Source: Candidatus Eremiobacteria bacterium
Lineage (GTDB): Bacteria > Vulcanimicrobiota > Vulcanimicrobiia > Vulcanimicrobiales > Vulcanimicrobiaceae
Assembly (NCBI GenBank): GCA_963737065.1
Contig: CAVTRC010000001.1
Location: 576,001 to 640,000, forward strand
Length of the DNA: 64,000 bases
Direction: 5' to 3'
Position numbers and translations under genes: made by a program. Numbering within the stretch: the stretch's first letter is position 1; each line of letters starts with the position of its first letter. Positions 1 to 64,000 of this stretch are shown one piece after another. The notes beneath the pieces are model-generated. The model saw nothing but the letters and a program-made list of their open reading frames with translations, ran no database searches and was not told the origin of the DNA.

Positions 1-29
1 CCGAAAAGCTGCCCGCGGATGAAGCGACG

Positions 30-581
30 GTGACTGTGCGGATGATGTCCTCGGCGACGCACGCGCCGACGCAAACGCAGCTCCAGCAGATTGCCGACGC
101 ATTCGTTAAAGTCGGCGTTGCAGCGGCCGATGTATCAAAGCCGGCGGTCATCGGAATGCCGGGAGTCGCTCCTTCGATCGCCAGCGTTTCCGCGACGCTC
201 AGGCACCCGACCTCCGATATGTTGAAGCGCGCACTCGACGGCGCGACGGCCGCGACGAGCTCGGTCGAGTTTCCATTTGCGGTGACGACGGTGCAACTTC
301 ATGCGAAGAATTGCGGCGACGCCATCGATCGCGCTCGCCGTGCGGCGATTGCGAAGACGCGGACGAAAGCGGTTACGATCGCAAGCGAAATAGGCGTGCG
401 TCTAGGCGCAATCGTCGCATTGAACGATCAGGAGCAGTCGTCCGCCGACGGCAGTTGCACGTATGATTACGGCGTCGGTCCGGCCGGTTCGGAATTCGGG
501 GGCATGGCGCAGCCGGCAACGGATGACTACGCCACGCTCATCGTCACGTCAACGGTAACGACGACCTACGCGATCAAATAA
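30..581 (+). CDS. SIMPL/DUF541-like protein, probably 5'-truncated by the window edge
   Basis: ORF; C-terminal ARRAAIAKTRTKAVTIASEIGVRLGAIV and VTSTVTTTYAIK fit the SIMPL (BP26/YggE) C-terminus. Confidence 0.6.
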   Translation: MTVRMMSSATHAPTQTQLQQIADAFVKVGVAAADVSKPAVIGMPGVAPSIASVSATLRHPTSDMLKRALDGATAATSSVEFPFAVTTVQLHAKNCGDAIDRARRAAIAKTRTKAVTIASEIGVRLGAIVALNDQEQSSADGSCTYDYGVGPAGSEFGGMAQPATDDYATLIVTSTVTTTYAIK

Positions 582-584
582 CGG

Positions 585-1943
585 CTACGCGAAGATTTGC
601 CGTGCTCGCAACTCGTGTTTGAATCCTTCGATCGCGTTGAGCGCACGTTGCGCCAGTAAGCGACGGCGCTCTTTCTTATCGCGAACGTTACGATCTAATG
701 GCGGGAACGGCGCCCACGTGACATTCGCCGGCTGAAAATCCGGTGTCTCGATATTTTGCAAGTGCGCGACCACGGCGCCCAACGCCGTTTCGCGCGGAAA
801 CTGGACTGGCGGCAATCCGAGGAGAGCGCGCGCCGCATGAATGCCGGTCATTGCACCGCACGCCGCGGCTTCGACGTACCCTTCGGCGCCGGTGATCTGC
901 CCGGCGAAGTAGATCGACTCGCTTCCGCGTAACCGCAAATGCGCATCGAGCAGCCGCGGGGAGTCGATGAACGTGTTGCGATGCATTACTCCGAGCCGCA
1001 GCCACTCGGCGCTCGCAAGCCCCGGAAGTTTACCGAACGCTTCCTTTTGCGCGGGCCACGAGAGGCGCGTTTGAAAACCGACGAGATTGAATGCCGTTCC
1101 CTCGACGTTTTCTTTGCGCAACTGCACGACGGCATACGGCGTCTTGCCGGTACGCGGATCGCGCAAACCAACCGGCTTCAACGGTCCAAAGCGCAACACG
1201 TCGTCGCCGCGATCGGCCATCTCTTCGATCGGCAGGCAGCCTTCGAAGTATTTCGTCTCGGCTTCAAACTCTTTGGGCTGATGGCGTTCTAGCGTACGCA
1301 GATCGTGCAGTAACTTTGAATATTGCTCTTTGTCGAGCGGAATGTTCAGATAGTCGTCGCCGTCGCCTTTCTCATACCGCGATTTGCGGTACATCGGCGT
1401 CTCATCAATGGAATCCGCCGATACAATAGGCGACGCGGCATCAAAGTAATGCAGCCGTCCGTTGTCATCCCGAGCGGCTCCGAGCACCGCATCGATCTCC
1501 CGCAACAGTGCGTCGCCCGGAAGCGGACCGCACGCCAGGATCACCGGACGATCTCGCGGAATCTCCGTCACTTCTTCGCGATGCAAAGTGATGCGCAAAT
1601 GCGATGAAATGCGTGACTCGACCGCCGCGGCGAACCGGTCGCGGTCCACGGCGAGCGCGCCTCCCGCAGGCACCGCAGCTTCACGTGCCGACGTGATGAT
1701 GACGGAGTCGAGACGCGCGAGTTCTTCTTTCAGCAGCCCGACAGCGTTCTCCAACGCCGCCCCGCGAAGCGAATTGCTGCACACGAGTTCGGCAAGGCGT
1801 CCCGTCTTGTGCGCCGGTCCGCTTCGCTTCGGCCGCATCTCGTAGAGATCGACATCGACACCCGCATTCGCTGCCTGCCATGCGGCTTCACAACCGGCAA
1901 GGCCACCGCCGATGACCGCAACGGAACCATTACGAGGGTTCAT
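585..1943 (-). CDS. trmFO: Folate/FAD-dependent tRNA m5U54 methyltransferase TrmFO (Gid)
   Basis: VIGGGLAGCEAAWQ, AELVCSNSL, YFEGCLPIEEMA, LRFGPLKPVGL, GVMHRNTF, FAGQITGAEGY motifs. Confidence 0.97.
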   Translation of the reverse strand: MNPRNGSVAVIGGGLAGCEAAWQAANAGVDVDLYEMRPKRSGPAHKTGRLAELVCSNSLRGAALENAVGLLKEELARLDSVIITSAREAAVPAGGALAVDRDRFAAAVESRISSHLRITLHREEVTEIPRDRPVILACGPLPGDALLREIDAVLGAARDDNGRLHYFDAASPIVSADSIDETPMYRKSRYEKGDGDDYLNIPLDKEQYSKLLHDLRTLERHQPKEFEAETKYFEGCLPIEEMADRGDDVLRFGPLKPVGLRDPRTGKTPYAVVQLRKENVEGTAFNLVGFQTRLSWPAQKEAFGKLPGLASAEWLRLGVMHRNTFIDSPRLLDAHLRLRGSESIYFAGQITGAEGYVEAAACGAMTGIHAARALLGLPPVQFPRETALGAVVAHLQNIETPDFQPANVTWAPFPPLDRNVRDKKERRRLLAQRALNAIEGFKHELRARQIFA

Positions 1944-2184
1944 GATTGGTGCGATTCGACAGTTTCCCGCGCGGCTCTGCTTACGTAAACGTCGGAACGA
2001 TAGCTGTTTCGCCGTTGAAGCATTATCGGTTCGCTGGTGAGGGAAAGCAGTTTGGCGTTACGTCCCGGTCGCAGACGTCTGGCCGCGCTGAACAGATTGA
2101 AAACTCTGCGCAGCGAGCGCTTCCGTTCGGCCGCGCGTTTTACCGCGCGGAATACGGCCGCAGCGATGCACAGCGCGCCGACCG

Positions 2185-2627
2185 CAGCACCGAACGCCAT
2201 AGGTACCAGAAGCGATTCATTCCGTAACCGCGATCGGGCGCTCGTGAAAGGAGCATATCCCGCGTTCTTATGACAACAAAGGACTTTTCGGGATGCTGAA
2301 GCCATGCTTCGCCAACGATTCGGCCCATGACGATCTCGATGCAAGGAACGTCGATCGATGCTACTGCAAGCCGGTCGAAGCAGTTCTTCATCCGGTCGCG
2401 TGTTTGTCCAACGAGCGAACGCATCGGAAGACAGTACATCAAACGTCGAGGCGTACTCTCGTCATGCAGACGACGCCAGAACCAGCCGAGGACGGTCGGC
2501 TCTGTTTTGCCGAGGCCGGTATGGGCCGGAAACACTATGGGAGCGTATTCTGCGAGACGGCTCTGAAACGATAGGGCGTATAACCGCTCGTCGCGGTACG
2601 AAAGAACTCGATAAAGTCGCTTGTCAT
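2185..2627 (-). pseudogene. cas3: Truncated, frameshifted N-terminal helicase part of a type I-G (I-U)-like Cas3
   Basis: ATG at 2627 gives MTSDFIEFFRTATSGYTPY; after a shift near 2570, FQSRLA..HTGLGKT (Walker A)..WRR..PRRLMYCLPMRSLV..TRDMLLSR..RGYGMNR; after another shift, PMAFG; similarity ends before the DExH motif. Confidence 0.8.
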
Positions 2628-2741
2628 GCGTTCTTTCTAGCGCGGCATCGCCGTTTGCGCGCCGTTTCGCCGCAACGAGACCGTGAAGACCCGTCTAGCT
2701 ATGGCGGGTTTGGCGACCCCCCGAGGTAAATCAATCCATCC

Positions 2742-2981
2742 ATGCCAGAAAGCCGCAACTATGCCGTCGTTCTCGAACCCGACGCCGAATGCGGATACAC
2801 CGCCATCGTTCCCGCTCTCCCAGGCGTTGTTACCGAGGGTGACACGCTCGAAGAGGTCTTTGCGAACGTACGGGAAGCGATCGAGCTTTGTCTTGAAGAC
2901 CTCGCATCTCGAGGCCTAGATATTCCGGAGAGCGACACCGGCGCTCGGCTGGAGCGTATCGAAATACCAATCGCGAGCTAA
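2742..2981 (+). CDS. hicB: HicB-family antitoxin, short form
   Basis: YAVVLEPD..GYTAIVPALPGVVTEGDTLEEVFANVREAIELCLE. Confidence 0.92.
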   Translation: MPESRNYAVVLEPDAECGYTAIVPALPGVVTEGDTLEEVFANVREAIELCLEDLASRGLDIPESDTGARLERIEIPIAS

Positions 2982-2987
2982 TCCCGC

Positions 2988-3209
2988 GTGACGCGCTTGC
3001 CACGCGTCGATTCCACGGAAGTGCTGCGCAAATTGCGTAGCGCCGGCTTCGTCATAGTCGGTACAAAAGGCAGCCATGTTCGTCTCCGCAGCGCGACGGG
3101 CAAAGCTACGACGGTGCCACATCATGCAGGCAAGACGCTTAAGCCGAAAACCTTCGCAGCAATCCTGCAGCAGGCGGGTCTCACGGCCGACGAATTCCGC
3201 AAGCTCTGA
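2988..3209 (+). CDS. hicA: HicA-family mRNA interferase toxin
   Basis: LRSAGF...KGSHVRL...TTVPHH..KTLKPKTFAAILQQAGL; 6 bp after hicB. Confidence 0.92.
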   Translation: MTRLPRVDSTEVLRKLRSAGFVIVGTKGSHVRLRSATGKATTVPHHAGKTLKPKTFAAILQQAGLTADEFRKL

Positions 3210-3699
3210 CATCAGTTCACCATTGCCGCTTCTTCGGCGTGCCTGCCGCATTGAAGTCGCGTATTGCGGTGTCGATCGTATCGAGCGTTTGAAGGTCGCT
3301 CGTTAACCTCAGCATCTTGCTCATCTCGCAGCCGGGAACGAGCAGATTGCCCATCTTGCCGACCACGGTGTTGTAGCGCTCCCGCAAGACCGAGACACTT
3401 GCCAACCTTGCCAATAGGTGTGCGCAACGACTGCATGCGTTCACAATCGTATGCGTTCGCCATGTCACGTAGGGCTATGTGACAGAGGGAGACGCCACAG
3501 GTCTGTCGCGCCTCATCGGGCGAACCGTTTTCTGCGTGCGCCGTCTCCGGCGAAGTAGATTTCAGTGAGGCGGGCGATCTCGTGAATTGCGCGTGCGACG
3601 CCTGCGAGACCGGCTTCCACTTGGTGATTGACCATAGCGGGGCGGAAATTGGCTTGCGCTTTCTATACGGCGTTCGCGCATACTAATAACCGCAGATCG

Positions 3700-5871
3700 T
3701 CAGACTTCCGCGAGTTCGCGGTCCTCATGCGGCTCTTCGCCCGATTGGCCTTTTGCGAGCGATGAGACGTCGTGTTCTTTGTTCGCCGCGCATTCAAGTT
3801 GCACGACGCCGCCGCGACGCGTCTTCGCAACCACATAGCCGCCGCAGACCGGGCATGGTTCGGGAATGACGCGATCCCACGAGACGAAGTCGCACTTCGG
3901 ATAGTTCGCGCAACCGTAGAACGTCCGGCCCTTCTTCGAACGCCGCTCGACGATCATGCCGCCGTCTTTGGGACACTTCGCGCCGGTGTCTTTGACGATC
4001 GGTTTCGTCGTCTTGCACTCGGGATAACCGGTGCACGAAATAAACCGTCCGAAGCGTCCGGTCTTGATCACCATCGCGCGTTCGCAATTCGGACAGATCT
4101 CGTCCGTCGGTTCGTCCTTGATCTCCAGACGCGGCAGCTTCTTCTCCGCCTCCTCGAGCTCGGTCGAAAACGGACCGTAGAAATCGCGCAAAATGCGAAC
4201 CCAATCGTCTTCGCCGTCGGCGACCTTATCGAGGCTGCCTTCCATCCCGGCAGTGAACTTCAAATCGACGATGTCCTTGAAGTGCTCGGCGAGCAGGTCG
4301 TTGACCGCGGTGCCGATGTCGGTCGGTTTGAAACGCCGCTCTTCTTGCGTCACGTAACCGCGCGCCTGGATCGTGTCGACGATCGTTGAGTACGTCGAAG
4401 GACGTCCGATGCCGTTGTCTTCGAGCGACTTCACGAGCGTCGCTTCGGTGTACCGCGGCGGCGGTTCGGTGAAGTGCTGTTTCGGTTCGAGCTTCGAGCA
4501 GTCCAATGCATCGCGCTCGTGGAGTTCCGGCAATCGAATCTTCGCTTTACCCTTCACCGCGCCGCTGGTCTTCGCGACGTCCGCATCGGGTGCGCCATCA
4601 TCGTCGCGACCCTCTTCATACACCTTGGTGAAACCGGCGAACTTCACGACGCTGCCCGTCGCGCGGAACGTATACTCACGCGCCGCGATATCGACCGTCG
4701 TCTGATCGAGCACCGTCGCTGACATCTGCGACGCAACGAACCGCTCCCAGATCAACGTGTAGAGACGCAGTTCATCGCGCTTGAGCACGTGCGACACCGA
4801 AGCCGGCGTCCGGAACACCGAGGTGGGGCGAATCGCTTCGTGCGCGTCTTGAGCGCCTTCGCGAACCTTGTGAAGCCGGCCGCCGTGAAACTCTTCACCG
4901 TACGTCGCCGTGATGTATTCGCGGGCATGCTCGCGCGCCGCATCGCTGATGCGCGTCGAGTCGGTACGCATGTAGGTGATCAGGCCCTGCGTGCCCTCGT
5001 CGCCGCCGAGATCGACGCCTTCATAGAGCGCTTGCGCGACCTGCATCGTGCGCCGGACGCGCAGGCGCAACTTGCGCGACGCTTCTTGCTGGAGCGTCGA
5101 GGTTGTAAACGGAGCCGGCGCGTTGCGCTTGACTTCGCGCCGCTTGACCGACGAAACGGTGTAGTGCGCGCCGTCGAGCGCGGCCAGAACCGCATCCGCT
5201 TCTTCCTTCTTAGTAATCTCGTATCTCTCGCCGCGCCGCGCAACGAGTTCGGCGGGGAAGAGCAACGCCGGATCGCGATGGGTCGAAAGATGCGCCGTCA
5301 TCGTCCAGTACTCGCGTGGAACGAACGCCGCAATCTCGCGCTCGCGGTCGACGATCAGCCGCACGGCAACCGATTGGACGCGGCCGGCGGATAGACCGCC
5401 GCGAACCTTTGCCCACAGCAACGGTGAGATTTTGTATCCGACGAGACGGTCGAGAATGCGCCGCGCCTGCTGGGCGTTCACGCGATCCATGTCGATGTGA
5501 TGCGGGTGTTTCAGCGCGGCGAGTGCGGCGTCTTTCGTGATCTCGTGCAGCTCGATCCGCTTCGGATTTTCGAGCTTCAGCAGTTCGGCGAGATGCCACG
5601 CAATCGCCTCACCTTCGCGGTCGGGGTCGGTCGCGAGGTAGACGTCGCTCGCGCTTTTCACCGCGCTCTTGAGATCTTTGATAACGTCGCCTTTCCCCTT
5701 GATCGTAAGGTACTTCGGGCTGAAGTCGTTCTCGACGTCAACACCGAGCGTGCTCTTGGGAAGATCGCGAACGTGTCCAACCGACGCTTTGACAATATAG
5801 CGAGCCGGAAGAAACTTCTTGATCGTGCGGGCCTTGGTCGGCGACTCGACGATGATCAGGGGCTTTTTCAC
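3700..5871 (-). CDS. topA: DNA topoisomerase I with C-terminal Zn ribbons; start reassigned to GTG 5871
   Basis: IVESPTKA, LATDPDREGEAIAWH, SAGRVQS, LITYMRTDS, CxxC ribbons. Confidence 0.98.
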   Translation of the reverse strand: MKKPLIIVESPTKARTIKKFLPARYIVKASVGHVRDLPKSTLGVDVENDFSPKYLTIKGKGDVIKDLKSAVKSASDVYLATDPDREGEAIAWHLAELLKLENPKRIELHEITKDAALAALKHPHHIDMDRVNAQQARRILDRLVGYKISPLLWAKVRGGLSAGRVQSVAVRLIVDREREIAAFVPREYWTMTAHLSTHRDPALLFPAELVARRGERYEITKKEEADAVLAALDGAHYTVSSVKRREVKRNAPAPFTTSTLQQEASRKLRLRVRRTMQVAQALYEGVDLGGDEGTQGLITYMRTDSTRISDAAREHAREYITATYGEEFHGGRLHKVREGAQDAHEAIRPTSVFRTPASVSHVLKRDELRLYTLIWERFVASQMSATVLDQTTVDIAAREYTFRATGSVVKFAGFTKVYEEGRDDDGAPDADVAKTSGAVKGKAKIRLPELHERDALDCSKLEPKQHFTEPPPRYTEATLVKSLEDNGIGRPSTYSTIVDTIQARGYVTQEERRFKPTDIGTAVNDLLAEHFKDIVDLKFTAGMEGSLDKVADGEDDWVRILRDFYGPFSTELEEAEKKLPRLEIKDEPTDEICPNCERAMVIKTGRFGRFISCTGYPECKTTKPIVKDTGAKCPKDGGMIVERRSKKGRTFYGCANYPKCDFVSWDRVIPEPCPVCGGYVVAKTRRGGVVQLECAANKEHDVSSLAKGQSGEEPHEDRELAEV

Positions 5872-5908
5872 GGGGTTCAGTATACTCCCGGGGTCAAGAC
5901 GGGGGCAA
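5872..5908 (-). promoter_or_regulatory. Putative sigma70-type topA promoter giving a leaderless mRNA
   Basis: Minus strand TTGCCC-N18-TATACT (5884-5879), then 7 nt, then the GTG start; no Shine-Dalgarno. Confidence 0.55.
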
Positions 5909-5989
5909 ACGGGATTGGCTGCGCCCGATTCCGTCGCGGTCGGCCTTCGGCCGCGGTGCAGTTGCAAACCGACATCCCGTAAACACGAA

Positions 5990-6037
5990 ACGCGCGCGCG
6001 TGTATACGTGTGCGCGCACATGCGCGTACGCGCGCGT
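5990..6037. repeat. 48-bp uninterrupted alternating purine/pyrimidine tract (Z-DNA/cruciform candidate)
   Basis: ACGCGCGCGCGTGTATACGTGTGCGCGCACATGCGCGTACGCGCGCGT; with flanks its ends form the inverted repeat AAACGCGCGCG...CGCGCGCGTTT. Confidence 0.9.
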
Positions 6038-6066
6038 TTGCATGATTTTGAAAAATCCTTTATAGT
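6038..6066 (+). promoter_or_regulatory. Sigma70-type promoter of the basic repeat protein
   Basis: TTGCAT (6038-6043)-17 bp-TATAGT (6061-6066); AGGAGG at 6128-6133 before ATG 6139. Confidence 0.8.
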
Positions 6067-6138
6067 GCGCTTAAAGCGCACGACGTCGTGCGCTGTCCAA
6101 GTAACGCTTATCGTCCCCCGGGGGACGAGGAGGAATGA

Positions 6139-6585
6139 ATGGACTCCGATACCATGACGAACGGCGACACGATGGGTGAAGCCAAAAAATCGCGCCGCAA
6201 ATCGAGCGGCCGTCGCAAAGCGGCCGGTGGTCGCAAGAAAACCTCGACACGGAAGTCGACGGGTGGACGCAAGAAATCAACCGGCGGACGTAAGAAGTCG
6301 ACCGGCGGACGCAAGAAGTCGACGGGTGGACGCAAAAAGTCGACCGGCGGACGTAAGAAGTCGACGGGCGGACGCAAAAAATCGACGGGCGGACGTAAGA
6401 AGTCGACGGGCGGACGCAAAAAATCGACAGCGGGACGTAAGAAGTCAACCGGCGGACGCAAAAAGTCGACCGGCGGACGCAAGAAGTCGACGCGCAAGAC
6501 CGGCGCACGTAAAGGCGGACGCAAAGCGGCTGGTGGGCGCAAAAAGGGCGCGCGCAAGGGCGGCCGTCGCAAGAAATCAGCGTAA
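6139..6585 (+). CDS. Lys/Arg-rich low-complexity histone-like protein with (RKKSTGG)n repeats
   Basis: Promoter, SD and terminator all present; repeat variation is almost entirely synonymous in this frame. Confidence 0.85.
   Translation: MDSDTMTNGDTMGEAKKSRRKSSGRRKAAGGRKKTSTRKSTGGRKKSTGGRKKSTGGRKKSTGGRKKSTGGRKKSTGGRKKSTGGRKKSTGGRKKSTAGRKKSTGGRKKSTGGRKKSTRKTGARKGGRKAAGGRKKGARKGGRRKKSA
6250..6492 (+). repeat. 21-bp coding tandem repeat: RKSTGG, 10 full heptads (9 RKKSTGG, 1 RKKSTAG), partial RKKST
   Basis: Units CGY AAR AAR TCR ACN GGY GGA read at 6268-6477. Confidence 0.95.
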
Positions 6586-6604
6586 CGCATAACACGACAA
6601 GCAG

Positions 6605-6636
6605 CGAGGACGACCATTCGGTCGTCCTCGTTTTTT
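6605..6636 (+). terminator. Intrinsic terminator
   Basis: CGAGGACGACC-ATTC-GGTCGTCCTCG followed by TTTTTT. Confidence 0.9.
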
Positions 6637-7663
6637 ATGCGCTGATTACAACGGGGCCGGCGGTGAGGTTCGGCGCTTTGCCGCCGTGTTCGTCAACCCA
6701 ATGGCACGCCGCAAAATGCCCGGCGCCGTACGCGTTGAATGCCGGCACCTCGGTTTTGCAGCGATCGAACGCAACGGGACAACGCGTGTGGAAACGGCAG
6801 CCCGAGGGCGGATTCACGGGCGAGGGAATGTCGCCGGTGAGTACGATGCGTTTCCGCCGCGTTTCCGTGTCCGGGTCGGGTATCGGAATCGCCGAAAGGA
6901 GCGCTTGCGTGTACGGGTGCAGCGGATTTTCGTAGAGCGAGTCGCGGTCCGCGAGTTCCACCAGCTTGCCGACGTACATCACCGCGACGCGCGTCGAGAT
7001 GTGACGAACGACCGAGAGGTCGTGCGCGATGAAGAGATATGTGAGGCCGAACTTCGCTTGCAGATCTTCGAGCAGATTGATGACCTGCGCTTGAATCGAC
7101 ACGTCCAGCGCCGAGACGGGCTCGTCGCAGACGATGAATTTCGGGTCGACGGCCAGCGCTCGCGCGACGCCGATGCGCTGCCGCTGGCCGCCGGAAAACT
7201 CATGCGGAAAGCGATTCGCGTGATACGGACGCAAGCCGACGAGCTGAAGCAGTTCGCGAACGCGATCGCCGATTTGTTTACCTTTTGCGAGACCGTGAAT
7301 GCGCAGCGGTTCCCCGACGATATCGCCGACCGTCATGCGCGGATTCAGCGAGGCGAACGGGTCTTGAAAGATGATCTGCATTTCGCGGCGCAGGCGACGG
7401 ACTTGCGATGCGTTCATCTTCGTAACGTCCTGGCCGTTGAAGCGAATCGCGCCTTTCGACTCGGTCAGCAGACGCAGAATCAGACGCCCGATCGTCGTTT
7501 TTCCGGAACCCGACTCACCGACGAGTCCCAGCGTTTCACCGGGCGCGATCGTGAAATCCACGCCGTCGACGGCTTTAACATCGCCAACGTGGCGCGATAA
7601 GAAGCCCGCGTGAATCGGGAAGTACTTGTAGAGATCGCGAACCTCGACGAGCGGCTGCGTCAC
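6635..7663 (-). CDS. oppF: Oligopeptide/dipeptide ABC transporter ATPase (OppF/DppF-like)
   Basis: [39 protein letters not shown]. Confidence 0.9.
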
Positions 7664-8688
7664 GGTTGCTCCACAACCGGAGCCGTTGGCGGTTCAATGC
7701 GTTCCGGACGCTGATCGGTCGCGCGGTCGTCGTAGAGAAAACATCGCGCGACGTGGTCACCGTCGAACGCATACAGCGGCACGGGCTCGCTACAGATCGG
7801 CATCGTATACGCGCAGCGCGGCGAAAAGGCGCAGCCCGGCGGCATGTTGAGCAGATTCGGCGGCTGCCCTTTGATCGGTACGAGACGTTCATGGCCACTC
7901 GCATCCAAGCGCGGCAGCGAGGAAAGCAACCCCTGCGTATACGGCATCTTCGGATCTTTGAAGATGTCGGCGGCCGTGCCGTACTCGACCATGTTTCCGC
8001 CGTACATCACGAGAACGTTCCTGCAGACCTCCGCGACGACACCGAGATCGTGCGTGATCATGATGATCGCCGCACCCGTCTCCGCCTGCATCTCGTTCAT
8101 CAGCTCGAGAATCTGCGCTTGAATGGTCACGTCGAGCGCGGTTGTCGGCTCGTCGGCGATCAACAGTTGCGGGTTGCACGAGAGCGCCATCGCGATCATG
8201 ACCCGCTGACGCATGCCGCCCGAGAACTGATGCGGGTAGTCGTTCAAGCGCGCTTGCGGCGACGGAATGCGAACTTTCTGCAGCATTTCGATCGCTTTGT
8301 CGCGCGCTTCACGTCGGCTGTACCCGAGGTGCAAACGGACGGCTTCGATGATCTGCTCGCCGATCGAAAGAACCGGATTGAGCGATGTCATCGGGTCCTG
8401 GAAGATCATCGCGATCTGATGTCCGCGAATCTTGCGCATGTCGCCTTCGCTCTTCTTCTGCAAATCTTCGCCGTTGAAGTAAATGCCGTCGCTCGTCACG
8501 GTGGCATTGCGCGCGAGGAGACGCATAATCGAAAGCGAGGTGACGGATTTGCCGGAACCGGATTCGCCGACGATGCCGAGCGTTTCACCGGAGTTCAGGC
8601 TAAAGGAGAGGCCGCTGACCGCTGTGACGGGACCGTCTTCGGTACGAAACGTTGTGCGAAGAGTTCTTACGTCGAGCAGCGCGCCCAA
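7660..8688 (-). CDS. oppD: Oligopeptide/dipeptide ABC transporter ATPase (OppD/DppD-like)
   Basis: [43 protein letters not shown]. Confidence 0.9.
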
Positions 8689-8695
8689 GTCGAGT

Positions 8696-9070
8696 TTAGA
8701 TTCCCGTCAGCGATAGAATGAACGCGGTGATGACGAACACGACCGCGGTGAAACCCGTGACCCGTTGGAGTTGCTGGTCCGCTCCGGGACGCGCATACGC
8801 GGATTCCACACGTCCGCCGATCGTACCGGAAAGCCCCTCTTGTTTCGTCGTCTGCATCGCCAGCAGCACGACGAGCGCGACCGCGGCGATCATAAAGATT
8901 CCGGCAATCGTGTGCGTCGCCCAGCCCGCGTGGGCTTGAAACCACGTCTGCGTCATCTGCGCCGCCGGCGGTGCGTTGATGACGAACGGCGACGCGTTGG
9001 GATTGGGAACCGTCGTAACTTGAATCTGCGGTTGGGCGCTGGCGGCGGCCGCAGCGGCGGCGAGAATCAA
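8696..9070 (-). CDS. secG: Preprotein translocase subunit SecG with N-terminal extension
   Basis: TM-LLAMQTTKQEGLSGTIGG-loop-LQRVT-TM pattern. Confidence 0.8.
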   Translation of the reverse strand: MILAAAAAAASAQPQIQVTTVPNPNASPFVINAPPAAQMTQTWFQAHAGWATHTIAGIFMIAAVALVVLLAMQTTKQEGLSGTIGGRVESAYARPGADQQLQRVTGFTAVVFVITAFILSLTGI

Positions 9071-10974
9071 CGATGTATCTCCTGACTGCGTTCGAGCACA
9101 CGCGAGACACGCTCGGCGACATGCTGCGCAGAGAGGCCGAAACGCGCGCGTTGGCTGGGTTGCGAATCGTGCTGTACGAGTTCGTCGGCTATGCCGATGC
9201 GTTCGACACGAACCTCCAGCCCGCGATCCGACACGCTCTCTACGACCGCTGAGCCGAAGCCGCCTGCGAGCGAGTGTTCTTCTAAGGTAAGAATCAACTC
9301 GTGATCGCCGGCAAGCGATTCGAGGAGCGCTGCATCGACCGGCTTCGCGAAGCGGGCGTTCACGACGGTCGGCAGCAGGTCGGAACGGCCGAATTCACCG
9401 CTCGCGAGCAACTCGTATGCGTCGAGCGCAACGTCGGCGGTGTTGCCGAGCGCAAGAATCGCAACACCGGAACCGCGGCGAAGCACCTCGGATTTTCCGT
9501 GTTCGATCGGCGCCGGTTGGTCGTGGTGGCGGCCGCTGCTCGAACCGCGCGGATAGCGAATGGCGGCCGGCGCGTTCAACGCCAGCGCGTGCTGGAGCAT
9601 CGGCAGCACTTCATCTTCGCTGCGCGGGGCCATCACCGTCATGTTCGGAAGCGTCCGCAAATATGCGACATCGTAGAGGCCCATGTGCGTCGGCCCGTCG
9701 TCGCCCACCACGCCGGCACGGTCCATGCAAAATACGACGGGCAGATTCTGCACGCAAACGTCGTGCACGACTTGATCGTACGCGCGCTGCAAGAACGTCG
9801 AGTAGATCGCGCAGACCGGTTTGAGGCCGTTCGTCGCAGCGCCCGCCGCCATGCACACCGCATGCGCTTCCGCGATGCCGACGTCGAAATACCGCGACGG
9901 AAATTGTTTTGCGAACTTTGAGAGTTTCGTTCCATCCGGCATAGCGGCGGTGATGCCGATGACCTTGGGATTCTTTTCGGCAACCGCGATCAGCGCGGAC
10001 GCGAACGCATCGGAGAACGTGGGGCGCGCGTCGGGTTTGACTTCGATTTTTCCGGTATCTGCGTCAAACGCGCCGGAGCCGTGGAACGTCCGCGAATCGC
10101 GCTCCGCCGGCAAGTACCCTTTGCCTTTGACCGTCCGCACGTGCAGCAGCACCGGACCCTCGAGCTGTTTCGCGGTTTCGAGCGCGTCGAGGAGCGTGTC
10201 GATGTTGTGTCCGTCGACGGGTCCCATGTAACGAAAACCAAGCTCTTCAAAGATGACCGCCGCTTTCTCCGACGGTGCGACGAAACGCATCGCGCCCATT
10301 TCGGCCGACGCAAACGCTTTGCGCGCCGCACCGCCAAACGGCATATGTCCGAACACGTCTTTCGCTTTTTCGCGCACGAACTGCGAGAACGGTTTTGCGC
10401 GCAGCACGGACAAATACGAGGCGACCGCACCGACGTTCGGCGCGATCGACATCTCGTTGTCGTTGAGGATAACGATGAAATTCGAATTCAGCGCCCCGGC
10501 GTTGTTGATCGCTTCGTACGCGAGCCCACCGGTCAATGCACCGTCACCGATGACCGCGACGATCGTTTCGTTGCCTCCCGCGAGATCGCGCGCAACCGCC
10601 ATCCCGTATGCCGCGGAAACCGACGTCGATGCATGGCCCGCACCAAACTGGTCGTACTGCGACTCGGTGCGCATCGCAAAACCGGAGATACCGCCGCCTT
10701 GACGCAGCGAGCCGAAACGGTCGCGGCGCCCGGTGAGAATCTTGTGCACGTACGCTTGATGGCTAACGTCCCAGACCAGTTTATCGTTCGGCACATCGAG
10801 CACGCGGTGCAATGCGATGGTCAGTTCAACGACGCCGAGGTTCGGGGCGAGATGCCCGCCGGTGCGCGAACAGGTCGCGACGAGCAGCTCGCGGATCTCA
10901 CGCGCCAGAGTGTCGAGGTCGTCGCGGCTCAGTGCTTTGAGATCGTCCGGAGAGTTGACGCGTTCAATCACCAT
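9067..10974 (-). CDS. dxs: 1-deoxy-D-xylulose-5-phosphate synthase; start at MVIERV
   Basis: GGHLAPNLGVVELT, WDVSHQAYVHK, GDGALTGG, DVGIAEAH, IYSTFLQRAYDQ, DRAG..DGPTH. Confidence 0.97.
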   Translation of the reverse strand: MVIERVNSPDDLKALSRDDLDTLAREIRELLVATCSRTGGHLAPNLGVVELTIALHRVLDVPNDKLVWDVSHQAYVHKILTGRRDRFGSLRQGGGISGFAMRTESQYDQFGAGHASTSVSAAYGMAVARDLAGGNETIVAVIGDGALTGGLAYEAINNAGALNSNFIVILNDNEMSIAPNVGAVASYLSVLRAKPFSQFVREKAKDVFGHMPFGGAARKAFASAEMGAMRFVAPSEKAAVIFEELGFRYMGPVDGHNIDTLLDALETAKQLEGPVLLHVRTVKGKGYLPAERDSRTFHGSGAFDADTGKIEVKPDARPTFSDAFASALIAVAEKNPKVIGITAAMPDGTKLSKFAKQFPSRYFDVGIAEAHAVCMAAGAATNGLKPVCAIYSTFLQRAYDQVVHDVCVQNLPVVFCMDRAGVVGDDGPTHMGLYDVAYLRTLPNMTVMAPRSEDEVLPMLQHALALNAPAAIRYPRGSSSGRHHDQPAPIEHGKSEVLRRGSGVAILALGNTADVALDAYELLASGEFGRSDLLPTVVNARFAKPVDAALLESLAGDHELILTLEEHSLAGGFGSAVVESVSDRGLEVRVERIGIADELVQHDSQPSQRARFGLSAQHVAERVSRVLERSQEIHR

Positions 10975-11045
10975 GTTGACCGGGCTGGGTTCGGCTCGAT
11001 CACGGGACCCTCCCCCGCTGCGCGCGCGCGTGCTATAGCCGCCCC

Positions 11046-11083
11046 ATTGCATGATTATTCGTCAGCGTGCATAAATATACAGT
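11046..11083 (+). promoter_or_regulatory. Tandem ARG boxes (ArgR operator)
   Basis: ATTGCATGATTATTCGTC, 2 bp, CGTGCATAAATATACAGT directly before the argF ATG; argR is in the operon. Confidence 0.8.
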
Positions 11084-12061
11084 ATGTACGCGGTAGCGCC
11101 GGCCTCACCGGCGGCCTTGCGGGGACGGCATCTTCTTCAGACGACGGATCTCGCGCCGGCAGAGCTCGCTGCGGTGGTGACGCTTGCCGCCGAGCTCAAG
11201 CGCGCTTCGGCGAACGCTTACCGTGCTGCATTGCGCGGGAGAACGCTCGCGCTGCTCTTTGAAAAACCGAGTCTTCGCACGCGTGTATCGTTCGAAGTGG
11301 CAATGACGCAGTTGGGCGGCGATACGCTCTTCGCATCGGGCGCCGAATTCATGGTCGGTTCGCGCGAGACGCCCGAAGATGCGGCGCGCGTGCTCTCACG
11401 TTACGTCGACGCGATCGTCGTGCGAACGCACGCGCATGCGCCGCTCGAACGATTCACCGCGTCGGCGAGCGTACCGGTCATCAACGGCTTATCCGCCGCC
11501 GCGCATCCCTGTCAAGCACTCGCCGACGTACTGACGATTCAAGAACGTTTCGGCACGCTGCGCGGACTGCACGTCGCGTATCTCGGCGACGCGAAAAACA
11601 ACGTCGCGCTTTCGCTCGCACAAGCAGCGGTAATGCTCGGCGCAACCGTGCATTTCGGCGCGCCTTCGACGCATCGGCCGCCGGAGAAAACGCTCGCGGA
11701 GCTCAACGCGCTCGGTGCGGCGAGCGGCGGACGCGTGCGTGCCTTCGGGACCGCAATTCGCTCGGTGCGTGGCGCCGACGTCGTCTATACCGACGTGTGG
11801 ACGTCGATGGGCGAGGAAGCGTACAGCGAACGCAATGAGGCGATGTTGCGGCCGTTCGCTGTGACCGATGAACTGCTCTCGTTCGCGCCGTCGCACGCGA
11901 TCTTCATGCATTGTCTCCCCGCTCATCGCGGCGAAGAAGTCGCGGAGTCGGTCATCGAGGGGCGGCAGAGCGTCGTCTTCGATCAAGCCGAAAACCGGCT
12001 CCACGCACAGAAAGCCTTGCTCTTCGCAGTGCTCGCCGATACGAAAGGATTTGCACCATGA
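11084..12061 (+). CDS. argF: Ornithine carbamoyltransferase
   Basis: FEKPSLRTRVSF, HPCQALAD, TDVWTSMG, FMHCLPAHRG, DQAENRLH. Confidence 0.96.
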   Translation: MYAVAPASPAALRGRHLLQTTDLAPAELAAVVTLAAELKRASANAYRAALRGRTLALLFEKPSLRTRVSFEVAMTQLGGDTLFASGAEFMVGSRETPEDAARVLSRYVDAIVVRTHAHAPLERFTASASVPVINGLSAAAHPCQALADVLTIQERFGTLRGLHVAYLGDAKNNVALSLAQAAVMLGATVHFGAPSTHRPPEKTLAELNALGAASGGRVRAFGTAIRSVRGADVVYTDVWTSMGEEAYSERNEAMLRPFAVTDELLSFAPSHAIFMHCLPAHRGEEVAESVIEGRQSVVFDQAENRLHAQKALLFAVLADTKGFAP

Positions 12062-12531
12062 AAGAGCGTCGCCAGCGCGCGATTCTCACGCTCGTCGCGA
12101 CGCGGCCCGTGCATTCGCAAGAAGAACTCGCGGCGCTGCTCGAGCGGCAAGGCTATGCCGCAACGCAGGCGACGGTCTCACGCGACGTCAAGGAACTCGG
12201 ACTCGTGAAGGTTCCGATTCGCGATGCCACGGCGGACGACGGGCTGTTCAAATATGTCGTGCCGAGCGCAACCGTCTCGTACGTCAGCCGTCTGCATCGT
12301 GTCGTCTCGGAAGTCGTCACGAATGTCGAAGGCGTGCTGAACCAGATCGTCATTAGAACCGGCCCGGGCAGCGCAATGATGGTCGCCTCCGCGGTCGACG
12401 AAGCCGGTTGGCCCGAGGTTCTCGGCACGATCGGCGGCGACGACACAATTCTCGTGATCGTTCGATCGCCGGACGTGATGCCCGTCGTCAAACAGCGCTT
12501 CATCGATTTGAAAGGATCGGCAGCTTCATGA
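12058..12531 (+). CDS. argR: Arginine repressor
   Basis: SQEELA..TQATVSRDVKELG, GTIGGDDT. Confidence 0.96.
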   Translation: MKERRQRAILTLVATRPVHSQEELAALLERQGYAATQATVSRDVKELGLVKVPIRDATADDGLFKYVVPSATVSYVSRLHRVVSEVVTNVEGVLNQIVIRTGPGSAMMVASAVDEAGWPEVLGTIGGDDTILVIVRSPDVMPVVKQRFIDLKGSAAS

Positions 12532-13745
12532 GCCGCATCGTGCTTGCGTATTCCGGCGGCCTCGATACGTCGGTGCTCCTCAAACGTCTGCTCCTCGAAG
12601 GTCATGAGGTCGTCGCGATGACGGCGGATCTCGGCGAATCGGACGCAATCTCCGGCCCCGGTGCGGCGGCGGAACTCGAACGCGTGCGCAGCAAGGCCCT
12701 CGCACTCGGTGCGCGTGATGCGGTCGTGATCGACGCGCGCGAACGATTCGTGCAGTCGTACGCGTTGCCCGCGCTTCGCGCAAATGCACTCTACGAGAGT
12801 CTTTATCCGCTCTCAGCCGCGCTATCGCGGCCGTTGATCGCTGCGCTTCTGGTCGAAACGGCGCATCAGCATAACGCCGATGCGGTAGCGCACGGCTGTA
12901 CCGGCAAAGGCAACGATCAAGTGCGCATCGAGCTCGGCGTGCGCGCGCTCGATCAACGTTTGACGGTGCGCGCGCCGCTGCGCGAGCAGCCGATGTCCCG
13001 TCCGGACGCGCTGACCTTTGCGGCGGAACATGGCGTGCCGGTCGCACACACGGCAGCAAAACCGTATTCCATCGATGCGAATCTTTGGGGACGATCGATC
13101 GAAGCGGGCGTGTTGGAAGATCCGTGGAACGCGCCGCCTGAAGACGCATACGCGTGGACGGCGTCGCCTTCGGCACAGCCGCCTCACGCCGACGAAGTCG
13201 TGATTCACTTCGAAGACGGTATCCCGTCGGTGAACGGTCTTATGTCGGTTCCACTGATCGCGTTCTTGAACGGCCTCGCCGGCTCGCACGGCATCGGACG
13301 TATCGACCTCGTCGAGGATCGCGTGATCGGCGTTAAATCGCGCGAAGTCTACGAAGCGCCCGCCGCAACGGTGCTCATTGCCGCGCATAAAGCGCTCGAA
13401 CGGCTCACGTTGACGCGCGACGAGCTGCGGTTCAAAGCGAGCGCGGACCAGAAATACGCCGAGCTCGCGTACGATGGTCTGTGGCATTCGCCGCTGCGCG
13501 ACGCGCTCGATGCGTTCAACGCATCGTTGGCGAAGCGCGTCACCGGCGAGGTTCGCGTGCGTCTGCATCACGGTAGCGCCGTTGCGACGGGCGTGCGTTC
13601 GCCCTTCGCGCTGTACGACGAGCATCTTGCAACGTATGGCCACGGCGATGCATTCGATCATGACGCAGCCGGCGGGTTCATTCGCTGTTACGGTTTGCCG
13701 CTCGACCGCGTGGCGCAACTGTCGCAAACGATGACGACGGCGTGA
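12528..13745 (+). CDS. argG: Argininosuccinate synthase
   Basis: LAYSGGLDTS, HGCTGKGNDQVR, YSIDANLWGRSIE, KSREVYEAP. Confidence 0.97.
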   Translation: MSRIVLAYSGGLDTSVLLKRLLLEGHEVVAMTADLGESDAISGPGAAAELERVRSKALALGARDAVVIDARERFVQSYALPALRANALYESLYPLSAALSRPLIAALLVETAHQHNADAVAHGCTGKGNDQVRIELGVRALDQRLTVRAPLREQPMSRPDALTFAAEHGVPVAHTAAKPYSIDANLWGRSIEAGVLEDPWNAPPEDAYAWTASPSAQPPHADEVVIHFEDGIPSVNGLMSVPLIAFLNGLAGSHGIGRIDLVEDRVIGVKSREVYEAPAATVLIAAHKALERLTLTRDELRFKASADQKYAELAYDGLWHSPLRDALDAFNASLAKRVTGEVRVRLHHGSAVATGVRSPFALYDEHLATYGHGDAFDHDAAGGFIRCYGLPLDRVAQLSQTMTTA

Positions 13746-15118
13746 AGACGTCATTGCAATGGGGCGGCCGTTTCGGCGGCGCGCCGGATGCCGCGCTCCT
13801 CGCGTTCGGATCGTCGCTCGAAGACGACTTCGTCCTTGCGCCGTTCGACGTACGCGTTTCTCGCGCGCACGTCGCGGCGTTGTTCGCGGGCAACGTCATC
13901 GATGGCGCAAATGCCGCGATTCTCGACGGCGCGCTGCAACGGGTCGAGGGCGAGATCCAAGACGGCAGCTTTACGGCCTTCGCGCGCGCGGAGCCGTTCG
14001 AAGACATTCACGGCGCGATCGACGCTCGCGTGCGCGAACTCGAGCCCGAAGCCGGCGCGTCGCTGCATGCGGGGCGCAGCCGGAACGACCAAGTGGCGAC
14101 GACGCTGGCGCTCTATGCGGCCGATCGCGCGGTTCGCGGCGCGCGAATCGCCGGTTCGATCATCCGCCATATCAAGGAACTCGCCGAACGGGAATTGGCC
14201 GAAGAGACCATTCTCGCGGCAACCACGCACACGCAGCCGGCGCAACCGATATTGTTCGCGTTTTGGCTTGCAGCGATTGCCGAGCCGTTTGTGCGGGCGG
14301 CTCGGCGATTTGCAAACGTTGCGCACGATGCACGCCGTTTCTCGCCCCTGGGATCAGGAGCCGTCGCCGGATCGACGCTCCCGCTCCATCGCGGCGCAGC
14401 GAGCGCGATGCTCGGGTTTACGTCGCCGTCGCGAAACGCGATGGATTCGATCGGCACGCGCGACACGGCGCTCGACGTTGCACACGCATTCGTGCGCGCC
14501 GCTGCGGACGCATCGCGCGTTTCCGCCGAAGTAATCGTGTGGGCGACGCCCGCATTCGGTTACGTACACCTAGGCGACGGCTCGTCGACGGGTTCCAGCT
14601 TGATGCCGCAAAAACGCAACCCCGATACGTTCGAACTCGTTCGCGGCGGCGCATCCGAGTTGCTCGGTCTGTACACCGGCGCGGTTGCGTCCACGATCGG
14701 GATCGGCCCTTCGTATCATCGCGATCTGCAGCATACGAAGCGCATGACCATCGAGATATGCGAGCGCGGTACGATGCTGCTCGATGCATTTTTGCGGGCC
14801 CTCGTCGATACGTCGTTCGATCGTGAGGCAATGGCGCGCGACGCAAGCAACGGTTACACGGTTGCAACGGACATGGCCGACGAACTCGTTCGAAACGGCG
14901 TGCCGGCGCGCGACGCGCATGCGCGCATCGGCGAACTGGTATCACAGGCGGAACGCGAACGACGCCCGTTGGAAGGCGCACCGACTGCGCATGCGAGCGT
15001 TGCAATGAAAGCAACGAGCGGATCGACCTCACCGCAAGCGGTGCGCGTCGCGCTCGACGCATTGGCGAGAGAACTGGCGGAGATCGAAAGGGAGGTCAGC
15101 TCAACGGCCCCTAACTAG
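13742..15118 (+). CDS. argH: Argininosuccinate lyase
   Basis: WGGRF, EDIH, GRSRNDQV, GSSLMPQKRNPD. Confidence 0.95.
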   Translation: MKTSLQWGGRFGGAPDAALLAFGSSLEDDFVLAPFDVRVSRAHVAALFAGNVIDGANAAILDGALQRVEGEIQDGSFTAFARAEPFEDIHGAIDARVRELEPEAGASLHAGRSRNDQVATTLALYAADRAVRGARIAGSIIRHIKELAERELAEETILAATTHTQPAQPILFAFWLAAIAEPFVRAARRFANVAHDARRFSPLGSGAVAGSTLPLHRGAASAMLGFTSPSRNAMDSIGTRDTALDVAHAFVRAAADASRVSAEVIVWATPAFGYVHLGDGSSTGSSLMPQKRNPDTFELVRGGASELLGLYTGAVASTIGIGPSYHRDLQHTKRMTIEICERGTMLLDAFLRALVDTSFDREAMARDASNGYTVATDMADELVRNGVPARDAHARIGELVSQAERERRPLEGAPTAHASVAMKATSGSTSPQAVRVALDALARELAEIEREVSSTAPN

Positions 15119-15124
15119 GGCGCC

Positions 15125-15769
15125 ATGCACGATCCGTCCGTCGAGATCGTCCCGATCAAAAAGCGCCGGCCCTGGCGTGACCTCGCGCGCACGCTCTCGA
15201 CGGTGTTCAATCCGTTTCTGACATCGCTCGGGCTTTTTATTATCTTGGCGCACGCGAGCGCCCGCGGGACGCTCGACTTCTGGTGGCTGCTCGTGCTCTC
15301 GACGTTCTTCACGTCGATCGGTCCGATGCTCTACGTTTTCTGGCTCTACGGAACCGACCGGATCTCGGATCTCGACATGTCCGTCCGTCACGAGCGAGAG
15401 GCGGTCTTCGGTGCGTTCGTCGTCTTCTATCTGCTCGGCACGATCGCACTGTGGATAGCGCATTCGCCGCGGCTGATGATCGCGTCGATGGCCGCGTATA
15501 CGGTTTCGACATTGGTCGTGCAATACATCACGCGCTATTGGAAGATCAGCACGCACGCACTCGGCATCACCGCCCCGCTCGTGGTCCTTACGCTCTTGTA
15601 TGGCAATCAGACGCTTCCGTTCTGCGTTCTCATTCCGATGGTCGGTTGGGCACGCGTCTATCTCAAAGCGCATACCGTGATGCAAGTCGTGGCGGGCGCT
15701 GTGCTCGCATTCGGCTCGACCGTGCTGTTCTTTCACATCTTTCACGTTCGGGAAATCGTGGCACTCTAA
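15125..15769 (+). CDS. PAP2-superfamily membrane protein
   Basis: Several TM segments; WKISTHA and WARVYLKAHT..QVVAG. Confidence 0.75.
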   Translation: MHDPSVEIVPIKKRRPWRDLARTLSTVFNPFLTSLGLFIILAHASARGTLDFWWLLVLSTFFTSIGPMLYVFWLYGTDRISDLDMSVRHEREAVFGAFVVFYLLGTIALWIAHSPRLMIASMAAYTVSTLVVQYITRYWKISTHALGITAPLVVLTLLYGNQTLPFCVLIPMVGWARVYLKAHTVMQVVAGAVLAFGSTVLFFHIFHVREIVAL

Positions 15770-16438
15770 GTGGCGTCGCGAACGATCGTCACGCTCTTCG
15801 CGCTTGTCGCATTGACCGGCGTCAAACCCGTCTCATCCGACGGAGAAGCGACGGTGTATCTAAGCGGGAACTTCACCGGCGACTTCGACGTCGCATATAA
15901 GGCAACGCTTGCGCCCGCGCCGCACAACACGTCCCTGTCATGGCTGAGCATCTTACTCATCGGCAAAGTGATCCCGGGTTCGGGAACGTCGGTTGGAATC
16001 GCGAGCGGCGGTCCGCGGCAAAGCGTGACATCCGTCTATACCGATGTCACGTATCCGAACCTTAACGATACTTACAAACGCGAACGCGCAAACTGCACGA
16101 CGCGTTGCATCCTGGAACTGCGCGGTGATAAGCACACGATCTTCGCGCTTGTGAACGGTACGGAACTCGAGGCATGGCCACGCTCGATACTGCGGTTAAC
16201 GCGCCCCAGCATACAGCTCAACGCGGAGGTTCACGGCGTCGGCGACGTTCTTCAGGCGTCGCTGACACCCGTGCGAACGATCGCAGCGGGACGGCCGTTG
16301 CAACATCCTACGTGCGCCTTTACGACACGCGGTATCGAACCGAGCGGAACGCGCAATCTGAACTTCTCCGGTCGAAACCGCGACGCGCCCGGTGAGTTCG
16401 TTTCATTGACGACCGGAGCGCACGGCGAAAGGTGTTAA
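15770..16438 (+). CDS. Hypothetical exported protein
   Basis: Signal-like N-terminus; abuts the PAP2 gene. Confidence 0.6.
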   Translation: MASRTIVTLFALVALTGVKPVSSDGEATVYLSGNFTGDFDVAYKATLAPAPHNTSLSWLSILLIGKVIPGSGTSVGIASGGPRQSVTSVYTDVTYPNLNDTYKRERANCTTRCILELRGDKHTIFALVNGTELEAWPRSILRLTRPSIQLNAEVHGVGDVLQASLTPVRTIAAGRPLQHPTCAFTTRGIEPSGTRNLNFSGRNRDAPGEFVSLTTGAHGERC

Positions 16439-17592
16439 CGATTGCCTTTTGCCCATGGAAGAAAGCCGAATCCGTATGCAATGACGGAGCCGGCTGCGGC
16501 GAGCACGCAAAGCATCCGCGCGTTTCCGCCGACGAGCGCTGCGCCGGCCGTCGGCCCGACGATCATCGCGATGCTTCGGACCGAGTCGCTGACGCCCATG
16601 ATCGCTCCGCGCTCATCGCCCTTCGCGCGTTGAGAAAGCAGCGCCGTAATCGTCGGTTCAGCCGTCGCCGCACCAATCGCCCAGAGCACCATGGCGACGA
16701 GGAACAATAATTCGCCCGATACCAATGCGAGCGCAACGTACGCGAGCACACTAATGATGAGACCCGCCTGCAGCAGCGGCGTTTGTCCGAAGCGTTTTGC
16801 AAGGGGCGTTACGCCGGCGACGAGGGTGATTCCGCCGACCACGGCCGCAACGGCGAGCAAGTACGATGCTTTGCTGGGATTCATCTGCAGCACGCGGTTT
16901 GCATAGAGTGCGAAGTTCGACAGATAGCAGACCACGCCGAAGATAAAGAAAAATTGCCGCACGAGAATATTGCGAACGCCCGGCGCCGCGGTCGCTTTGA
17001 GCGAAGCGAGGATCGTGGTCTTCTTCTCGGTCGTCGTTCTATTCGGGAGAAAAAATCCGGTGAACACCAGATTGAGCGCTTCCAAGCCGGCCGCCACGAA
17101 GAACGGGATCGCGATGCTGCGCGCCATTAGCGCGCCCGACGTTACGGGGCCAACAATGAACGCAAGCCCGAACACCGCACCGTAAAGCGCGTATGCCTGC
17201 TCGCGCTTTTCGGGCTGCGTGACGTCGGCAATGTAGGATTCCGCCGCACCAAGGCTTCCGCCACCACACCCGGAGATCACGCGCGCGAGAAAAACGAGCC
17301 ACAACACGTGCGAGAGCGCGAGCAGCAAATATCCGGCAAGCGATAATACCTGTGCCGTCATGATGATCGTTTTGCGCCCGAGGCGATCGCTCAGCTTTCC
17401 CCATATCGGCGCGGCGATCGCCGAGCACACGGCCGGAACGCTGAGCAACGCGCCACCGACGATCGGTGACGCATGATACTGCCGCACGAGTACGGGAAGC
17501 AGCGGAATCATCAACGTGTAGCCGAGCGTATCGACCAGCGTCGTGCCGTAGATCGGGACGATCGCGAACGGAAGACCGAACGTCCGACGCAC
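16435..17592 (-). CDS. MFS transporter (TetA/DHA1-like); probable GTG start 17592
   Basis: WGKLSDRLGRK motif A; about 12 hydrophobic segments. Confidence 0.88.
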   Translation of the reverse strand: MRRTFGLPFAIVPIYGTTLVDTLGYTLMIPLLPVLVRQYHASPIVGGALLSVPAVCSAIAAPIWGKLSDRLGRKTIIMTAQVLSLAGYLLLALSHVLWLVFLARVISGCGGGSLGAAESYIADVTQPEKREQAYALYGAVFGLAFIVGPVTSGALMARSIAIPFFVAAGLEALNLVFTGFFLPNRTTTEKKTTILASLKATAAPGVRNILVRQFFFIFGVVCYLSNFALYANRVLQMNPSKASYLLAVAAVVGGITLVAGVTPLAKRFGQTPLLQAGLIISVLAYVALALVSGELLFLVAMVLWAIGAATAEPTITALLSQRAKGDERGAIMGVSDSVRSIAMIVGPTAGAALVGGNARMLCVLAAAGSVIAYGFGFLPWAKGNR

Positions 17593-17605
17593 GCGGTCTA
17601 CGGCA

Positions 17606-20530
<2,925 letters not shown>

Positions 20531-21805
20531 TTATGACGATAAAACGCTGTCGATCGCTTCACCCACGCGTCGCAGCGCCTCATCGAGTGTATCGTCGTCG
20601 ATTACCAGCGGCACCAGCGTCCGAATGACGTTCCCCGCTCCCGCGGGCATCAACAGAACACCGCGCTCTCGAGCCCGCTCCACGATACGCGGAACGATTG
20701 CTTCGCGCGTTTCGCAAAACTCGATCGCCATCATGGCTCCTATTCCGCGGATCTCGAAGACGTCGCGCGGAAAACGCCGCGCTGCATCTTCGAACGCTGC
20801 GCGAACGCGCGCGCCGATTGCGTCGGCGCGTGCTAAAAACGCATCATCCATCATGTTAAGCGTCGCGAGCGCCGCCGCGCACGCAACCGGATTCCCCGCA
20901 TACGTTCCACCGAGACCACCGGGCGCCGGTGCGTCCATGATGTCCGCCTTGCCGATCACGGCCGCCAGCGGCAATCCGCCGGCCAGAGATTTTGCAACGG
21001 TGATGATGTCCGCTTCGATGCCGGCATGTTCGATTGCGAAGGTGCGGCCGGTTCGTCCGAAGCCGCTTTGAATCTCGTCACAAACGAGCACGATGCCGTA
21101 TTCCGTGCAGATATCTCGCAGCACGTTCAAAAAAGCGGGCGGCGCTGCAACGAATCCGCCTTCGCCGAGTACCGGCTCGATGATGATGCACGCAACGCGT
21201 TCCGGCGCGAGCGTGCTTTCAAACGTCTCCGCCAACGCATCCAAGACGCGCTCGGTCGTCAAACCGTGCGCGTCATGCGGATACGGCACGTGCGCGATTT
21301 CGCCGCAAAACGGGCCGAAATTTTGTTTGTACGGCTCGTTCTTGCCCGTCATCGAGAGCGCGAGCAGCGTACGCCCGTGATAGCCGTGTTGAAATGCGAT
21401 CACACCGGGTCGCCCGGTATACGCGCGCGCAATTTTTACGGCGTTCTCCGTGGCTTCCGACCCGGTCGTCAGCAGTAACGTCTTCTTCGGAGTGGATCCG
21501 GGTGCAAGGGCATTGAGCTTCTCCGCGAGCTCGACGTATGGCTCGTACGACGTGACTTGAAAGCAAAGATGCGTGAACCGCTCGGCCTGATCGCGTACTC
21601 GCTCGACGATCGCCGGGTTCGTATGTCCCGCGTTGAGCACGCCGATGCCGCCGACGAAGTCGATATACTCGCGACCGTCGGCGTCCCAGACCCGCGCGCC
21701 CTCGCCACGGACGATCGAGATCGGATGCACGCAGCCGACACCGCGCGGCACATTCGCCGAGCGGCGGCGCGCGATCTCGGCCGACGCGGAGCGTACGGCC
21801 TGCAT
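20531..21805 (-). CDS. gabT: 4-aminobutyrate aminotransferase
   Basis: DFVGGIGVLNAGH, THLCFQV, TGSEATENAVKIARAYTGR, EPVLGEGGF, DEIQSGFGRTG, AKSLAGGLPL, PGGLGGTYAGNP. Confidence 0.92.
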   Translation of the reverse strand: MQAVRSASAEIARRRSANVPRGVGCVHPISIVRGEGARVWDADGREYIDFVGGIGVLNAGHTNPAIVERVRDQAERFTHLCFQVTSYEPYVELAEKLNALAPGSTPKKTLLLTTGSEATENAVKIARAYTGRPGVIAFQHGYHGRTLLALSMTGKNEPYKQNFGPFCGEIAHVPYPHDAHGLTTERVLDALAETFESTLAPERVACIIIEPVLGEGGFVAAPPAFLNVLRDICTEYGIVLVCDEIQSGFGRTGRTFAIEHAGIEADIITVAKSLAGGLPLAAVIGKADIMDAPAPGGLGGTYAGNPVACAAALATLNMMDDAFLARADAIGARVRAAFEDAARRFPRDVFEIRGIGAMMAIEFCETREAIVPRIVERARERGVLLMPAGAGNVIRTLVPLVIDDDTLDEALRRVGEAIDSVLSS

Positions 21806-21811
21806 ACGCCT

Positions 21812-21889
21812 AGCCTACGGTACCGCCAGGCTGCCCCTCTACGTGCCGTCGAACCAATTTTTGCTCGATTCTTCGTGTGCGGGCACCAA
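21812..21889 (-). promoter_or_regulatory. gabT promoter: -10 TAGGCT plus two TTGG-N8-CAC boxes
   Basis: Boxes at 21843-21857 and 21875-21889; -10 at 21817-21812, 6 nt before ATG; same layout at 35306-35382. Confidence 0.6.
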
Positions 21890-21899
21890 GGAGCGCCGA

Positions 21900-23504
21900 T
21901 TGAAACTTGCCGACGTGCTTGCTCTCCCGTCGTTTGCATCCGCTTGCGTCGTCGCCGCCCACGACGGCACCGAACGTGAGGTCGCTTGGTCGCACGTCGT
22001 CGACATGCCCGATCCGCTGCCGTGGGTCAAACGCGGCTTCTTACTGCTCACGACCGGATTCAGCTGGCCGAAGGACGAGGCGCAACAGCGCCGCCAGATC
22101 GCTGAACTCGCTGCACGAGAGGTTGCCGGCGTGATGATGGCGGTACCGAAATTCGTCGAACACTTTTCGGAAGCGGCGCGCGAACAAGCCGAGATTTCGC
22201 GGCTTCCGCTTATCGAGATTCCGTTCGAAGTTCCGTTCGCGCAACTGACGGAAGAGCTGCATCGCGCCGTGATGCACGAACCGTATGCAATTATTGAGCG
22301 CTCGGATCATATCCATCGCGCGCTGACGCGTCTGGCGGCACGCGATGCAACGCTTGACGATCTCGCGCACGAGTTGTCCCGGTTGATCGAACGTTCGGTG
22401 ACGTTCGAGGATCCGTCAGGCAACTTGCTCGCGGCGGCATCGTACAGGGAAGACATCGATGACGTGCGCCGGCGTACGCTCGAGGACGGACGCAGCCCGC
22501 TCGACGTCGTCAGCGCGATGGAACGATCCGCGCTCAACCGCCGGATCCGCGCAGCGGAAAAACCGCTGCGCATTCCTTCGCTTCCGGAGAAAGGCATGAG
22601 CGCGCGCGTCGTGTGCCCGGTCCGCATCGGCAATGAACTCGCAGGGGTCGTCTGGATCATCGAAGGAACATCGCCGCTCAACGAACTCGATCATCGCGCA
22701 GCAGAGCACGCGGCATTGATTGCGGCCATTCACATCGCGCACCAACGCGAGATTACGTCGACCGAAGCGCGCCTCGGTTACGCATCGTTTCTGTCCTTGC
22801 TAGAATCGGAACCGGGCGCGGTGCCGAGCGCCGATGAACGCGTGCGCCTATTGGGGTTCAACCCCGGCGCGCGCTACCGGGTCGGCATCGTTGCGATCGA
22901 CGAGCCGCTTCCGCTCGACCGCAAAGGACTCGAACGGCGCGACCGCATCGCAGCAGCGTTGCGCGCGTTGCTGCATCGCGGAGGTCAGCCGCAACTCGTC
23001 ACCGCGACCTTGAACCGCGTACCGTTCTTGATGCCGCCCGATCTCGACGTCGAACGTGTGGCGGCGCAACTGGAGGATCCGGGACTCTCGCTGGTAATCG
23101 GACGCGAACACGAAGGCGTCGAGGGTGCACGCGCCAGCTATCGCGAGGCGCTCTCACTTCTCGGTTATCGCGATCGGCCGCGCATCGCGACGTACGACGA
23201 ACTGCTCGTTCCGCGCGTTATTACGGGCGACGCATCGGCGCGCGAGACGTTCTTGAACGATTTTTTCGCGCCGCTGCGCGCGAAGAAGAACGGCCGGGAA
23301 TTGGCCGCGGCATTGCTGACGCTCGCGCGCCACGGGTTCCGGTTTCGCGGCGCCGCCGACGCGCTCGCAATTCACCCGAACACGCTGCGCTACCGGCTGG
23401 AACGGGTCAGCGAGGTGCTCGGCATCGACCTCTCCGACGCGGACGTTCAATTCCGAGTCCAGCTGGCAGCACGGCTGCTCGACGTCGAGCAGCGCAACTG
23501 GTAG
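21900..23504 (+). CDS. PucR/CdaR-family transcriptional regulator
   Basis: AAGGAG then TTG 21900; WSHVVDMPD..LLLTTG PucR N-domain, GAF-like middle, C-terminal HTH AADALAIHPNTLRYRL. Confidence 0.92.
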   Translation: MKLADVLALPSFASACVVAAHDGTEREVAWSHVVDMPDPLPWVKRGFLLLTTGFSWPKDEAQQRRQIAELAAREVAGVMMAVPKFVEHFSEAAREQAEISRLPLIEIPFEVPFAQLTEELHRAVMHEPYAIIERSDHIHRALTRLAARDATLDDLAHELSRLIERSVTFEDPSGNLLAAASYREDIDDVRRRTLEDGRSPLDVVSAMERSALNRRIRAAEKPLRIPSLPEKGMSARVVCPVRIGNELAGVVWIIEGTSPLNELDHRAAEHAALIAAIHIAHQREITSTEARLGYASFLSLLESEPGAVPSADERVRLLGFNPGARYRVGIVAIDEPLPLDRKGLERRDRIAAALRALLHRGGQPQLVTATLNRVPFLMPPDLDVERVAAQLEDPGLSLVIGREHEGVEGARASYREALSLLGYRDRPRIATYDELLVPRVITGDASARETFLNDFFAPLRAKKNGRELAAALLTLARHGFRFRGAADALAIHPNTLRYRLERVSEVLGIDLSDADVQFRVQLAARLLDVEQRNW

Positions 23505-23619
23505 ACGTTTGTACCTTTGACACAGATTCCGGTGCGTTCTTTAGATAAAACATCCATAGGCGCGGCCTTGTAAACAGCGTAAGCATTTCCCGACAGACCG
23601 AACCGAGCGAGGAATACGC

Positions 23620-26600
23620 GTGAAACGATGGTTCGCCGCGGGCGTGATGGCCGCGCTCACTTCCTGCATCGCCCTTCCGGCTGCAGCCGGCACCACCGGA
23701 AATCTCAAAGGTCGCATTACCGACGCGCAGGGCGGTGCGCCGCTCGCCGGCGTTCACGTGCAACTCAGCGGCGCGATCGGAACGCGCACCGCGACGACCG
23801 ACGCAAACGGCTCGTACGTCTTTCTCTCGCTCCAGCCGGACACGTACACGGTGACGGCGAGCAAAGACGGATACGATTCGCAGTCGCAGCCCGGGCAAAC
23901 AATTCTCGCGGATCAATCGAGCGTGCTCAATTTCGCGCTGAACAAGTCATTGAAGACGATCGCCGTAACGCGCAGCGCCGCGGGTGGACTGGTGCGCGCC
24001 GGCACGACGAGCGACGTGTACTCGGTGAACCCGGCGCAGCAAGCTGCGGCGAAAGCGCTCGGCGGTTCGGGAAGCCTCGACCAAGCGTATAGCGCGATCG
24101 CGAGCGTTCCAGGCGTTAGCATTCCGACCGGGCAGCAGGGCTGGTATCAAAGTGTATTCATCCGCGGCGGCGACTACGACCAAGTCGGCTACGAGTTCGA
24201 CGGTCTTCCGGTGCTGCGGCAATCGGATGGCGCGCCGATTACGACACTGTCGGTTCTCGGTCAACAAGAAGTGCAGGTCTACACCGGCGGCACTCCGGCA
24301 ACGTCGGACTCGCCGGGACTCGCGGGCTATATCAACCAGGTCATCAAGACCGGAACGTACCCCGGCTACGCTACGGCATCGCTAGCGGCCGGGTCGCCGG
24401 CGTTTTACCACAAGGCACTCGTTGAAGCCGGCGGCGCCACCCCTGACCGCACGTTCTCGTATTACGTCGGGCTTGCGGGCGCCGATCAAAGCTACCGCTA
24501 CGGCGACCAGTTCAACGGCGTGTCGAATCCGCTGTTCTACTTCCCGCTCCAAGTACCGACGAATAATACGACCTATAACATCCTCGACGGCTCGTGCAGC
24601 GTCTACGGATCGCCTCTTACGATCGCTCCCGGTCAAACGTGCGCAACGACGAATCAAGGCTACGGAATGCAGATGAGTCCGGGTGCAAGCTGGCTGCAAG
24701 CGTATAACCAAGATCGTGAATCGGTCATGAATCTGCACTGGGGCATCAAGCACCATCACGACGACGGCCGCGACGATCTCCAAGCGCTCTACGTGACGGG
24801 TGGCATCACGACGAGCTATGCCACGTCGGGGTACGACCTCGGTCTAGCGTGCAATCAGGGCGGTGCGATCGTCTATACGTGTTTCAACGGGGATTCGCAG
24901 CCGTATTTCCTCGACGCAAGCGTTGCAGGCGGCGGCGGTTACTATTCGGGCCCGCTGTTCCAGCCGCCGAATCAGAACGATCTGATCGACGCATACTTTC
25001 CGAGCAGTCCGACGACGCGCGCGTTCAATGACGTCATCCCGACAAATCAACGCGACGGCGGCGCGAACGACTATTCGATCGAGAAGTTGCAATACCAGAA
25101 GAACTTCAACGAGAACTCGTACTTGCGAGCAATCGCGTATTCGGAGTACACCGATTGGTTTTTGAACGGGCCGAACAGCGCGTTCCAGCTCTACGGCGCG
25201 ACGCTTTCCGACTACGAGGTCATCGGACATATCTACGGCGGGAGCCTAATCTACTCCAACAATCTCTCGGATAAACATTTGCTCACCGCGCAGACGAGCT
25301 ACCAAACACAAAAGCTGCAAACCTACAATGCGACGTTTGACACGACGTTGTCGTCGCTCCCCCATTGGTTCGTAGAGAATACATTGCAATTCGGCAATGT
25401 CGCCTCGAATTTCACCGACGGTACGCATTGCTTCGATTACACGACCGGTGCATACACCTCGTGTTACGACCTGAATAACATCGGCAGCCAGGCAGCGCTC
25501 ATTCCCGGGAATTGCGTTGCGGATACATCGTGCGCCGGCGTCACCGGCGGCGCGATCAAGCGCGCAGTGGCTGATGACGGAAAACGGGCAAAACGCGCAA
25601 GTCGATAACGTGCAGCCGTTCTTTACGTCGTTCTCATTGATGGACAACTACCGTCCGAACGACAAACTGACGTTCAACATCGGAGCGCGCTTCGACCACT
25701 TCAGTTATGCGCTCGCAAGACCTCGAATCCGGTTATCCGGCGCGGCAGTTCTGGTTCAACGCGTTCAACAACGAGCATTGCAGCGCGCCCGGCGTCGACC
25801 CCGTTCTTGGGAGCATGGATGCGACGACCGGCGCGGTGACGTGTCCAACGGGATACACCTGGATGGGTTTGGCGGGGAACGGCCTTGTCAATACGACGGG
25901 CGCGCGCGTATCGCAGAACGTGTTTCAACCGCGTTTCGCAATGACGTATCTTGCGGGACCGAACACGGTCTGGCGCGCATCAGCGGGAGTCTATGCGCGC
26001 CCCGCGGCGACGTCGTATCAGGAATACAATACGTACCAGCAAGATCTTCCGTCGTTCCTCTCGCAGTTCATCTCGCTCGGCTACAATTCGCCGATTCACG
26101 ACGTGCGTGCGGATACGTCGGACAATTACGACCTCTCGTACGAGCGGCACTTCCCAGGCACGCGTCTTTCAACGAAAATCACGCCGTTCTACCGGAGCAC
26201 CAACAATCAGTTGCAATACCTCGCGATCAGTGCGATCGGCGGCGTCCTTGCGGGAATCAACGTCGGTACCCTGCACTCTTATGGGATCGAACTGTCATTG
26301 CAGGACGGCGACTTCGCTCGCGACGGTTTCTCGTGGCAGCTTTCGTACACGCATACCGACACGAAGACGCGATACCAGAGTCTTTCGAACGGACTGAATC
26401 TGATCGACGTGATGAACCGCTCGATCGAACAATACAATTCGTACACATCGGCGTGCGCCGCCAACGAAGGCCAACCGATCTGCGGCGGTGGCCTCTACGC
26501 GGCAAACGCCGGTGCCAGCCTTCCCAGCGTCACGACGCCCGGGCTGAACATTCCGAACCCGTACTACAACAGCGCGCCGCAAGCGCTCATGGATCCCAAA

Positions 26601-27263
26601 GGGTCGTACGTTCCGTACGACGTGATTCCGAGTGCTTTCGCGAGCGCAAACAGCTATGCCGTCCCCGACGTCGCGTCGCTCATCCTCAACTGGCGTCACA
26701 AGAAATTGGCGATCACGCCGACCGTCGCGTTCAACTCGGGCTCGTATTACGGGTCACCGCTTTCCGTCCCGGGATACGTTCCGCAACTGTGTTCCGCACT
26801 GCCGAGCGCTACGCCATCGACACCGGGCGTGAGTTGCGGGCAAGTACCGGCCGCCGGAAGCGTAGGCAGTGATTTACCCTCGGCAATCTTCGTCCCCGAT
26901 CCGTATACCGCGAAGTTCGACTCGCTCGGCGCGTTGCGCGAACCGTGGCAAGTCGTCGCGAACTTGCAGGTGACGTATGACTTTACGCCGCGCGTGTCGT
27001 TGACCATGATCGCCAACAACATCTTCAATAAATGCTATCAACGAGGCTATGCGTGGGACACGAACATGGCCTGCTGGTACTCGAGCCTGCCCTCCAACGC
27101 CCTCGCGCCCAATGGCCCCGGAAGCCAGCCCGGCGCATTTTTGACGAATCCGCCGCTGCAGCTCGCGTATCCGTACGGGATCTGGTTCAACAACACGCAG
27201 GTCGGCATAACCTCCGCGATCCAACCCTTCACGCTCACCATGCAGCTCGACGTCAAGCTGTAG
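23620..27263 (+). CDS. TonB-dependent receptor-like outer-membrane protein, split by frameshifts near 25555 and 25710
   Basis: Signal peptide, carboxypeptidase-regulatory-like N-domain (GRITD..PLAGVHV..TDANGSY..YTVTASKDGY), plug-like IRGG..YEFDG.P, LTFNIGARFDHF, FQPRFAMTY, terminal LTMQLDVKL. Confidence 0.8.
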
Positions 27264-28840
27264 TGCCGAGAACGAAACGGCTGCGCGCGCTCTTCCCGAG
27301 CCGCGCGGCGTTCATTCGTGGATCGCTCAGTACTGCGGCTACGCTCGTGCTCGCACCGGCGTTTGGTACGGCGTCATCAGTCGCCGCGCGGCGCGAGCGG
27401 ATCGCGATTATCGGCGCCGGAATCGCCGGCGTAACGTGTGCCACAGTCTTGCACGACGGCGGCATCGGCGCAACGGTGTTCGAGTCATCGAACCGCGTCG
27501 GCGGACGCATGCATTCCGAGTGGACGTATTGGAATGACGGACAGCACACCGAGTGGTGCGGTGCAATGATCGATTCCACGCACGCCACGATCCATGCGCT
27601 CGCGCGCCGCTTCGGTCAGCCGCTGATTGACACGTGGGCTCCGCTTGCGCATAACGCGCGCGACACGTCGTACTTTGCGAACCGCTACTATCCGATGACG
27701 CGAGCCGACCACGACTTCGAACCGGTCTTCAAAACGTTACGCGAGCAACTGGCGAAGATCGGGCCGGAAACGACGTGGGACTCCGCGACGCCCGCCGCGC
27801 GAGAACTCGATCGCACGAGCATGGCTCAATGGATCGACCGGTACGTCCCCGGCGGCCGCACTTCGCAGCTCGGCCGCCTGATCGACGACGCCCTCTCGAA
27901 CGAATACGGCGTCGCCACGTCGCAACAAAGTTCCCTCAATCTCGTCTACATGCTCGGCGAGCAGTCGCGCTACGGCACGCGTGGCGGTGAAATGAACGTG
28001 CTCGGTTATAGCGATCAACGTTACACCACGCGTAACGGCAACCAGAAGCTGCCGATGGCAATGGCTGCGGCGTTGCCTCGCGGTAGCGTCGTCTTCGAGT
28101 ACCGGCTGACCGCAATTCGCAGACGCGCGGTCGGCGATTACGAGTTGACGTTCGCGACCCGGCACGGCACGAAAAAACTCTACTACGACCGCGTCGTGCT
28201 CGCGATTCCGTTCATCGTGCTGCGCGGCTTGGACTACAGCGGCGCCGGATTCGACGCGCGTAAACGCTTGGCGATTGAGCAGCTCGGTTATGGTATCCAC
28301 ACGAAGCTGCACGTGCAGTTCGACGCAAAGCCTTGGTACGGCGCCGGTCCATGGCCGCGCCCGGCCGACGGACAAATCTGGACGGACACGGGTTTTCAAA
28401 ACTCGATCGATTTTTCGCTGGGGCAAAGCGGGCGGTGCGGCATCATCGAGCGATTCACGTACGGGACGGCCGGGTTGATCGGCACGCCGCCCCAGCCGTA
28501 TTCGCGCGTCGCAGATTCGTCGCTCGTACGCGATCAGGTGCGGAAGTTCTTTGCGCAACTCAACGAGATCTGGCCCGGCGTTTCACGGCATTGGAACGGC
28601 AAGGCAACATTCGGCAACGCGCAGGCGGACCCGAATATTCTTGCGAGTTATTCAACGTGGCTCGTCGGCCAGTGCACGACGATTGCCGGCTACGAGCAAG
28701 TACGCCAAGGACGCGTCCACTTCGCCGGCGAGCACACGTCGGTCGAATACCAAGGGTTTATGGAAGGCGGCGCCGCAAGCGGCGTGCGCGCAGCCCGCGA
28801 AATCCTCGCTGATTACGGCATCAAAGCGAAGACGGCGTAG
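27263..28840 (+). CDS. FAD-dependent amine oxidase (MAO/polyamine oxidase family) with Tat-like leader
   Basis: GTG overlaps the receptor stop; SRAAFIRG plus hydrophobic stretch; IIGAGIAG, ESSNRVGGR, HFAGEHT..GFMEGG. Confidence 0.85.
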   Translation: MPRTKRLRALFPSRAAFIRGSLSTAATLVLAPAFGTASSVAARRERIAIIGAGIAGVTCATVLHDGGIGATVFESSNRVGGRMHSEWTYWNDGQHTEWCGAMIDSTHATIHALARRFGQPLIDTWAPLAHNARDTSYFANRYYPMTRADHDFEPVFKTLREQLAKIGPETTWDSATPAARELDRTSMAQWIDRYVPGGRTSQLGRLIDDALSNEYGVATSQQSSLNLVYMLGEQSRYGTRGGEMNVLGYSDQRYTTRNGNQKLPMAMAAALPRGSVVFEYRLTAIRRRAVGDYELTFATRHGTKKLYYDRVVLAIPFIVLRGLDYSGAGFDARKRLAIEQLGYGIHTKLHVQFDAKPWYGAGPWPRPADGQIWTDTGFQNSIDFSLGQSGRCGIIERFTYGTAGLIGTPPQPYSRVADSSLVRDQVRKFFAQLNEIWPGVSRHWNGKATFGNAQADPNILASYSTWLVGQCTTIAGYEQVRQGRVHFAGEHTSVEYQGFMEGGAASGVRAAREILADYGIKAKTA

Positions 28841-28889
28841 ACGCCGCCCAAAAAGGGCAAGATTACGGCACGAAAAGAACACGATCGTC

Positions 28890-29984
28890 ATGTCTGTCCG
28901 AGCTTTACTGGCTGCAGTGCTCGCGATTTTGTGTACGGTTGCAACAACACCGCTGGCCTCCGCGAGCCGTATGGTAAGCATCACCGTACCGAGCAAGGTT
29001 TTAAGCGCGTTTTGGAACGATCCGATAACGATGCATGCGGACGTGCTGCTTCCCGACGCGTATGATACAGACGCTACGCAACAATATCCCGCGCTCTATT
29101 GGTTTCGCGGATTTAGGGCAAACTACGACGACGTAGCGCGCGCCGCGTGGGGTGACTGGACGCGAGCGATGGCGAAACAACACGTTGCGACGATCGTTAT
29201 TTTTCCTGATGCAATGTTCCGTAGCGGGTACACTGAGTTCGCAGATTCGGCGAACACGGGCCCATGGGGCACAGCGTTCACGCAGGATTTGCTGCCGGCG
29301 ATCAATGCGCGGTATCGCACTCGCGCAAGCTACGTTGCCGGATTCTCCTCCGGAGCCTGGGCCGCACTCTGGCTCCAAACAACGTACCCGGCACTCTTCA
29401 GCGGAGCATGGGCATACGCGCCGGACCCGGTAACGTTCAAAGACTTTACCGGGCCGGATCTTACGAAGTCACCGCCACAAAACTTTTACGGAAATGGAAA
29501 GACCGAGTACCGAATCCATCGCGTCGGCGGCATCGACAGAGAAACGCTTAGAGATTTTGTGCTCGGTGCAAATGGAGTCATCGGACCAGAGCAGTTCTTT
29601 TCATTCAACGCCGTATTCAGCCCCGCGGACGCAAACGGCCGCAGCGCCCTTTTTAACGTTAAGACCGGCGATATCAACGCCAGCGTGGCGTCATATAGGG
29701 AAGAACATTACGATATTACGAGTCGCGTATTACATGAGACGCCTGCGAACAAAAAACTGCTGACCGGTGAACTCCATGTTGTCGTCGGCACCTGGGACAC
29801 GTCCCATCTCGACGAGCCGACAAAGCTTTTCTGTTATGCGCTGTATAATGTGGATCTTCATCCGGACTGTACGCTTGTCGAGGAAGCAGATCACGCAGGC
29901 GTGCTACATTTCGAGGGAGGTTACGAGAACCACATCTTGCACGCGCTCAGCGCGCTCGCGGCGCATAACGGGCTCGTTCGATAA
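28890..29984 (+). CDS. Secreted alpha/beta-hydrolase (putative esterase)
   Basis: Signal peptide; VLLP..YP, FADSANTGPWG, GFSSG nucleophile elbow. Confidence 0.8.
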   Translation: MSVRALLAAVLAILCTVATTPLASASRMVSITVPSKVLSAFWNDPITMHADVLLPDAYDTDATQQYPALYWFRGFRANYDDVARAAWGDWTRAMAKQHVATIVIFPDAMFRSGYTEFADSANTGPWGTAFTQDLLPAINARYRTRASYVAGFSSGAWAALWLQTTYPALFSGAWAYAPDPVTFKDFTGPDLTKSPPQNFYGNGKTEYRIHRVGGIDRETLRDFVLGANGVIGPEQFFSFNAVFSPADANGRSALFNVKTGDINASVASYREEHYDITSRVLHETPANKKLLTGELHVVVGTWDTSHLDEPTKLFCYALYNVDLHPDCTLVEEADHAGVLHFEGGYENHILHALSALAAHNGLVR

Positions 29985-29996
29985 TAGGAGCATTCG

Positions 29997-30818
29997 ATGA
30001 CACAATCTGAGAAAGCGGAGCGGTTCCGCACGCTGCACGAAGGCCCAAACGCGTTTCTGCTTCCCAATCCCTGGGATGCGGGATCGGCGAAGGCGCTCGA
30101 AGCGCTCGGCTTCGACGCGCTCACGACGACCAGCGCGGGACTTGCGTGGACGCTTGGACGTGCCGACGGCACGCGCTCTGTTTCGCGCGATGAAGCGCTC
30201 GCGAACGCGAAGTCGATCGTCGATGCGACGTCACTACCGGTCGCCGCGGATTTGGAAAACGGCTACGGCGACGATCCGGAAACGGTTGCAGAAACGGTGA
30301 AGCTTGCGGCGGAAGCGGGTCTCGTCGGGTGTTCCATCGAGGACGCGACCAGCCGCGACGATCGACCGGTCTACGATTTCGATTTCGCGGTCGAGCGGGT
30401 CGCGGCCGCAGCCGCAGCCGCGCGTTCGCTGCCCTTTCCGTTCATGCTCGTCGCAAGAGCCGAGAATTTGCTGCAAGGTATCGATGACGTCGATGACACG
30501 ATTGCGCGTCTTCAGGCATACGAGAAAGCGGGCGCGGACGTACTCTACGCGCCGATGCTGCCGGACGCTGATGCGATTCGCCGCGTGTGCAACGCCGTAT
30601 CAAAGCCAGTCAACGTGCTCGCTGCCGGGCCGATTCTCAAGATGAGCGTTTCGGAACTCGCGGCGCTCGGCGTGCGGCGGATCAGCGTCGGGTCCGGTTT
30701 CGCGCGCGCGGCGTTCAGCGCATTCATTACTGCGGCGCGTGAGGCGAAAAATGCGGGCCGCTTCAATTCCATTGCGCAATCGATTTCGTTTGCGGAGATT
30801 ACCCAGCTGGTGAGCTGA
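29997..30818 (+). CDS. Isocitrate lyase/PEP mutase family protein
   Basis: PNPWDAGSA, TTSAG, ADLENGYG, SIED, AGADVLY, RRISVGS. Confidence 0.9.
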   Translation: MTQSEKAERFRTLHEGPNAFLLPNPWDAGSAKALEALGFDALTTTSAGLAWTLGRADGTRSVSRDEALANAKSIVDATSLPVAADLENGYGDDPETVAETVKLAAEAGLVGCSIEDATSRDDRPVYDFDFAVERVAAAAAAARSLPFPFMLVARAENLLQGIDDVDDTIARLQAYEKAGADVLYAPMLPDADAIRRVCNAVSKPVNVLAAGPILKMSVSELAALGVRRISVGSGFARAAFSAFITAAREAKNAGRFNSIAQSISFAEITQLVS

Positions 30819-30822
30819 GCGC

Positions 30823-31107
30823 CTACGGCCGAGTCCGCGGGCGCCGTTCGTGCAACAGCGTCATAGACGCGTATGCGCCGATCCACGAACCGAGCGCGGC
30901 GAAGCAGACGTAGATCCAATTTTGCGTGTACGAAATGACGGCGAACGACGACAGCAGATACCATAGCGCGCTCCAACTCGCCGCAGCGACGCGATGCCGC
31001 CCGGCAACCGCCGCGGAGAAAAACACGTAAACGGCATCCGTAACGGCGGTCGCGAGAACGACGCCAATCGCGACCGCGGGAGCGATCGGGGAAATGTGCG
31101 GGACCAT
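30823..31107 (-). CDS. Small membrane protein
   Basis: Hydrophobic 94-aa ORF downstream of mmsA. Confidence 0.6.
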   Translation of the reverse strand: MVPHISPIAPAVAIGVVLATAVTDAVYVFFSAAVAGRHRVAAASWSALWYLLSSFAVISYTQNWIYVCFAALGSWIGAYASMTLLHERRPRTRP

Positions 31108-31126
31108 ACGGCAGCCTCTCTTGGCG

Positions 31127-32616
<1,490 letters not shown>

Positions 32617-32626
<10 letters not shown>

Positions 32627-33945
32627 GAGTAGTCCTCCAACACGTCGCCCAGCGTACGAATCCCGTCGCGCAACTCTTCGCGCGCAATCGTTAGCGGCGG
32701 CGTGACCAAAATCAGATTGTACCGGCCGAATGCATAGACGCCGCGATCGCGCAGTTTGGCGAGAATCGCGCCCATCGGTCCAGGATCCGGGCCTTGCCAC
32801 GGGACGATCGGCTCGCGCGTCCCCCGGTCTTTGACCAACTCTACCGCCCAGAATGCGCCGACGCCGCGTGCATCGCCGACAACCGGGGCACGTTCGGCCA
32901 GCTCAGCAAGATCGTCGCGCAGCCATCCTTCGATCTCTCGTGCTCGCTCGAACAGATGCTCGGATTCGTATGCGTCGAGCGCCGCATTTGCGGCGGCAAT
33001 CGCAAGCGGATGTCCCGAGTACGTGTGCCCGCATGGTAACGGACGCGTATCGAAATGCTGCGCCAAGGTTTCGCGCACGAGCACGCCGCCGAGCGGCACG
33101 TACGCCGACGTCGCCGCTTTCGCAAACGTCATCATATCCGGCTCGACGCCGAAGCGAACCGCCGCAAACGACGCTCCCGTTCTTCCGAACCCGGTCATGA
33201 CTTCATCGAAGATCAACACGATCGCATGGCGCGAACAGAGATCGCGAACGCGTTGGAGGTACTCGACCGGCATTGCAATGGCGCCGTTCGTTCCAACGAC
33301 CGGCTCGATAAGCAGTGCGGCGATCGCGTTTGGATTTTCGTACGTCAGCAGCAATTCGAGATGCGCGATCGCGCGCTCGATCTCCAGGTCGGGATCCCGC
33401 GTATCGAACGGACTGCTATAGAGATTCGGCGCAAAAAAACGCACGACGCCCGGAAGGCCCGGCTCGTTTGGCCAACGGCGATTTTCTCCGGTGAGCGTTC
33501 CCGCTCCGGGCGCCGAGCCGTGAAACGAACGGTATGCGGTCAGCACTTTGTGACGTCCGGTGATCGCGCGCGCCATTTTTACCGCGTCTTCGTTCGCCTC
33601 GCCGCCGCCCGTCGTAAAGAACGCGCGGGCGCCTTCCTTCCAAGGCGCATGCGACGACAATCGTTGCGCGTAACGTGCGCGCGCGGCATTGAAGAACTGC
33701 GGCGACGCATAGCACAGCCGCGCGGCCTGCTCGCCGATCGCGCGCACGACGAGCGGATGCGCGTGCCCGAGATTGACGGCGACAAGGCCGGCCGAAAGAT
33801 CGAGATAGCGTTTTCCGTCCACATCGTACAGGTACGAGCCCTCGCCCCGCTCGATCGACGGCATATCGATCGCGCCTTGCGCCGACCACGGCGTAAGCAC
33901 GTGGCGACGATGCACCACCGCAATATCATCGAGCGTGGAGGTCAT
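32617..33945 (-). CDS. Class-III (omega-amino acid) aminotransferase
   Basis: [47 protein letters not shown]; overlaps mmsA start. Confidence 0.9.
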
Positions 33946-35297
33946 GATGGTTCTCCGACCGTTTTACGGCGTGTCATCGCGTAGAGCACCAGCCCAAGCG
34001 CGAGATAGAGCAGAAACACATACGGGAAGACGTTCGTCGGCGGCGGCGGCACCGGATAGAATAACGTGATCGCTGCGGCGAGCAGAAACGCGCATGACCC
34101 AAGCGAGGCGACGATGTGGACCGGCTTCAACTCGCCGACGCGTTTGAGCAGTCTTGGCGCAGCGATCGAAATGATCAGATACACCGCGATAAAGCTCAGC
34201 GAACTCAGCGTTCCGCAGAAATTGAAAATATCGATCGGCGCAACGCCACCACGGTACATCGCAACACCGATCGCAAACATTGCGATGACGACGGCGGCGA
34301 GCGCGACGTGCGGCGTGTGAAAGCGCGGATGCACGGACGCGAAAATCTTCGGCAACAGCCCGTCTTCCGACATCGGCAGCACGATGCGTGCCGACGTGTT
34401 TACGCACGCGAGCGCAACGGAAAAGGAACTGCAAATCGCTCCGATCGCGATCGGGATCTTCAAGTAGCCCGCATCGAGCATGTCCGCGAGGTTCCAGAGC
34501 GGCATGCTCAACTGATCGAGCGGCGGTTTCGAACCGCGCAATCCGAGGATCTCGGCGTACATCGCAAACACGAAAAACGTTGCAGCGATGAGCACGCTGA
34601 AGATTACCGCACGGGGAATGGATTTGAGCGCGTTGCGCGCTTCGTCGCCAAACGCCGTCGCGCTCTCGAAGCCGACGAAACTGAAGATTGCGGTTGCGAT
34701 ACCGAGACCGATGCTCGCTTTACCGACGCCCTCGAGACGAATCTGAGGGATGTCGATGATGCCGTGTTTGAGGAAAACGGTGACGATCAACACGCAGATG
34801 ATCGACACGGAGATCGTCTCGAGCACGAGCATGACGACGGTCGAAAGCGCGACGTCACGCACCGCGAGAAGCCAGCACACGAGCGCCAGCACAACCATTA
34901 CCGCCACGGCGGGAATGGGAACGCCGAGCGCGTGCGCGAGGCCGCCGATGAACAGCGGTTGCGCTCCGAACTGCGCCGCGCCGACGAAAATGTACGCCCA
35001 CACCAAGCTCCAACCGGCGAGCGTTCCGACTGCCGGTCCTAACTCTTTGGCAGCATACAAGAACATCGATCCCGAGCCGGTCGCGCGCTTGGCGAAGTGG
35101 TTGAGATTCACCGCAACGAGCAGTAGCATCACGGCGGCAAAAACATACGCCGCCCACGAGCCGTTTCCGGCGGCGCCGAACATGTACGGCGCGATGAGCA
35201 CGGGCGTCATGCTGAGGCCGATCAGCGCAAGCGATGCGGCGAGGACCTCGATGAAGGACAGCGATCCCGCGCGCAGACGGTTCTGATGTTGCTCCAT
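33942..35297 (-). CDS. APC-family amino acid/polyamine permease
   Basis: About 12 TMs; FSFVGFESATAFGDEA, HPRFHTP. Confidence 0.9.
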   Translation of the reverse strand: MEQHQNRLRAGSLSFIEVLAASLALIGLSMTPVLIAPYMFGAAGNGSWAAYVFAAVMLLLVAVNLNHFAKRATGSGSMFLYAAKELGPAVGTLAGWSLVWAYIFVGAAQFGAQPLFIGGLAHALGVPIPAVAVMVVLALVCWLLAVRDVALSTVVMLVLETISVSIICVLIVTVFLKHGIIDIPQIRLEGVGKASIGLGIATAIFSFVGFESATAFGDEARNALKSIPRAVIFSVLIAATFFVFAMYAEILGLRGSKPPLDQLSMPLWNLADMLDAGYLKIPIAIGAICSSFSVALACVNTSARIVLPMSEDGLLPKIFASVHPRFHTPHVALAAVVIAMFAIGVAMYRGGVAPIDIFNFCGTLSSLSFIAVYLIISIAAPRLLKRVGELKPVHIVASLGSCAFLLAAAITLFYPVPPPPTNVFPYVFLLYLALGLVLYAMTRRKTVGEPS

Positions 35298-35305
35298 TCT
35301 CCACT

Positions 35306-35382
35306 AGCCTAGCGAACGCAGATGCGCCGAGCCATAGTGCTCGCCGACAAAACTTCTCGCTTTTTCTGTGCAGCGTGCCAAA
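35306..35382 (-). promoter_or_regulatory. Permease-operon promoter: -10 TAGGCT plus two TTTG-N8-CAC boxes
   Basis: Boxes at 35337-35351 and 35368-35382; -10 at 35311-35306; spacing matches the gabT promoter. Confidence 0.6.
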
Positions 35383-35421
35383 GGCAGGTCGTCCGTGTCG
35401 CTGTGAATCATTACCGCACCG

Positions 35422-36813
35422 TTGAAAGGACTCTTCGCTCGACAGCCTTTGGCGTGGATTTCACGCGAACAGGACGGTCCGACGCTACGGCGCGCGCTCG
35501 GGTGGCCGGCACTTACGGCAATCGGCCTCGGTACGATGCTCGGCGGCATCTTTCCGACGATCGGCGCCGGCGCGCACGCTGCCGGTCCGGCGGTGATTCT
35601 TGCTTTCACGCTCTCCGGACTCGTGAGCTTCTGCGTCGCGTTGTGCTACGCCGAGTTTGCATCGATGGTTCCGGTGGCGGGCAGCGCGTATACGTATGCG
35701 TACGCGACGCTCGGTGAGGTCGTCGCGTGGGTCATCGGTTGGGACTTGATTCTCGAATACGGCCTGTCCCTTGCGCCGACCGCATCGTCATGGTCCGACT
35801 ATGCGCAGCATCTGCTCGCGAACGTCGGAGTGACGCTTCCGCAGTGGTCGCAAACCGCGAACCTCGGCGCCGGCCGAATCGACGTCATAGCAGCGCTCGC
35901 CGTTGCCGTTATCACGGCGCTCCTCTGCATCGGAATTCGTGAATCATCGCGCGTGAACGCGACGCTGGTCGTGTTTCAAATTTTTACGATGCTGTTGTTC
36001 GTTGCTGCAACGATCGGCTTCGCGCGTCCCGTGAATCTGCACCCGTTCGCGCCGTTCGGCGAACGCGGCGTACTGACGAGTACGGCATTGGTTTTCTTCG
36101 CGTACATCGGGTTCGACACCGTGACCGTCGCGTCGGAAGAAGCGCATGATCCGGTGCGCGACGTGCCGATCGGCATCATCATTGCGCTCGCGATCGGAAC
36201 GCTGCTCTACGTGGCGCTGACGTATTGCACGGTAGCCGTCCTGCCGTTTGCGAAATTGAGCGACGGTGCCGCCATGCTGGACGCGCTCGGCGCCGTCAAT
36301 CACAATCGCGCCGTGTATTGGCTCGTTGCTTTAGGCGGTCTCGCAGGGAACACCACCGTGATGTTGACGTCGCTGCTCGGCCAAGTACGGATCTTTTACG
36401 TGATGTCGCGCGATCGTCTGCTTCCGCCGCAAGTCGCGAAGATCCATCCGCGTTTTCGCACGCCGGCGACGATGACGGCAATCACCGGCGCGATCATTGC
36501 GGTTCTCGCAGCGGTCTTGCCGCTGACCGAACTGCTGACGCTCGTGAACATCGGCACGCTCGCGGCATTCGCGATCGTCTGCGTCGGCGTGCTCGTTCTG
36601 CGAATAACGCAACCACAAGCGAAGCGGCCGTTTCGCGCGCCGCTCGTGTGGCTCTTTTCGATTCTCGGCGCCGTGTCTTGCGGCTATTTGATCTTCGGCC
36701 TGCAGCTGCCGACGTGGCTGCGCTTCGGCATATGGTTCGTCATCGGCATCGTCATCTACGCCGTCTACGGCTATCGCAAGAGCCATCTTCGGACGCTCAC
36801 CCAGACGCGGTAA
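35422..36813 (+). CDS. APC-family (CAT-like) amino acid permease
   Basis: CYAEFASMVPVAGSAYTYAY, GWDLILEY, FFAYIGFD, RPFRAP. Confidence 0.92.
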   Translation: MKGLFARQPLAWISREQDGPTLRRALGWPALTAIGLGTMLGGIFPTIGAGAHAAGPAVILAFTLSGLVSFCVALCYAEFASMVPVAGSAYTYAYATLGEVVAWVIGWDLILEYGLSLAPTASSWSDYAQHLLANVGVTLPQWSQTANLGAGRIDVIAALAVAVITALLCIGIRESSRVNATLVVFQIFTMLLFVAATIGFARPVNLHPFAPFGERGVLTSTALVFFAYIGFDTVTVASEEAHDPVRDVPIGIIIALAIGTLLYVALTYCTVAVLPFAKLSDGAAMLDALGAVNHNRAVYWLVALGGLAGNTTVMLTSLLGQVRIFYVMSRDRLLPPQVAKIHPRFRTPATMTAITGAIIAVLAAVLPLTELLTLVNIGTLAAFAIVCVGVLVLRITQPQAKRPFRAPLVWLFSILGAVSCGYLIFGLQLPTWLRFGIWFVIGIVIYAVYGYRKSHLRTLTQTR

Positions 36814-36837
36814 CGGCGTCAGCGCCTTTAGCGCCCG

Positions 36838-37191
36838 CTAATCGCGGTTTTTGCGCTGATGCAGCGCGAAACGGTTGCCGTCGGGATCCTTCGCGATACA
36901 GACCCAGCACGGCGGAAATTCATGCACGCCGGTGATGTCGACGCCATTCCGGCACAGACGCTCGCGTGCGGCTTGGATGTCATCGACTTCAAACGCTACG
37001 CCCGTGCAGGATCCCGGCTCATAACCCGGCGGATCGCCGTCGACCGCGAACACGGTCGAACCAACGTTGAACTCAACGTATCGTTCGTTGAACGCTTCAC
37101 CTTCCGGCAAACCGACGATATCGCGATAGAACGCAACGGCTCGCGGTACGTCGCGTACCGAATACGCAATGAAGGCAACGTCTGTTATCAC
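36838..37191 (-). CDS. VOC/glyoxalase family protein
   Basis: GAGAGG SD and GTG; AVAFYRDIVGL, VAFEVDD, DPDGNRFALH. Confidence 0.85.
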   Translation of the reverse strand: MITDVAFIAYSVRDVPRAVAFYRDIVGLPEGEAFNERYVEFNVGSTVFAVDGDPPGYEPGSCTGVAFEVDDIQAARERLCRNGVDITGVHEFPPCWVCIAKDPDGNRFALHQRKNRD

Positions 37192-37204
37192 GCAATTCCT
37201 CTCG

Positions 37205-38375
37205 TTATTCTCCCGCGCCGGCCGGCGCGAGTAGTTCAAACGCTCCCTGTGCGGCCACACGTTCGCCCGGACGCACCCCTCCGCTTATCTGCGCCGTCGA
37301 ACCGTCTTCATGGACGATCTTCAACCGTGCGCTGTTCGAACTTCACCGAGCCATCTTTCTGTTTCGCTTGAACGAACACGACATTATCTCCGCTCTGCGG
37401 ATCTTGCACGATTGAACTTTGCGGGATCAGCAACCCGCGCACGTGCGCCACGGTGATTTTTGCGGTGATGGCGTTTCCGGAAACCGTACCCGGCGGTACA
37501 CCGCTCACGACCACGGTTGCCGACTGCGTCGACGGATCGACGGACGGAACGACGGCCGTTACGCGTCCGGCTGACGTGTCGGGCGTGCCGGTGACCGCCA
37601 ACGCGACGGGATCACCGACTGCAATACGCGCTGCATCCGCTGAAGGAACTTGCAGCGTTGCTTGTGCTTGTTGCACCGGACCGACGGACACGACGGCAAC
37701 CGTCGGATCCACCGCTTCGCCGGCACGTCGCGAGATTGCGGTAACGATGCCGTCAACCGGGCTGCGAAGCTCCGCGCGAGACAGATCGGTGTTTGCGAGT
37801 TCCGCCTTCGCGGCAGCGCTCGCTGCTTGCGCAACGGCCGCCGTGCCGTTCGCGCCGGCCGCGCGCGCGTCCGCTTCGTCGGCCGCGAGCTGCGCACGCG
37901 CGTCGTCGATATCTTTCTTCGCGGAAACGCCGGCGCGATACAGGTTTTCTGCACGCGTCACAGCCGCGCGATCGACGGCGACCTTCGTGGAATACCGGTC
38001 GACCGCGGCCGCGCGCGCCTGCGCGCTTGCGGCTTGCGCGTCGGCCGCCGCTTGCTGTGCCGCCAACGAGAGGGAACGCGTATCGAGCGTTGCGAGCGTT
38101 TCGCCGGCGGATACTCGATCGCCCACGTGAACGTTGATAGCGCCGATCGTACCGGCGATCGGAAACGAGAGCTGCGTGGCCGTGCCGGCCGGTGCGCCGA
38201 TCGATCCCGATTCGCTCAGCACGACGGCATACTCGCCGAACTTCACCGTCGCAAGCTGCACCGCAGGCGCGGCCGACGTTTCGGCCGGAACATGCGACGG
38301 CCGGTGCGTCAGCACCCAAAAGCCGGCAATTGCCACGACGATCATCGCGACGCCGACCCACATCCAACTACGCAT
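37205..38375 (-). CDS. RND periplasmic adaptor; extra base near 37322 hides the true C-terminus
   Basis: VHVGDRV.AG, LRSPVDG; shifted frame continues KIVHEDG..GGVRPGERVAAQGAFELL to TAA at 37205. Confidence 0.88.
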
Positions 38376-39591
38376 CGTTCGATCCGATCAAGAGCCGCAA
38401 CGTCGCTTGCGCTTGCGCTTGAGCGTATAGCGCCGAGATGTCGGCAACGAGTGCCTGCACGTACGTCGCGCGCGCCGTTTCTACATCCAAACTCGAACTG
38501 GCGCCGTTGCGATAGCCGATTTGCGTCGCTTTGAAGGCCGCGTCTGCTTGATCGAGCGCGCGCTGTGCGGCAGCGAGTGCGGACGTCTCCGCCTGATAGG
38601 AGCGAACCGCCGCGCTGACTTCCGTCGTTACTTGGCGTTGCGTTTTGTCGAACAGTGCCTGCGCCTGCATTAGACGCGCTCGTTCTGCGAGGACACGGTC
38701 GTGCGCCGCACCGCCGACCGGAAGCGTCGCATTGAGGTTCATACTCGGACCGTGCACGTTGACGCCGGTATCGACACCGGACGTAAAACCGCCGCTGACC
38801 GTAACGACCGGCAATCCGCCGCGCTGCGCGACCGCAACCGCATGCTCTTCCGCCGTAACGTTCTGACGTGCGGATGCGACTTCGGGCCGGTTCACGAGCG
38901 CTTCTTGCACGGCGACGTCCGGCGTCAGCGTTACGGAGACCGGTTCCGGCATAGGTGACGCCGTCGTACGCAGCGACGCAGCTTGGAGGCCCGTTTCCGT
39001 TGCAAGTGACGCGTCCGCGTTATCCGTATCGGCCTGCGCGCGCGCCGAATCGGCCTCCGCCTGCGCGACCGCGACCGATGCGCGCACGACGTCCAAACGC
39101 GGAACGTCGCCGTTCTTATAGCGAAGTTGCGCCGCGCGAAGGTCACCGCGCGCGCCGTCGAGCGCGACACGACGCGCATGCAGCGTCGCGCGCGCCGTAA
39201 GCGCCGAATAGTAGAGGCCGATCACGTTGATGCGTTCCGTCCGCTGCGTGCTTGCGAGCTCGAATTGCGCCGAACGCAACGACGCGTTGGCTTGCGCGAT
39301 GAGCGGGGAATATGCAACCAGATCGCCGAGGGTGACCTGCGCGCCGACGGTCGTCAGGCGCTGTGCGATCGTTTCGTCATTGTTCCCGCCTTGCGGCGCT
39401 TCGGCGTACGTCGCGACCAACGCCGGTCCATAACTCGCGCGCGCGGCATCGAACAGCGCCTGCTGTTCGGCAACCTTGCCGTTTGCAACGGCGACGTCGG
39501 GAGATCGGACGAGCGCTTCGGTTTGTGCTCGATCGAGTGAGAGTCCCGCAAACGATTGCAACAACACCGCGACCGCGAGGACCCAGCTCAT
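38368..39591 (-). CDS. TolC-family outer-membrane efflux protein
   Basis: RYKNGDVPRLDV, ALVNRPEV, GYRNGASSSLDV. Confidence 0.88.
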   Translation of the reverse strand: MSWVLAVAVLLQSFAGLSLDRAQTEALVRSPDVAVANGKVAEQQALFDAARASYGPALVATYAEAPQGGNNDETIAQRLTTVGAQVTLGDLVAYSPLIAQANASLRSAQFELASTQRTERINVIGLYYSALTARATLHARRVALDGARGDLRAAQLRYKNGDVPRLDVVRASVAVAQAEADSARAQADTDNADASLATETGLQAASLRTTASPMPEPVSVTLTPDVAVQEALVNRPEVASARQNVTAEEHAVAVAQRGGLPVVTVSGGFTSGVDTGVNVHGPSMNLNATLPVGGAAHDRVLAERARLMQAQALFDKTQRQVTTEVSAAVRSYQAETSALAAAQRALDQADAAFKATQIGYRNGASSSLDVETARATYVQALVADISALYAQAQAQATLRLLIGSNDA

Positions 39592-42500
39592 GCAATCGCC
39601 TCGCGCATCGCTGCAACATGTTCCTTACTAGAAAAACCGGCGTAGAGAACGGGAATGACGACGAGCGTGAACGCCGTGGCGGTAGACAATCCGCCGATCA
39701 CAGCGATGGCGAGCGGCTTCTCCATCGCCGCACCGGAACCGATACCGAGTGCGAGCGGCAACAGCCCTCCAATCGCCGCAAACGTGGTCATCAGAATCGG
39801 ACGCAGACGCGTACGTCCGGCGATGACGAGCGCCTCTTCCACGGAATCGCCGGCAACGCGCCGCCGGTTCGCGACGTCGATCAGCAAGATGCCGTTCTTT
39901 ACGACGATGCCGACGAGCAACAGCAAGCCCATAAAGGACGACACGTTGAACGGCGTTGCCGTCACCCACAACCCAAGCGCTACGCCGATGAGGGCAAGCG
40001 GAATTGCGGTCAGGATAACGAGTGGTAAGCGATACGAACCAAACGTCGCCAGCATGACGGCAAAGACGAGCGCAACGGCGATCGCGATGACGATGCCAAA
40101 CTCTCGGAAGGAACTCTGCTGCGCGGCATATTCGCCGGCGATCGTCGTGCGATAGCCAGGCGGCAACTGCGCGCTCGCAATCGCTCTTTTCACGCCGGCG
40201 ATGACGGTCGACAGATTTGCACCGGAGATCGTCGCCGTGATGAGCATCTCACGCTGACCGTTGTTTTCCGTAATCGTCGTGGATAGTTGGGCCGGCGCAA
40301 TGCGCGCGAGGGACGGCAACGCGACGACGCCGTTCGGCGTATTGACCGTATGCTCGTTCAACGCTGCACCGCTGCCGCCGATCGTGATGCGCACGGGCAC
40401 AAGCATGTTTGCGCCGGGAATCGTCGTCGCGACCGATCCTTGCGTTTGCGCGGCAAGCGCGTTCGTGAGCGATCCCGACTGGATGCCAAGCTGCGCCAGA
40501 CGCCGCTGATCGGGAGCGACGCGAATCGTCGGATCCGTGTAGACGACTCCTGAGAACGTGTCGGTCACACCGTTCACTTTTCCGATCGCACTCGCGATAA
40601 CGTTCGCATATTTCACGAGCGTCGCTTGATCGGGCCCCTGCAGTTCGATCTCGAGCGGCGCCGGCGCGCCGCTGACGTCGTTGATCATGTCTTCGAGAAT
40701 CTGGTGAAAGTCGAGCTGCGCTCCGGGAAACGCGCCCGTCAACACATCGCGAAGGCGGTCGCTGACGGTTTCATACCCCACGCGTTCATTTGCCGGCTTG
40801 AGGCGCACGCGCAGGATGCCTTGATTTTGCGGGATCGGTGAAATGCCGTTCGTGTCGACGCCCGTCCAGCGGCCGACCGAAGCGACCGCGGGATCACGCA
40901 ACACGAGCTCTTCCATTCGCTGCGCCGCGGCGCCCGATGCCTGAAGGCTCGTGCCGACCGGCAGCTGGTACGCGATTTCGAATTGGCCTTCATCGAGTTT
41001 CGGCAGAAAATCGCTCGGCAAACGACTGAGCAGCAGTACCGTAATGACGAGGACGACAAACGAACCGCCGTACACGATGCGACGGTTCGCGAGCGTCCAG
41101 CGTAAGAGCGATTCGTAGCGCTCGAGGACGCGTCCGATGACATCGTCCTTGCCTTCGCGATCTTGATCTCGCGCGCGAATCAACCACTTCGCGAGCGCGG
41201 GCGCAAGAAACAGCGCGAGCGCGAGCGAAACGATCAGCGATGACGCCAGCGTCAATGCAAGCGCGCGAAAGAAAAAACCGCTGACGCCCGAGAGCAGCGC
41301 GAGCGGAATGAACACCACAACCGTCGTGGTTGTCGACGCCGCCATCGCTCCACCGATTTGCGACATCGATTCTCTGACGACTTCCGCCACGTTCGGAGGG
41401 CCCGCGGGCTTCGCGCGGCTCGTGTCGTGCCATGCGCGATGCCAATTGCGCGCTATATTTTCGACGACGACGATCGCGTCGTCGATAATCAAACCGACCG
41501 CGATCGCGAGACCGCCGACGGACATCAGGTTGAGCGTCTCACCCGTTTCACCGACGACGAAGACCGCGATCGACATGGCAATCGGAATGACGATCGCCGC
41601 AACGAGCGTCATGCGCAAATTGCGCAGGAACACAAAGATTACGAGAATCGCGAGCACCGCGCCGATGAGAATCGCGTCACGGAGCGACGCCTGCGATTCC
41701 TTCACGAGCACGGTCTGATCCCAGAAGCGCGTGAGACGCGCGCCCGCGGGGAGAGCGCGCGAGAGCGCATCGGCCCGTTGCGCGACGTCACCCGCCATCT
41801 TCACCGCGTCGGACCCGGGCAGCGCGTAGAAACTCATGATAACCGCGGGTTCGGCATCGAAGCTGACGTCATTGACCTTCGGCGCGACGCCGAGCGTGAC
41901 CGCACCGAGCGCACCGATCGGAACGCTGCCGTTTTTCTTCGTCGGCACCGTGATGCGCGAAAGATCGGCGGCCGTGCGGATGTTTGCGTCTACGACCACG
42001 ACGTTGCGTACATAATGTGCGATCTGCAACCCGACCGGCGTTACTTGCGTCGCTTGCGCCAGCGCGGTATCGACGTCATCCGCCGTCAAACCGTATTGTG
42101 CGAGCGCGCTCGGGTTCAAATCGACGTGAAATTCACGATCCGGACCGCCTGTTACGGAAACACGCGCAAGTCCGGGAGCACCGTAAAATCGCGGGACCAT
42201 TGACTGCTGAGCGAGTTCCCGCAACAGCGTCTGCGACATCGTGGACGACGTAAGCGCATACGAAACGATCGGCTCACGATTCGGATTGATGATCGACGCT
42301 TGTACGTTGACGTTGGGCGGAAGGGCAGTTTGCGCTTGCGCGATCGCTTGATCGACGTACGTGAGATCGCCTTGCACGTTGGTCTTCGGATCGAACTCGA
42401 CGATCAGTTCAGCATTGCCCTGCTCCGACGTCGTAAGGACGCGCGTAACCGACGGCAATCCCTGAAACGCCTGTTCGAGCGGCAGGCTGACCGCGGTTCG

Positions 42501-42677
42501 TACCTGATCCGGCGGCAAATTTCCAACGCTCGCCACTACGTCGATCCGCGAAAAGCTCATGTTCGGAAAGATGCTCGCCGGAATCGTCGTGTATGCGTAC
42601 ACGCCGAGCGCCGTGAGAACCGCTACGACAAAGACGACGACTTTTTCGTACCGGGCTCCGAAGGCCGCGAAATTCAC
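39588..42677 (-). CDS. RND efflux permease (CusA/CzcA-like)
   Basis: GLIIDDAIVVVENI, FLPKLDEG, GIVVKNGILL, RLRPILMT. Confidence 0.93.
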   Translation of the reverse strand: MNFAAFGARYEKVVVFVVAVLTALGVYAYTTIPASIFPNMSFSRIDVVASVGNLPPDQVRTAVSLPLEQAFQGLPSVTRVLTTSEQGNAELIVEFDPKTNVQGDLTYVDQAIAQAQTALPPNVNVQASIINPNREPIVSYALTSSTMSQTLLRELAQQSMVPRFYGAPGLARVSVTGGPDREFHVDLNPSALAQYGLTADDVDTALAQATQVTPVGLQIAHYVRNVVVVDANIRTAADLSRITVPTKKNGSVPIGALGAVTLGVAPKVNDVSFDAEPAVIMSFYALPGSDAVKMAGDVAQRADALSRALPAGARLTRFWDQTVLVKESQASLRDAILIGAVLAILVIFVFLRNLRMTLVAAIVIPIAMSIAVFVVGETGETLNLMSVGGLAIAVGLIIDDAIVVVENIARNWHRAWHDTSRAKPAGPPNVAEVVRESMSQIGGAMAASTTTTVVVFIPLALLSGVSGFFFRALALTLASSLIVSLALALFLAPALAKWLIRARDQDREGKDDVIGRVLERYESLLRWTLANRRIVYGGSFVVLVITVLLLSRLPSDFLPKLDEGQFEIAYQLPVGTSLQASGAAAQRMEELVLRDPAVASVGRWTGVDTNGISPIPQNQGILRVRLKPANERVGYETVSDRLRDVLTGAFPGAQLDFHQILEDMINDVSGAPAPLEIELQGPDQATLVKYANVIASAIGKVNGVTDTFSGVVYTDPTIRVAPDQRRLAQLGIQSGSLTNALAAQTQGSVATTIPGANMLVPVRITIGGSGAALNEHTVNTPNGVVALPSLARIAPAQLSTTITENNGQREMLITATISGANLSTVIAGVKRAIASAQLPPGYRTTIAGEYAAQQSSFREFGIVIAIAVALVFAVMLATFGSYRLPLVILTAIPLALIGVALGLWVTATPFNVSSFMGLLLLVGIVVKNGILLIDVANRRRVAGDSVEEALVIAGRTRLRPILMTTFAAIGGLLPLALGIGSGAAMEKPLAIAVIGGLSTATAFTLVVIPVLYAGFSSKEHVAAMREAIA

Positions 42678-44059
42678 TCCCCCATTGTGGTTCGCGCAGA
42701 TGACGCATCGATGAACGGCAGGGTCAGCGTAACACGCGCGCCGTGCGGAGCCACATTTGCGAGCGTCAGATTGCCGCCGTGCGCGCGCACGATTGCATCC
42801 GCGATCGAAAGGCCGAGACCGGTTCCGCCGCGTGGTCGCGCAGGATCAGCTCGCCAGAACCGCTCCGTTGCATGGGCGAGACCTTCTTCGGTGAAGCCGG
42901 GGCCGTCGTCCTCGACACGAACATTGACGTCCGGGCTGCCGGCGCGGCGCACGATCCGTACGGCAACGCGGTGGTGCGCGAAGTCGAGCGCGTTGTGAAT
43001 GACGGATGCGACGGCACGTTCCAAGGCTTGCGCGTCGCCGTTCACAAGGGTCTCCCGCGCATCGGTTTCGATCGTGATGTTGCGCGTTGCGGCAGCCGGT
43101 TCGAAGCGCTGGACGGTAAGCGCGATGACTTCGGCGATATCAACCGGCTCGAACGTCATTCGTGCGGAATCAGCGCGCGCGGCGACGAGCAGCGCATCGA
43201 CGAGCGCATCGATGCGATCCACTTCGTATACGATCGTGTGCAACGCTTCGCGGTACTCTCGACTCGTGCGATCCTTGGCAAGTGCGACATCCGCTTCGGC
43301 ACGGATTACGGCGAGCGGCGCGCGCAGCTCGTGCGATGCATCCGCGGTAAAGCGACGCTGCCGCAGGAACGCGCCTTCGAGGCGGTCCAACATCCGATCG
43401 AACGCGGAACTCAGACGTCCCAATTCACCGACGCCTTGCGCGCCAACCCGTTGTGAAAGATCGTGCGCTTCGATTTCGGTTGCGAGGGTCGTGAAGCGTT
43501 CCAGCGGCGCGAGCGCGCGGCGCGCAAGCGTCGCCGATAAGACGACGACGACGCCGCCAACGCCCAGCGCCGCGAGCACCATCGCGACGATCGCAAAACG
43601 ATCGAACTCGTCAATGAACGCGCTGCCTTCCCAGACCGCGACGATCCCATACGCGGTCCCACCGCGCTGGATCGCGGAAATCGCAATCCGTACGTCGGTG
43701 TTGCCCGACCGTACCGTATAATTACCGTTCGACGGGTGTGAGCTCGCAAGGCGCACGATCGCCGGCGGCACGCTCGGAGAGGACGACAAATAGACGCGGC
43801 CGTCATTTGTAAAGACGGCGACCTGCATGACGCCGGCCATCGCATCGAGCAATTGGCCGCGATCCTCCGCATCGAGGTGCACCTCGCCGTCATGAACGTC
43901 GGTGATCGCGGTCGACGCAGCCGCCGCCGTGTCGAGACGCGCATCGAGCGAACTGCGCAGTGAACGGTCGATTGCGGTGAGCGACACGATCGCGATGATA
44001 CCGACGGCGACGAAGACGGCGATCCCGTACGTCCACGCCAGGCGCGTACGCAGGCTCAA
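42674..44059 (-). CDS. HAMP sensor histidine kinase
   Basis: FTADASHELRAPL, DDGPG, GGTGLGL. Confidence 0.93.
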   Translation of the reverse strand: MSLRTRLAWTYGIAVFVAVGIIAIVSLTAIDRSLRSSLDARLDTAAAASTAITDVHDGEVHLDAEDRGQLLDAMAGVMQVAVFTNDGRVYLSSSPSVPPAIVRLASSHPSNGNYTVRSGNTDVRIAISAIQRGGTAYGIVAVWEGSAFIDEFDRFAIVAMVLAALGVGGVVVVLSATLARRALAPLERFTTLATEIEAHDLSQRVGAQGVGELGRLSSAFDRMLDRLEGAFLRQRRFTADASHELRAPLAVIRAEADVALAKDRTSREYREALHTIVYEVDRIDALVDALLVAARADSARMTFEPVDIAEVIALTVQRFEPAAATRNITIETDARETLVNGDAQALERAVASVIHNALDFAHHRVAVRIVRRAGSPDVNVRVEDDGPGFTEEGLAHATERFWRADPARPRGGTGLGLSIADAIVRAHGGNLTLANVAPHGARVTLTLPFIDASSARTTMGE

Positions 44060-44730
44060 CCCGCGCGCTCCATCCGGTAGCCGATGCCGCGAACCGTTTG
44101 CAGGAGCGGCGGTTCACCCGCCGCGTCGATCTTCACGCGCAGACGCCGGACGTACACGTCGACGACGTTCGACGTCGTTTCGCTCGTGCGATTCCAGAGC
44201 GCGGTTTCGATCATCGGACGCGTGAGCACGCGCCCCGCATTGCGCATGAAGTATTCGAGGAAGGCGAGTTCGCGCGCCGTAAGGTCGATCTCGCGATCTC
44301 CACGGGTCACGCGGCGCGTCGAAAGATCGAAGCTCAGATTCCCGATCGTGAGCAACGCCGGCGCAGGCGGCGCTTCGCGCCGCGCGACGCTTCGCAGACG
44401 CGCTTCGAGTTCCCGCATCGCGAACGGCTTGCGAATGTAATCGTCCGCGCCTGCGTCAAGTCCGGCGACCACGTCCTCGGTTTCGTCGCGCGAGGTGGCA
44501 ACTACAATCGGCGTTGCGACGCGCGACGAGCGCAGCGCGCGCAACACCTCGAGCCCGTCGCGTCCCGGTAAGTTCAAATCGAGGACGATCGCGTCGTACT
44601 CCGGCTCGCATGCAAGCGCGAGTCCCGCGTCGCCGTCCCCGGCGACATCGACGACGTGTCCTTGGTCTTGCAGCCCGCGGCGCATCGCATCCGCGAGCCG
44701 ATCGTCGTCTTCTACGATCAGTAATCGCAC
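44056..44730 (-). CDS. OmpR-family response regulator
   Basis: IVEDD, VLDLNLP, GADDYIRKPF, TVRGIGY. Confidence 0.95.
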   Translation of the reverse strand: MRLLIVEDDDRLADAMRRGLQDQGHVVDVAGDGDAGLALACEPEYDAIVLDLNLPGRDGLEVLRALRSSRVATPIVVATSRDETEDVVAGLDAGADDYIRKPFAMRELEARLRSVARREAPPAPALLTIGNLSFDLSTRRVTRGDREIDLTARELAFLEYFMRNAGRVLTRPMIETALWNRTSETTSNVVDVYVRRLRVKIDAAGEPPLLQTVRGIGYRMERAG

Positions 44731-44743
44731 GGTGCGTCGCGCG

Positions 44744-46243
44744 TTATTTCGCTAACCCAGCCGCGATCTTCGATCCGTTTGGTGAGCCGAGGCCGGTGCA
44801 TGCATCCCAGCCTTTTGCAGCGGAGAATGTGCCGTTATTTCCGCTCGTGACGTCATTGAAATCGGTTTCGTCGCCGTAGAGCTGCGCGTTGATGAAGCCG
44901 GCCGGCGTGCCGCGCGATGCATTGACGAGCGCGATGAGGGCGCTCCACAGTGGAGCGACGGCGCTCGTTCCACCGAACACCGAATCTTGTCCATCAACGC
45001 GGACGTTGTAACCCGTTTGGGGATCTGCATCGCCTGCGACGTCGGGAACCCCGCGATTCTTGAGCGGCGTCGCCGTACCGTTTTCGGTCACGTTGAGCTT
45101 TTGCTGCCACGCCGGCAACGCGAATACCGCACTGACGCCGCCGCCGGTTGCTCCGCCCGACGTGCCGCCGTTCCACACGGTTTCCGCGGTGAGTTTTGCC
45201 CCGCTGCTCTGTACGGTGGTCCCGCCGCACGCCACCACGTGCGGGCTCGACGACGGAAAATCCACATGATCCTGTCCGTCTGAAACGCCGTCGCTCGAAC
45301 CGTTGTCGCCCGATGCGCAGCATACCGTGATGCCGAGCGTGCCTGCGTCTTGGAATGCGCTATCGAACGACGTCATCGCCTGCTGCGTCCACGTTGATTC
45401 CGGACCGCCCCAACTGATGGACACGATCGTCGGTTTGTTCGTCGTGTCGTGCAATGCCGTGGTGATCGCGTCGAGAAATCCCGCATCCGTGTTCGGCGCA
45501 AAATACACGGCAATGGTGGCGCCCTGCGCAACGGCGCCCGCGATTTCGACATCGAGCATCACTTCGCCGTCGGGACCGTCAACTTGTCCGGTCGGCGCGT
45601 TCGTTGCTCCGTCGACCGGCACTGCGACAACGTTCGGCATCTTCAAACCTAGACCTGAAAAATATGTCTGTAAGTCAGATTCCACGTAGCCGCCGCCGAG
45701 CTCGATGAGCGCGATGCACTGACCTTCGCCGGTCGACGTCGTAGGAAAATCATAGAGCGACGCCACTTGCACCGGCGAATAGGACGTCGCCGGAGCCGTG
45801 GCCTGCCGGAAATGCGTTTCTGCTTGCGGGCGATTGTCGAGCCCCAAGACCGCTTTCACGACTCCGTCCAGCTCATCGGGAAGGTGAACAAGCCCGGTGC
45901 GTCCGCGATATTGTCCGCCCTCATATTCGAAAATTTGGAGCGCGACGTTGAACGCGTTGTTGAATTGCTGCACCGTACCCGCGAGACGCACGGTGCGACG
46001 CGGCGAGTGCTGCTCGACCACCTGCAGTCCGTGCGCCTGCGCAAACTGCGTCACGGCTTTCATGTCGCGATCGTCCGCGCCGCACGCATGCGCGAACTCA
46101 TCGCGCGTCATACGCTGCTGCGCCGGCGCATTCGCCTTCGGCCGCAGTACGACAGTGATCTCGAAGCGCTCGGATGGATCGGCATTACGAACGGCCCGCG
46201 CGCCTCGGTACGGTATCCGCTCACTGCCGGCAATAGGCCGCAT
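44744..46243 (-). CDS. S53 sedolisin/kumamolisin-type peptidase with prodomain
   Basis: EVMLDVE, ISWG, ASGDNG, RGVPDVA, GGTSAVAP, GWDACTGLGSP. Confidence 0.93.
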   Translation of the reverse strand: MRPIAGSERIPYRGARAVRNADPSERFEITVVLRPKANAPAQQRMTRDEFAHACGADDRDMKAVTQFAQAHGLQVVEQHSPRRTVRLAGTVQQFNNAFNVALQIFEYEGGQYRGRTGLVHLPDELDGVVKAVLGLDNRPQAETHFRQATAPATSYSPVQVASLYDFPTTSTGEGQCIALIELGGGYVESDLQTYFSGLGLKMPNVVAVPVDGATNAPTGQVDGPDGEVMLDVEIAGAVAQGATIAVYFAPNTDAGFLDAITTALHDTTNKPTIVSISWGGPESTWTQQAMTSFDSAFQDAGTLGITVCCASGDNGSSDGVSDGQDHVDFPSSSPHVVACGGTTVQSSGAKLTAETVWNGGTSGGATGGGVSAVFALPAWQQKLNVTENGTATPLKNRGVPDVAGDADPQTGYNVRVDGQDSVFGGTSAVAPLWSALIALVNASRGTPAGFINAQLYGDETDFNDVTSGNNGTFSAAKGWDACTGLGSPNGSKIAAGLAK

Positions 46244-46289
46244 AAGAGTTCCAGTGTACCTCGTGCGGACGGCGAATTGAATACCGGCA

Positions 46290-46941
46290 ATGCTGCAAAT
46301 TATCTATCTCGTGATCTTGCTTGCCCTCATTGTCCCTCAACGCGCGGTCGTCGAAAACGTCGTCACCTCGAATCGCGATCCCGCAGTAGATATTGAGCTG
46401 CCGAAATCGGCGCGGTACGTGGGCACGGACCGGTGGATTCTCTTCGGCATTGCAAACTGTGAATTATTCGCGTTTGTTGAGGCCGATCGCGACAAGCGCG
46501 TCAAGCGTCTCTACTGGGTGCAGTTCGAAAGCTACCTCCCCTCACTGCGCGCCCTGCATCACACCTACGATTCGAAAGATCGCGCGGTGATGGGCGGCAT
46601 GGAGTTTTTCGTTGATACCTGGACTGAGAGCAGCACGCCCTCCACGCCGGATACAAAAGCAATCGCGAGGATTCTCAAGGCCAAGGGCTACGAGGCGCCG
46701 GCGGGGCTTGATTCCGGATCGGATACGCAACACATCGATGCGCTCATTGCATCGAAGGGGTACGCGCTCCCGCCGACCTTGTCGTCGGTTCGCTTCGTGC
46801 ACACGCTCGACGAAGCGCGCAAAGAATTGATGATTCATCTACAGTGAGGCATCCCCTACGGGTCATCTGCCGACGGACCAACAAAAACATGGCCTCGTTC
46901 GACGCGCTGAAAGCGCGCTCATCATCAAACCGCGACACTAG
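46290..46941 (+). CDS. Hypothetical exported protein, probable frameshift near 46836
   Basis: Signal-like N-terminus; shifted frame continues IYSEASP..ALIIKPRH to TAG 46941. Confidence 0.55.
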
Positions 46942-46961
46942 CGTGGCTGCTGCACGAGTGC

Positions 46962-49031
46962 TTATTTCACCGGGAGGCCACGATACTCCAGAAGCGGGCC
47001 GATCTGCGGATCGCTCCCGTAGAACGCGCGAAACATGGGTCCGTAGTCCTCAGAGTGTCCCTTTGAGAGAATCATGTCGCGGAAGCGCCGGCCGTTCGCC
47101 CGCGTCATGCCGCCGTGGTCCACGAACCATTGGAACGTGTCGTCGTCGAGCATTTCGCTCCACATGTACGCATAGTAGCCCGCAGCATAACCGCTCGCCC
47201 AAATGTGCGCGAAGTAACTGGAGCGGTAGCGCGGCGGAACGTTTGGGAAATCCGTTCGCGACGATGCGAGCGCATGCGTTTCGAACGTATCGACGTTTTG
47301 CTTCGGGGCGCTTGCAGGCAGCGTATGCCACGCCATATCGAGTTCGTCAGCGGCAAGGCTCTCGCCGAGCGTGTATCCTTGACCGAACTTCTGCGACTGC
47401 TCGATCTTGTCCATCAGCGCTTGCGGCATCGGCCGCCCGGTCTTGTAGTTCACCGCGTAATGCTGGAGCACCGCCGGATAAAATGCCCAGTGCTCGTTGA
47501 ATTGCGAGGGATATTCGACGAAATCGCGAGCGGTTTGCGCGCCGGAAAGCGACGGGTACTCTTGGTCCGCGAAGAACGCGTTGAGCGCGTGACCGAACTC
47601 GTGGAACATTCCGTGAACTTGGTCGGCCGTTAGCAATACCGGTTGCCCGGACGGCGGCTTCGGTATGTTCTCGACGTTGTAGACGACCGGCTTTGTGCCG
47701 AGCATCTTCGATTGCTGCACGAGGCTGCTCATCCAAGCACCGCCTTGTTTATTATCGCGCTTGAAAAAATCAAAATACATCAGCGCGAGCGGCGAACCGT
47801 CTTTGTCGTAAACTTCGAAGACGCGCACGTCCGCTTGCCATACCGGGATGTCTTTGCGCTCCTTGAACGTGATCCCGTAGAGCTGATTGGCCGCGTAAAA
47901 AAGTCCGTTGTGCAAGACATTGTCGATCTCGAAATACGGGCGCACGTCGTTCTCGTCCAGGTCGTACCTCGCCTTACGCACTTGACCGGCGTACTTCTGC
48001 CAGTCGTACGCCTGCAGTTGGAAATGCTGTCCGTCTTTATCGATCGCTGACTGCAGTTGAGCAGCGTCCGACTCAATTTTCGCGCGGGTCGGCGCGATCA
48101 ACTGCGCGAGAAAACGTTGCACCGCCTCGGGCGTTTTGGCCATCTGATTCGTCAGCGCATACGCGGCGTAATCCGGATATCCGAGCAACGCCGCCTTTTT
48201 GGCGCGCAACTGCGCCATCGTCGCAATCGTCTCGCGCGTGTCGTTCTCGTCGTCTTTTTCCGTGCGCGTCCACGAGTGCTCGAAAAGTTCTTGACGCGTG
48301 GCGCGATCGTCGAGCGTTGCAAGCGCGGGCTGCTGCGTTGTATTCTGCAACGGGATCAGGTAGCCGCCCGGGTCTTTGCGCGCCTCTGCCGCCTGCGCTG
48401 CGGCGGCAATGGCAACCTCGCTCAATCCGGCGAGCCGCGATGTATCGTTCACTACGAGCGCGCCGGCCTTTGTGCCGGCCAGCAGTTTTCGTTCGAAGAC
48501 CGTCTGCAACGTGGAAAGCTGCTCGTCGAGGTGGCTCATCTGCGCTTTATCGGCCGCGCTCAACTTCGCACCGGCGTGCACGAACTCGGCGTGGGTGACG
48601 CGCACGAGCTGCTGTGACTCGGGGTCGAGATGCAGCGACGCAAGCTCGTTGTACACTTTTTGAAAGCGTGCGAACAGCTTCGCATTCAGATAGATCGCAT
48701 CAAAATGCGCCGCCAGCTTCGGTTCTTCTACTTCATCGATATGCTGGAGCGCCGGATCGGTATTGGCGCCCGTGACACAGTTAAATGCTGCGAGGACACG
48801 CGTAAGAAGCCGCCCCGACTTTTCCAACGCAACATAGGTGTTGGCAAACGTCGGCGGCGCGGGATCGTTGGCGATAGCTTCGGCCTCGCGCATCTGCTCC
48901 GCCATTCCCGCTTCGATCGCCGGCTCGTAATTCTGGTCCGCGATCTTGTCGAACGGAGGCGCTTGGAACGGCAAGGTGCTTGGTGAGAAAAACGGGTTTG
49001 CCAAAGCAAACACGAGCGCGAAATGCAGCAT
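46962..49031 (-). CDS. dcp: M3 peptidyl-dipeptidase Dcp
   Basis: NPFF..STLPFQAPPFD, KQGGAWM, FHEFGHALN, RDFVEYPSQ, PPRYRS.YF.HI, YAAGYYAY. Confidence 0.88.
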   Translation of the reverse strand: MLHFALVFALANPFFSPSTLPFQAPPFDKIADQNYEPAIEAGMAEQMREAEAIANDPAPPTFANTYVALEKSGRLLTRVLAAFNCVTGANTDPALQHIDEVEEPKLAAHFDAIYLNAKLFARFQKVYNELASLHLDPESQQLVRVTHAEFVHAGAKLSAADKAQMSHLDEQLSTLQTVFERKLLAGTKAGALVVNDTSRLAGLSEVAIAAAAQAAEARKDPGGYLIPLQNTTQQPALATLDDRATRQELFEHSWTRTEKDDENDTRETIATMAQLRAKKAALLGYPDYAAYALTNQMAKTPEAVQRFLAQLIAPTRAKIESDAAQLQSAIDKDGQHFQLQAYDWQKYAGQVRKARYDLDENDVRPYFEIDNVLHNGLFYAANQLYGITFKERKDIPVWQADVRVFEVYDKDGSPLALMYFDFFKRDNKQGGAWMSSLVQQSKMLGTKPVVYNVENIPKPPSGQPVLLTADQVHGMFHEFGHALNAFFADQEYPSLSGAQTARDFVEYPSQFNEHWAFYPAVLQHYAVNYKTGRPMPQALMDKIEQSQKFGQGYTLGESLAADELDMAWHTLPASAPKQNVDTFETHALASSRTDFPNVPPRYRSSYFAHIWASGYAAGYYAYMWSEMLDDDTFQWFVDHGGMTRANGRRFRDMILSKGHSEDYGPMFRAFYGSDPQIGPLLEYRGLPVK

Positions 49032-49058
49032 GTGTACGGTCCTTCGACGGGTTTCGGG

Positions 49059-49844
49059 CTACGATGAGAGCGGTTCGGCGGCGAGCGTCGCGGTCAGCGG
49101 ATTCGGTTCCCCGGTAATGCGCGCGACGTTCCGGTGAAACGGACTCAGATCAGCGTTTGTCACGTAGCGCGCAGTTCCCGCTTCAGTCGGAACGTGACCG
49201 CGCGAGAGGAAATCGGCGACGCGATCGGCTTGAACGAAGGCCGGATCGATCCGCAAAACGCGATCGCCGAGCGCTGCGGCGAAATGACGGTCGAGCACCG
49301 GATAATGCGTACAAGCCAAAACAACGGCATCGAGATCGCTCGGGAGTTGCGCGCACACCTCCGATACCGCCCGACGCGGCTCCGTACCGTCGATCTTCCC
49401 CGATTCGACGAGCGGTACGAGCAGTGGCGCCGGCACTTCCCACACTTCGCTCCCCGGAATCGCGTTTCGGATCCGGCGCCCATATGCGCCCGAACGCACC
49501 GTTGCCGACGTCGCGACGACGCCGATGCGCCGCGCGCCCGCGTGCTGCAACGCGATCGTCGCTGAATCGAGCAGGTCGAAGACTTCGGCATTCGTCGGCG
49601 GCCAGCCATATGCGTCGGCGATCGCGCACGATGTGTTGCACCCCATGACGATTGCGTCGGGCGCGTGCGCATCGAGCCACGCGAGATTCGCTTCGAGCAG
49701 CGCAAGTAACTCATCGTTCGCGCGTTCGCCATACGGAACGTGCGCTTGATCTGCGAAGTAAACGATATCGACGTGCGGCAAACGTTCGCGCACCCGGCGC
49801 ACGACGGTGAGGCCGCCGAGTCCCGAGTCAAAAACGCCGATCAC
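49059..49844 (-). CDS. murI: Glutamate racemase
   Basis: GVFDSGLGGLTV, PYG, GCNTS, LACTHYP. Confidence 0.95.
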   Translation of the reverse strand: MIGVFDSGLGGLTVVRRVRERLPHVDIVYFADQAHVPYGERANDELLALLEANLAWLDAHAPDAIVMGCNTSCAIADAYGWPPTNAEVFDLLDSATIALQHAGARRIGVVATSATVRSGAYGRRIRNAIPGSEVWEVPAPLLVPLVESGKIDGTEPRRAVSEVCAQLPSDLDAVVLACTHYPVLDRHFAAALGDRVLRIDPAFVQADRVADFLSRGHVPTEAGTARYVTNADLSPFHRNVARITGEPNPLTATLAAEPLSS

Positions 49845-51838
49845 TGCGCGTTGCCTGAAAGCGGGTACTGCGCGGTGTAGCGATCGATGCCGTCCGCGAT
49901 CCCTTCAGCGACCTTTTGCCGCCAATCCGGCGATGTGAGCTTTGCATAGTCATCGGGGTTGGAGAGGAACGCCGTTTCGATCAAGATCGCCGGCATGTTC
50001 GCATGCAGCGTGACGTAGTATCGCGCTTTGATCGTTCCATCATCCTTCGTGCCTAACATCGGAACGAGCGTACGATCGACGATGTCCGCAAGCGGCACAT
50101 CATTGGATTTTGAATAATATGTCGTCGTACCGTTGGGTCCGCTGTTGATATACGCGTTCGCGTGGATGCTGATGAATAATCGCGCACCGGAGCGGTTGGC
50201 GATATCGTCGCGAGCCTGTAGATCGCCGGCAGCCGAGCTGTGATAGCCCATCTGCTCCGCTTCCGCTTGGCTCGTGGGCGTTCCATCGACGTCGTGATCG
50301 ACCGTTCGCGTCATGATCACTTGCCAGCCGCGCGCGATCAACACGGCGCGAAGCCGCTTCGCCATATCCAGCGTCAGATCTGCTTCGGACACGCCGCCGT
50401 GAATCGTCCCGCGATCTCCACCGCCGTGTCCGGGATCGATCACGATCAGTTTCCGGTTCATCGGCACATAGCTGCTCCGGCCACCGCCGAATTTCCATGG
50501 CGTGCTGTCGTTGGTATTCGACGCAGCCGTCTGTTGACCGTAATCTTCCGGCGGTACCGGTGTGACGAGCGTTTGAGGTTCGTTCGCGGAGACGACGGAG
50601 CCAACGCTTCCCGTTCCGCTGCGCACTTCATCGGCGACCGTGTTGCTCCCGATGTTGATGACGATGCCCGTTGCGGACGGAGAAACGGAGAGTTGGTTCG
50701 TTCCCGTGAGCGAAAGCGCAATCCGCACCGTTTGCGAATCGAGTTGCCGAGCGCGCATTGCGGTAAGGGGATCGCTCTCGCTCTCGTCGCGCGCTCCGCT
50801 CTGCAATTGCGCGCTCTTGATATCAATCCAGAACCTATTGTCCGGTTCGCGCAGCCGATGCCACTCGTACGACGCATTGCCGCTGACCGCGATCGTGACC
50901 GTTGCGCCGGCTCGCGTTTGCTGCACCGCGATGCCGGTCACGTTTGCGGCGCCGGAATTGTCGATCGGGGCCGGCGTCACGGACGAAGTCGCCGGCGCGG
51001 AATTCCCGGAGGGAACGCCTGCGGGCTGCTGCACCGGAGGCGGCGGCACGTTCGATGACACCCTTGCAGCGACGAGCGGCGGCGCGCTCCCGTTCGCGCC
51101 GAAGCCGACTTCGAAATCGCCGTTGTTGCTGCGCGGAGCATCGTGACGCGCGTTTGGCGCGGGGCTCAATACGAGCGTCGTGCGCGGGTCGCGAATCGAA
51201 CCGCTCGTCGTAATGTCCATCGAGCGAATGCCGCCGGCCTGGATGTCGCGCGATCCATCGATCGACGAAGCCACTCCGTCAAACTCATAAACGACGCGGT
51301 CGGCCGCGTCGGAGACCACGCGCGGATGCAACGCAATGGCCGCATGCGCAACGAGGATCGCCTGTGATCCCGACCCCTGCACGTCGACGGACGTCAGCTG
51401 CGGCTGCAGCACCGCCGTGCCGCCGTCGTTTCTTTCTGCGAGCGAAAGCCCATGAAGCAGATCTTCAAACGGAAGAAAAACTTCATTGCTCTGCACGAAC
51501 GGCGCGAACGCCGCCGTCGCGGAGAGCAGGCCCATGTCATACCGTTTCTGCCCGACCGCAAAATTGAGAACGAGCGGTTGCGGTGTCGAGATCAAAACAT
51601 AACGCTCACCCGCGTGCCAGGTGAGCGTTGCGCCGAGCGACTTCAAGAGGCCGCGAAATCCCGGATCGTTGACGCCGACGGCCGTGCCGGCCGCGGTTCG
51701 TACCAGATGGGTGAATGTCAGCGTTTGCGTTTCGAACGCGTAAGAGGCGCTGTCCGCTCGTACCACTCCGGTAAAGAGCAGCGCGAGCAGCGCGACCGCG
51801 CTACCAGTCCGAACGACGAAGCGGCGTGTCGAGTTCAA
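49841..51838 (-). CDS. N-acetylmuramoyl-L-alanine amidase (Amidase_3) with AMIN-like domains; start approximate
   Basis: IDPGHGG.D, FISIHAN, PAILIETAFLSN; N-terminal signal. Confidence 0.9.
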   Translation of the reverse strand: MNSTRRFVVRTGSAVALLALLFTGVVRADSASYAFETQTLTFTHLVRTAAGTAVGVNDPGFRGLLKSLGATLTWHAGERYVLISTPQPLVLNFAVGQKRYDMGLLSATAAFAPFVQSNEVFLPFEDLLHGLSLAERNDGGTAVLQPQLTSVDVQGSGSQAILVAHAAIALHPRVVSDAADRVVYEFDGVASSIDGSRDIQAGGIRSMDITTSGSIRDPRTTLVLSPAPNARHDAPRSNNGDFEVGFGANGSAPPLVAARVSSNVPPPPVQQPAGVPSGNSAPATSSVTPAPIDNSGAANVTGIAVQQTRAGATVTIAVSGNASYEWHRLREPDNRFWIDIKSAQLQSGARDESESDPLTAMRARQLDSQTVRIALSLTGTNQLSVSPSATGIVINIGSNTVADEVRSGTGSVGSVVSANEPQTLVTPVPPEDYGQQTAASNTNDSTPWKFGGGRSSYVPMNRKLIVIDPGHGGGDRGTIHGGVSEADLTLDMAKRLRAVLIARGWQVIMTRTVDHDVDGTPTSQAEAEQMGYHSSAAGDLQARDDIANRSGARLFISIHANAYINSGPNGTTTYYSKSNDVPLADIVDRTLVPMLGTKDDGTIKARYYVTLHANMPAILIETAFLSNPDDYAKLTSPDWRQKVAEGIADGIDRYTAQYPLSGNAQ

Positions 51839-52325
51839 GATGTCCCCCCGGGAGCGTATCCACTTTTCGGCCCTCGATCGTAATCTGGACCGCATTGATC
51901 GGTGGAATTCCCGTTAGCGTGTACACGAGCCCTTTGAACTCGCCGTTTTCCGCGAACGATCCGCCGCCTGATGCCGTCACTTCTTTCGAAAGATCGACCG
52001 TTGCCGTCGTTCCGTTAACGAGAACGTTCTCTACGTGCGTTCCGGTCGGAAAGCGAATCGCTTGAACTTCGCTCGGTGGACCGGCCACGGATTGGACCGC
52101 GGCATAGAGGGCCACATTGTGAAGATGTTCGGTCGCGCTTTCGCCGGGCTGCGCAGGACGAAGCGAAACCGTCCACGTGCCCAAGCTCGAACCGTCGATT
52201 TTCGTATAATACACCGTCACGTGTCCGCCGCCCGGATTCGCACCATGCCGGTGCAGCACGAACCACGCGCCGGCGGCTACAACGATCACGAGGACGACGA
52301 CGAGCAGAGCGCCCGAACGCCTCAC
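51801..52325 (-). CDS. GerMN-domain protein
   Basis: AGP..FPTGT..ATVDLS..LVYTLT..VQITIEG. Confidence 0.85.
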   Translation of the reverse strand: MRRSGALLVVVLVIVVAAGAWFVLHRHGANPGGGHVTVYYTKIDGSSLGTWTVSLRPAQPGESATEHLHNVALYAAVQSVAGPPSEVQAIRFPTGTHVENVLVNGTTATVDLSKEVTASGGGSFAENGEFKGLVYTLTGIPPINAVQITIEGRKVDTLPGGHLELDTPLRRSDW

Positions 52326-52681
52326 GGTTTGCTGACTCCTCCGGCCATGCTCCACCCGACGTAGACGTTATAGAGCACGAGCAGCAGCCCCGCGATCGAG
52401 AACGCCATTGCGGTGCCGTTGCCGCCGGCGCGCTTGCTGAATCGCAACGATACGCCGTAGCACGCGAGAATCAGAACCGCCGCGACGATGTGAAACCATA
52501 CGCGCGGCGGCAACGGAACGCGCGATGCGCCCAATATTCCGGCGACGATGAGGCCGGTGACGAATTGCAGCGCGGCAACCGCGTTGACGACCCGGCGTCC
52601 CTGGGCGTTCCAACTAAAGATGATCGCGCACAACGCGAGCAAAAACGCAACGACGAGATGAACTTCGAGAACGACGCTCAT
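52322..52681 (-). CDS. Hypothetical 4-TM membrane protein
   Basis: Hydrophobic ORF with GTGA coupling to the GerMN gene. Confidence 0.65.
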   Translation of the reverse strand: MSVVLEVHLVVAFLLALCAIIFSWNAQGRRVVNAVAALQFVTGLIVAGILGASRVPLPPRVWFHIVAAVLILACYGVSLRFSKRAGGNGTAMAFSIAGLLLVLYNVYVGWSMAGGVSKP

Positions 52682-52781
52682 AGGGCGCTTCTGCGGTATC
52701 GTGCAGCGAGCGTCCTTCCTGCCGGCAACCTGCGGCAAGGGACCGGGATGCGCGAATCACGCCGCCGTAAAGACTTCGATC

Positions 52782-53504
52782 ATGACCGCAACACGCACGG
52801 AGTACGTTACGGTGCCCGTCTCGGACGGCACGATCATGAACGCTTTTGTCGCGCGCGCCGGCGCACCGGAGCGCGCACCCGGAATCGCCGTCTTTCAAGA
52901 GGCGTATGGCGTCAATGACCACATCCGCGACGTTGCGCAACGTTTCGCCGCGCTTGGTATGGTCGCCATCGCACCGGAACTTTTTCATCGCAGCGCCGCA
53001 TCCGGTTTTACGGCGAAGTACGGCGATCTCGATGCCGTGCGCGAGCACATGAACGCAATGACGCGCGAGGGGTTGGAAGCCGACATCGACGCGACGTTTA
53101 CGTGGCTCGCCGGCGATCGGAACGCCGATTCGGGTGCAATGGCCGCTGTCGGCTTCTGTATGGGCGGCCGCGTCGCGTACCTAGCGAACTCGCGTATCAG
53201 CTTGCGCGCCGCGGTGTCGTTTTATGGCGGAAGGATCGCGCCGGATCTGCTTCCGCTTGCGTACAAACAACGTGGACCGATTCTCATGTTCTGGGGCGGA
53301 CTCGATTCGCATATTCCGCCCGAACAGTACCGCGCCGTCGCCGACGCACTAACGGACGCGAAAGCGACGCACGAACAGGTCGTGTTCAGCCAAGCCGACC
53401 ACGGTTTCTTCTGCGATCAACGCCCCAGCTATAATGCGATCGCCGCGCGACAAGCTTGGGTGATGATGAACGAGTTTTTCGGCTCGTACGGCGCCCTGAC
53501 GTAA
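52782..53504 (+). CDS. Dienelactone hydrolase family protein
   Basis: QEAYGVN, GFCMGG, SFYG, ADHGF. Confidence 0.92.
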   Translation: MTATRTEYVTVPVSDGTIMNAFVARAGAPERAPGIAVFQEAYGVNDHIRDVAQRFAALGMVAIAPELFHRSAASGFTAKYGDLDAVREHMNAMTREGLEADIDATFTWLAGDRNADSGAMAAVGFCMGGRVAYLANSRISLRAAVSFYGGRIAPDLLPLAYKQRGPILMFWGGLDSHIPPEQYRAVADALTDAKATHEQVVFSQADHGFFCDQRPSYNAIAARQAWVMMNEFFGSYGALT

Positions 53505-53582
53505 GCTCGTAGATCGATGGGACGGTTGCAAGCAAGCGAACGTTAACGTTTATCGCAGCCCGGTAACGCGCACATGTGAGGA

Positions 53583-54110
53583 ATGGATTATAAAGCAATC
53601 GTCTCCGATGATGTGACCGAACTAATCCTCGACGACCATGCGACGTTTCGCCGGCTCTTCGCGCGGGTCGCGGAGCAAAACACCGAGGACGATCTGCGGC
53701 ATTTATGGTTTGAACTCGGTCCGTTGCTGTGCGCGCACGCGGTTGCCGAGGAGGATTCGTTTTATCCGGCGTTGCTGAAGGCTGCTCACGACGACGACGA
53801 CGTTGCCGACGCGATCAAGGACCACAACGAAATTCGGGACGCCGTTCGCGATGCCGACCGATATGATGTCGGCAGTGACGAGTGGCGAAGTGCCGTCGAT
53901 CGCGCTCGCCGTGCGAACGACGATCACATGCGCGAAGAGGAAAGCGGACCACTGCCTGCGGCGCGTCGCTCGATGGATATGGAGCAACGCATCGCGCTCG
54001 GCTTGCACTTTTTACGCTTGCGCAATGCGTTTCCAAGCGGGAAAGCCGGCGCCGACGATCACGACAAAGACCCGCAAACATTCGTGCGTGAACATGAAAC
54101 GGCCGATTGA
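53583..54110 (+). CDS. Hemerythrin-domain protein
   Basis: DDH, HAVAEEDSFYP, DHNE, HMREEE. Confidence 0.85.
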   Translation: MDYKAIVSDDVTELILDDHATFRRLFARVAEQNTEDDLRHLWFELGPLLCAHAVAEEDSFYPALLKAAHDDDDVADAIKDHNEIRDAVRDADRYDVGSDEWRSAVDRARRANDDHMREEESGPLPAARRSMDMEQRIALGLHFLRLRNAFPSGKAGADDHDKDPQTFVREHETAD

Positions 54111-54120
54111 TACACGCTGT

Positions 54121-55159
54121 TCATGGCGTCGTATCGTCGAAATCGTGTAACTGGGCTGCCGCGTCGATACTGCTCGCCGCATCCCAAGCAAACGTCGGGA
54201 GCCAATGCGTTTCGCTGTAGTATCCGGATGTCACGCGCCCGACGCTCGCGCCGTAGAGCCGTCGCGCATGCGTCGAGGAGTTCGACGTCTTCTAACGCAG
54301 CGGCGATCCGCGCGAGCGCTCCGGCGCGCGAGAGGTTGAGGCCGTGCAGATGAACGATATGGCCGTCGTCAACGTCCGGAATCGTCACCGCGGACAGAAT
54401 CGCCGAGCGCGCGGACAGGCTCGGTAAAAAGGTACTCCACCACGTTGCAAATTCGTTCACCGCAAGGGCGCGCCGCATGAGATCGGCCTCCGCCAGGCCC
54501 GGCGAAAGAAAATCATTGCCGCTGCGCTCGAAGTGCGCCGGCCAATCGCGATCCTGCGAAAACCACGCACGTGCACGATCGGCGATCGTTGCGGACAGAT
54601 CCGTAAAGCCGAGCGTTTGCGATGCGTCGAACATCAGCCCCAGCGAGAACGCCGTATTGGAATGAACGCCATGCCGAACCGGTAGCGGCAACACATCGAG
54701 CCATCGCATCGCGGTCGCTGCAATGCACTCGGCCAGTGCTCGCAATCCCGGGCCCCGTTGTGCGACGAGCGAACGCGTGGATCGCTCTGCAGCCGCCGCC
54801 AGCACCATCGCCCAAGCCCATCCGTACGGGCGTTCGTACGCCGCGCGCCGGCGGAGGTACGCTATCTCCGCATCGACGTGCGTACGTTGGAGGTTTGCAG
54901 CAACCGCTTCTTCTAACGTTCCGATCGCTTCCGGCGTTTCGCCGCATTTCGATGCAGCGTGCTCGATTAACTGAATTGCGGTCCAATGCGAATGCGCGCT
55001 GGAGTGCCAATCGAACGAATTTCCAAAGGCCGGATGCGCCGCGAACGGATCGTGTGGCGGCTCGCCCGCAAACGCAAGATGCGAATCATGGTAAGGATAC
55101 GCGGTCGTGATATTCGCCAAGACGACCGGGACGATGTGCGGTGCGAGTTCTTCGATCAT
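54121..55159 (-). CDS. DUF2891 family protein, frameshift near 54270
   Basis: HPAFGNSFDWHSSAHSHW, YERPYGWAW, R.GVHSNTAF, DFLSP, HLHGLNLSRA; shifted frame gives GYYSETHWLPTFA. Confidence 0.85.
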
Positions 55160-56121
55160 GAGAACGGAAAGATCAGCATGAAGCAGATGTTCGCGATGAG
55201 CAGTACGACGGCGGTCGGTATTTGAACTTTGATCTGCGCGTACTTGTCGCGCATCTCGAGCAACGCCGGCGGTACCAAATTGAAGTTTGCCGCCATCGGC
55301 GTGCACAGGGTTCCGCAAAATCCCGAAAGCATACCGATGGCAAAGAGCGGCGCGGGATGTGCGCCCATGCGCGTCACGAGCAACGGCCAGCCGACCGCGG
55401 CCGTCATGATCGGAAACGCGGCAAACGCGTTGCCCATGATGATCGTGAAGATCGCCATGCCGATCGCATACACCAATACGGCGAAAATGCGGGAGTGCTC
55501 GGGAACGATGTTGTGCGCGATCGTCCCGACTTGCGTCCCGACGCCCGCCTGCGTAAACAACAGCCCGAGCGTGGCAAGCATTTGTGGAAGCAATGCCGCC
55601 CAACCAATCGCTTCGAGCAGGCGGCGCCCTTCGGTCATCGCGATCCCGGGGTGTTTCGGACGTAAGATGATCGTCGCAACGACGAGCGCAGCGATCGTTG
55701 CAACGCCCAGCCCCACGAGCGTCTGTGCCCCGGCTGCGAAGAGCGCGTGGCCGCCGATCGCCATGCGACCCAGAACGACACTCACGAAAACTGTAACCGC
55801 CGGAATCGTAAGCGCGGGAACGAACAGTAAATTGCCTCTGCGCGACGCGCTCGCTCTACGTTCGGACTCACTCGTCGTGCGAACCGTTCCCGCGCCTGTT
55901 AATCCGAACCCGGCGATGAGGGCCATCGCGATCACCGCGACGCCGAGCAGCCACGGTGGTAATGTGGAAATGAAGCTGCCGTACCACATCGACGCGCCGA
56001 GTAGACACCAAAACAGCGAATTCGTCCAACGCTTCGGATGCTGACGATCGAACGCGATCTGCACGCCGACGATAAAGAAAAACGCGCCGAGAAGCCAGTA
56101 GATCCAGTCAGCGCCGATCAC
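55156..56121 (-). CDS. DUF979 membrane protein
   Basis: GWAALLPQMLATLG, MGNAFAAFP, GTLCTPMAANFNLVP. Confidence 0.88.
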   Translation of the reverse strand: MIGADWIYWLLGAFFFIVGVQIAFDRQHPKRWTNSLFWCLLGASMWYGSFISTLPPWLLGVAVIAMALIAGFGLTGAGTVRTTSESERRASASRRGNLLFVPALTIPAVTVFVSVVLGRMAIGGHALFAAGAQTLVGLGVATIAALVVATIILRPKHPGIAMTEGRRLLEAIGWAALLPQMLATLGLLFTQAGVGTQVGTIAHNIVPEHSRIFAVLVYAIGMAIFTIIMGNAFAAFPIMTAAVGWPLLVTRMGAHPAPLFAIGMLSGFCGTLCTPMAANFNLVPPALLEMRDKYAQIKVQIPTAVVLLIANICFMLIFPFS

Positions 56122-56813
56122 GGCGAGACGCGCTCCGGACGCGCGTCGTTGGCCATCTCCGCGAGCCGCTTGTCGAGTCGCAGCAGGCGGAAGCCGTGAA
56201 CGAGGAAGGCCGCAATCGCGGTTGGCGCGGCCCAAATCGCGATCTGCAGCGGATCGAGCTTCAAATGATAGCTCGCATCGACGTAGCTCGCAATGAGCAA
56301 TACCGAACCGATTGCAACGAAACAATCCTCGCCGAAAAATACGCCGATCGTATCTGCGGCCGCACTATGCGCTTTGATCGTCTCCGTTACGCGTTCGGGC
56401 AATTCACCATGCTTGCGCATCGCCGCGCCTTCGGCCATCGGATAGATCACGGGCCGCACCATCTGCGGCGTGCCGCCGATGCTCGTCAATCCCAATGCGG
56501 CGCTGAGTTGGCGGACGAATAAATACAGCAACAGTAGCCGGCCGGCGGTGAGCGCTGCCGCCTGCGAGATCAGTGCCTTTGCGCGCTGTTGCAAACCGTA
56601 TCGTTCTAAGATTCCGATAACGGGTAACACGACGAACGCGATCGTCACGGAGCGGCTACTCGCGAACCCGGTTCCGAACGCGTCCAGGACGTGCAATGGA
56701 CTAACGCCGCCGAGCAAGGCGGAAACGATACCGGCGACCGTGACGACGAGGAGCGGATTGAAACGCAGCGCGAACCCGATGACGACGAGGAGCACGCCGA
56801 GCAAAACGATCAT
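56118..56813 (-). CDS. DUF969 membrane protein
   Basis: GFALRFNPLLVV, LERYGL, MVRP..PMAEGA, FFGEDCF. Confidence 0.88.
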   Translation of the reverse strand: MIVLLGVLLVVIGFALRFNPLLVVTVAGIVSALLGGVSPLHVLDAFGTGFASSRSVTIAFVVLPVIGILERYGLQQRAKALISQAAALTAGRLLLLYLFVRQLSAALGLTSIGGTPQMVRPVIYPMAEGAAMRKHGELPERVTETIKAHSAAADTIGVFFGEDCFVAIGSVLLIASYVDASYHLKLDPLQIAIWAAPTAIAAFLVHGFRLLRLDKRLAEMANDARPERVSP

Positions 56814-56942
56814 CCCGTCCGATACGCCGTGCCGCCCCGCACCCCCGGCCCCTCTTCTGCCGCCGGTTTTTAAAGCGTTCGCAATGTTGCCGCGCGGACG
56901 CTGCGGCCGAGCGAGCGTCCGGCCGATAGTTGCTGTAGAGCG

Positions 56943-58562
56943 GTGAAGTTATCACTCATCGCGGCGCTTCTATTTGTCGTACTCGCGCCGCATACGAACG
57001 CAATCGACGTACTGTCGCATAGCGAAGCTGCGACCGGGTCGCTCACGCGCGCGCAAGTGCTGCGCGGCGACGGTACGTTCGTCTCGTTCAAACACTTCGC
57101 GATGCCCGATGACGCGACGGACCTATGGCTGCGTTTTCGCGTCCGCGTTGCGAGCAACGCTCCGTCTCAATGGGCCCTTTCCACGCCCGGTTTCGTCGCC
57201 CACGCGTCGTTTTACGTGCCGCGCCCTGACGGGAACTACGACGAAATCCGCAGGGGAGCGGCTGAGCCGTTCGTTGAGGCGGAGGGTGCTTTTCCGCGTA
57301 CCGGTATTACGTTCGACACGCGCGACATCGGTGACCGGCCGTTTTACGTGCACCTGCAGTACCATCAAGATCAGCCGCTACAGCTGACGTTGATTCCTGA
57401 GCGAAGCGCGGTTGATACGGCGCTGCTCGGCCGTCTGGTATTCGGCGTCTTCTTCGGCGTAATGATCGCCGTCGGTCTCGTGAACTTCTACATGGGGTTG
57501 GTACTGCGCGATCGCGGCGCGTTGCTGTGCCTGTTCTATATCGTGACGATCGCGTGTAACGGCGTGCTGACGAGCGGCGTCGGCGGCGTGTATCTCTGGC
57601 CGAAGCTCTCGATCGATCCGGTCATTGCCCTCTCATTTACCGATGCGTTGTCGTTTATCGCGTTCTTGCTGTTCGTTCGCACGTTCCTTGGTACGCCGGC
57701 ATCGTTGCCCGTCCTCGACAAACTGCTCATTGCGGTCTTCGGTATCGTCGCGATCACGGCACTCCCAATCAACTTTGGCCGCGTCATCGACGGGCTTGCA
57801 CCGCTTTTGCTGATCGCCGGCATGGCGCTCGTCATCCTTGCAGCTGCGCTATGCACCCGAAGAGGAAACCGTTCAGCATGGATCTTTCTCTTTGGGTTTA
57901 TCCCGGTAGCCATCGGGTACTTCACCCGCGAGATTCAGCTTGCGTGGATCATTCAGGCCATCGTCTTTTCGCTTGCGATCGTCGAGCGCGTCCGCACGCT
58001 TGCGATCGAAAAGCAACACGCGGAAGTGGCGAATCAGCGCCTGCGCACGCTCGCATATTATGATCCGCTGACCAACGTGTTAAATCGTGCGGCATTCAAC
58101 GAGCGGTTGGAAAGCGCGATCCACCGCGCCGCGGAACGTCACGAAACCGTCGCGCTGTTTTATCTCGACCTCGATGGTTTCAAAAGCGTCAACGATTCGT
58201 ACGGACATCAGACGGGCGACCTGGTGCTTCAAGTCCTCGTTGCGCGACTGCGCAACGCGGTTCGCGAATCGGACGAGATCGCGCGGCTCGGCGGTGACGA
58301 GTTTGGAGTCATTGCTCACGCTTCAGCGAGCGAAGCGTCGGTAATACGAGACAACGTCGCGCGAATCTTAGAGACGCCGATGACGGTGGCGAATCACGAA
58401 ATCAGGCTGGGGTTGAGCATCGGCGAAGCAGCGTACCCGCGCGACGGACGCACGGGTGACGAACTGCTTGCCGCGGCGGATCACCGCATGTACGCGATGA
58501 AAGTCGCCCGGCAGCGAATCACAAAATCGTTATTCCGTACCACTGAAGAATCGCGCGCATAA
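56943..58562 (+). CDS. Membrane diguanylate cyclase (7TMR-DISM-like sensor plus GGDEF)
   Basis: DPLTNVLNR, DLDGFKSVNDSYGH, RESD, ARLGGDEF. Confidence 0.9.
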   Translation: MKLSLIAALLFVVLAPHTNAIDVLSHSEAATGSLTRAQVLRGDGTFVSFKHFAMPDDATDLWLRFRVRVASNAPSQWALSTPGFVAHASFYVPRPDGNYDEIRRGAAEPFVEAEGAFPRTGITFDTRDIGDRPFYVHLQYHQDQPLQLTLIPERSAVDTALLGRLVFGVFFGVMIAVGLVNFYMGLVLRDRGALLCLFYIVTIACNGVLTSGVGGVYLWPKLSIDPVIALSFTDALSFIAFLLFVRTFLGTPASLPVLDKLLIAVFGIVAITALPINFGRVIDGLAPLLLIAGMALVILAAALCTRRGNRSAWIFLFGFIPVAIGYFTREIQLAWIIQAIVFSLAIVERVRTLAIEKQHAEVANQRLRTLAYYDPLTNVLNRAAFNERLESAIHRAAERHETVALFYLDLDGFKSVNDSYGHQTGDLVLQVLVARLRNAVRESDEIARLGGDEFGVIAHASASEASVIRDNVARILETPMTVANHEIRLGLSIGEAAYPRDGRTGDELLAAADHRMYAMKVARQRITKSLFRTTEESRA

Positions 58563-58798
58563 GCGAAACGCTCGCGGACGAAGTGACGGTGGCCGGGGAA
58601 GATCGTGGACCCTTGATAGGCGCCCGCATTTCCTTTGCTCGGTAAAGCGATCAGAAGGCGCGCCTTTGGGCGCTCGCTCCCCCCGACGGGAAGGCGATTG
58701 TCACCCTTGCCGCCAAGTTTGAAATTTGACTTTGTTGACGAAGCCGAAATTAATGGTGACGTTTTTTCGGGTTCTACCGTAAAGTCAAAGACAGACTC

Positions 58799-60112
58799 AT
58801 GGCGAACTTCGAAGAACGCTTCTGGCCCCCGGATCCAACGCTTGACACAGGCATCGGCATACCACGTCGCGATCGACGAGGTGGCACGTACCTCGCATAT
58901 CGGCCTGACCTACTCTCTGGTCGGAGCTTTTCCTTGGGCGGCCCGGAAGCCGCCGACGTCGCTGATGCTGAGCGCGCCATTATTGAGCTCGACCGCTCAT
59001 CGACCACATTGGCCGACACCGAGGCACTTGCGCGTCTATTGTTGCGCGCTGAGTCCGTCGCCTCATCTCACATCGAGGGTTTGCAGATCGGGCCTAGCCG
59101 GCTACTCCGGGCCGACGCAGCACGCTCCGAAGGTGACGCGTTAAAAGACGACATTGCGATCGAAGTTCTTGCAAACATCGATGCGATGACGTTCGCAATA
59201 CGCGAAATCACGAACAACCCCATCGTTACGCGTGAATTGCTGCTCGAGACGCATCGCCGTCTACTTGCGCCTACGCGTATTGCGGAGTACGGCGGCAACT
59301 TTCGGACGCAGCAAAACTGGATCGGTGGCAGCGATTACAATCCGCTCTCCGGGGCGTTTGTGCCGCCACGTCCGGATCTCGTTCCGGGCCTTATGGATGA
59401 TCTGATCGCCTTCTGCAACGGGCATGCATTGCCGACCGTTGCACAAGCCGCTATCGCACACGCGCAGTTTGAAACCATTCATCCGTTCGCAGATGGCAAC
59501 GGCCGGATCGGACGCGTATTGATCCACCTAGTCTTTCGTCGGCGCGGCTTGACGAGCGTCGTGTCGCCACCTGTTTCTCTTATTCTGGCAACCCGTGCGC
59601 GTGATTATATAGCCGGGCTCAGCTCTACGCGGTACGACGGCCCAGCGGATTCTCCGCAGGCCTCTGAAGGTTTAAATCGCTGGATGGGAACGTTTGCTGC
59701 TGCGTGTACGCGAGCGGCAGCAGATGCGTCGGCCTTTGAGAAGCGGATTGCGGCGATCCAGTCGGCGTGGCGCGAACGCCTTGGCAGCGTTCGTAGCCAT
59801 TCGGCCGTCTTGCGCATCATTGAGATGCTTCCCGGGACACCGCTCACGACAGTTTCAAACCTCCAGCAGAGGACAGGCAGCGCGCTATCGAGCATCACTG
59901 AAGCCGTCGCACGACTAGAAAAAGCTGAAATCCTTCGCCCGGTCAGCCTGGGACGCAAACGTCGCCTACTGTACGAGGCGCGCGAGATCATGGACGCGTT
60001 CACGGATTTGGAGCGCCAACTGGCGTCCCCGGCGGACGATACGCACATAGAGGCACCGGTACGTGCCGCACCGCGTCGCCCTCAAGCCGTTCGGCGACCG
60101 GCGCGTGAATGA
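58799..60112 (+). CDS. Fic-family protein (class II-like)
   Basis: HPFADGNGRIGR active site; N-terminal SSHIEG inhibitory motif. Confidence 0.92.
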   Translation: MANFEERFWPPDPTLDTGIGIPRRDRRGGTYLAYRPDLLSGRSFSLGGPEAADVADAERAIIELDRSSTTLADTEALARLLLRAESVASSHIEGLQIGPSRLLRADAARSEGDALKDDIAIEVLANIDAMTFAIREITNNPIVTRELLLETHRRLLAPTRIAEYGGNFRTQQNWIGGSDYNPLSGAFVPPRPDLVPGLMDDLIAFCNGHALPTVAQAAIAHAQFETIHPFADGNGRIGRVLIHLVFRRRGLTSVVSPPVSLILATRARDYIAGLSSTRYDGPADSPQASEGLNRWMGTFAAACTRAAADASAFEKRIAAIQSAWRERLGSVRSHSAVLRIIEMLPGTPLTTVSNLQQRTGSALSSITEAVARLEKAEILRPVSLGRKRRLLYEAREIMDAFTDLERQLASPADDTHIEAPVRAAPRRPQAVRRPARE

Positions 60113-60147
60113 TCGATTGCGCGCGCGAAAAAACGATAGTTCCAAAA

Positions 60148-60195
60148 TCAATTTTGCTTGCTGGCCAGTTCAAAAAAATTAGCGAGCAAAATTGA
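60148..60195. repeat. 15-bp inverted repeat between convergent fic and doc; possible terminator
   Basis: TCAATTTTGCTTGCT-N18-AGCGAGCAAAATTGA, one mismatch. Confidence 0.55.
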
Positions 60196-60232
60196 ATCGA
60201 GTCGCTTGTTTGCCGGGTCTTGACCGTCAGGA

Positions 60233-60631
60233 TTACGCTACGCGCACGGACTTGTTTCGAATCCAGTCAGCCAGCTCTGCGGCGCCGATTGTTCCGCTCG
60301 CTGCAGCGAGTATGACAGGAAGCATCTCCTCGTCGGTAGCTGTCAGCTCATAGCCATTTAGGTCGAGGAAAAGTTCGAGAAGCACTGCCCCGACTCGCTT
60401 ATTGCCGTCTACGAAAGGATGGTTCTTTATTACACGCAGCGCGTACAACGCGGCCAGCTCTGCGACGTCAGGATCTAAATAGGAAGCTGCACTTCTCGGA
60501 CGATCGAGGGCAGATGCTAAGAGGGCCCAGATCCCGAATCCGAGCGCTCCCCCGTGTTCTGAGATCTGGGCCTCATGAATTGCATGGACGACATCGTCGT
60601 CAATCCAGATAAAGCTATTTTGCGAGTTCAC
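60233..60631 (-). CDS. doc: Death-on-curing (Doc) family toxin
   Basis: HEAQISEHGG, LASALDRP, NHPFVDGNKRVG, FLDLNG. Confidence 0.88.
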   Translation of the reverse strand: MNSQNSFIWIDDDVVHAIHEAQISEHGGALGFGIWALLASALDRPRSAASYLDPDVAELAALYALRVIKNHPFVDGNKRVGAVLLELFLDLNGYELTATDEEMLPVILAAASGTIGAAELADWIRNKSVRVA

Positions 60632-60677
60632 GCAATACCGAACGGCGCTTCTTCATGATCCTTTCGGCGGCTTCCAA
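60615..60677 (-). pseudogene. C-terminal remnant of the Doc-associated AbrB-type antitoxin
   Basis: LEAAERIMKKRRSVLRELAK* overlaps the doc start; frame closed about 9 codons upstream. Confidence 0.65.
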
Positions 60678-60680
60678 CGG

Positions 60681-60719
60681 AAACCGAAATAGCTGAACGA
60701 ATAATCATTCATTCAGCTA
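60681..60719 (-). terminator. Hairpin/terminator after tmRNA
   Basis: TAGCTGAATGAAT-GATT-ATTCGTTCAGCTA then TTTCGGTTT. Confidence 0.7.
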
Positions 60720-60730
60720 CAGCGAACGTT

Positions 60731-61084
60731 TGGTGGAGCTGTCGGGGTACTGCCCCCCGAGTCCGAAAAGCCTGCCCGGCGCGTTCTCCAAGCTCAGCTT
60801 TGACTTTGACTTACTCGCGCGTACGTCTCAAAGCGGGACTTACCGCGCGCAGCAGATTCTTGATCTCGTACGGACGTCGAATCACGCGTCCGTACCAGCC
60901 CGAGTTCATGACCGGAGAGCAGAGCGGTTCGGGCCGACCCTCCGCGTCCGGTGACTAGCCTAAATTAGGCAGCCAGTGCGTATTCGTTGTTGGCAGATAT
61001 TGCCGTGCGATCGTTTTAGGAGAGCTCGCAACTCCGCTTGCTAACGCCGGCCACGGATCTTCCCGTCGAGCCTAGTTCAGCCCC
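60731..61084 (-). ncRNA. ssrA: tmRNA, one-piece; tag (A)ANNEYALAA
   Basis: 5' GGGGCTGAA..TCGAC pairs with 3' CAGCTCC-ACCA including G3:U70; tag frame 60994-60965. Confidence 0.96.
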
Positions 61085-61165
61085 ATAGGATTCCGCTTCG
61101 CGGAATCCGTTGCGGTTTTGGGTTCCGCCCAAAATCCGCGTAGGCGCCGCGAGACCGGAGTACCT

Positions 61166-61174
61166 ACTATAACA
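61166..61174 (-). promoter_or_regulatory. Extended -10 promoter, probably for ssrA
   Basis: TGtTATAGT about 80 nt upstream of the mature 5' end. Confidence 0.6.
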
Positions 61175-61217
61175 CACCACACAAGCGTTCGGTTTCCGCC
61201 CGGACGATGCATCGGAT

Positions 61218-61592
61218 CTATACGCGCGCGGTAGGCTCGCGCCGCGACAGCGGCATCGTCACGAGCGTTCCGACGATCATCATGATGATCGCGCCGACGA
61301 GCGTCGATTCCCACGCCGGCCACGGATAGCCCGTCGTATGCAATCCCGGCGAGAGCCAAACGGTGAGCGCGAACAGTATCCAGTTGATGACGATCGTAAA
61401 TAGGCCGAGCGTAAGAAACGTCAACGGTAGCGAGATCAGCCTGAGAACCGGTCCGATCAGCGCGTTCACGATGCCGAAAATGATCGCTGCCCAAATGGCG
61501 TCGGTCCACGCGTTCAAGTGGAAACCCGGAATGTACGTGGCAATCGCCCATAACGCGATCGCGGTAATGATGAAACGCAAGAGCCAGTGCAT
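61218..61592 (-). CDS. YvlD/DUF360 4-TM phage-holin-like membrane protein
   Basis: GIVNALIGPVLRLISLPLTFLTLGLFTIVIN. Confidence 0.9.
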   Translation of the reverse strand: MHWLLRFIITAIALWAIATYIPGFHLNAWTDAIWAAIIFGIVNALIGPVLRLISLPLTFLTLGLFTIVINWILFALTVWLSPGLHTTGYPWPAWESTLVGAIIMMIVGTLVTMPLSRREPTARV

Positions 61593-63595
61593 TATGCCTC
61601 TCCTACTCTGCGGGGGCTGAGCAGTTCACTTTTGATCTGTGCTGCAAGCGATGGCGTCATTCCCTTCACCGCGGCGATCTCGTCGATCGAAGCCCGTTTG
61701 ATCGCCGCAACGGAGCCGAATGTCGCGAGCAGACGCTTTCGCCGGACGGGTCCGACACCGGCAAGCGCATCGAGCGCGGAACGCGTCATCGCTTTCGCAC
61801 GCCGCTGGCGGTGATACGTCACCGCGAACCGGTGCGCCTCGTCGCGAATGCGCATGATCAAATGTAAGCCGGCGCTGTTCGGGGGAAGGACGATCGGATC
61901 GGGATTCCCGGGCACGTAGAGCCACTCGTGTTCTTTCGCGAGGCCGGCGATCGGAATGCCCGTCATGTCCATGTCTTCGAGGACCTCGACGACCGCACTC
62001 AATTGCCCCTTGCCGCCGTCGATCAGCAACAAGTCCGGCGTCTTGTTGAACTTTTCTTTTTTGGCGATTTGGCGCTCGGGCGACGTCACTTCCCGATCGG
62101 TTTCGTGACGTAGATAGCGCAATCGCCGGCGCAGCGTCTCCTGCATCATTGCGAAATCGTTTGGCCCGCGATCGTACTGAATTTTGAACTTGCGGTAATC
62201 GCTCTTTTTTGCTCGCCCTTCTACGAAGACGACCATCGATGCGACGGGATTCGTGCCTTGAATGTTCGAGATGTCATAACACTCGATGCGATGCGGAACT
62301 TCGGGAAGTTCCAGGGCGTCGGCGAGTTCGGTGAGCGAATGTGCCTGCGCGCTCTCCTGCACTTCTTGATGCGCGAGAAACGCCTTGAGATTCTGTTCGG
62401 CGTTCTTTTGCACGAGACGCATGAACTCGGCGCGTTCGCCGCGTTGCGGATGCAGAATGCGCACGCGCTGGCCTTTGAGCGCCGACAGCCACGATTCGAG
62501 CAGCGGCAGCTCTTCGCCCGGCATCGTCTGCACGAGCACCTCCTTCGGCACCGCGGCGGCGCTCGTCGATCTGCGCCGCGCGCGCGCTTTTTCAGGCACC
62601 GGCACCACATTGTCGCGTGCGACGCGCGCGGGCAACGCCGAAACACCGTTGCCTTCAGGAGCGCTCGCCGTTCGCGCGGTGTAGAACTGCTTGAGGAATT
62701 CGTCCATCAACACGGCGTCGGTTTGCTCGTACACGCCGTCGAGCACGAAATTCTCTTGCGCGATCAATTTGCCGCCGCGCACCATGAAGACTTGCACGCA
62801 CGCTTGCCCCTGTGCGCGGGCCGTCGCAATCAAGTCCATATCGATGCGCGATCGCCAGACGACTTTCTGGCCTTCCGTGACGCGGCGGACGTGCACGATG
62901 CGATCGCGAAGGCGCGCGGCCGCCTCGAAGTTATACTGTTCCGCCGACTGCTGCATCTCGGTTTGCAGTCGCGCAAGCAGCGAGTCTTGCTTACCTTCTA
63001 AGAACAGGACGACCTCATCGATCATCGCCTCGTACTCGCTTTCGGTCTGATAGCCGACGCACGGTGCGAGACAGCGTTTGATGTGATACTGCAAGCAGGG
63101 GCGCTTACGCCGGCCGTCGATCGGCTCGCGGCACGTGCGTAGGGGAAAGACGAGCCGCACGAGATCGATCAGTTCGCGCAAACCGTGCGCGTTCGTATAC
63201 GGACCGAAGTAGCGCGCGCCGTCATCTTTCACCATGCGCGTGAAGACGACGCGCGGAAACGATTCGTTCGTTACCTTGAGATAGGGATAGCGCTTGTCGT
63301 CGCGCAGACGTACGTTGAACGGCGGCTGATGACGCTTGATCAAGTTCGCTTCCAAAATCAGCGCCTCAACCTCATTCGTGACAACGATGGTTCGGACGTC
63401 CGCGACACGTTCGACCATTGCTTGCGTCCGAATATGGTGGCTCGCCGAGTCCTGGAAGTACGAACGCACGCGGTTACGTAGCGACACCGCCTTCCCAATG
63501 TAAAGAATATCGCCGCTTACGCCTATCATTTGATAGACGCCGGGTGCATCAGGAACCTGGGCGAGACGCTGCTCGAGCGTGGTCGTTACCTGCAT
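61592..63595 (-). CDS. uvrC: Excinuclease ABC subunit C
   Basis: PGVY..YIGKA..LRNRVRSYF, RIECYDISN, LIDGGKGQ, RDEAHRFA, HhH repeats. Confidence 0.98.
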   Translation of the reverse strand: MQVTTTLEQRLAQVPDAPGVYQMIGVSGDILYIGKAVSLRNRVRSYFQDSASHHIRTQAMVERVADVRTIVVTNEVEALILEANLIKRHQPPFNVRLRDDKRYPYLKVTNESFPRVVFTRMVKDDGARYFGPYTNAHGLRELIDLVRLVFPLRTCREPIDGRRKRPCLQYHIKRCLAPCVGYQTESEYEAMIDEVVLFLEGKQDSLLARLQTEMQQSAEQYNFEAAARLRDRIVHVRRVTEGQKVVWRSRIDMDLIATARAQGQACVQVFMVRGGKLIAQENFVLDGVYEQTDAVLMDEFLKQFYTARTASAPEGNGVSALPARVARDNVVPVPEKARARRRSTSAAAVPKEVLVQTMPGEELPLLESWLSALKGQRVRILHPQRGERAEFMRLVQKNAEQNLKAFLAHQEVQESAQAHSLTELADALELPEVPHRIECYDISNIQGTNPVASMVVFVEGRAKKSDYRKFKIQYDRGPNDFAMMQETLRRRLRYLRHETDREVTSPERQIAKKEKFNKTPDLLLIDGGKGQLSAVVEVLEDMDMTGIPIAGLAKEHEWLYVPGNPDPIVLPPNSAGLHLIMRIRDEAHRFAVTYHRQRRAKAMTRSALDALAGVGPVRRKRLLATFGSVAAIKRASIDEIAAVKGMTPSLAAQIKSELLSPRRVGEA

Positions 63596-63722
63596 GATCG
63601 TGTTCTGGTAAATTTGTTCGAGGCCGGGGCCGCTTTCGCTTTGAAGTCTGAGAGACGGGGGCCAAGCCGATCGGCTCGAAAGGCCCTTCTATGAAATGCG
63701 GCATGCGCTAACGGAGGACGTC

Positions 63723-64000
63723 TTGCGTCGTACATCAGGGTTTCTCGCGCTTGTTCTCGCGTGCACGATCTCCGCGTCGCCGGCAAGCACCGATCTTCTG
63801 CAAGCCGCGCTCGATCCGAACCCGTCGCTCAATGCGTACACGGCCACGGCGGAACTCGACGTTACGTTACACGCCGGACTGCCCGTGCGAAAAAGATTTA
63901 CCGGTACAATGTACTACAACCGGCCGACGGAGCGGCTCGTTCTCGACAACGCGAAGGGAGCGCTAAGCAAATACAAGGACATGCGCACGACGCTGCCGTC
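63723..64000 (+). CDS. Hypothetical exported protein, runs off the window
   Basis: GGAGG then TTG; MRRTSGFLALVLACTISASP..DPNPSLNAYTATAEL.. open to the end. Confidence 0.6.
   Translation, partial: MRRTSGFLALVLACTISASPASTDLLQAALDPNPSLNAYTATAELDVTLHAGLPVRKRFTGTMYYNRPTERLVLDNAKGALSKYKDMRTTLP

Follow-up and report, generated by a model that had tools for sequence, protein, structure and literature searches.

Divergent promoters are coupled, according to the twin-domain model, by the supercoils that their own transcription generates. Z-DNA-forming inserts in E. coli plasmids are said, from the work of Rahmouni & Wells in 1989 and of Sheridan, Benham & Hatfield in 1999, to have served as probes and sinks of supercoiling in vivo. 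What we propose here for a chromosomal locus of the Eremiobacterota follows the same principle, in that a CG-rich alternating tract upstream of a promoter would flip under transcription-generated negative supercoiling and absorb energy that would otherwise activate the promoter. The plasmid inserts were engineered, whereas the Eremiobacterota tract is natural and chromosomal, is conserved in its alternation throughout a clade and sits next to topA, whose product controls negative supercoiling. A review of 2026 puts torsional buffering, in its available part, first among the hypotheses on bacterial Z-DNA and describes the direct in vivo evidence as limited, with computation and biochemistry providing most of the support (PMC13463272).

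In mycobacteria the topoI promoters owe their sensitivity to supercoiling to a spacing that is sub-optimal, and transcription nearby also affects them (Ahmed et al., 2015, PMC4770202; this and the following statements reflect the accessible part of that paper). The Eremiobacterota locus is similar in the sub-optimal −35/−10 spacing of its topoisomerase I promoter and in a homeostatic logic by which transcription of a conserved neighbouring gene, together with upstream topology, would influence expression (PMC4770202). The mycobacterial neighbour lies upstream, from where it sends positive supercoils, and there is recruitment of gyrase (PMC4770202). At the present locus the neighbour is divergent, so that the supercoils expected in the region separating the promoters are negative. 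A long Z-prone tract and an apparently leaderless topA further separate the Eremiobacterota locus from the mycobacterial one, for which the accessible part of the same paper describes no Z-DNA element (PMC4770202).

The locus lies in a 64-kb stretch of DNA, the whole of which was analysed and is called the window here; its source, a group of soil bacteria not in culture, belongs to the Eremiobacterota (Vulcanimicrobiota). The features discussed below are as follows, in window coordinates.

3700..5871, minus strand: topA, DNA topoisomerase I, a 723-aa ORF with a GTG start and an acidic C-terminal tail
5872..6138: intergenic region of 267 bp between the divergent topA and basic genes
5879..5908, minus strand: topA core promoter, −35 TTGCCC (5908–5903), 18-nt spacer, −10 TATACT (5884–5879)
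5909..5989: lineage-specific insert of 81 nt that separates topA promoter and tract and whose ends form inverted repeats of 7 nt
5990..6037: perfect alternating purine–pyrimidine (RY) tract of 48 bp, Z-DNA-prone
6038..6066, plus strand: basic gene promoter, −35 TTGCAT (6038–6043), 17 nt, −10 TATAGT (6061–6066)
6073..6138, plus strand: 5′ leader of the basic gene, predicted to fold into two hairpins
6139..6585, plus strand: basic repeat protein gene, 148 aa, pI 12.0
6603..6632, plus strand: intrinsic-terminator-like hairpin of 13 pairs with a T run, ending the transcription unit of the basic gene

The divergent gene pair and its promoters

The minus-strand gene is identified as topA by a profile search (TIGR01051 topA_bact, 796 bits, the cut-off being 456), and its product carries the Pfam domains Toprim, Topoisom_bac and Zn_ribbon_Top1. 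Of 558 TopA relatives, the 80 best, all from Eremiobacterota loci, share 70–91% identity with it. An earlier note on this DNA had placed topA and a basic gene divergently across 267 bp, with a sigma70-type promoter for each, and had proposed a comparison of topA upstream regions. The divergent layout is upheld, and the basic gene is found upstream of topA in all 75 relatives, among the best 80 of 558 TopA matches, with enough upstream DNA to be assessed. Both promoters were likewise recovered by a scan of 5600–6900 (two promoter-like sites against 0.2 ± 0.4 in shuffles), while the single base that the note had left between tract and −35 disappears when the basic gene promoter is read with its 17-nt spacer, the tract then abutting the −35 directly. 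The −35 elements of the two promoters are 129 bp apart in the window and, as derived from tract positions, ∼60–125 bp apart in the nearest relatives; the promoters thus stand back to back within the few hundred base pairs that twin-domain coupling calls for. The basic gene promoter matches at 12 of 12 positions in 10 of the 13 members of the clade described below and at 11 of 12 in the other three, and across all 70 loci at least 9 of the 12 positions are matched in 64.

The topA promoter block is also kept across the 13-genome alignment and includes a conserved TTGACC (5897–5892) inside the spacer. All that separates the topA −10 from the GTG is the heptamer GAACCCC, and it is this distance that makes the topA mRNA probably leaderless, as opposed to one with an ordinary leader. 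The same hexamer TATACT is found 7 nt (once 6 nt) upstream of the topA start codon in 55 of 71 sequences; six other relatives have TATACT followed by a leader of ∼28 nt with a Shine–Dalgarno-like GGAGG. No Shine–Dalgarno sequence is conserved at topA, the GGGAG of the window being GGCGG in many relatives, so that the gene combines the two marks of leaderless transcripts, a −10 about 7 nt before the start and the lack of a conserved Shine–Dalgarno sequence.

Of the 55 sequences with a TATACT −10, 37 have a spacer of 18 nt and 17 have one of 17 nt. Long spacers, including those of 18 nt, confer activation by negative supercoiling in other bacteria, according to the available parts of PMC9303308 and PMC4770202, and the topA promoter of the window, with its sub-optimally long spacer of 18 nt, should therefore be supercoiling-activated. 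Whether the spacer is 17 or 18 nt bears no clean relation to tract length, and a tie between the two was rejected.

Other contents of the intergenic region were considered. Extension of the topA coding sequence through the tract (ORF 3700–6081) was rejected because the intergenic lengths of relatives (196–267 bp) differ by non-multiples of three. An RNA gene was likewise rejected: Rfam returned, at E ≤ 1, only compositional matches far below threshold, for example mir-466 with 28.6 bits where the gathering score is 85. The 81-nt insert appears as an alignment gap in the 12 nearest relatives and folds on itself (−33 kcal/mol); the idea that it is a repeated mobile element was abandoned, as blastn gave no second copy in the window or the 80 loci.

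On the other side of the region, a DNA palindrome (6065–6081) covers the −10/+1 region of the basic gene, whose +1 is predicted at about 6073–6075 and whose leader begins with a hairpin (arms 6075–6084 and 6085–6094, from an inverted-repeat search) and contains a second (6111–6128) that abuts the Shine–Dalgarno sequence GAGGAGG (6127–6133). Folding each sequence separately predicts this two-hairpin architecture in all 61 orthologous leaders, with pairing kept through 25 and 15 different arm variants for the two hairpins. The leader matches no Rfam family, and RNAalifold gave no structure on a MAFFT alignment of the leaders, as this alignment fails to bring the hairpin arms of different clades into register.

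The basic repeat protein

The basic gene, which looks strongly expressed, encodes a short acidic N-terminus (MDSDTMTNGDTM) followed by nine exact RKKSTGG repeats, the array being specified by a 21-nt tandem repeat of 11.4 copies (6252–6491). The composition is rich in K, R, G, S and T (41% K+R), and an AF2 single-sequence model has a mean pLDDT of 57.8 and no secondary structure, so the product has the look of an intrinsically disordered, extremely basic protein. Lys/Arg tandem repeats, predicted disorder and a very high pI are also H1-like traits. The description as histone-like given in the earlier note thus holds at the level of composition, on which the label depends, and finds no counterpart among Pfam, NCBIfam or PDB families; the PDB sequence search returned low-complexity noise only. 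In particular, Pfam HC2 (PF07382) is not among the matches, as there were no Pfam families at E ≤ 0.01 or at E ≤ 10, and the sole lead in that direction is an Actinomycetota ESM-Atlas cluster (score 0.90) in which 28% of members carry HC2. A homologue search with the N-terminal 40 residues gave five candidates, none significant, and a search with the whole protein recovered mostly other proteins that share only the common repeat module, DUF6496 proteins accounting for 17 of the 22 matches. The orthologues have the same N-terminal motif and variable repeats.

We presume that the protein is a nucleoid or polyanion binder. Small or modular proteins with very basic, low-complexity Lys/Arg tandem repeats are known in Chlamydia Hc2/HctB (PMC2848022), Pseudomonas AlgP (PMC9239181) and the N-terminal domain of Streptomyces DdbA (PMC3643593). 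In the available parts of these papers, as at the present locus, the copy number of the repeats varies between strains or species and binding to polyanions (DNA) is presumed; the heptad RKKSTGG unit rich in Gly, Ser and Thr and the conserved acidic N-terminal motif set the Eremiobacterota protein apart from all three. Since AlgP is linked to polyphosphate granules in the available text (PMC9239181), DNA binding is not to be assumed. Actinobacterial TopA offers a further comparison, as it combines topoisomerase I with a basic repeat module, C-terminal lysine repeats that stabilise the enzyme–DNA complex (PMC5714199, available part). There the repeats are fused to the enzyme, whereas in the Eremiobacterota they form a separate, divergently transcribed protein and the C-terminal part of TopA itself comprises Zn ribbons and an acidic tail.

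Alternation in the tract and its conservation

The tract is a perfect run of RY alternation, as the earlier note had stated, and its YR steps comprise 14 CG, 6 CA/TG and 3 TA. A first-order Markov model of the window gives 1.7e-7 expected runs of at least 48 bp per 64 kb, against 0.1 of at least 23 bp and 3.1 of at least 17 bp; the runners-up observed measure 23, 17, 16 and 16 bp, and only the 48-mer is anomalous. A motif shared with the second-longest run (35684–35706) was rejected as chance, this 23-mer lying inside a permease coding sequence. With 48 bp of uninterrupted CG- and CA/TG-rich alternation, the tract has the sequence character of a flipon and far exceeds the ∼8-bp minimum length for Z-DNA-forming sequences (PMC3024258).

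Simpler origins for such a run were examined. TRF detects no tandem repeat in the tract of the window, which has no periodicity beyond RY itself, and a tandem-repeat origin was rejected on this ground and because hexamer periodicity occurs in just 5 of the 13 clade tracts (z 2.9–4.2); the periodicity of those five means that, for some clade members, slippage adds to the turnover of the tract. A cruciform or hairpin was rejected, since the single-strand DNA folds no more readily than its shuffles do (z = −0.72), 50 out of 200 of which matched it. Nor does the tract qualify as a phase-variable simple-sequence repeat, given that it lies upstream of the −35, outside spacer and coding sequence, and that TRF was empty.

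Comparison across relatives showed a tract of 39–59 bp in 13 of 13 members of one clade, and shorter tracts or none elsewhere. On a tree of 70 rows, those with tracts of at least 39 bp form this single clade (13/13 rows, SH-aLRT 99). Outside it the trait is patchy, the four length classes requiring 24 changes on the tree, and in 23 of the 70 rows the gene pair and the promoters are unchanged but RY runs do not exceed 10 bp. As relatives keep the pair and the promoters in the absence of a long tract, the tract is better regarded as an add-on than as the core of the module.

Within the clade, the letters of the tract have changed and the alternation has been kept. With columns anchored at the −35-proximal end, 38 tract columns from 12 genomes comprise 5 invariant columns, 33 with transitions only and none with a transversion, in agreement with the prediction of the earlier note that alternation would be conserved despite base changes. 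One genome (L017) was left out of these columns because an odd-length interruption shifts its phase, and was kept for the four-fold sites of topA. At the latter sites, the 13 clade genomes give 27 invariant columns, 32 with transitions only and 165 with transversions; near saturation is evident from the 197 variable columns out of 224, of which 165 include transversions and 16% are transition-only. No internal motif is conserved in the clade tracts, whose content is free apart from alternation. The substitution pattern indicates that selection maintains alternation and not a particular sequence, and the persistence of alternation while the letters changed makes the tract a strong natural candidate for a twist-responsive DNA-shape switch.

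The tracts are also specific in their location. The flanking DNA of the 70 related loci (616,974 bp) contains no RY run of at least 17 bp, while in the intergenic regions (16,183 bp) a run of at least 17 bp is found in 29 of the 70 loci and one of at least 39 bp in 12. The end of the tract is 0–3 bp from the −35 of the basic gene in the clade (0–2 bp in 12 of the 13 members), and in 14 further loci shorter tracts end 3–5 bp from it. The distance from the tract to the topA −35, on the other hand, varies from 12 to 81 bp. With the register fixed to the basic gene and variable relative to topA, any coupling to topA would be indirect.

Torsional and other readings of the tract

A SIBZ-type equilibrium model (5-kb domain, Table 1 of PMC3024258), which allows a single run, ignores competing strand opening and uses assumed twist and stiffness constants, places the B–Z flip of the tract at σ of about −0.035 to −0.045; averaged over the tract, P(Z) rises from 0.005 at σ −0.03 to 0.23 at −0.035, 0.67 at −0.04 and 0.88 at −0.045. 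Between 3500 and 8500 the model finds no competing Z site at σ −0.04 or beyond, and the best other site reaches a peak P of 0.005 at −0.035. In 38 of the 70 loci, the segment predicted to form Z-DNA most readily, out of all those in the locus, falls within the intergenic region. The modelled onset for the long tracts (σ −0.035 to −0.037) compares with a median of −0.042 for the best short CG runs elsewhere; according to the model, then, tract length alters capacity much more than threshold, and the threshold is barely distinctive.

The reading we favour, although we would put it at somewhat less than an even chance, is that the tract is a torsional buffer or switch (‘flipon’) that acts mainly on the promoter of the basic gene and is coupled to topA only via common supercoils. 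Divergent transcription would pump negative supercoils into the 200–270 bp between the promoters, TopA being the enzyme that removes negative supercoils. Once local σ passed about −0.035 to −0.045, we infer that the tract would flip from B to Z in vivo, absorbing ∼9 turns, a large number for so short a domain, and setting a B–Z junction 0–3 bp from the −35 of the basic gene. The expected result would be that this promoter is damped or switched off, and the flip would be expected to clamp the superhelical tension felt by the topA promoter. Absorption of supercoils beside topA would, however, lower rather than raise any supercoil-driven induction of topA, and the tract is dispensable in the relatives with runs of 10 bp or less (23/70 tree rows). 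A further argument against a torsional role is that the phylum is CpG-rich (observed/expected 1.67), a background that favours such tracts; according to the available part of a preprint, its predicted Z-DNA density exceeds that of every other phylum (10.64898/2025.12.30.697008). The proposal of the earlier note, a topological switch coupling topA to a DNA-condensing protein, accordingly survives in reduced form: the kept alternation, the modelled energetics and the 18-nt topA spacer agree with it, while the restriction of the tract to one clade and its fixed register with the basic gene promoter only do not.

Alternating purine–pyrimidine repeats are preferred by eukaryotic topoisomerase II, and basic polypeptides modulate B–Z equilibria. 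The tract might accordingly be a platform for a protein that reads DNA shape and needs no B–Z flip, be it a loading or cleavage hotspot for gyrase (a type II topoisomerase) that would feed negative supercoils to the promoters, a site for a nucleoid protein or one through which the basic protein autoregulates. The fixed register beside the −35 and the lack of a conserved sequence fit such shape readout. For gyrase there is a mycobacterial precedent in which, from the accessible part of the paper, the enzyme is recruited to DNA upstream of the topoI promoter, and this recruitment is needed for the promoter to be active (PMC4770202). We nevertheless consider a platform unlikely, since the candidate binder is putative, the neighbouring protein shows no Zα-like or other folded domain in the Pfam searches or the AF2 model, and a length spread of 39–59 bp with content free save for alternation is unusual for a defined binding site.

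Slightly less likely again is that the tract remains B-DNA and serves through its mechanics, either as a GC-rich insulator against melting or supercoil-driven opening that spreads between the promoters, or as a flexible YR run that eases the wrapping of upstream DNA around RNA polymerase. Its placement suits both versions, as it spans −37 to −84 of the basic gene promoter, which is exactly the upstream-contact zone, and is flanked by two AT-richer core promoters; its CG content (∼60% of the YR steps) suits them as well. Strict alternation is needless for a GC clamp, yet transversions are seen in none of the 33 variable columns, and relatives with no tract keep both promoters. Finally, a functionless tract, that is, a self-renewing simple sequence of even-length RY units, favoured by CpG and allowed to persist at a permissive position ahead of a promoter, would accommodate the hexamer periodicity of 5 of the 13 tracts, the variable length (39–59 bp), the patchiness outside the clade, the CpG ratio of 1.67 and the top predicted Z-DNA density reported for the phylum in the part of the preprint available, but is improbable in view of the lack of RY runs of at least 17 bp from the 617 kb that these genomes carry around the locus, the end-point fixed relative to the −35, the retention in 13 of 13 clade members despite near-saturated four-fold sites (197 of 224 variable) and the absence of periodicity in the tract of the window itself.

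The torsional reading can be carried further, to a natural Z-DNA switch within a supercoil homeostat, a version that we regard as improbable. The tract would flip under the negative supercoils that build up when TopA is limiting; the disordered basic protein would bind or stabilise Z-DNA, or constrain supercoils, autoregulating through the tract; and, together with a leaderless, supercoil-activated topA, this circuit would set the chromosomal superhelical set-point of the clade. The literature searched describes no such selected regulatory role for Z-DNA in bacteria, nor the topA/basic-protein pair, a leaderless topA or the two-hairpin leader in this phylum.

If the homeostat were real, the tract would represent a selected regulatory role for bacterial Z-DNA. 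The tract supplies a kind of evolutionary signature that has otherwise been missing, its alternation having stayed perfect while silent sites came close to saturation. It does so at one specific place, with the promoter of topA, whose product relieves negative supercoiling, on one side and that of a histone-like gene on the other. The 267-bp region is a small, clonable object for a direct test of the role of Z-DNA in bacteria. The locus also documents a phylum-wide topA/basic-protein pair, with a probably leaderless topA and a conserved two-hairpin leader.

Gene pair and its flanking signals

The divergent pair described in the earlier note, in which topA and a gene for a basic protein share a 267-bp intergenic region holding a 48-bp tract and two promoters, is borne out by the open reading frames, the profile match and the run and promoter scans. 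The features of the locus are as follows.

3700–5871, minus strand: topA, a 723-aa open reading frame with a GTG start, matching TIGR01051 (topA_bact) at 796 bits (cut-off 456) and containing Toprim, Topoisom_bac and Zn-ribbon domains
5908–5879, minus strand: topA promoter, TTGCCC, 18 nt, TATACT
5909–5989: 81-nt insert between the topA promoter and the tract, with 7-nt terminal inverted repeats
5990–6037: RY tract, 48 bp of perfect purine–pyrimidine alternation
6038–6066, plus strand: basic gene promoter, TTGCAT, 17 nt, TATAGT
6065–6081: 17-bp DNA palindrome, GTGCGCTT A AAGCGCAC, covering the final part of the basic gene's −10 and its predicted +1
6073–6138, plus strand: basic gene leader, with a 5′-terminal hairpin and a second hairpin abutting a GAGGAGG Shine–Dalgarno sequence
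6139–6585, plus strand: basic gene, 148 aa, pI 12.0
6603–6632: terminator-like hairpin, 3′ of the basic gene

The promoter scan of 5600–6900 returned two promoter-like sites, compared with 0.2 ± 0.4 in shuffles. With the basic gene promoter placed at TTGCAT-17 nt-TATAGT, the tract directly abuts the −35 hexamer and does not end one base before it, as had been stated. On the other side of topA, trmFO (585–1943) lies just downstream in the same orientation, with an inserted HicB-like antitoxin (2742–2981) and HicA toxin (2988–3209) between the two; the topA–trmFO order resembles the arrangement in Bacillus.

Related loci were gathered by a TopA scan with one genome per species, of which the best 80 of 558 (70–91% identity) were kept. 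All of these genomes are MAGs or uncultured lineages, their titles naming mostly Eremiobacterota/Vulcanimicrobiota MAGs, with a few carrying other phylum names and some no phylum. Five loci with at most 178 nt upstream of topA were set aside as unjudgeable. The divergent gene, whose presence in relatives had been proposed as a check, was found as a K/R-rich open reading frame starting ~130–570 nt upstream of topA in all 75 assessable loci among these best 80 of 558, five of them having escaped the first search pattern and been picked up on a second look. An acidic N-terminal motif, MDSD.M.NG.., is common to the orthologues, but their basic repeats differ greatly, being of the GGRKKAA, VRKKA and TAKKS types. 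At 64 of 70 loci the basic gene promoter is matched at nine or more of its 12 positions, and the two-hairpin leader is predicted in 61/61 orthologues, with pairing kept across 25 and 15 arm variants. RNAalifold gave no structure for the raw MAFFT alignment of the leaders because the hairpin arms are mis-aligned between clades, and the leader matched no Rfam family. The palindrome may serve as an operator, or may simply mirror, at the DNA level, an alternative RNA pairing.

Judging from sequence, the topA mRNA is probably leaderless. In 55 of 71 sequences the GTG follows TATACT after exactly 7 nt (6 nt in one case), and the promoter spacer is 18 nt in 37 of these and 17 nt in 17. The 7 nt separating TATACT from the GTG vary. 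The upstream GGGAG of the window is GGCGG in many relatives. In six more distant loci the same TATACT precedes a leader of ~28 nt that contains GGAGG or GGGGGAG, resembling a Shine–Dalgarno sequence. A TTGACC(CCGG) motif within the spacer (minus-strand TTGACC, 5892–5897) is conserved in most loci at a distance from the −10 that is unusable, and may act as an operator or belong to an alternative promoter.

The basic repeat protein

The basic protein contains 37 K, 34 G, 24 R, 18 S and 18 T. Its nine exact copies of RKKSTGG are encoded by a 21-nt tandem repeat of 11.4 copies. Profile searches against Pfam (E ≤ 10) and NCBIfam (E ≤ 0.01) gave no family, sequence comparison with the PDB gave no meaningful match, and a word-indexed search with the N-terminal 40 residues yielded no homologue; a single-sequence AF2 model showed no secondary structure (mean pLDDT 57.8, pTM 0.13). 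The whole protein gave 22 matches, among them 17 DUF6496 proteins, one PF01814 protein and one orthologue (P0008). The DUF6496 and PF01814 matches resemble it only in the RKKSTGG-type module, so the repeat is a building block shared across the lineage rather than peculiar to this gene; the module forms a linker or a tail in other Baltobacteraceae proteins (matches P0001, P0005, P0007, P0013 and P0021). In the ESM Atlas the protein groups with Vulcanimicrobiota hypothetical-protein clusters, with a weaker match to a cluster from Actinomycetota, 28% of whose members carry HC2. The earlier label ‘histone-like’ therefore stands as a compositional analogy. By analogy with AlgP, which has been linked to polyphosphate granules (PMC9239181), polyanions other than DNA are possible targets. 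In one relative (L015) a stretch of N splits the repeats of the basic gene; 21-nt repeats evidently break short-read assemblies, and repeat numbers in MAGs therefore need caution.

The alternating tract across relatives

After the 48-mer, the longest RY runs in the 64-kb window are 23, 17, 16 and 16 bp, and a first-order Markov model of the window predicts 1.7e-7 runs of at least 48 bp. The 23-bp run (35684–35706; Markov expectation ~0.1 per 64 kb) lies inside an amino-acid-permease-like coding frame. In the 616,974 bp of DNA flanking the intergenic region at 70 loci there are 21 runs of at least 14 bp and none of at least 17 bp; the intergenic regions, totalling 16,183 bp, hold a run of at least 17 bp in 29 loci.

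A perfect tract of 39–59 bp is present in 12 of 70 loci in addition to the window, and these 13 sequences form one clade of the TopA tree (SH-aLRT 99). The sister clade of 30 rows comprises 12 with 17–26 bp, seven with 11–16 bp and 11 with 10 bp or less, and across the whole tree the run is at most 10 bp in 23 of 70 rows; L028, L054, L010 and L011 are among the loci with multiple shorter RY blocks split by phase breaks. Within the clade, the 38 bp leading to the −35-proximal tract end were compared in 12 genomes, L017 being left out since a GGGA interruption shifts its phase (its inclusion gives transversions in 16 columns). Five columns are invariant, 33 vary by transition only and none contains a transversion, whereas four-fold degenerate sites of topA in the 13 clade genomes comprise 27 invariant columns, 32 with transitions only and 165 with transversions, a transition-only share of 16% of variable columns. 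Were tract columns to behave as four-fold sites, 33/33 would have a probability near 1e-26; the result amounts to every genome keeping a perfect, same-phase tract, and the comparison gauges the divergence survived. The expectation that alternation would be conserved despite base changes is thus upheld within the long-tract clade; outside it the distribution is patchy.

The tract ends 0–2 bp from the −35 of the basic gene in 12 of 13 clade members, as does the second RY block of L017; another 14 loci have a shorter tract that stops 3–5 bp from it. The distance to the topA −35 varies from 12 to 81 bp; in the window it is filled by the 81-nt insert, which folds into a long hairpin and has no match elsewhere in the window or the 80 loci. 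Positionally the tract is therefore an element of the basic gene's promoter, and a link to topA, if there is one, would have to work over variable distances, as diffusing supercoils could do. Several relatives share a short intergenic element of the form ..TCCTGAGC..GTCGAAGG.., which lies upstream of the tract in L003, L004, L006 and L017 and in its place in L030, L038, L040, L044 and L046; possibly it represents a small insertion element repeated within the phylum.

Torsional and competing readings of the tract

Divergent transcription underwinds the DNA between promoters (the twin-domain model), CG-rich RY tracts flip to Z-DNA under negative supercoiling, and TopA relaxes negative supercoils. 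The B–Z transition was modelled in simplified form, with a single Z run in a 5-kb domain (3500–8500), using dinucleotide and junction energies from Table 1 of Zhabinskaya & Benham (PMC3024258) and assumed constants for helical twist, junction twist and superhelical stiffness. In this model mean P(Z) over the tract is 0.005, 0.23, 0.67 and 0.88 at sigma −0.030, −0.035, −0.040 and −0.045; elsewhere in the 5 kb the highest P at any site is 0.005, reached at sigma −0.035, and at −0.04 and beyond no such site exceeds P 3e-4. A full flip would absorb ~9 turns, by arithmetic from the same constants. The intergenic region holds the easiest Z-forming segment of the whole modelled locus in 38 of 70 loci. 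Modelled onset is at sigma −0.035 to −0.037 for long tracts and at a median of −0.042 for the best short CG runs elsewhere, a modest difference, so that length mainly raises capacity. Cruciform potential of the tract is nothing special (z −0.72).

Our favoured but tentative reading of the tract is a selected torsional element. Above a threshold of supercoiling it would flip from B to Z, absorbing supercoils and setting a B–Z junction at the −35 of the basic gene; with directions of effect that we infer, the junction would damp that promoter and the flip would clamp tension at a putatively supercoil-activated topA promoter. Negative supercoiling is described as activating long-spacer promoters (PMC9303308), and mycobacterial topoI promoters as supercoiling-sensitive through sub-optimal spacing and dependent on neighbouring transcription and upstream gyrase recruitment (PMC4770202). 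Torsional buffering is presented as the leading, unproven hypothesis for bacterial Z-DNA (PMC13463272). Absorption of supercoils beside topA runs against simple homeostatic induction.

It is doubtful that the tract is instead a platform recognised by its shape and bound by gyrase, a nucleoid protein or the basic protein, and we consider it unlikely that the tract acts in B form, as a mechanical or insulator element. Very unlikely, in our view, is a simple sequence that renews itself without function in a phylum rich in CpG. It would draw on the composition of the window, where the observed/expected ratio is 1.67 for CpG, a strong excess, and 0.59 for TpA, a depletion, in keeping with the highest predicted Z-DNA density of any phylum given for Vulcanimicrobiota in a preprint (10.64898/2025.12.30.697008). 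Five tracts (L003, L006, L007, L008 and L022; z 2.9–4.2) show significant hexamer periodicity, the window tract (z −0.8) and the other seven of the clade do not, and TRF reported no tandem repeat in the tract; slippage thus contributes in one subclade but does not account for the whole pattern.

The earlier note knew of no described system with this layout, and full-text literature searches likewise found no published description of topA, RY tract and basic gene so arranged. Both the sensitivity of topA promoters to supercoiling and the idea of Z-DNA as a sink for supercoils are already known; what is new is a natural, clade-conserved element at the topA/basic-gene locus that the model predicts to be Z-prone.
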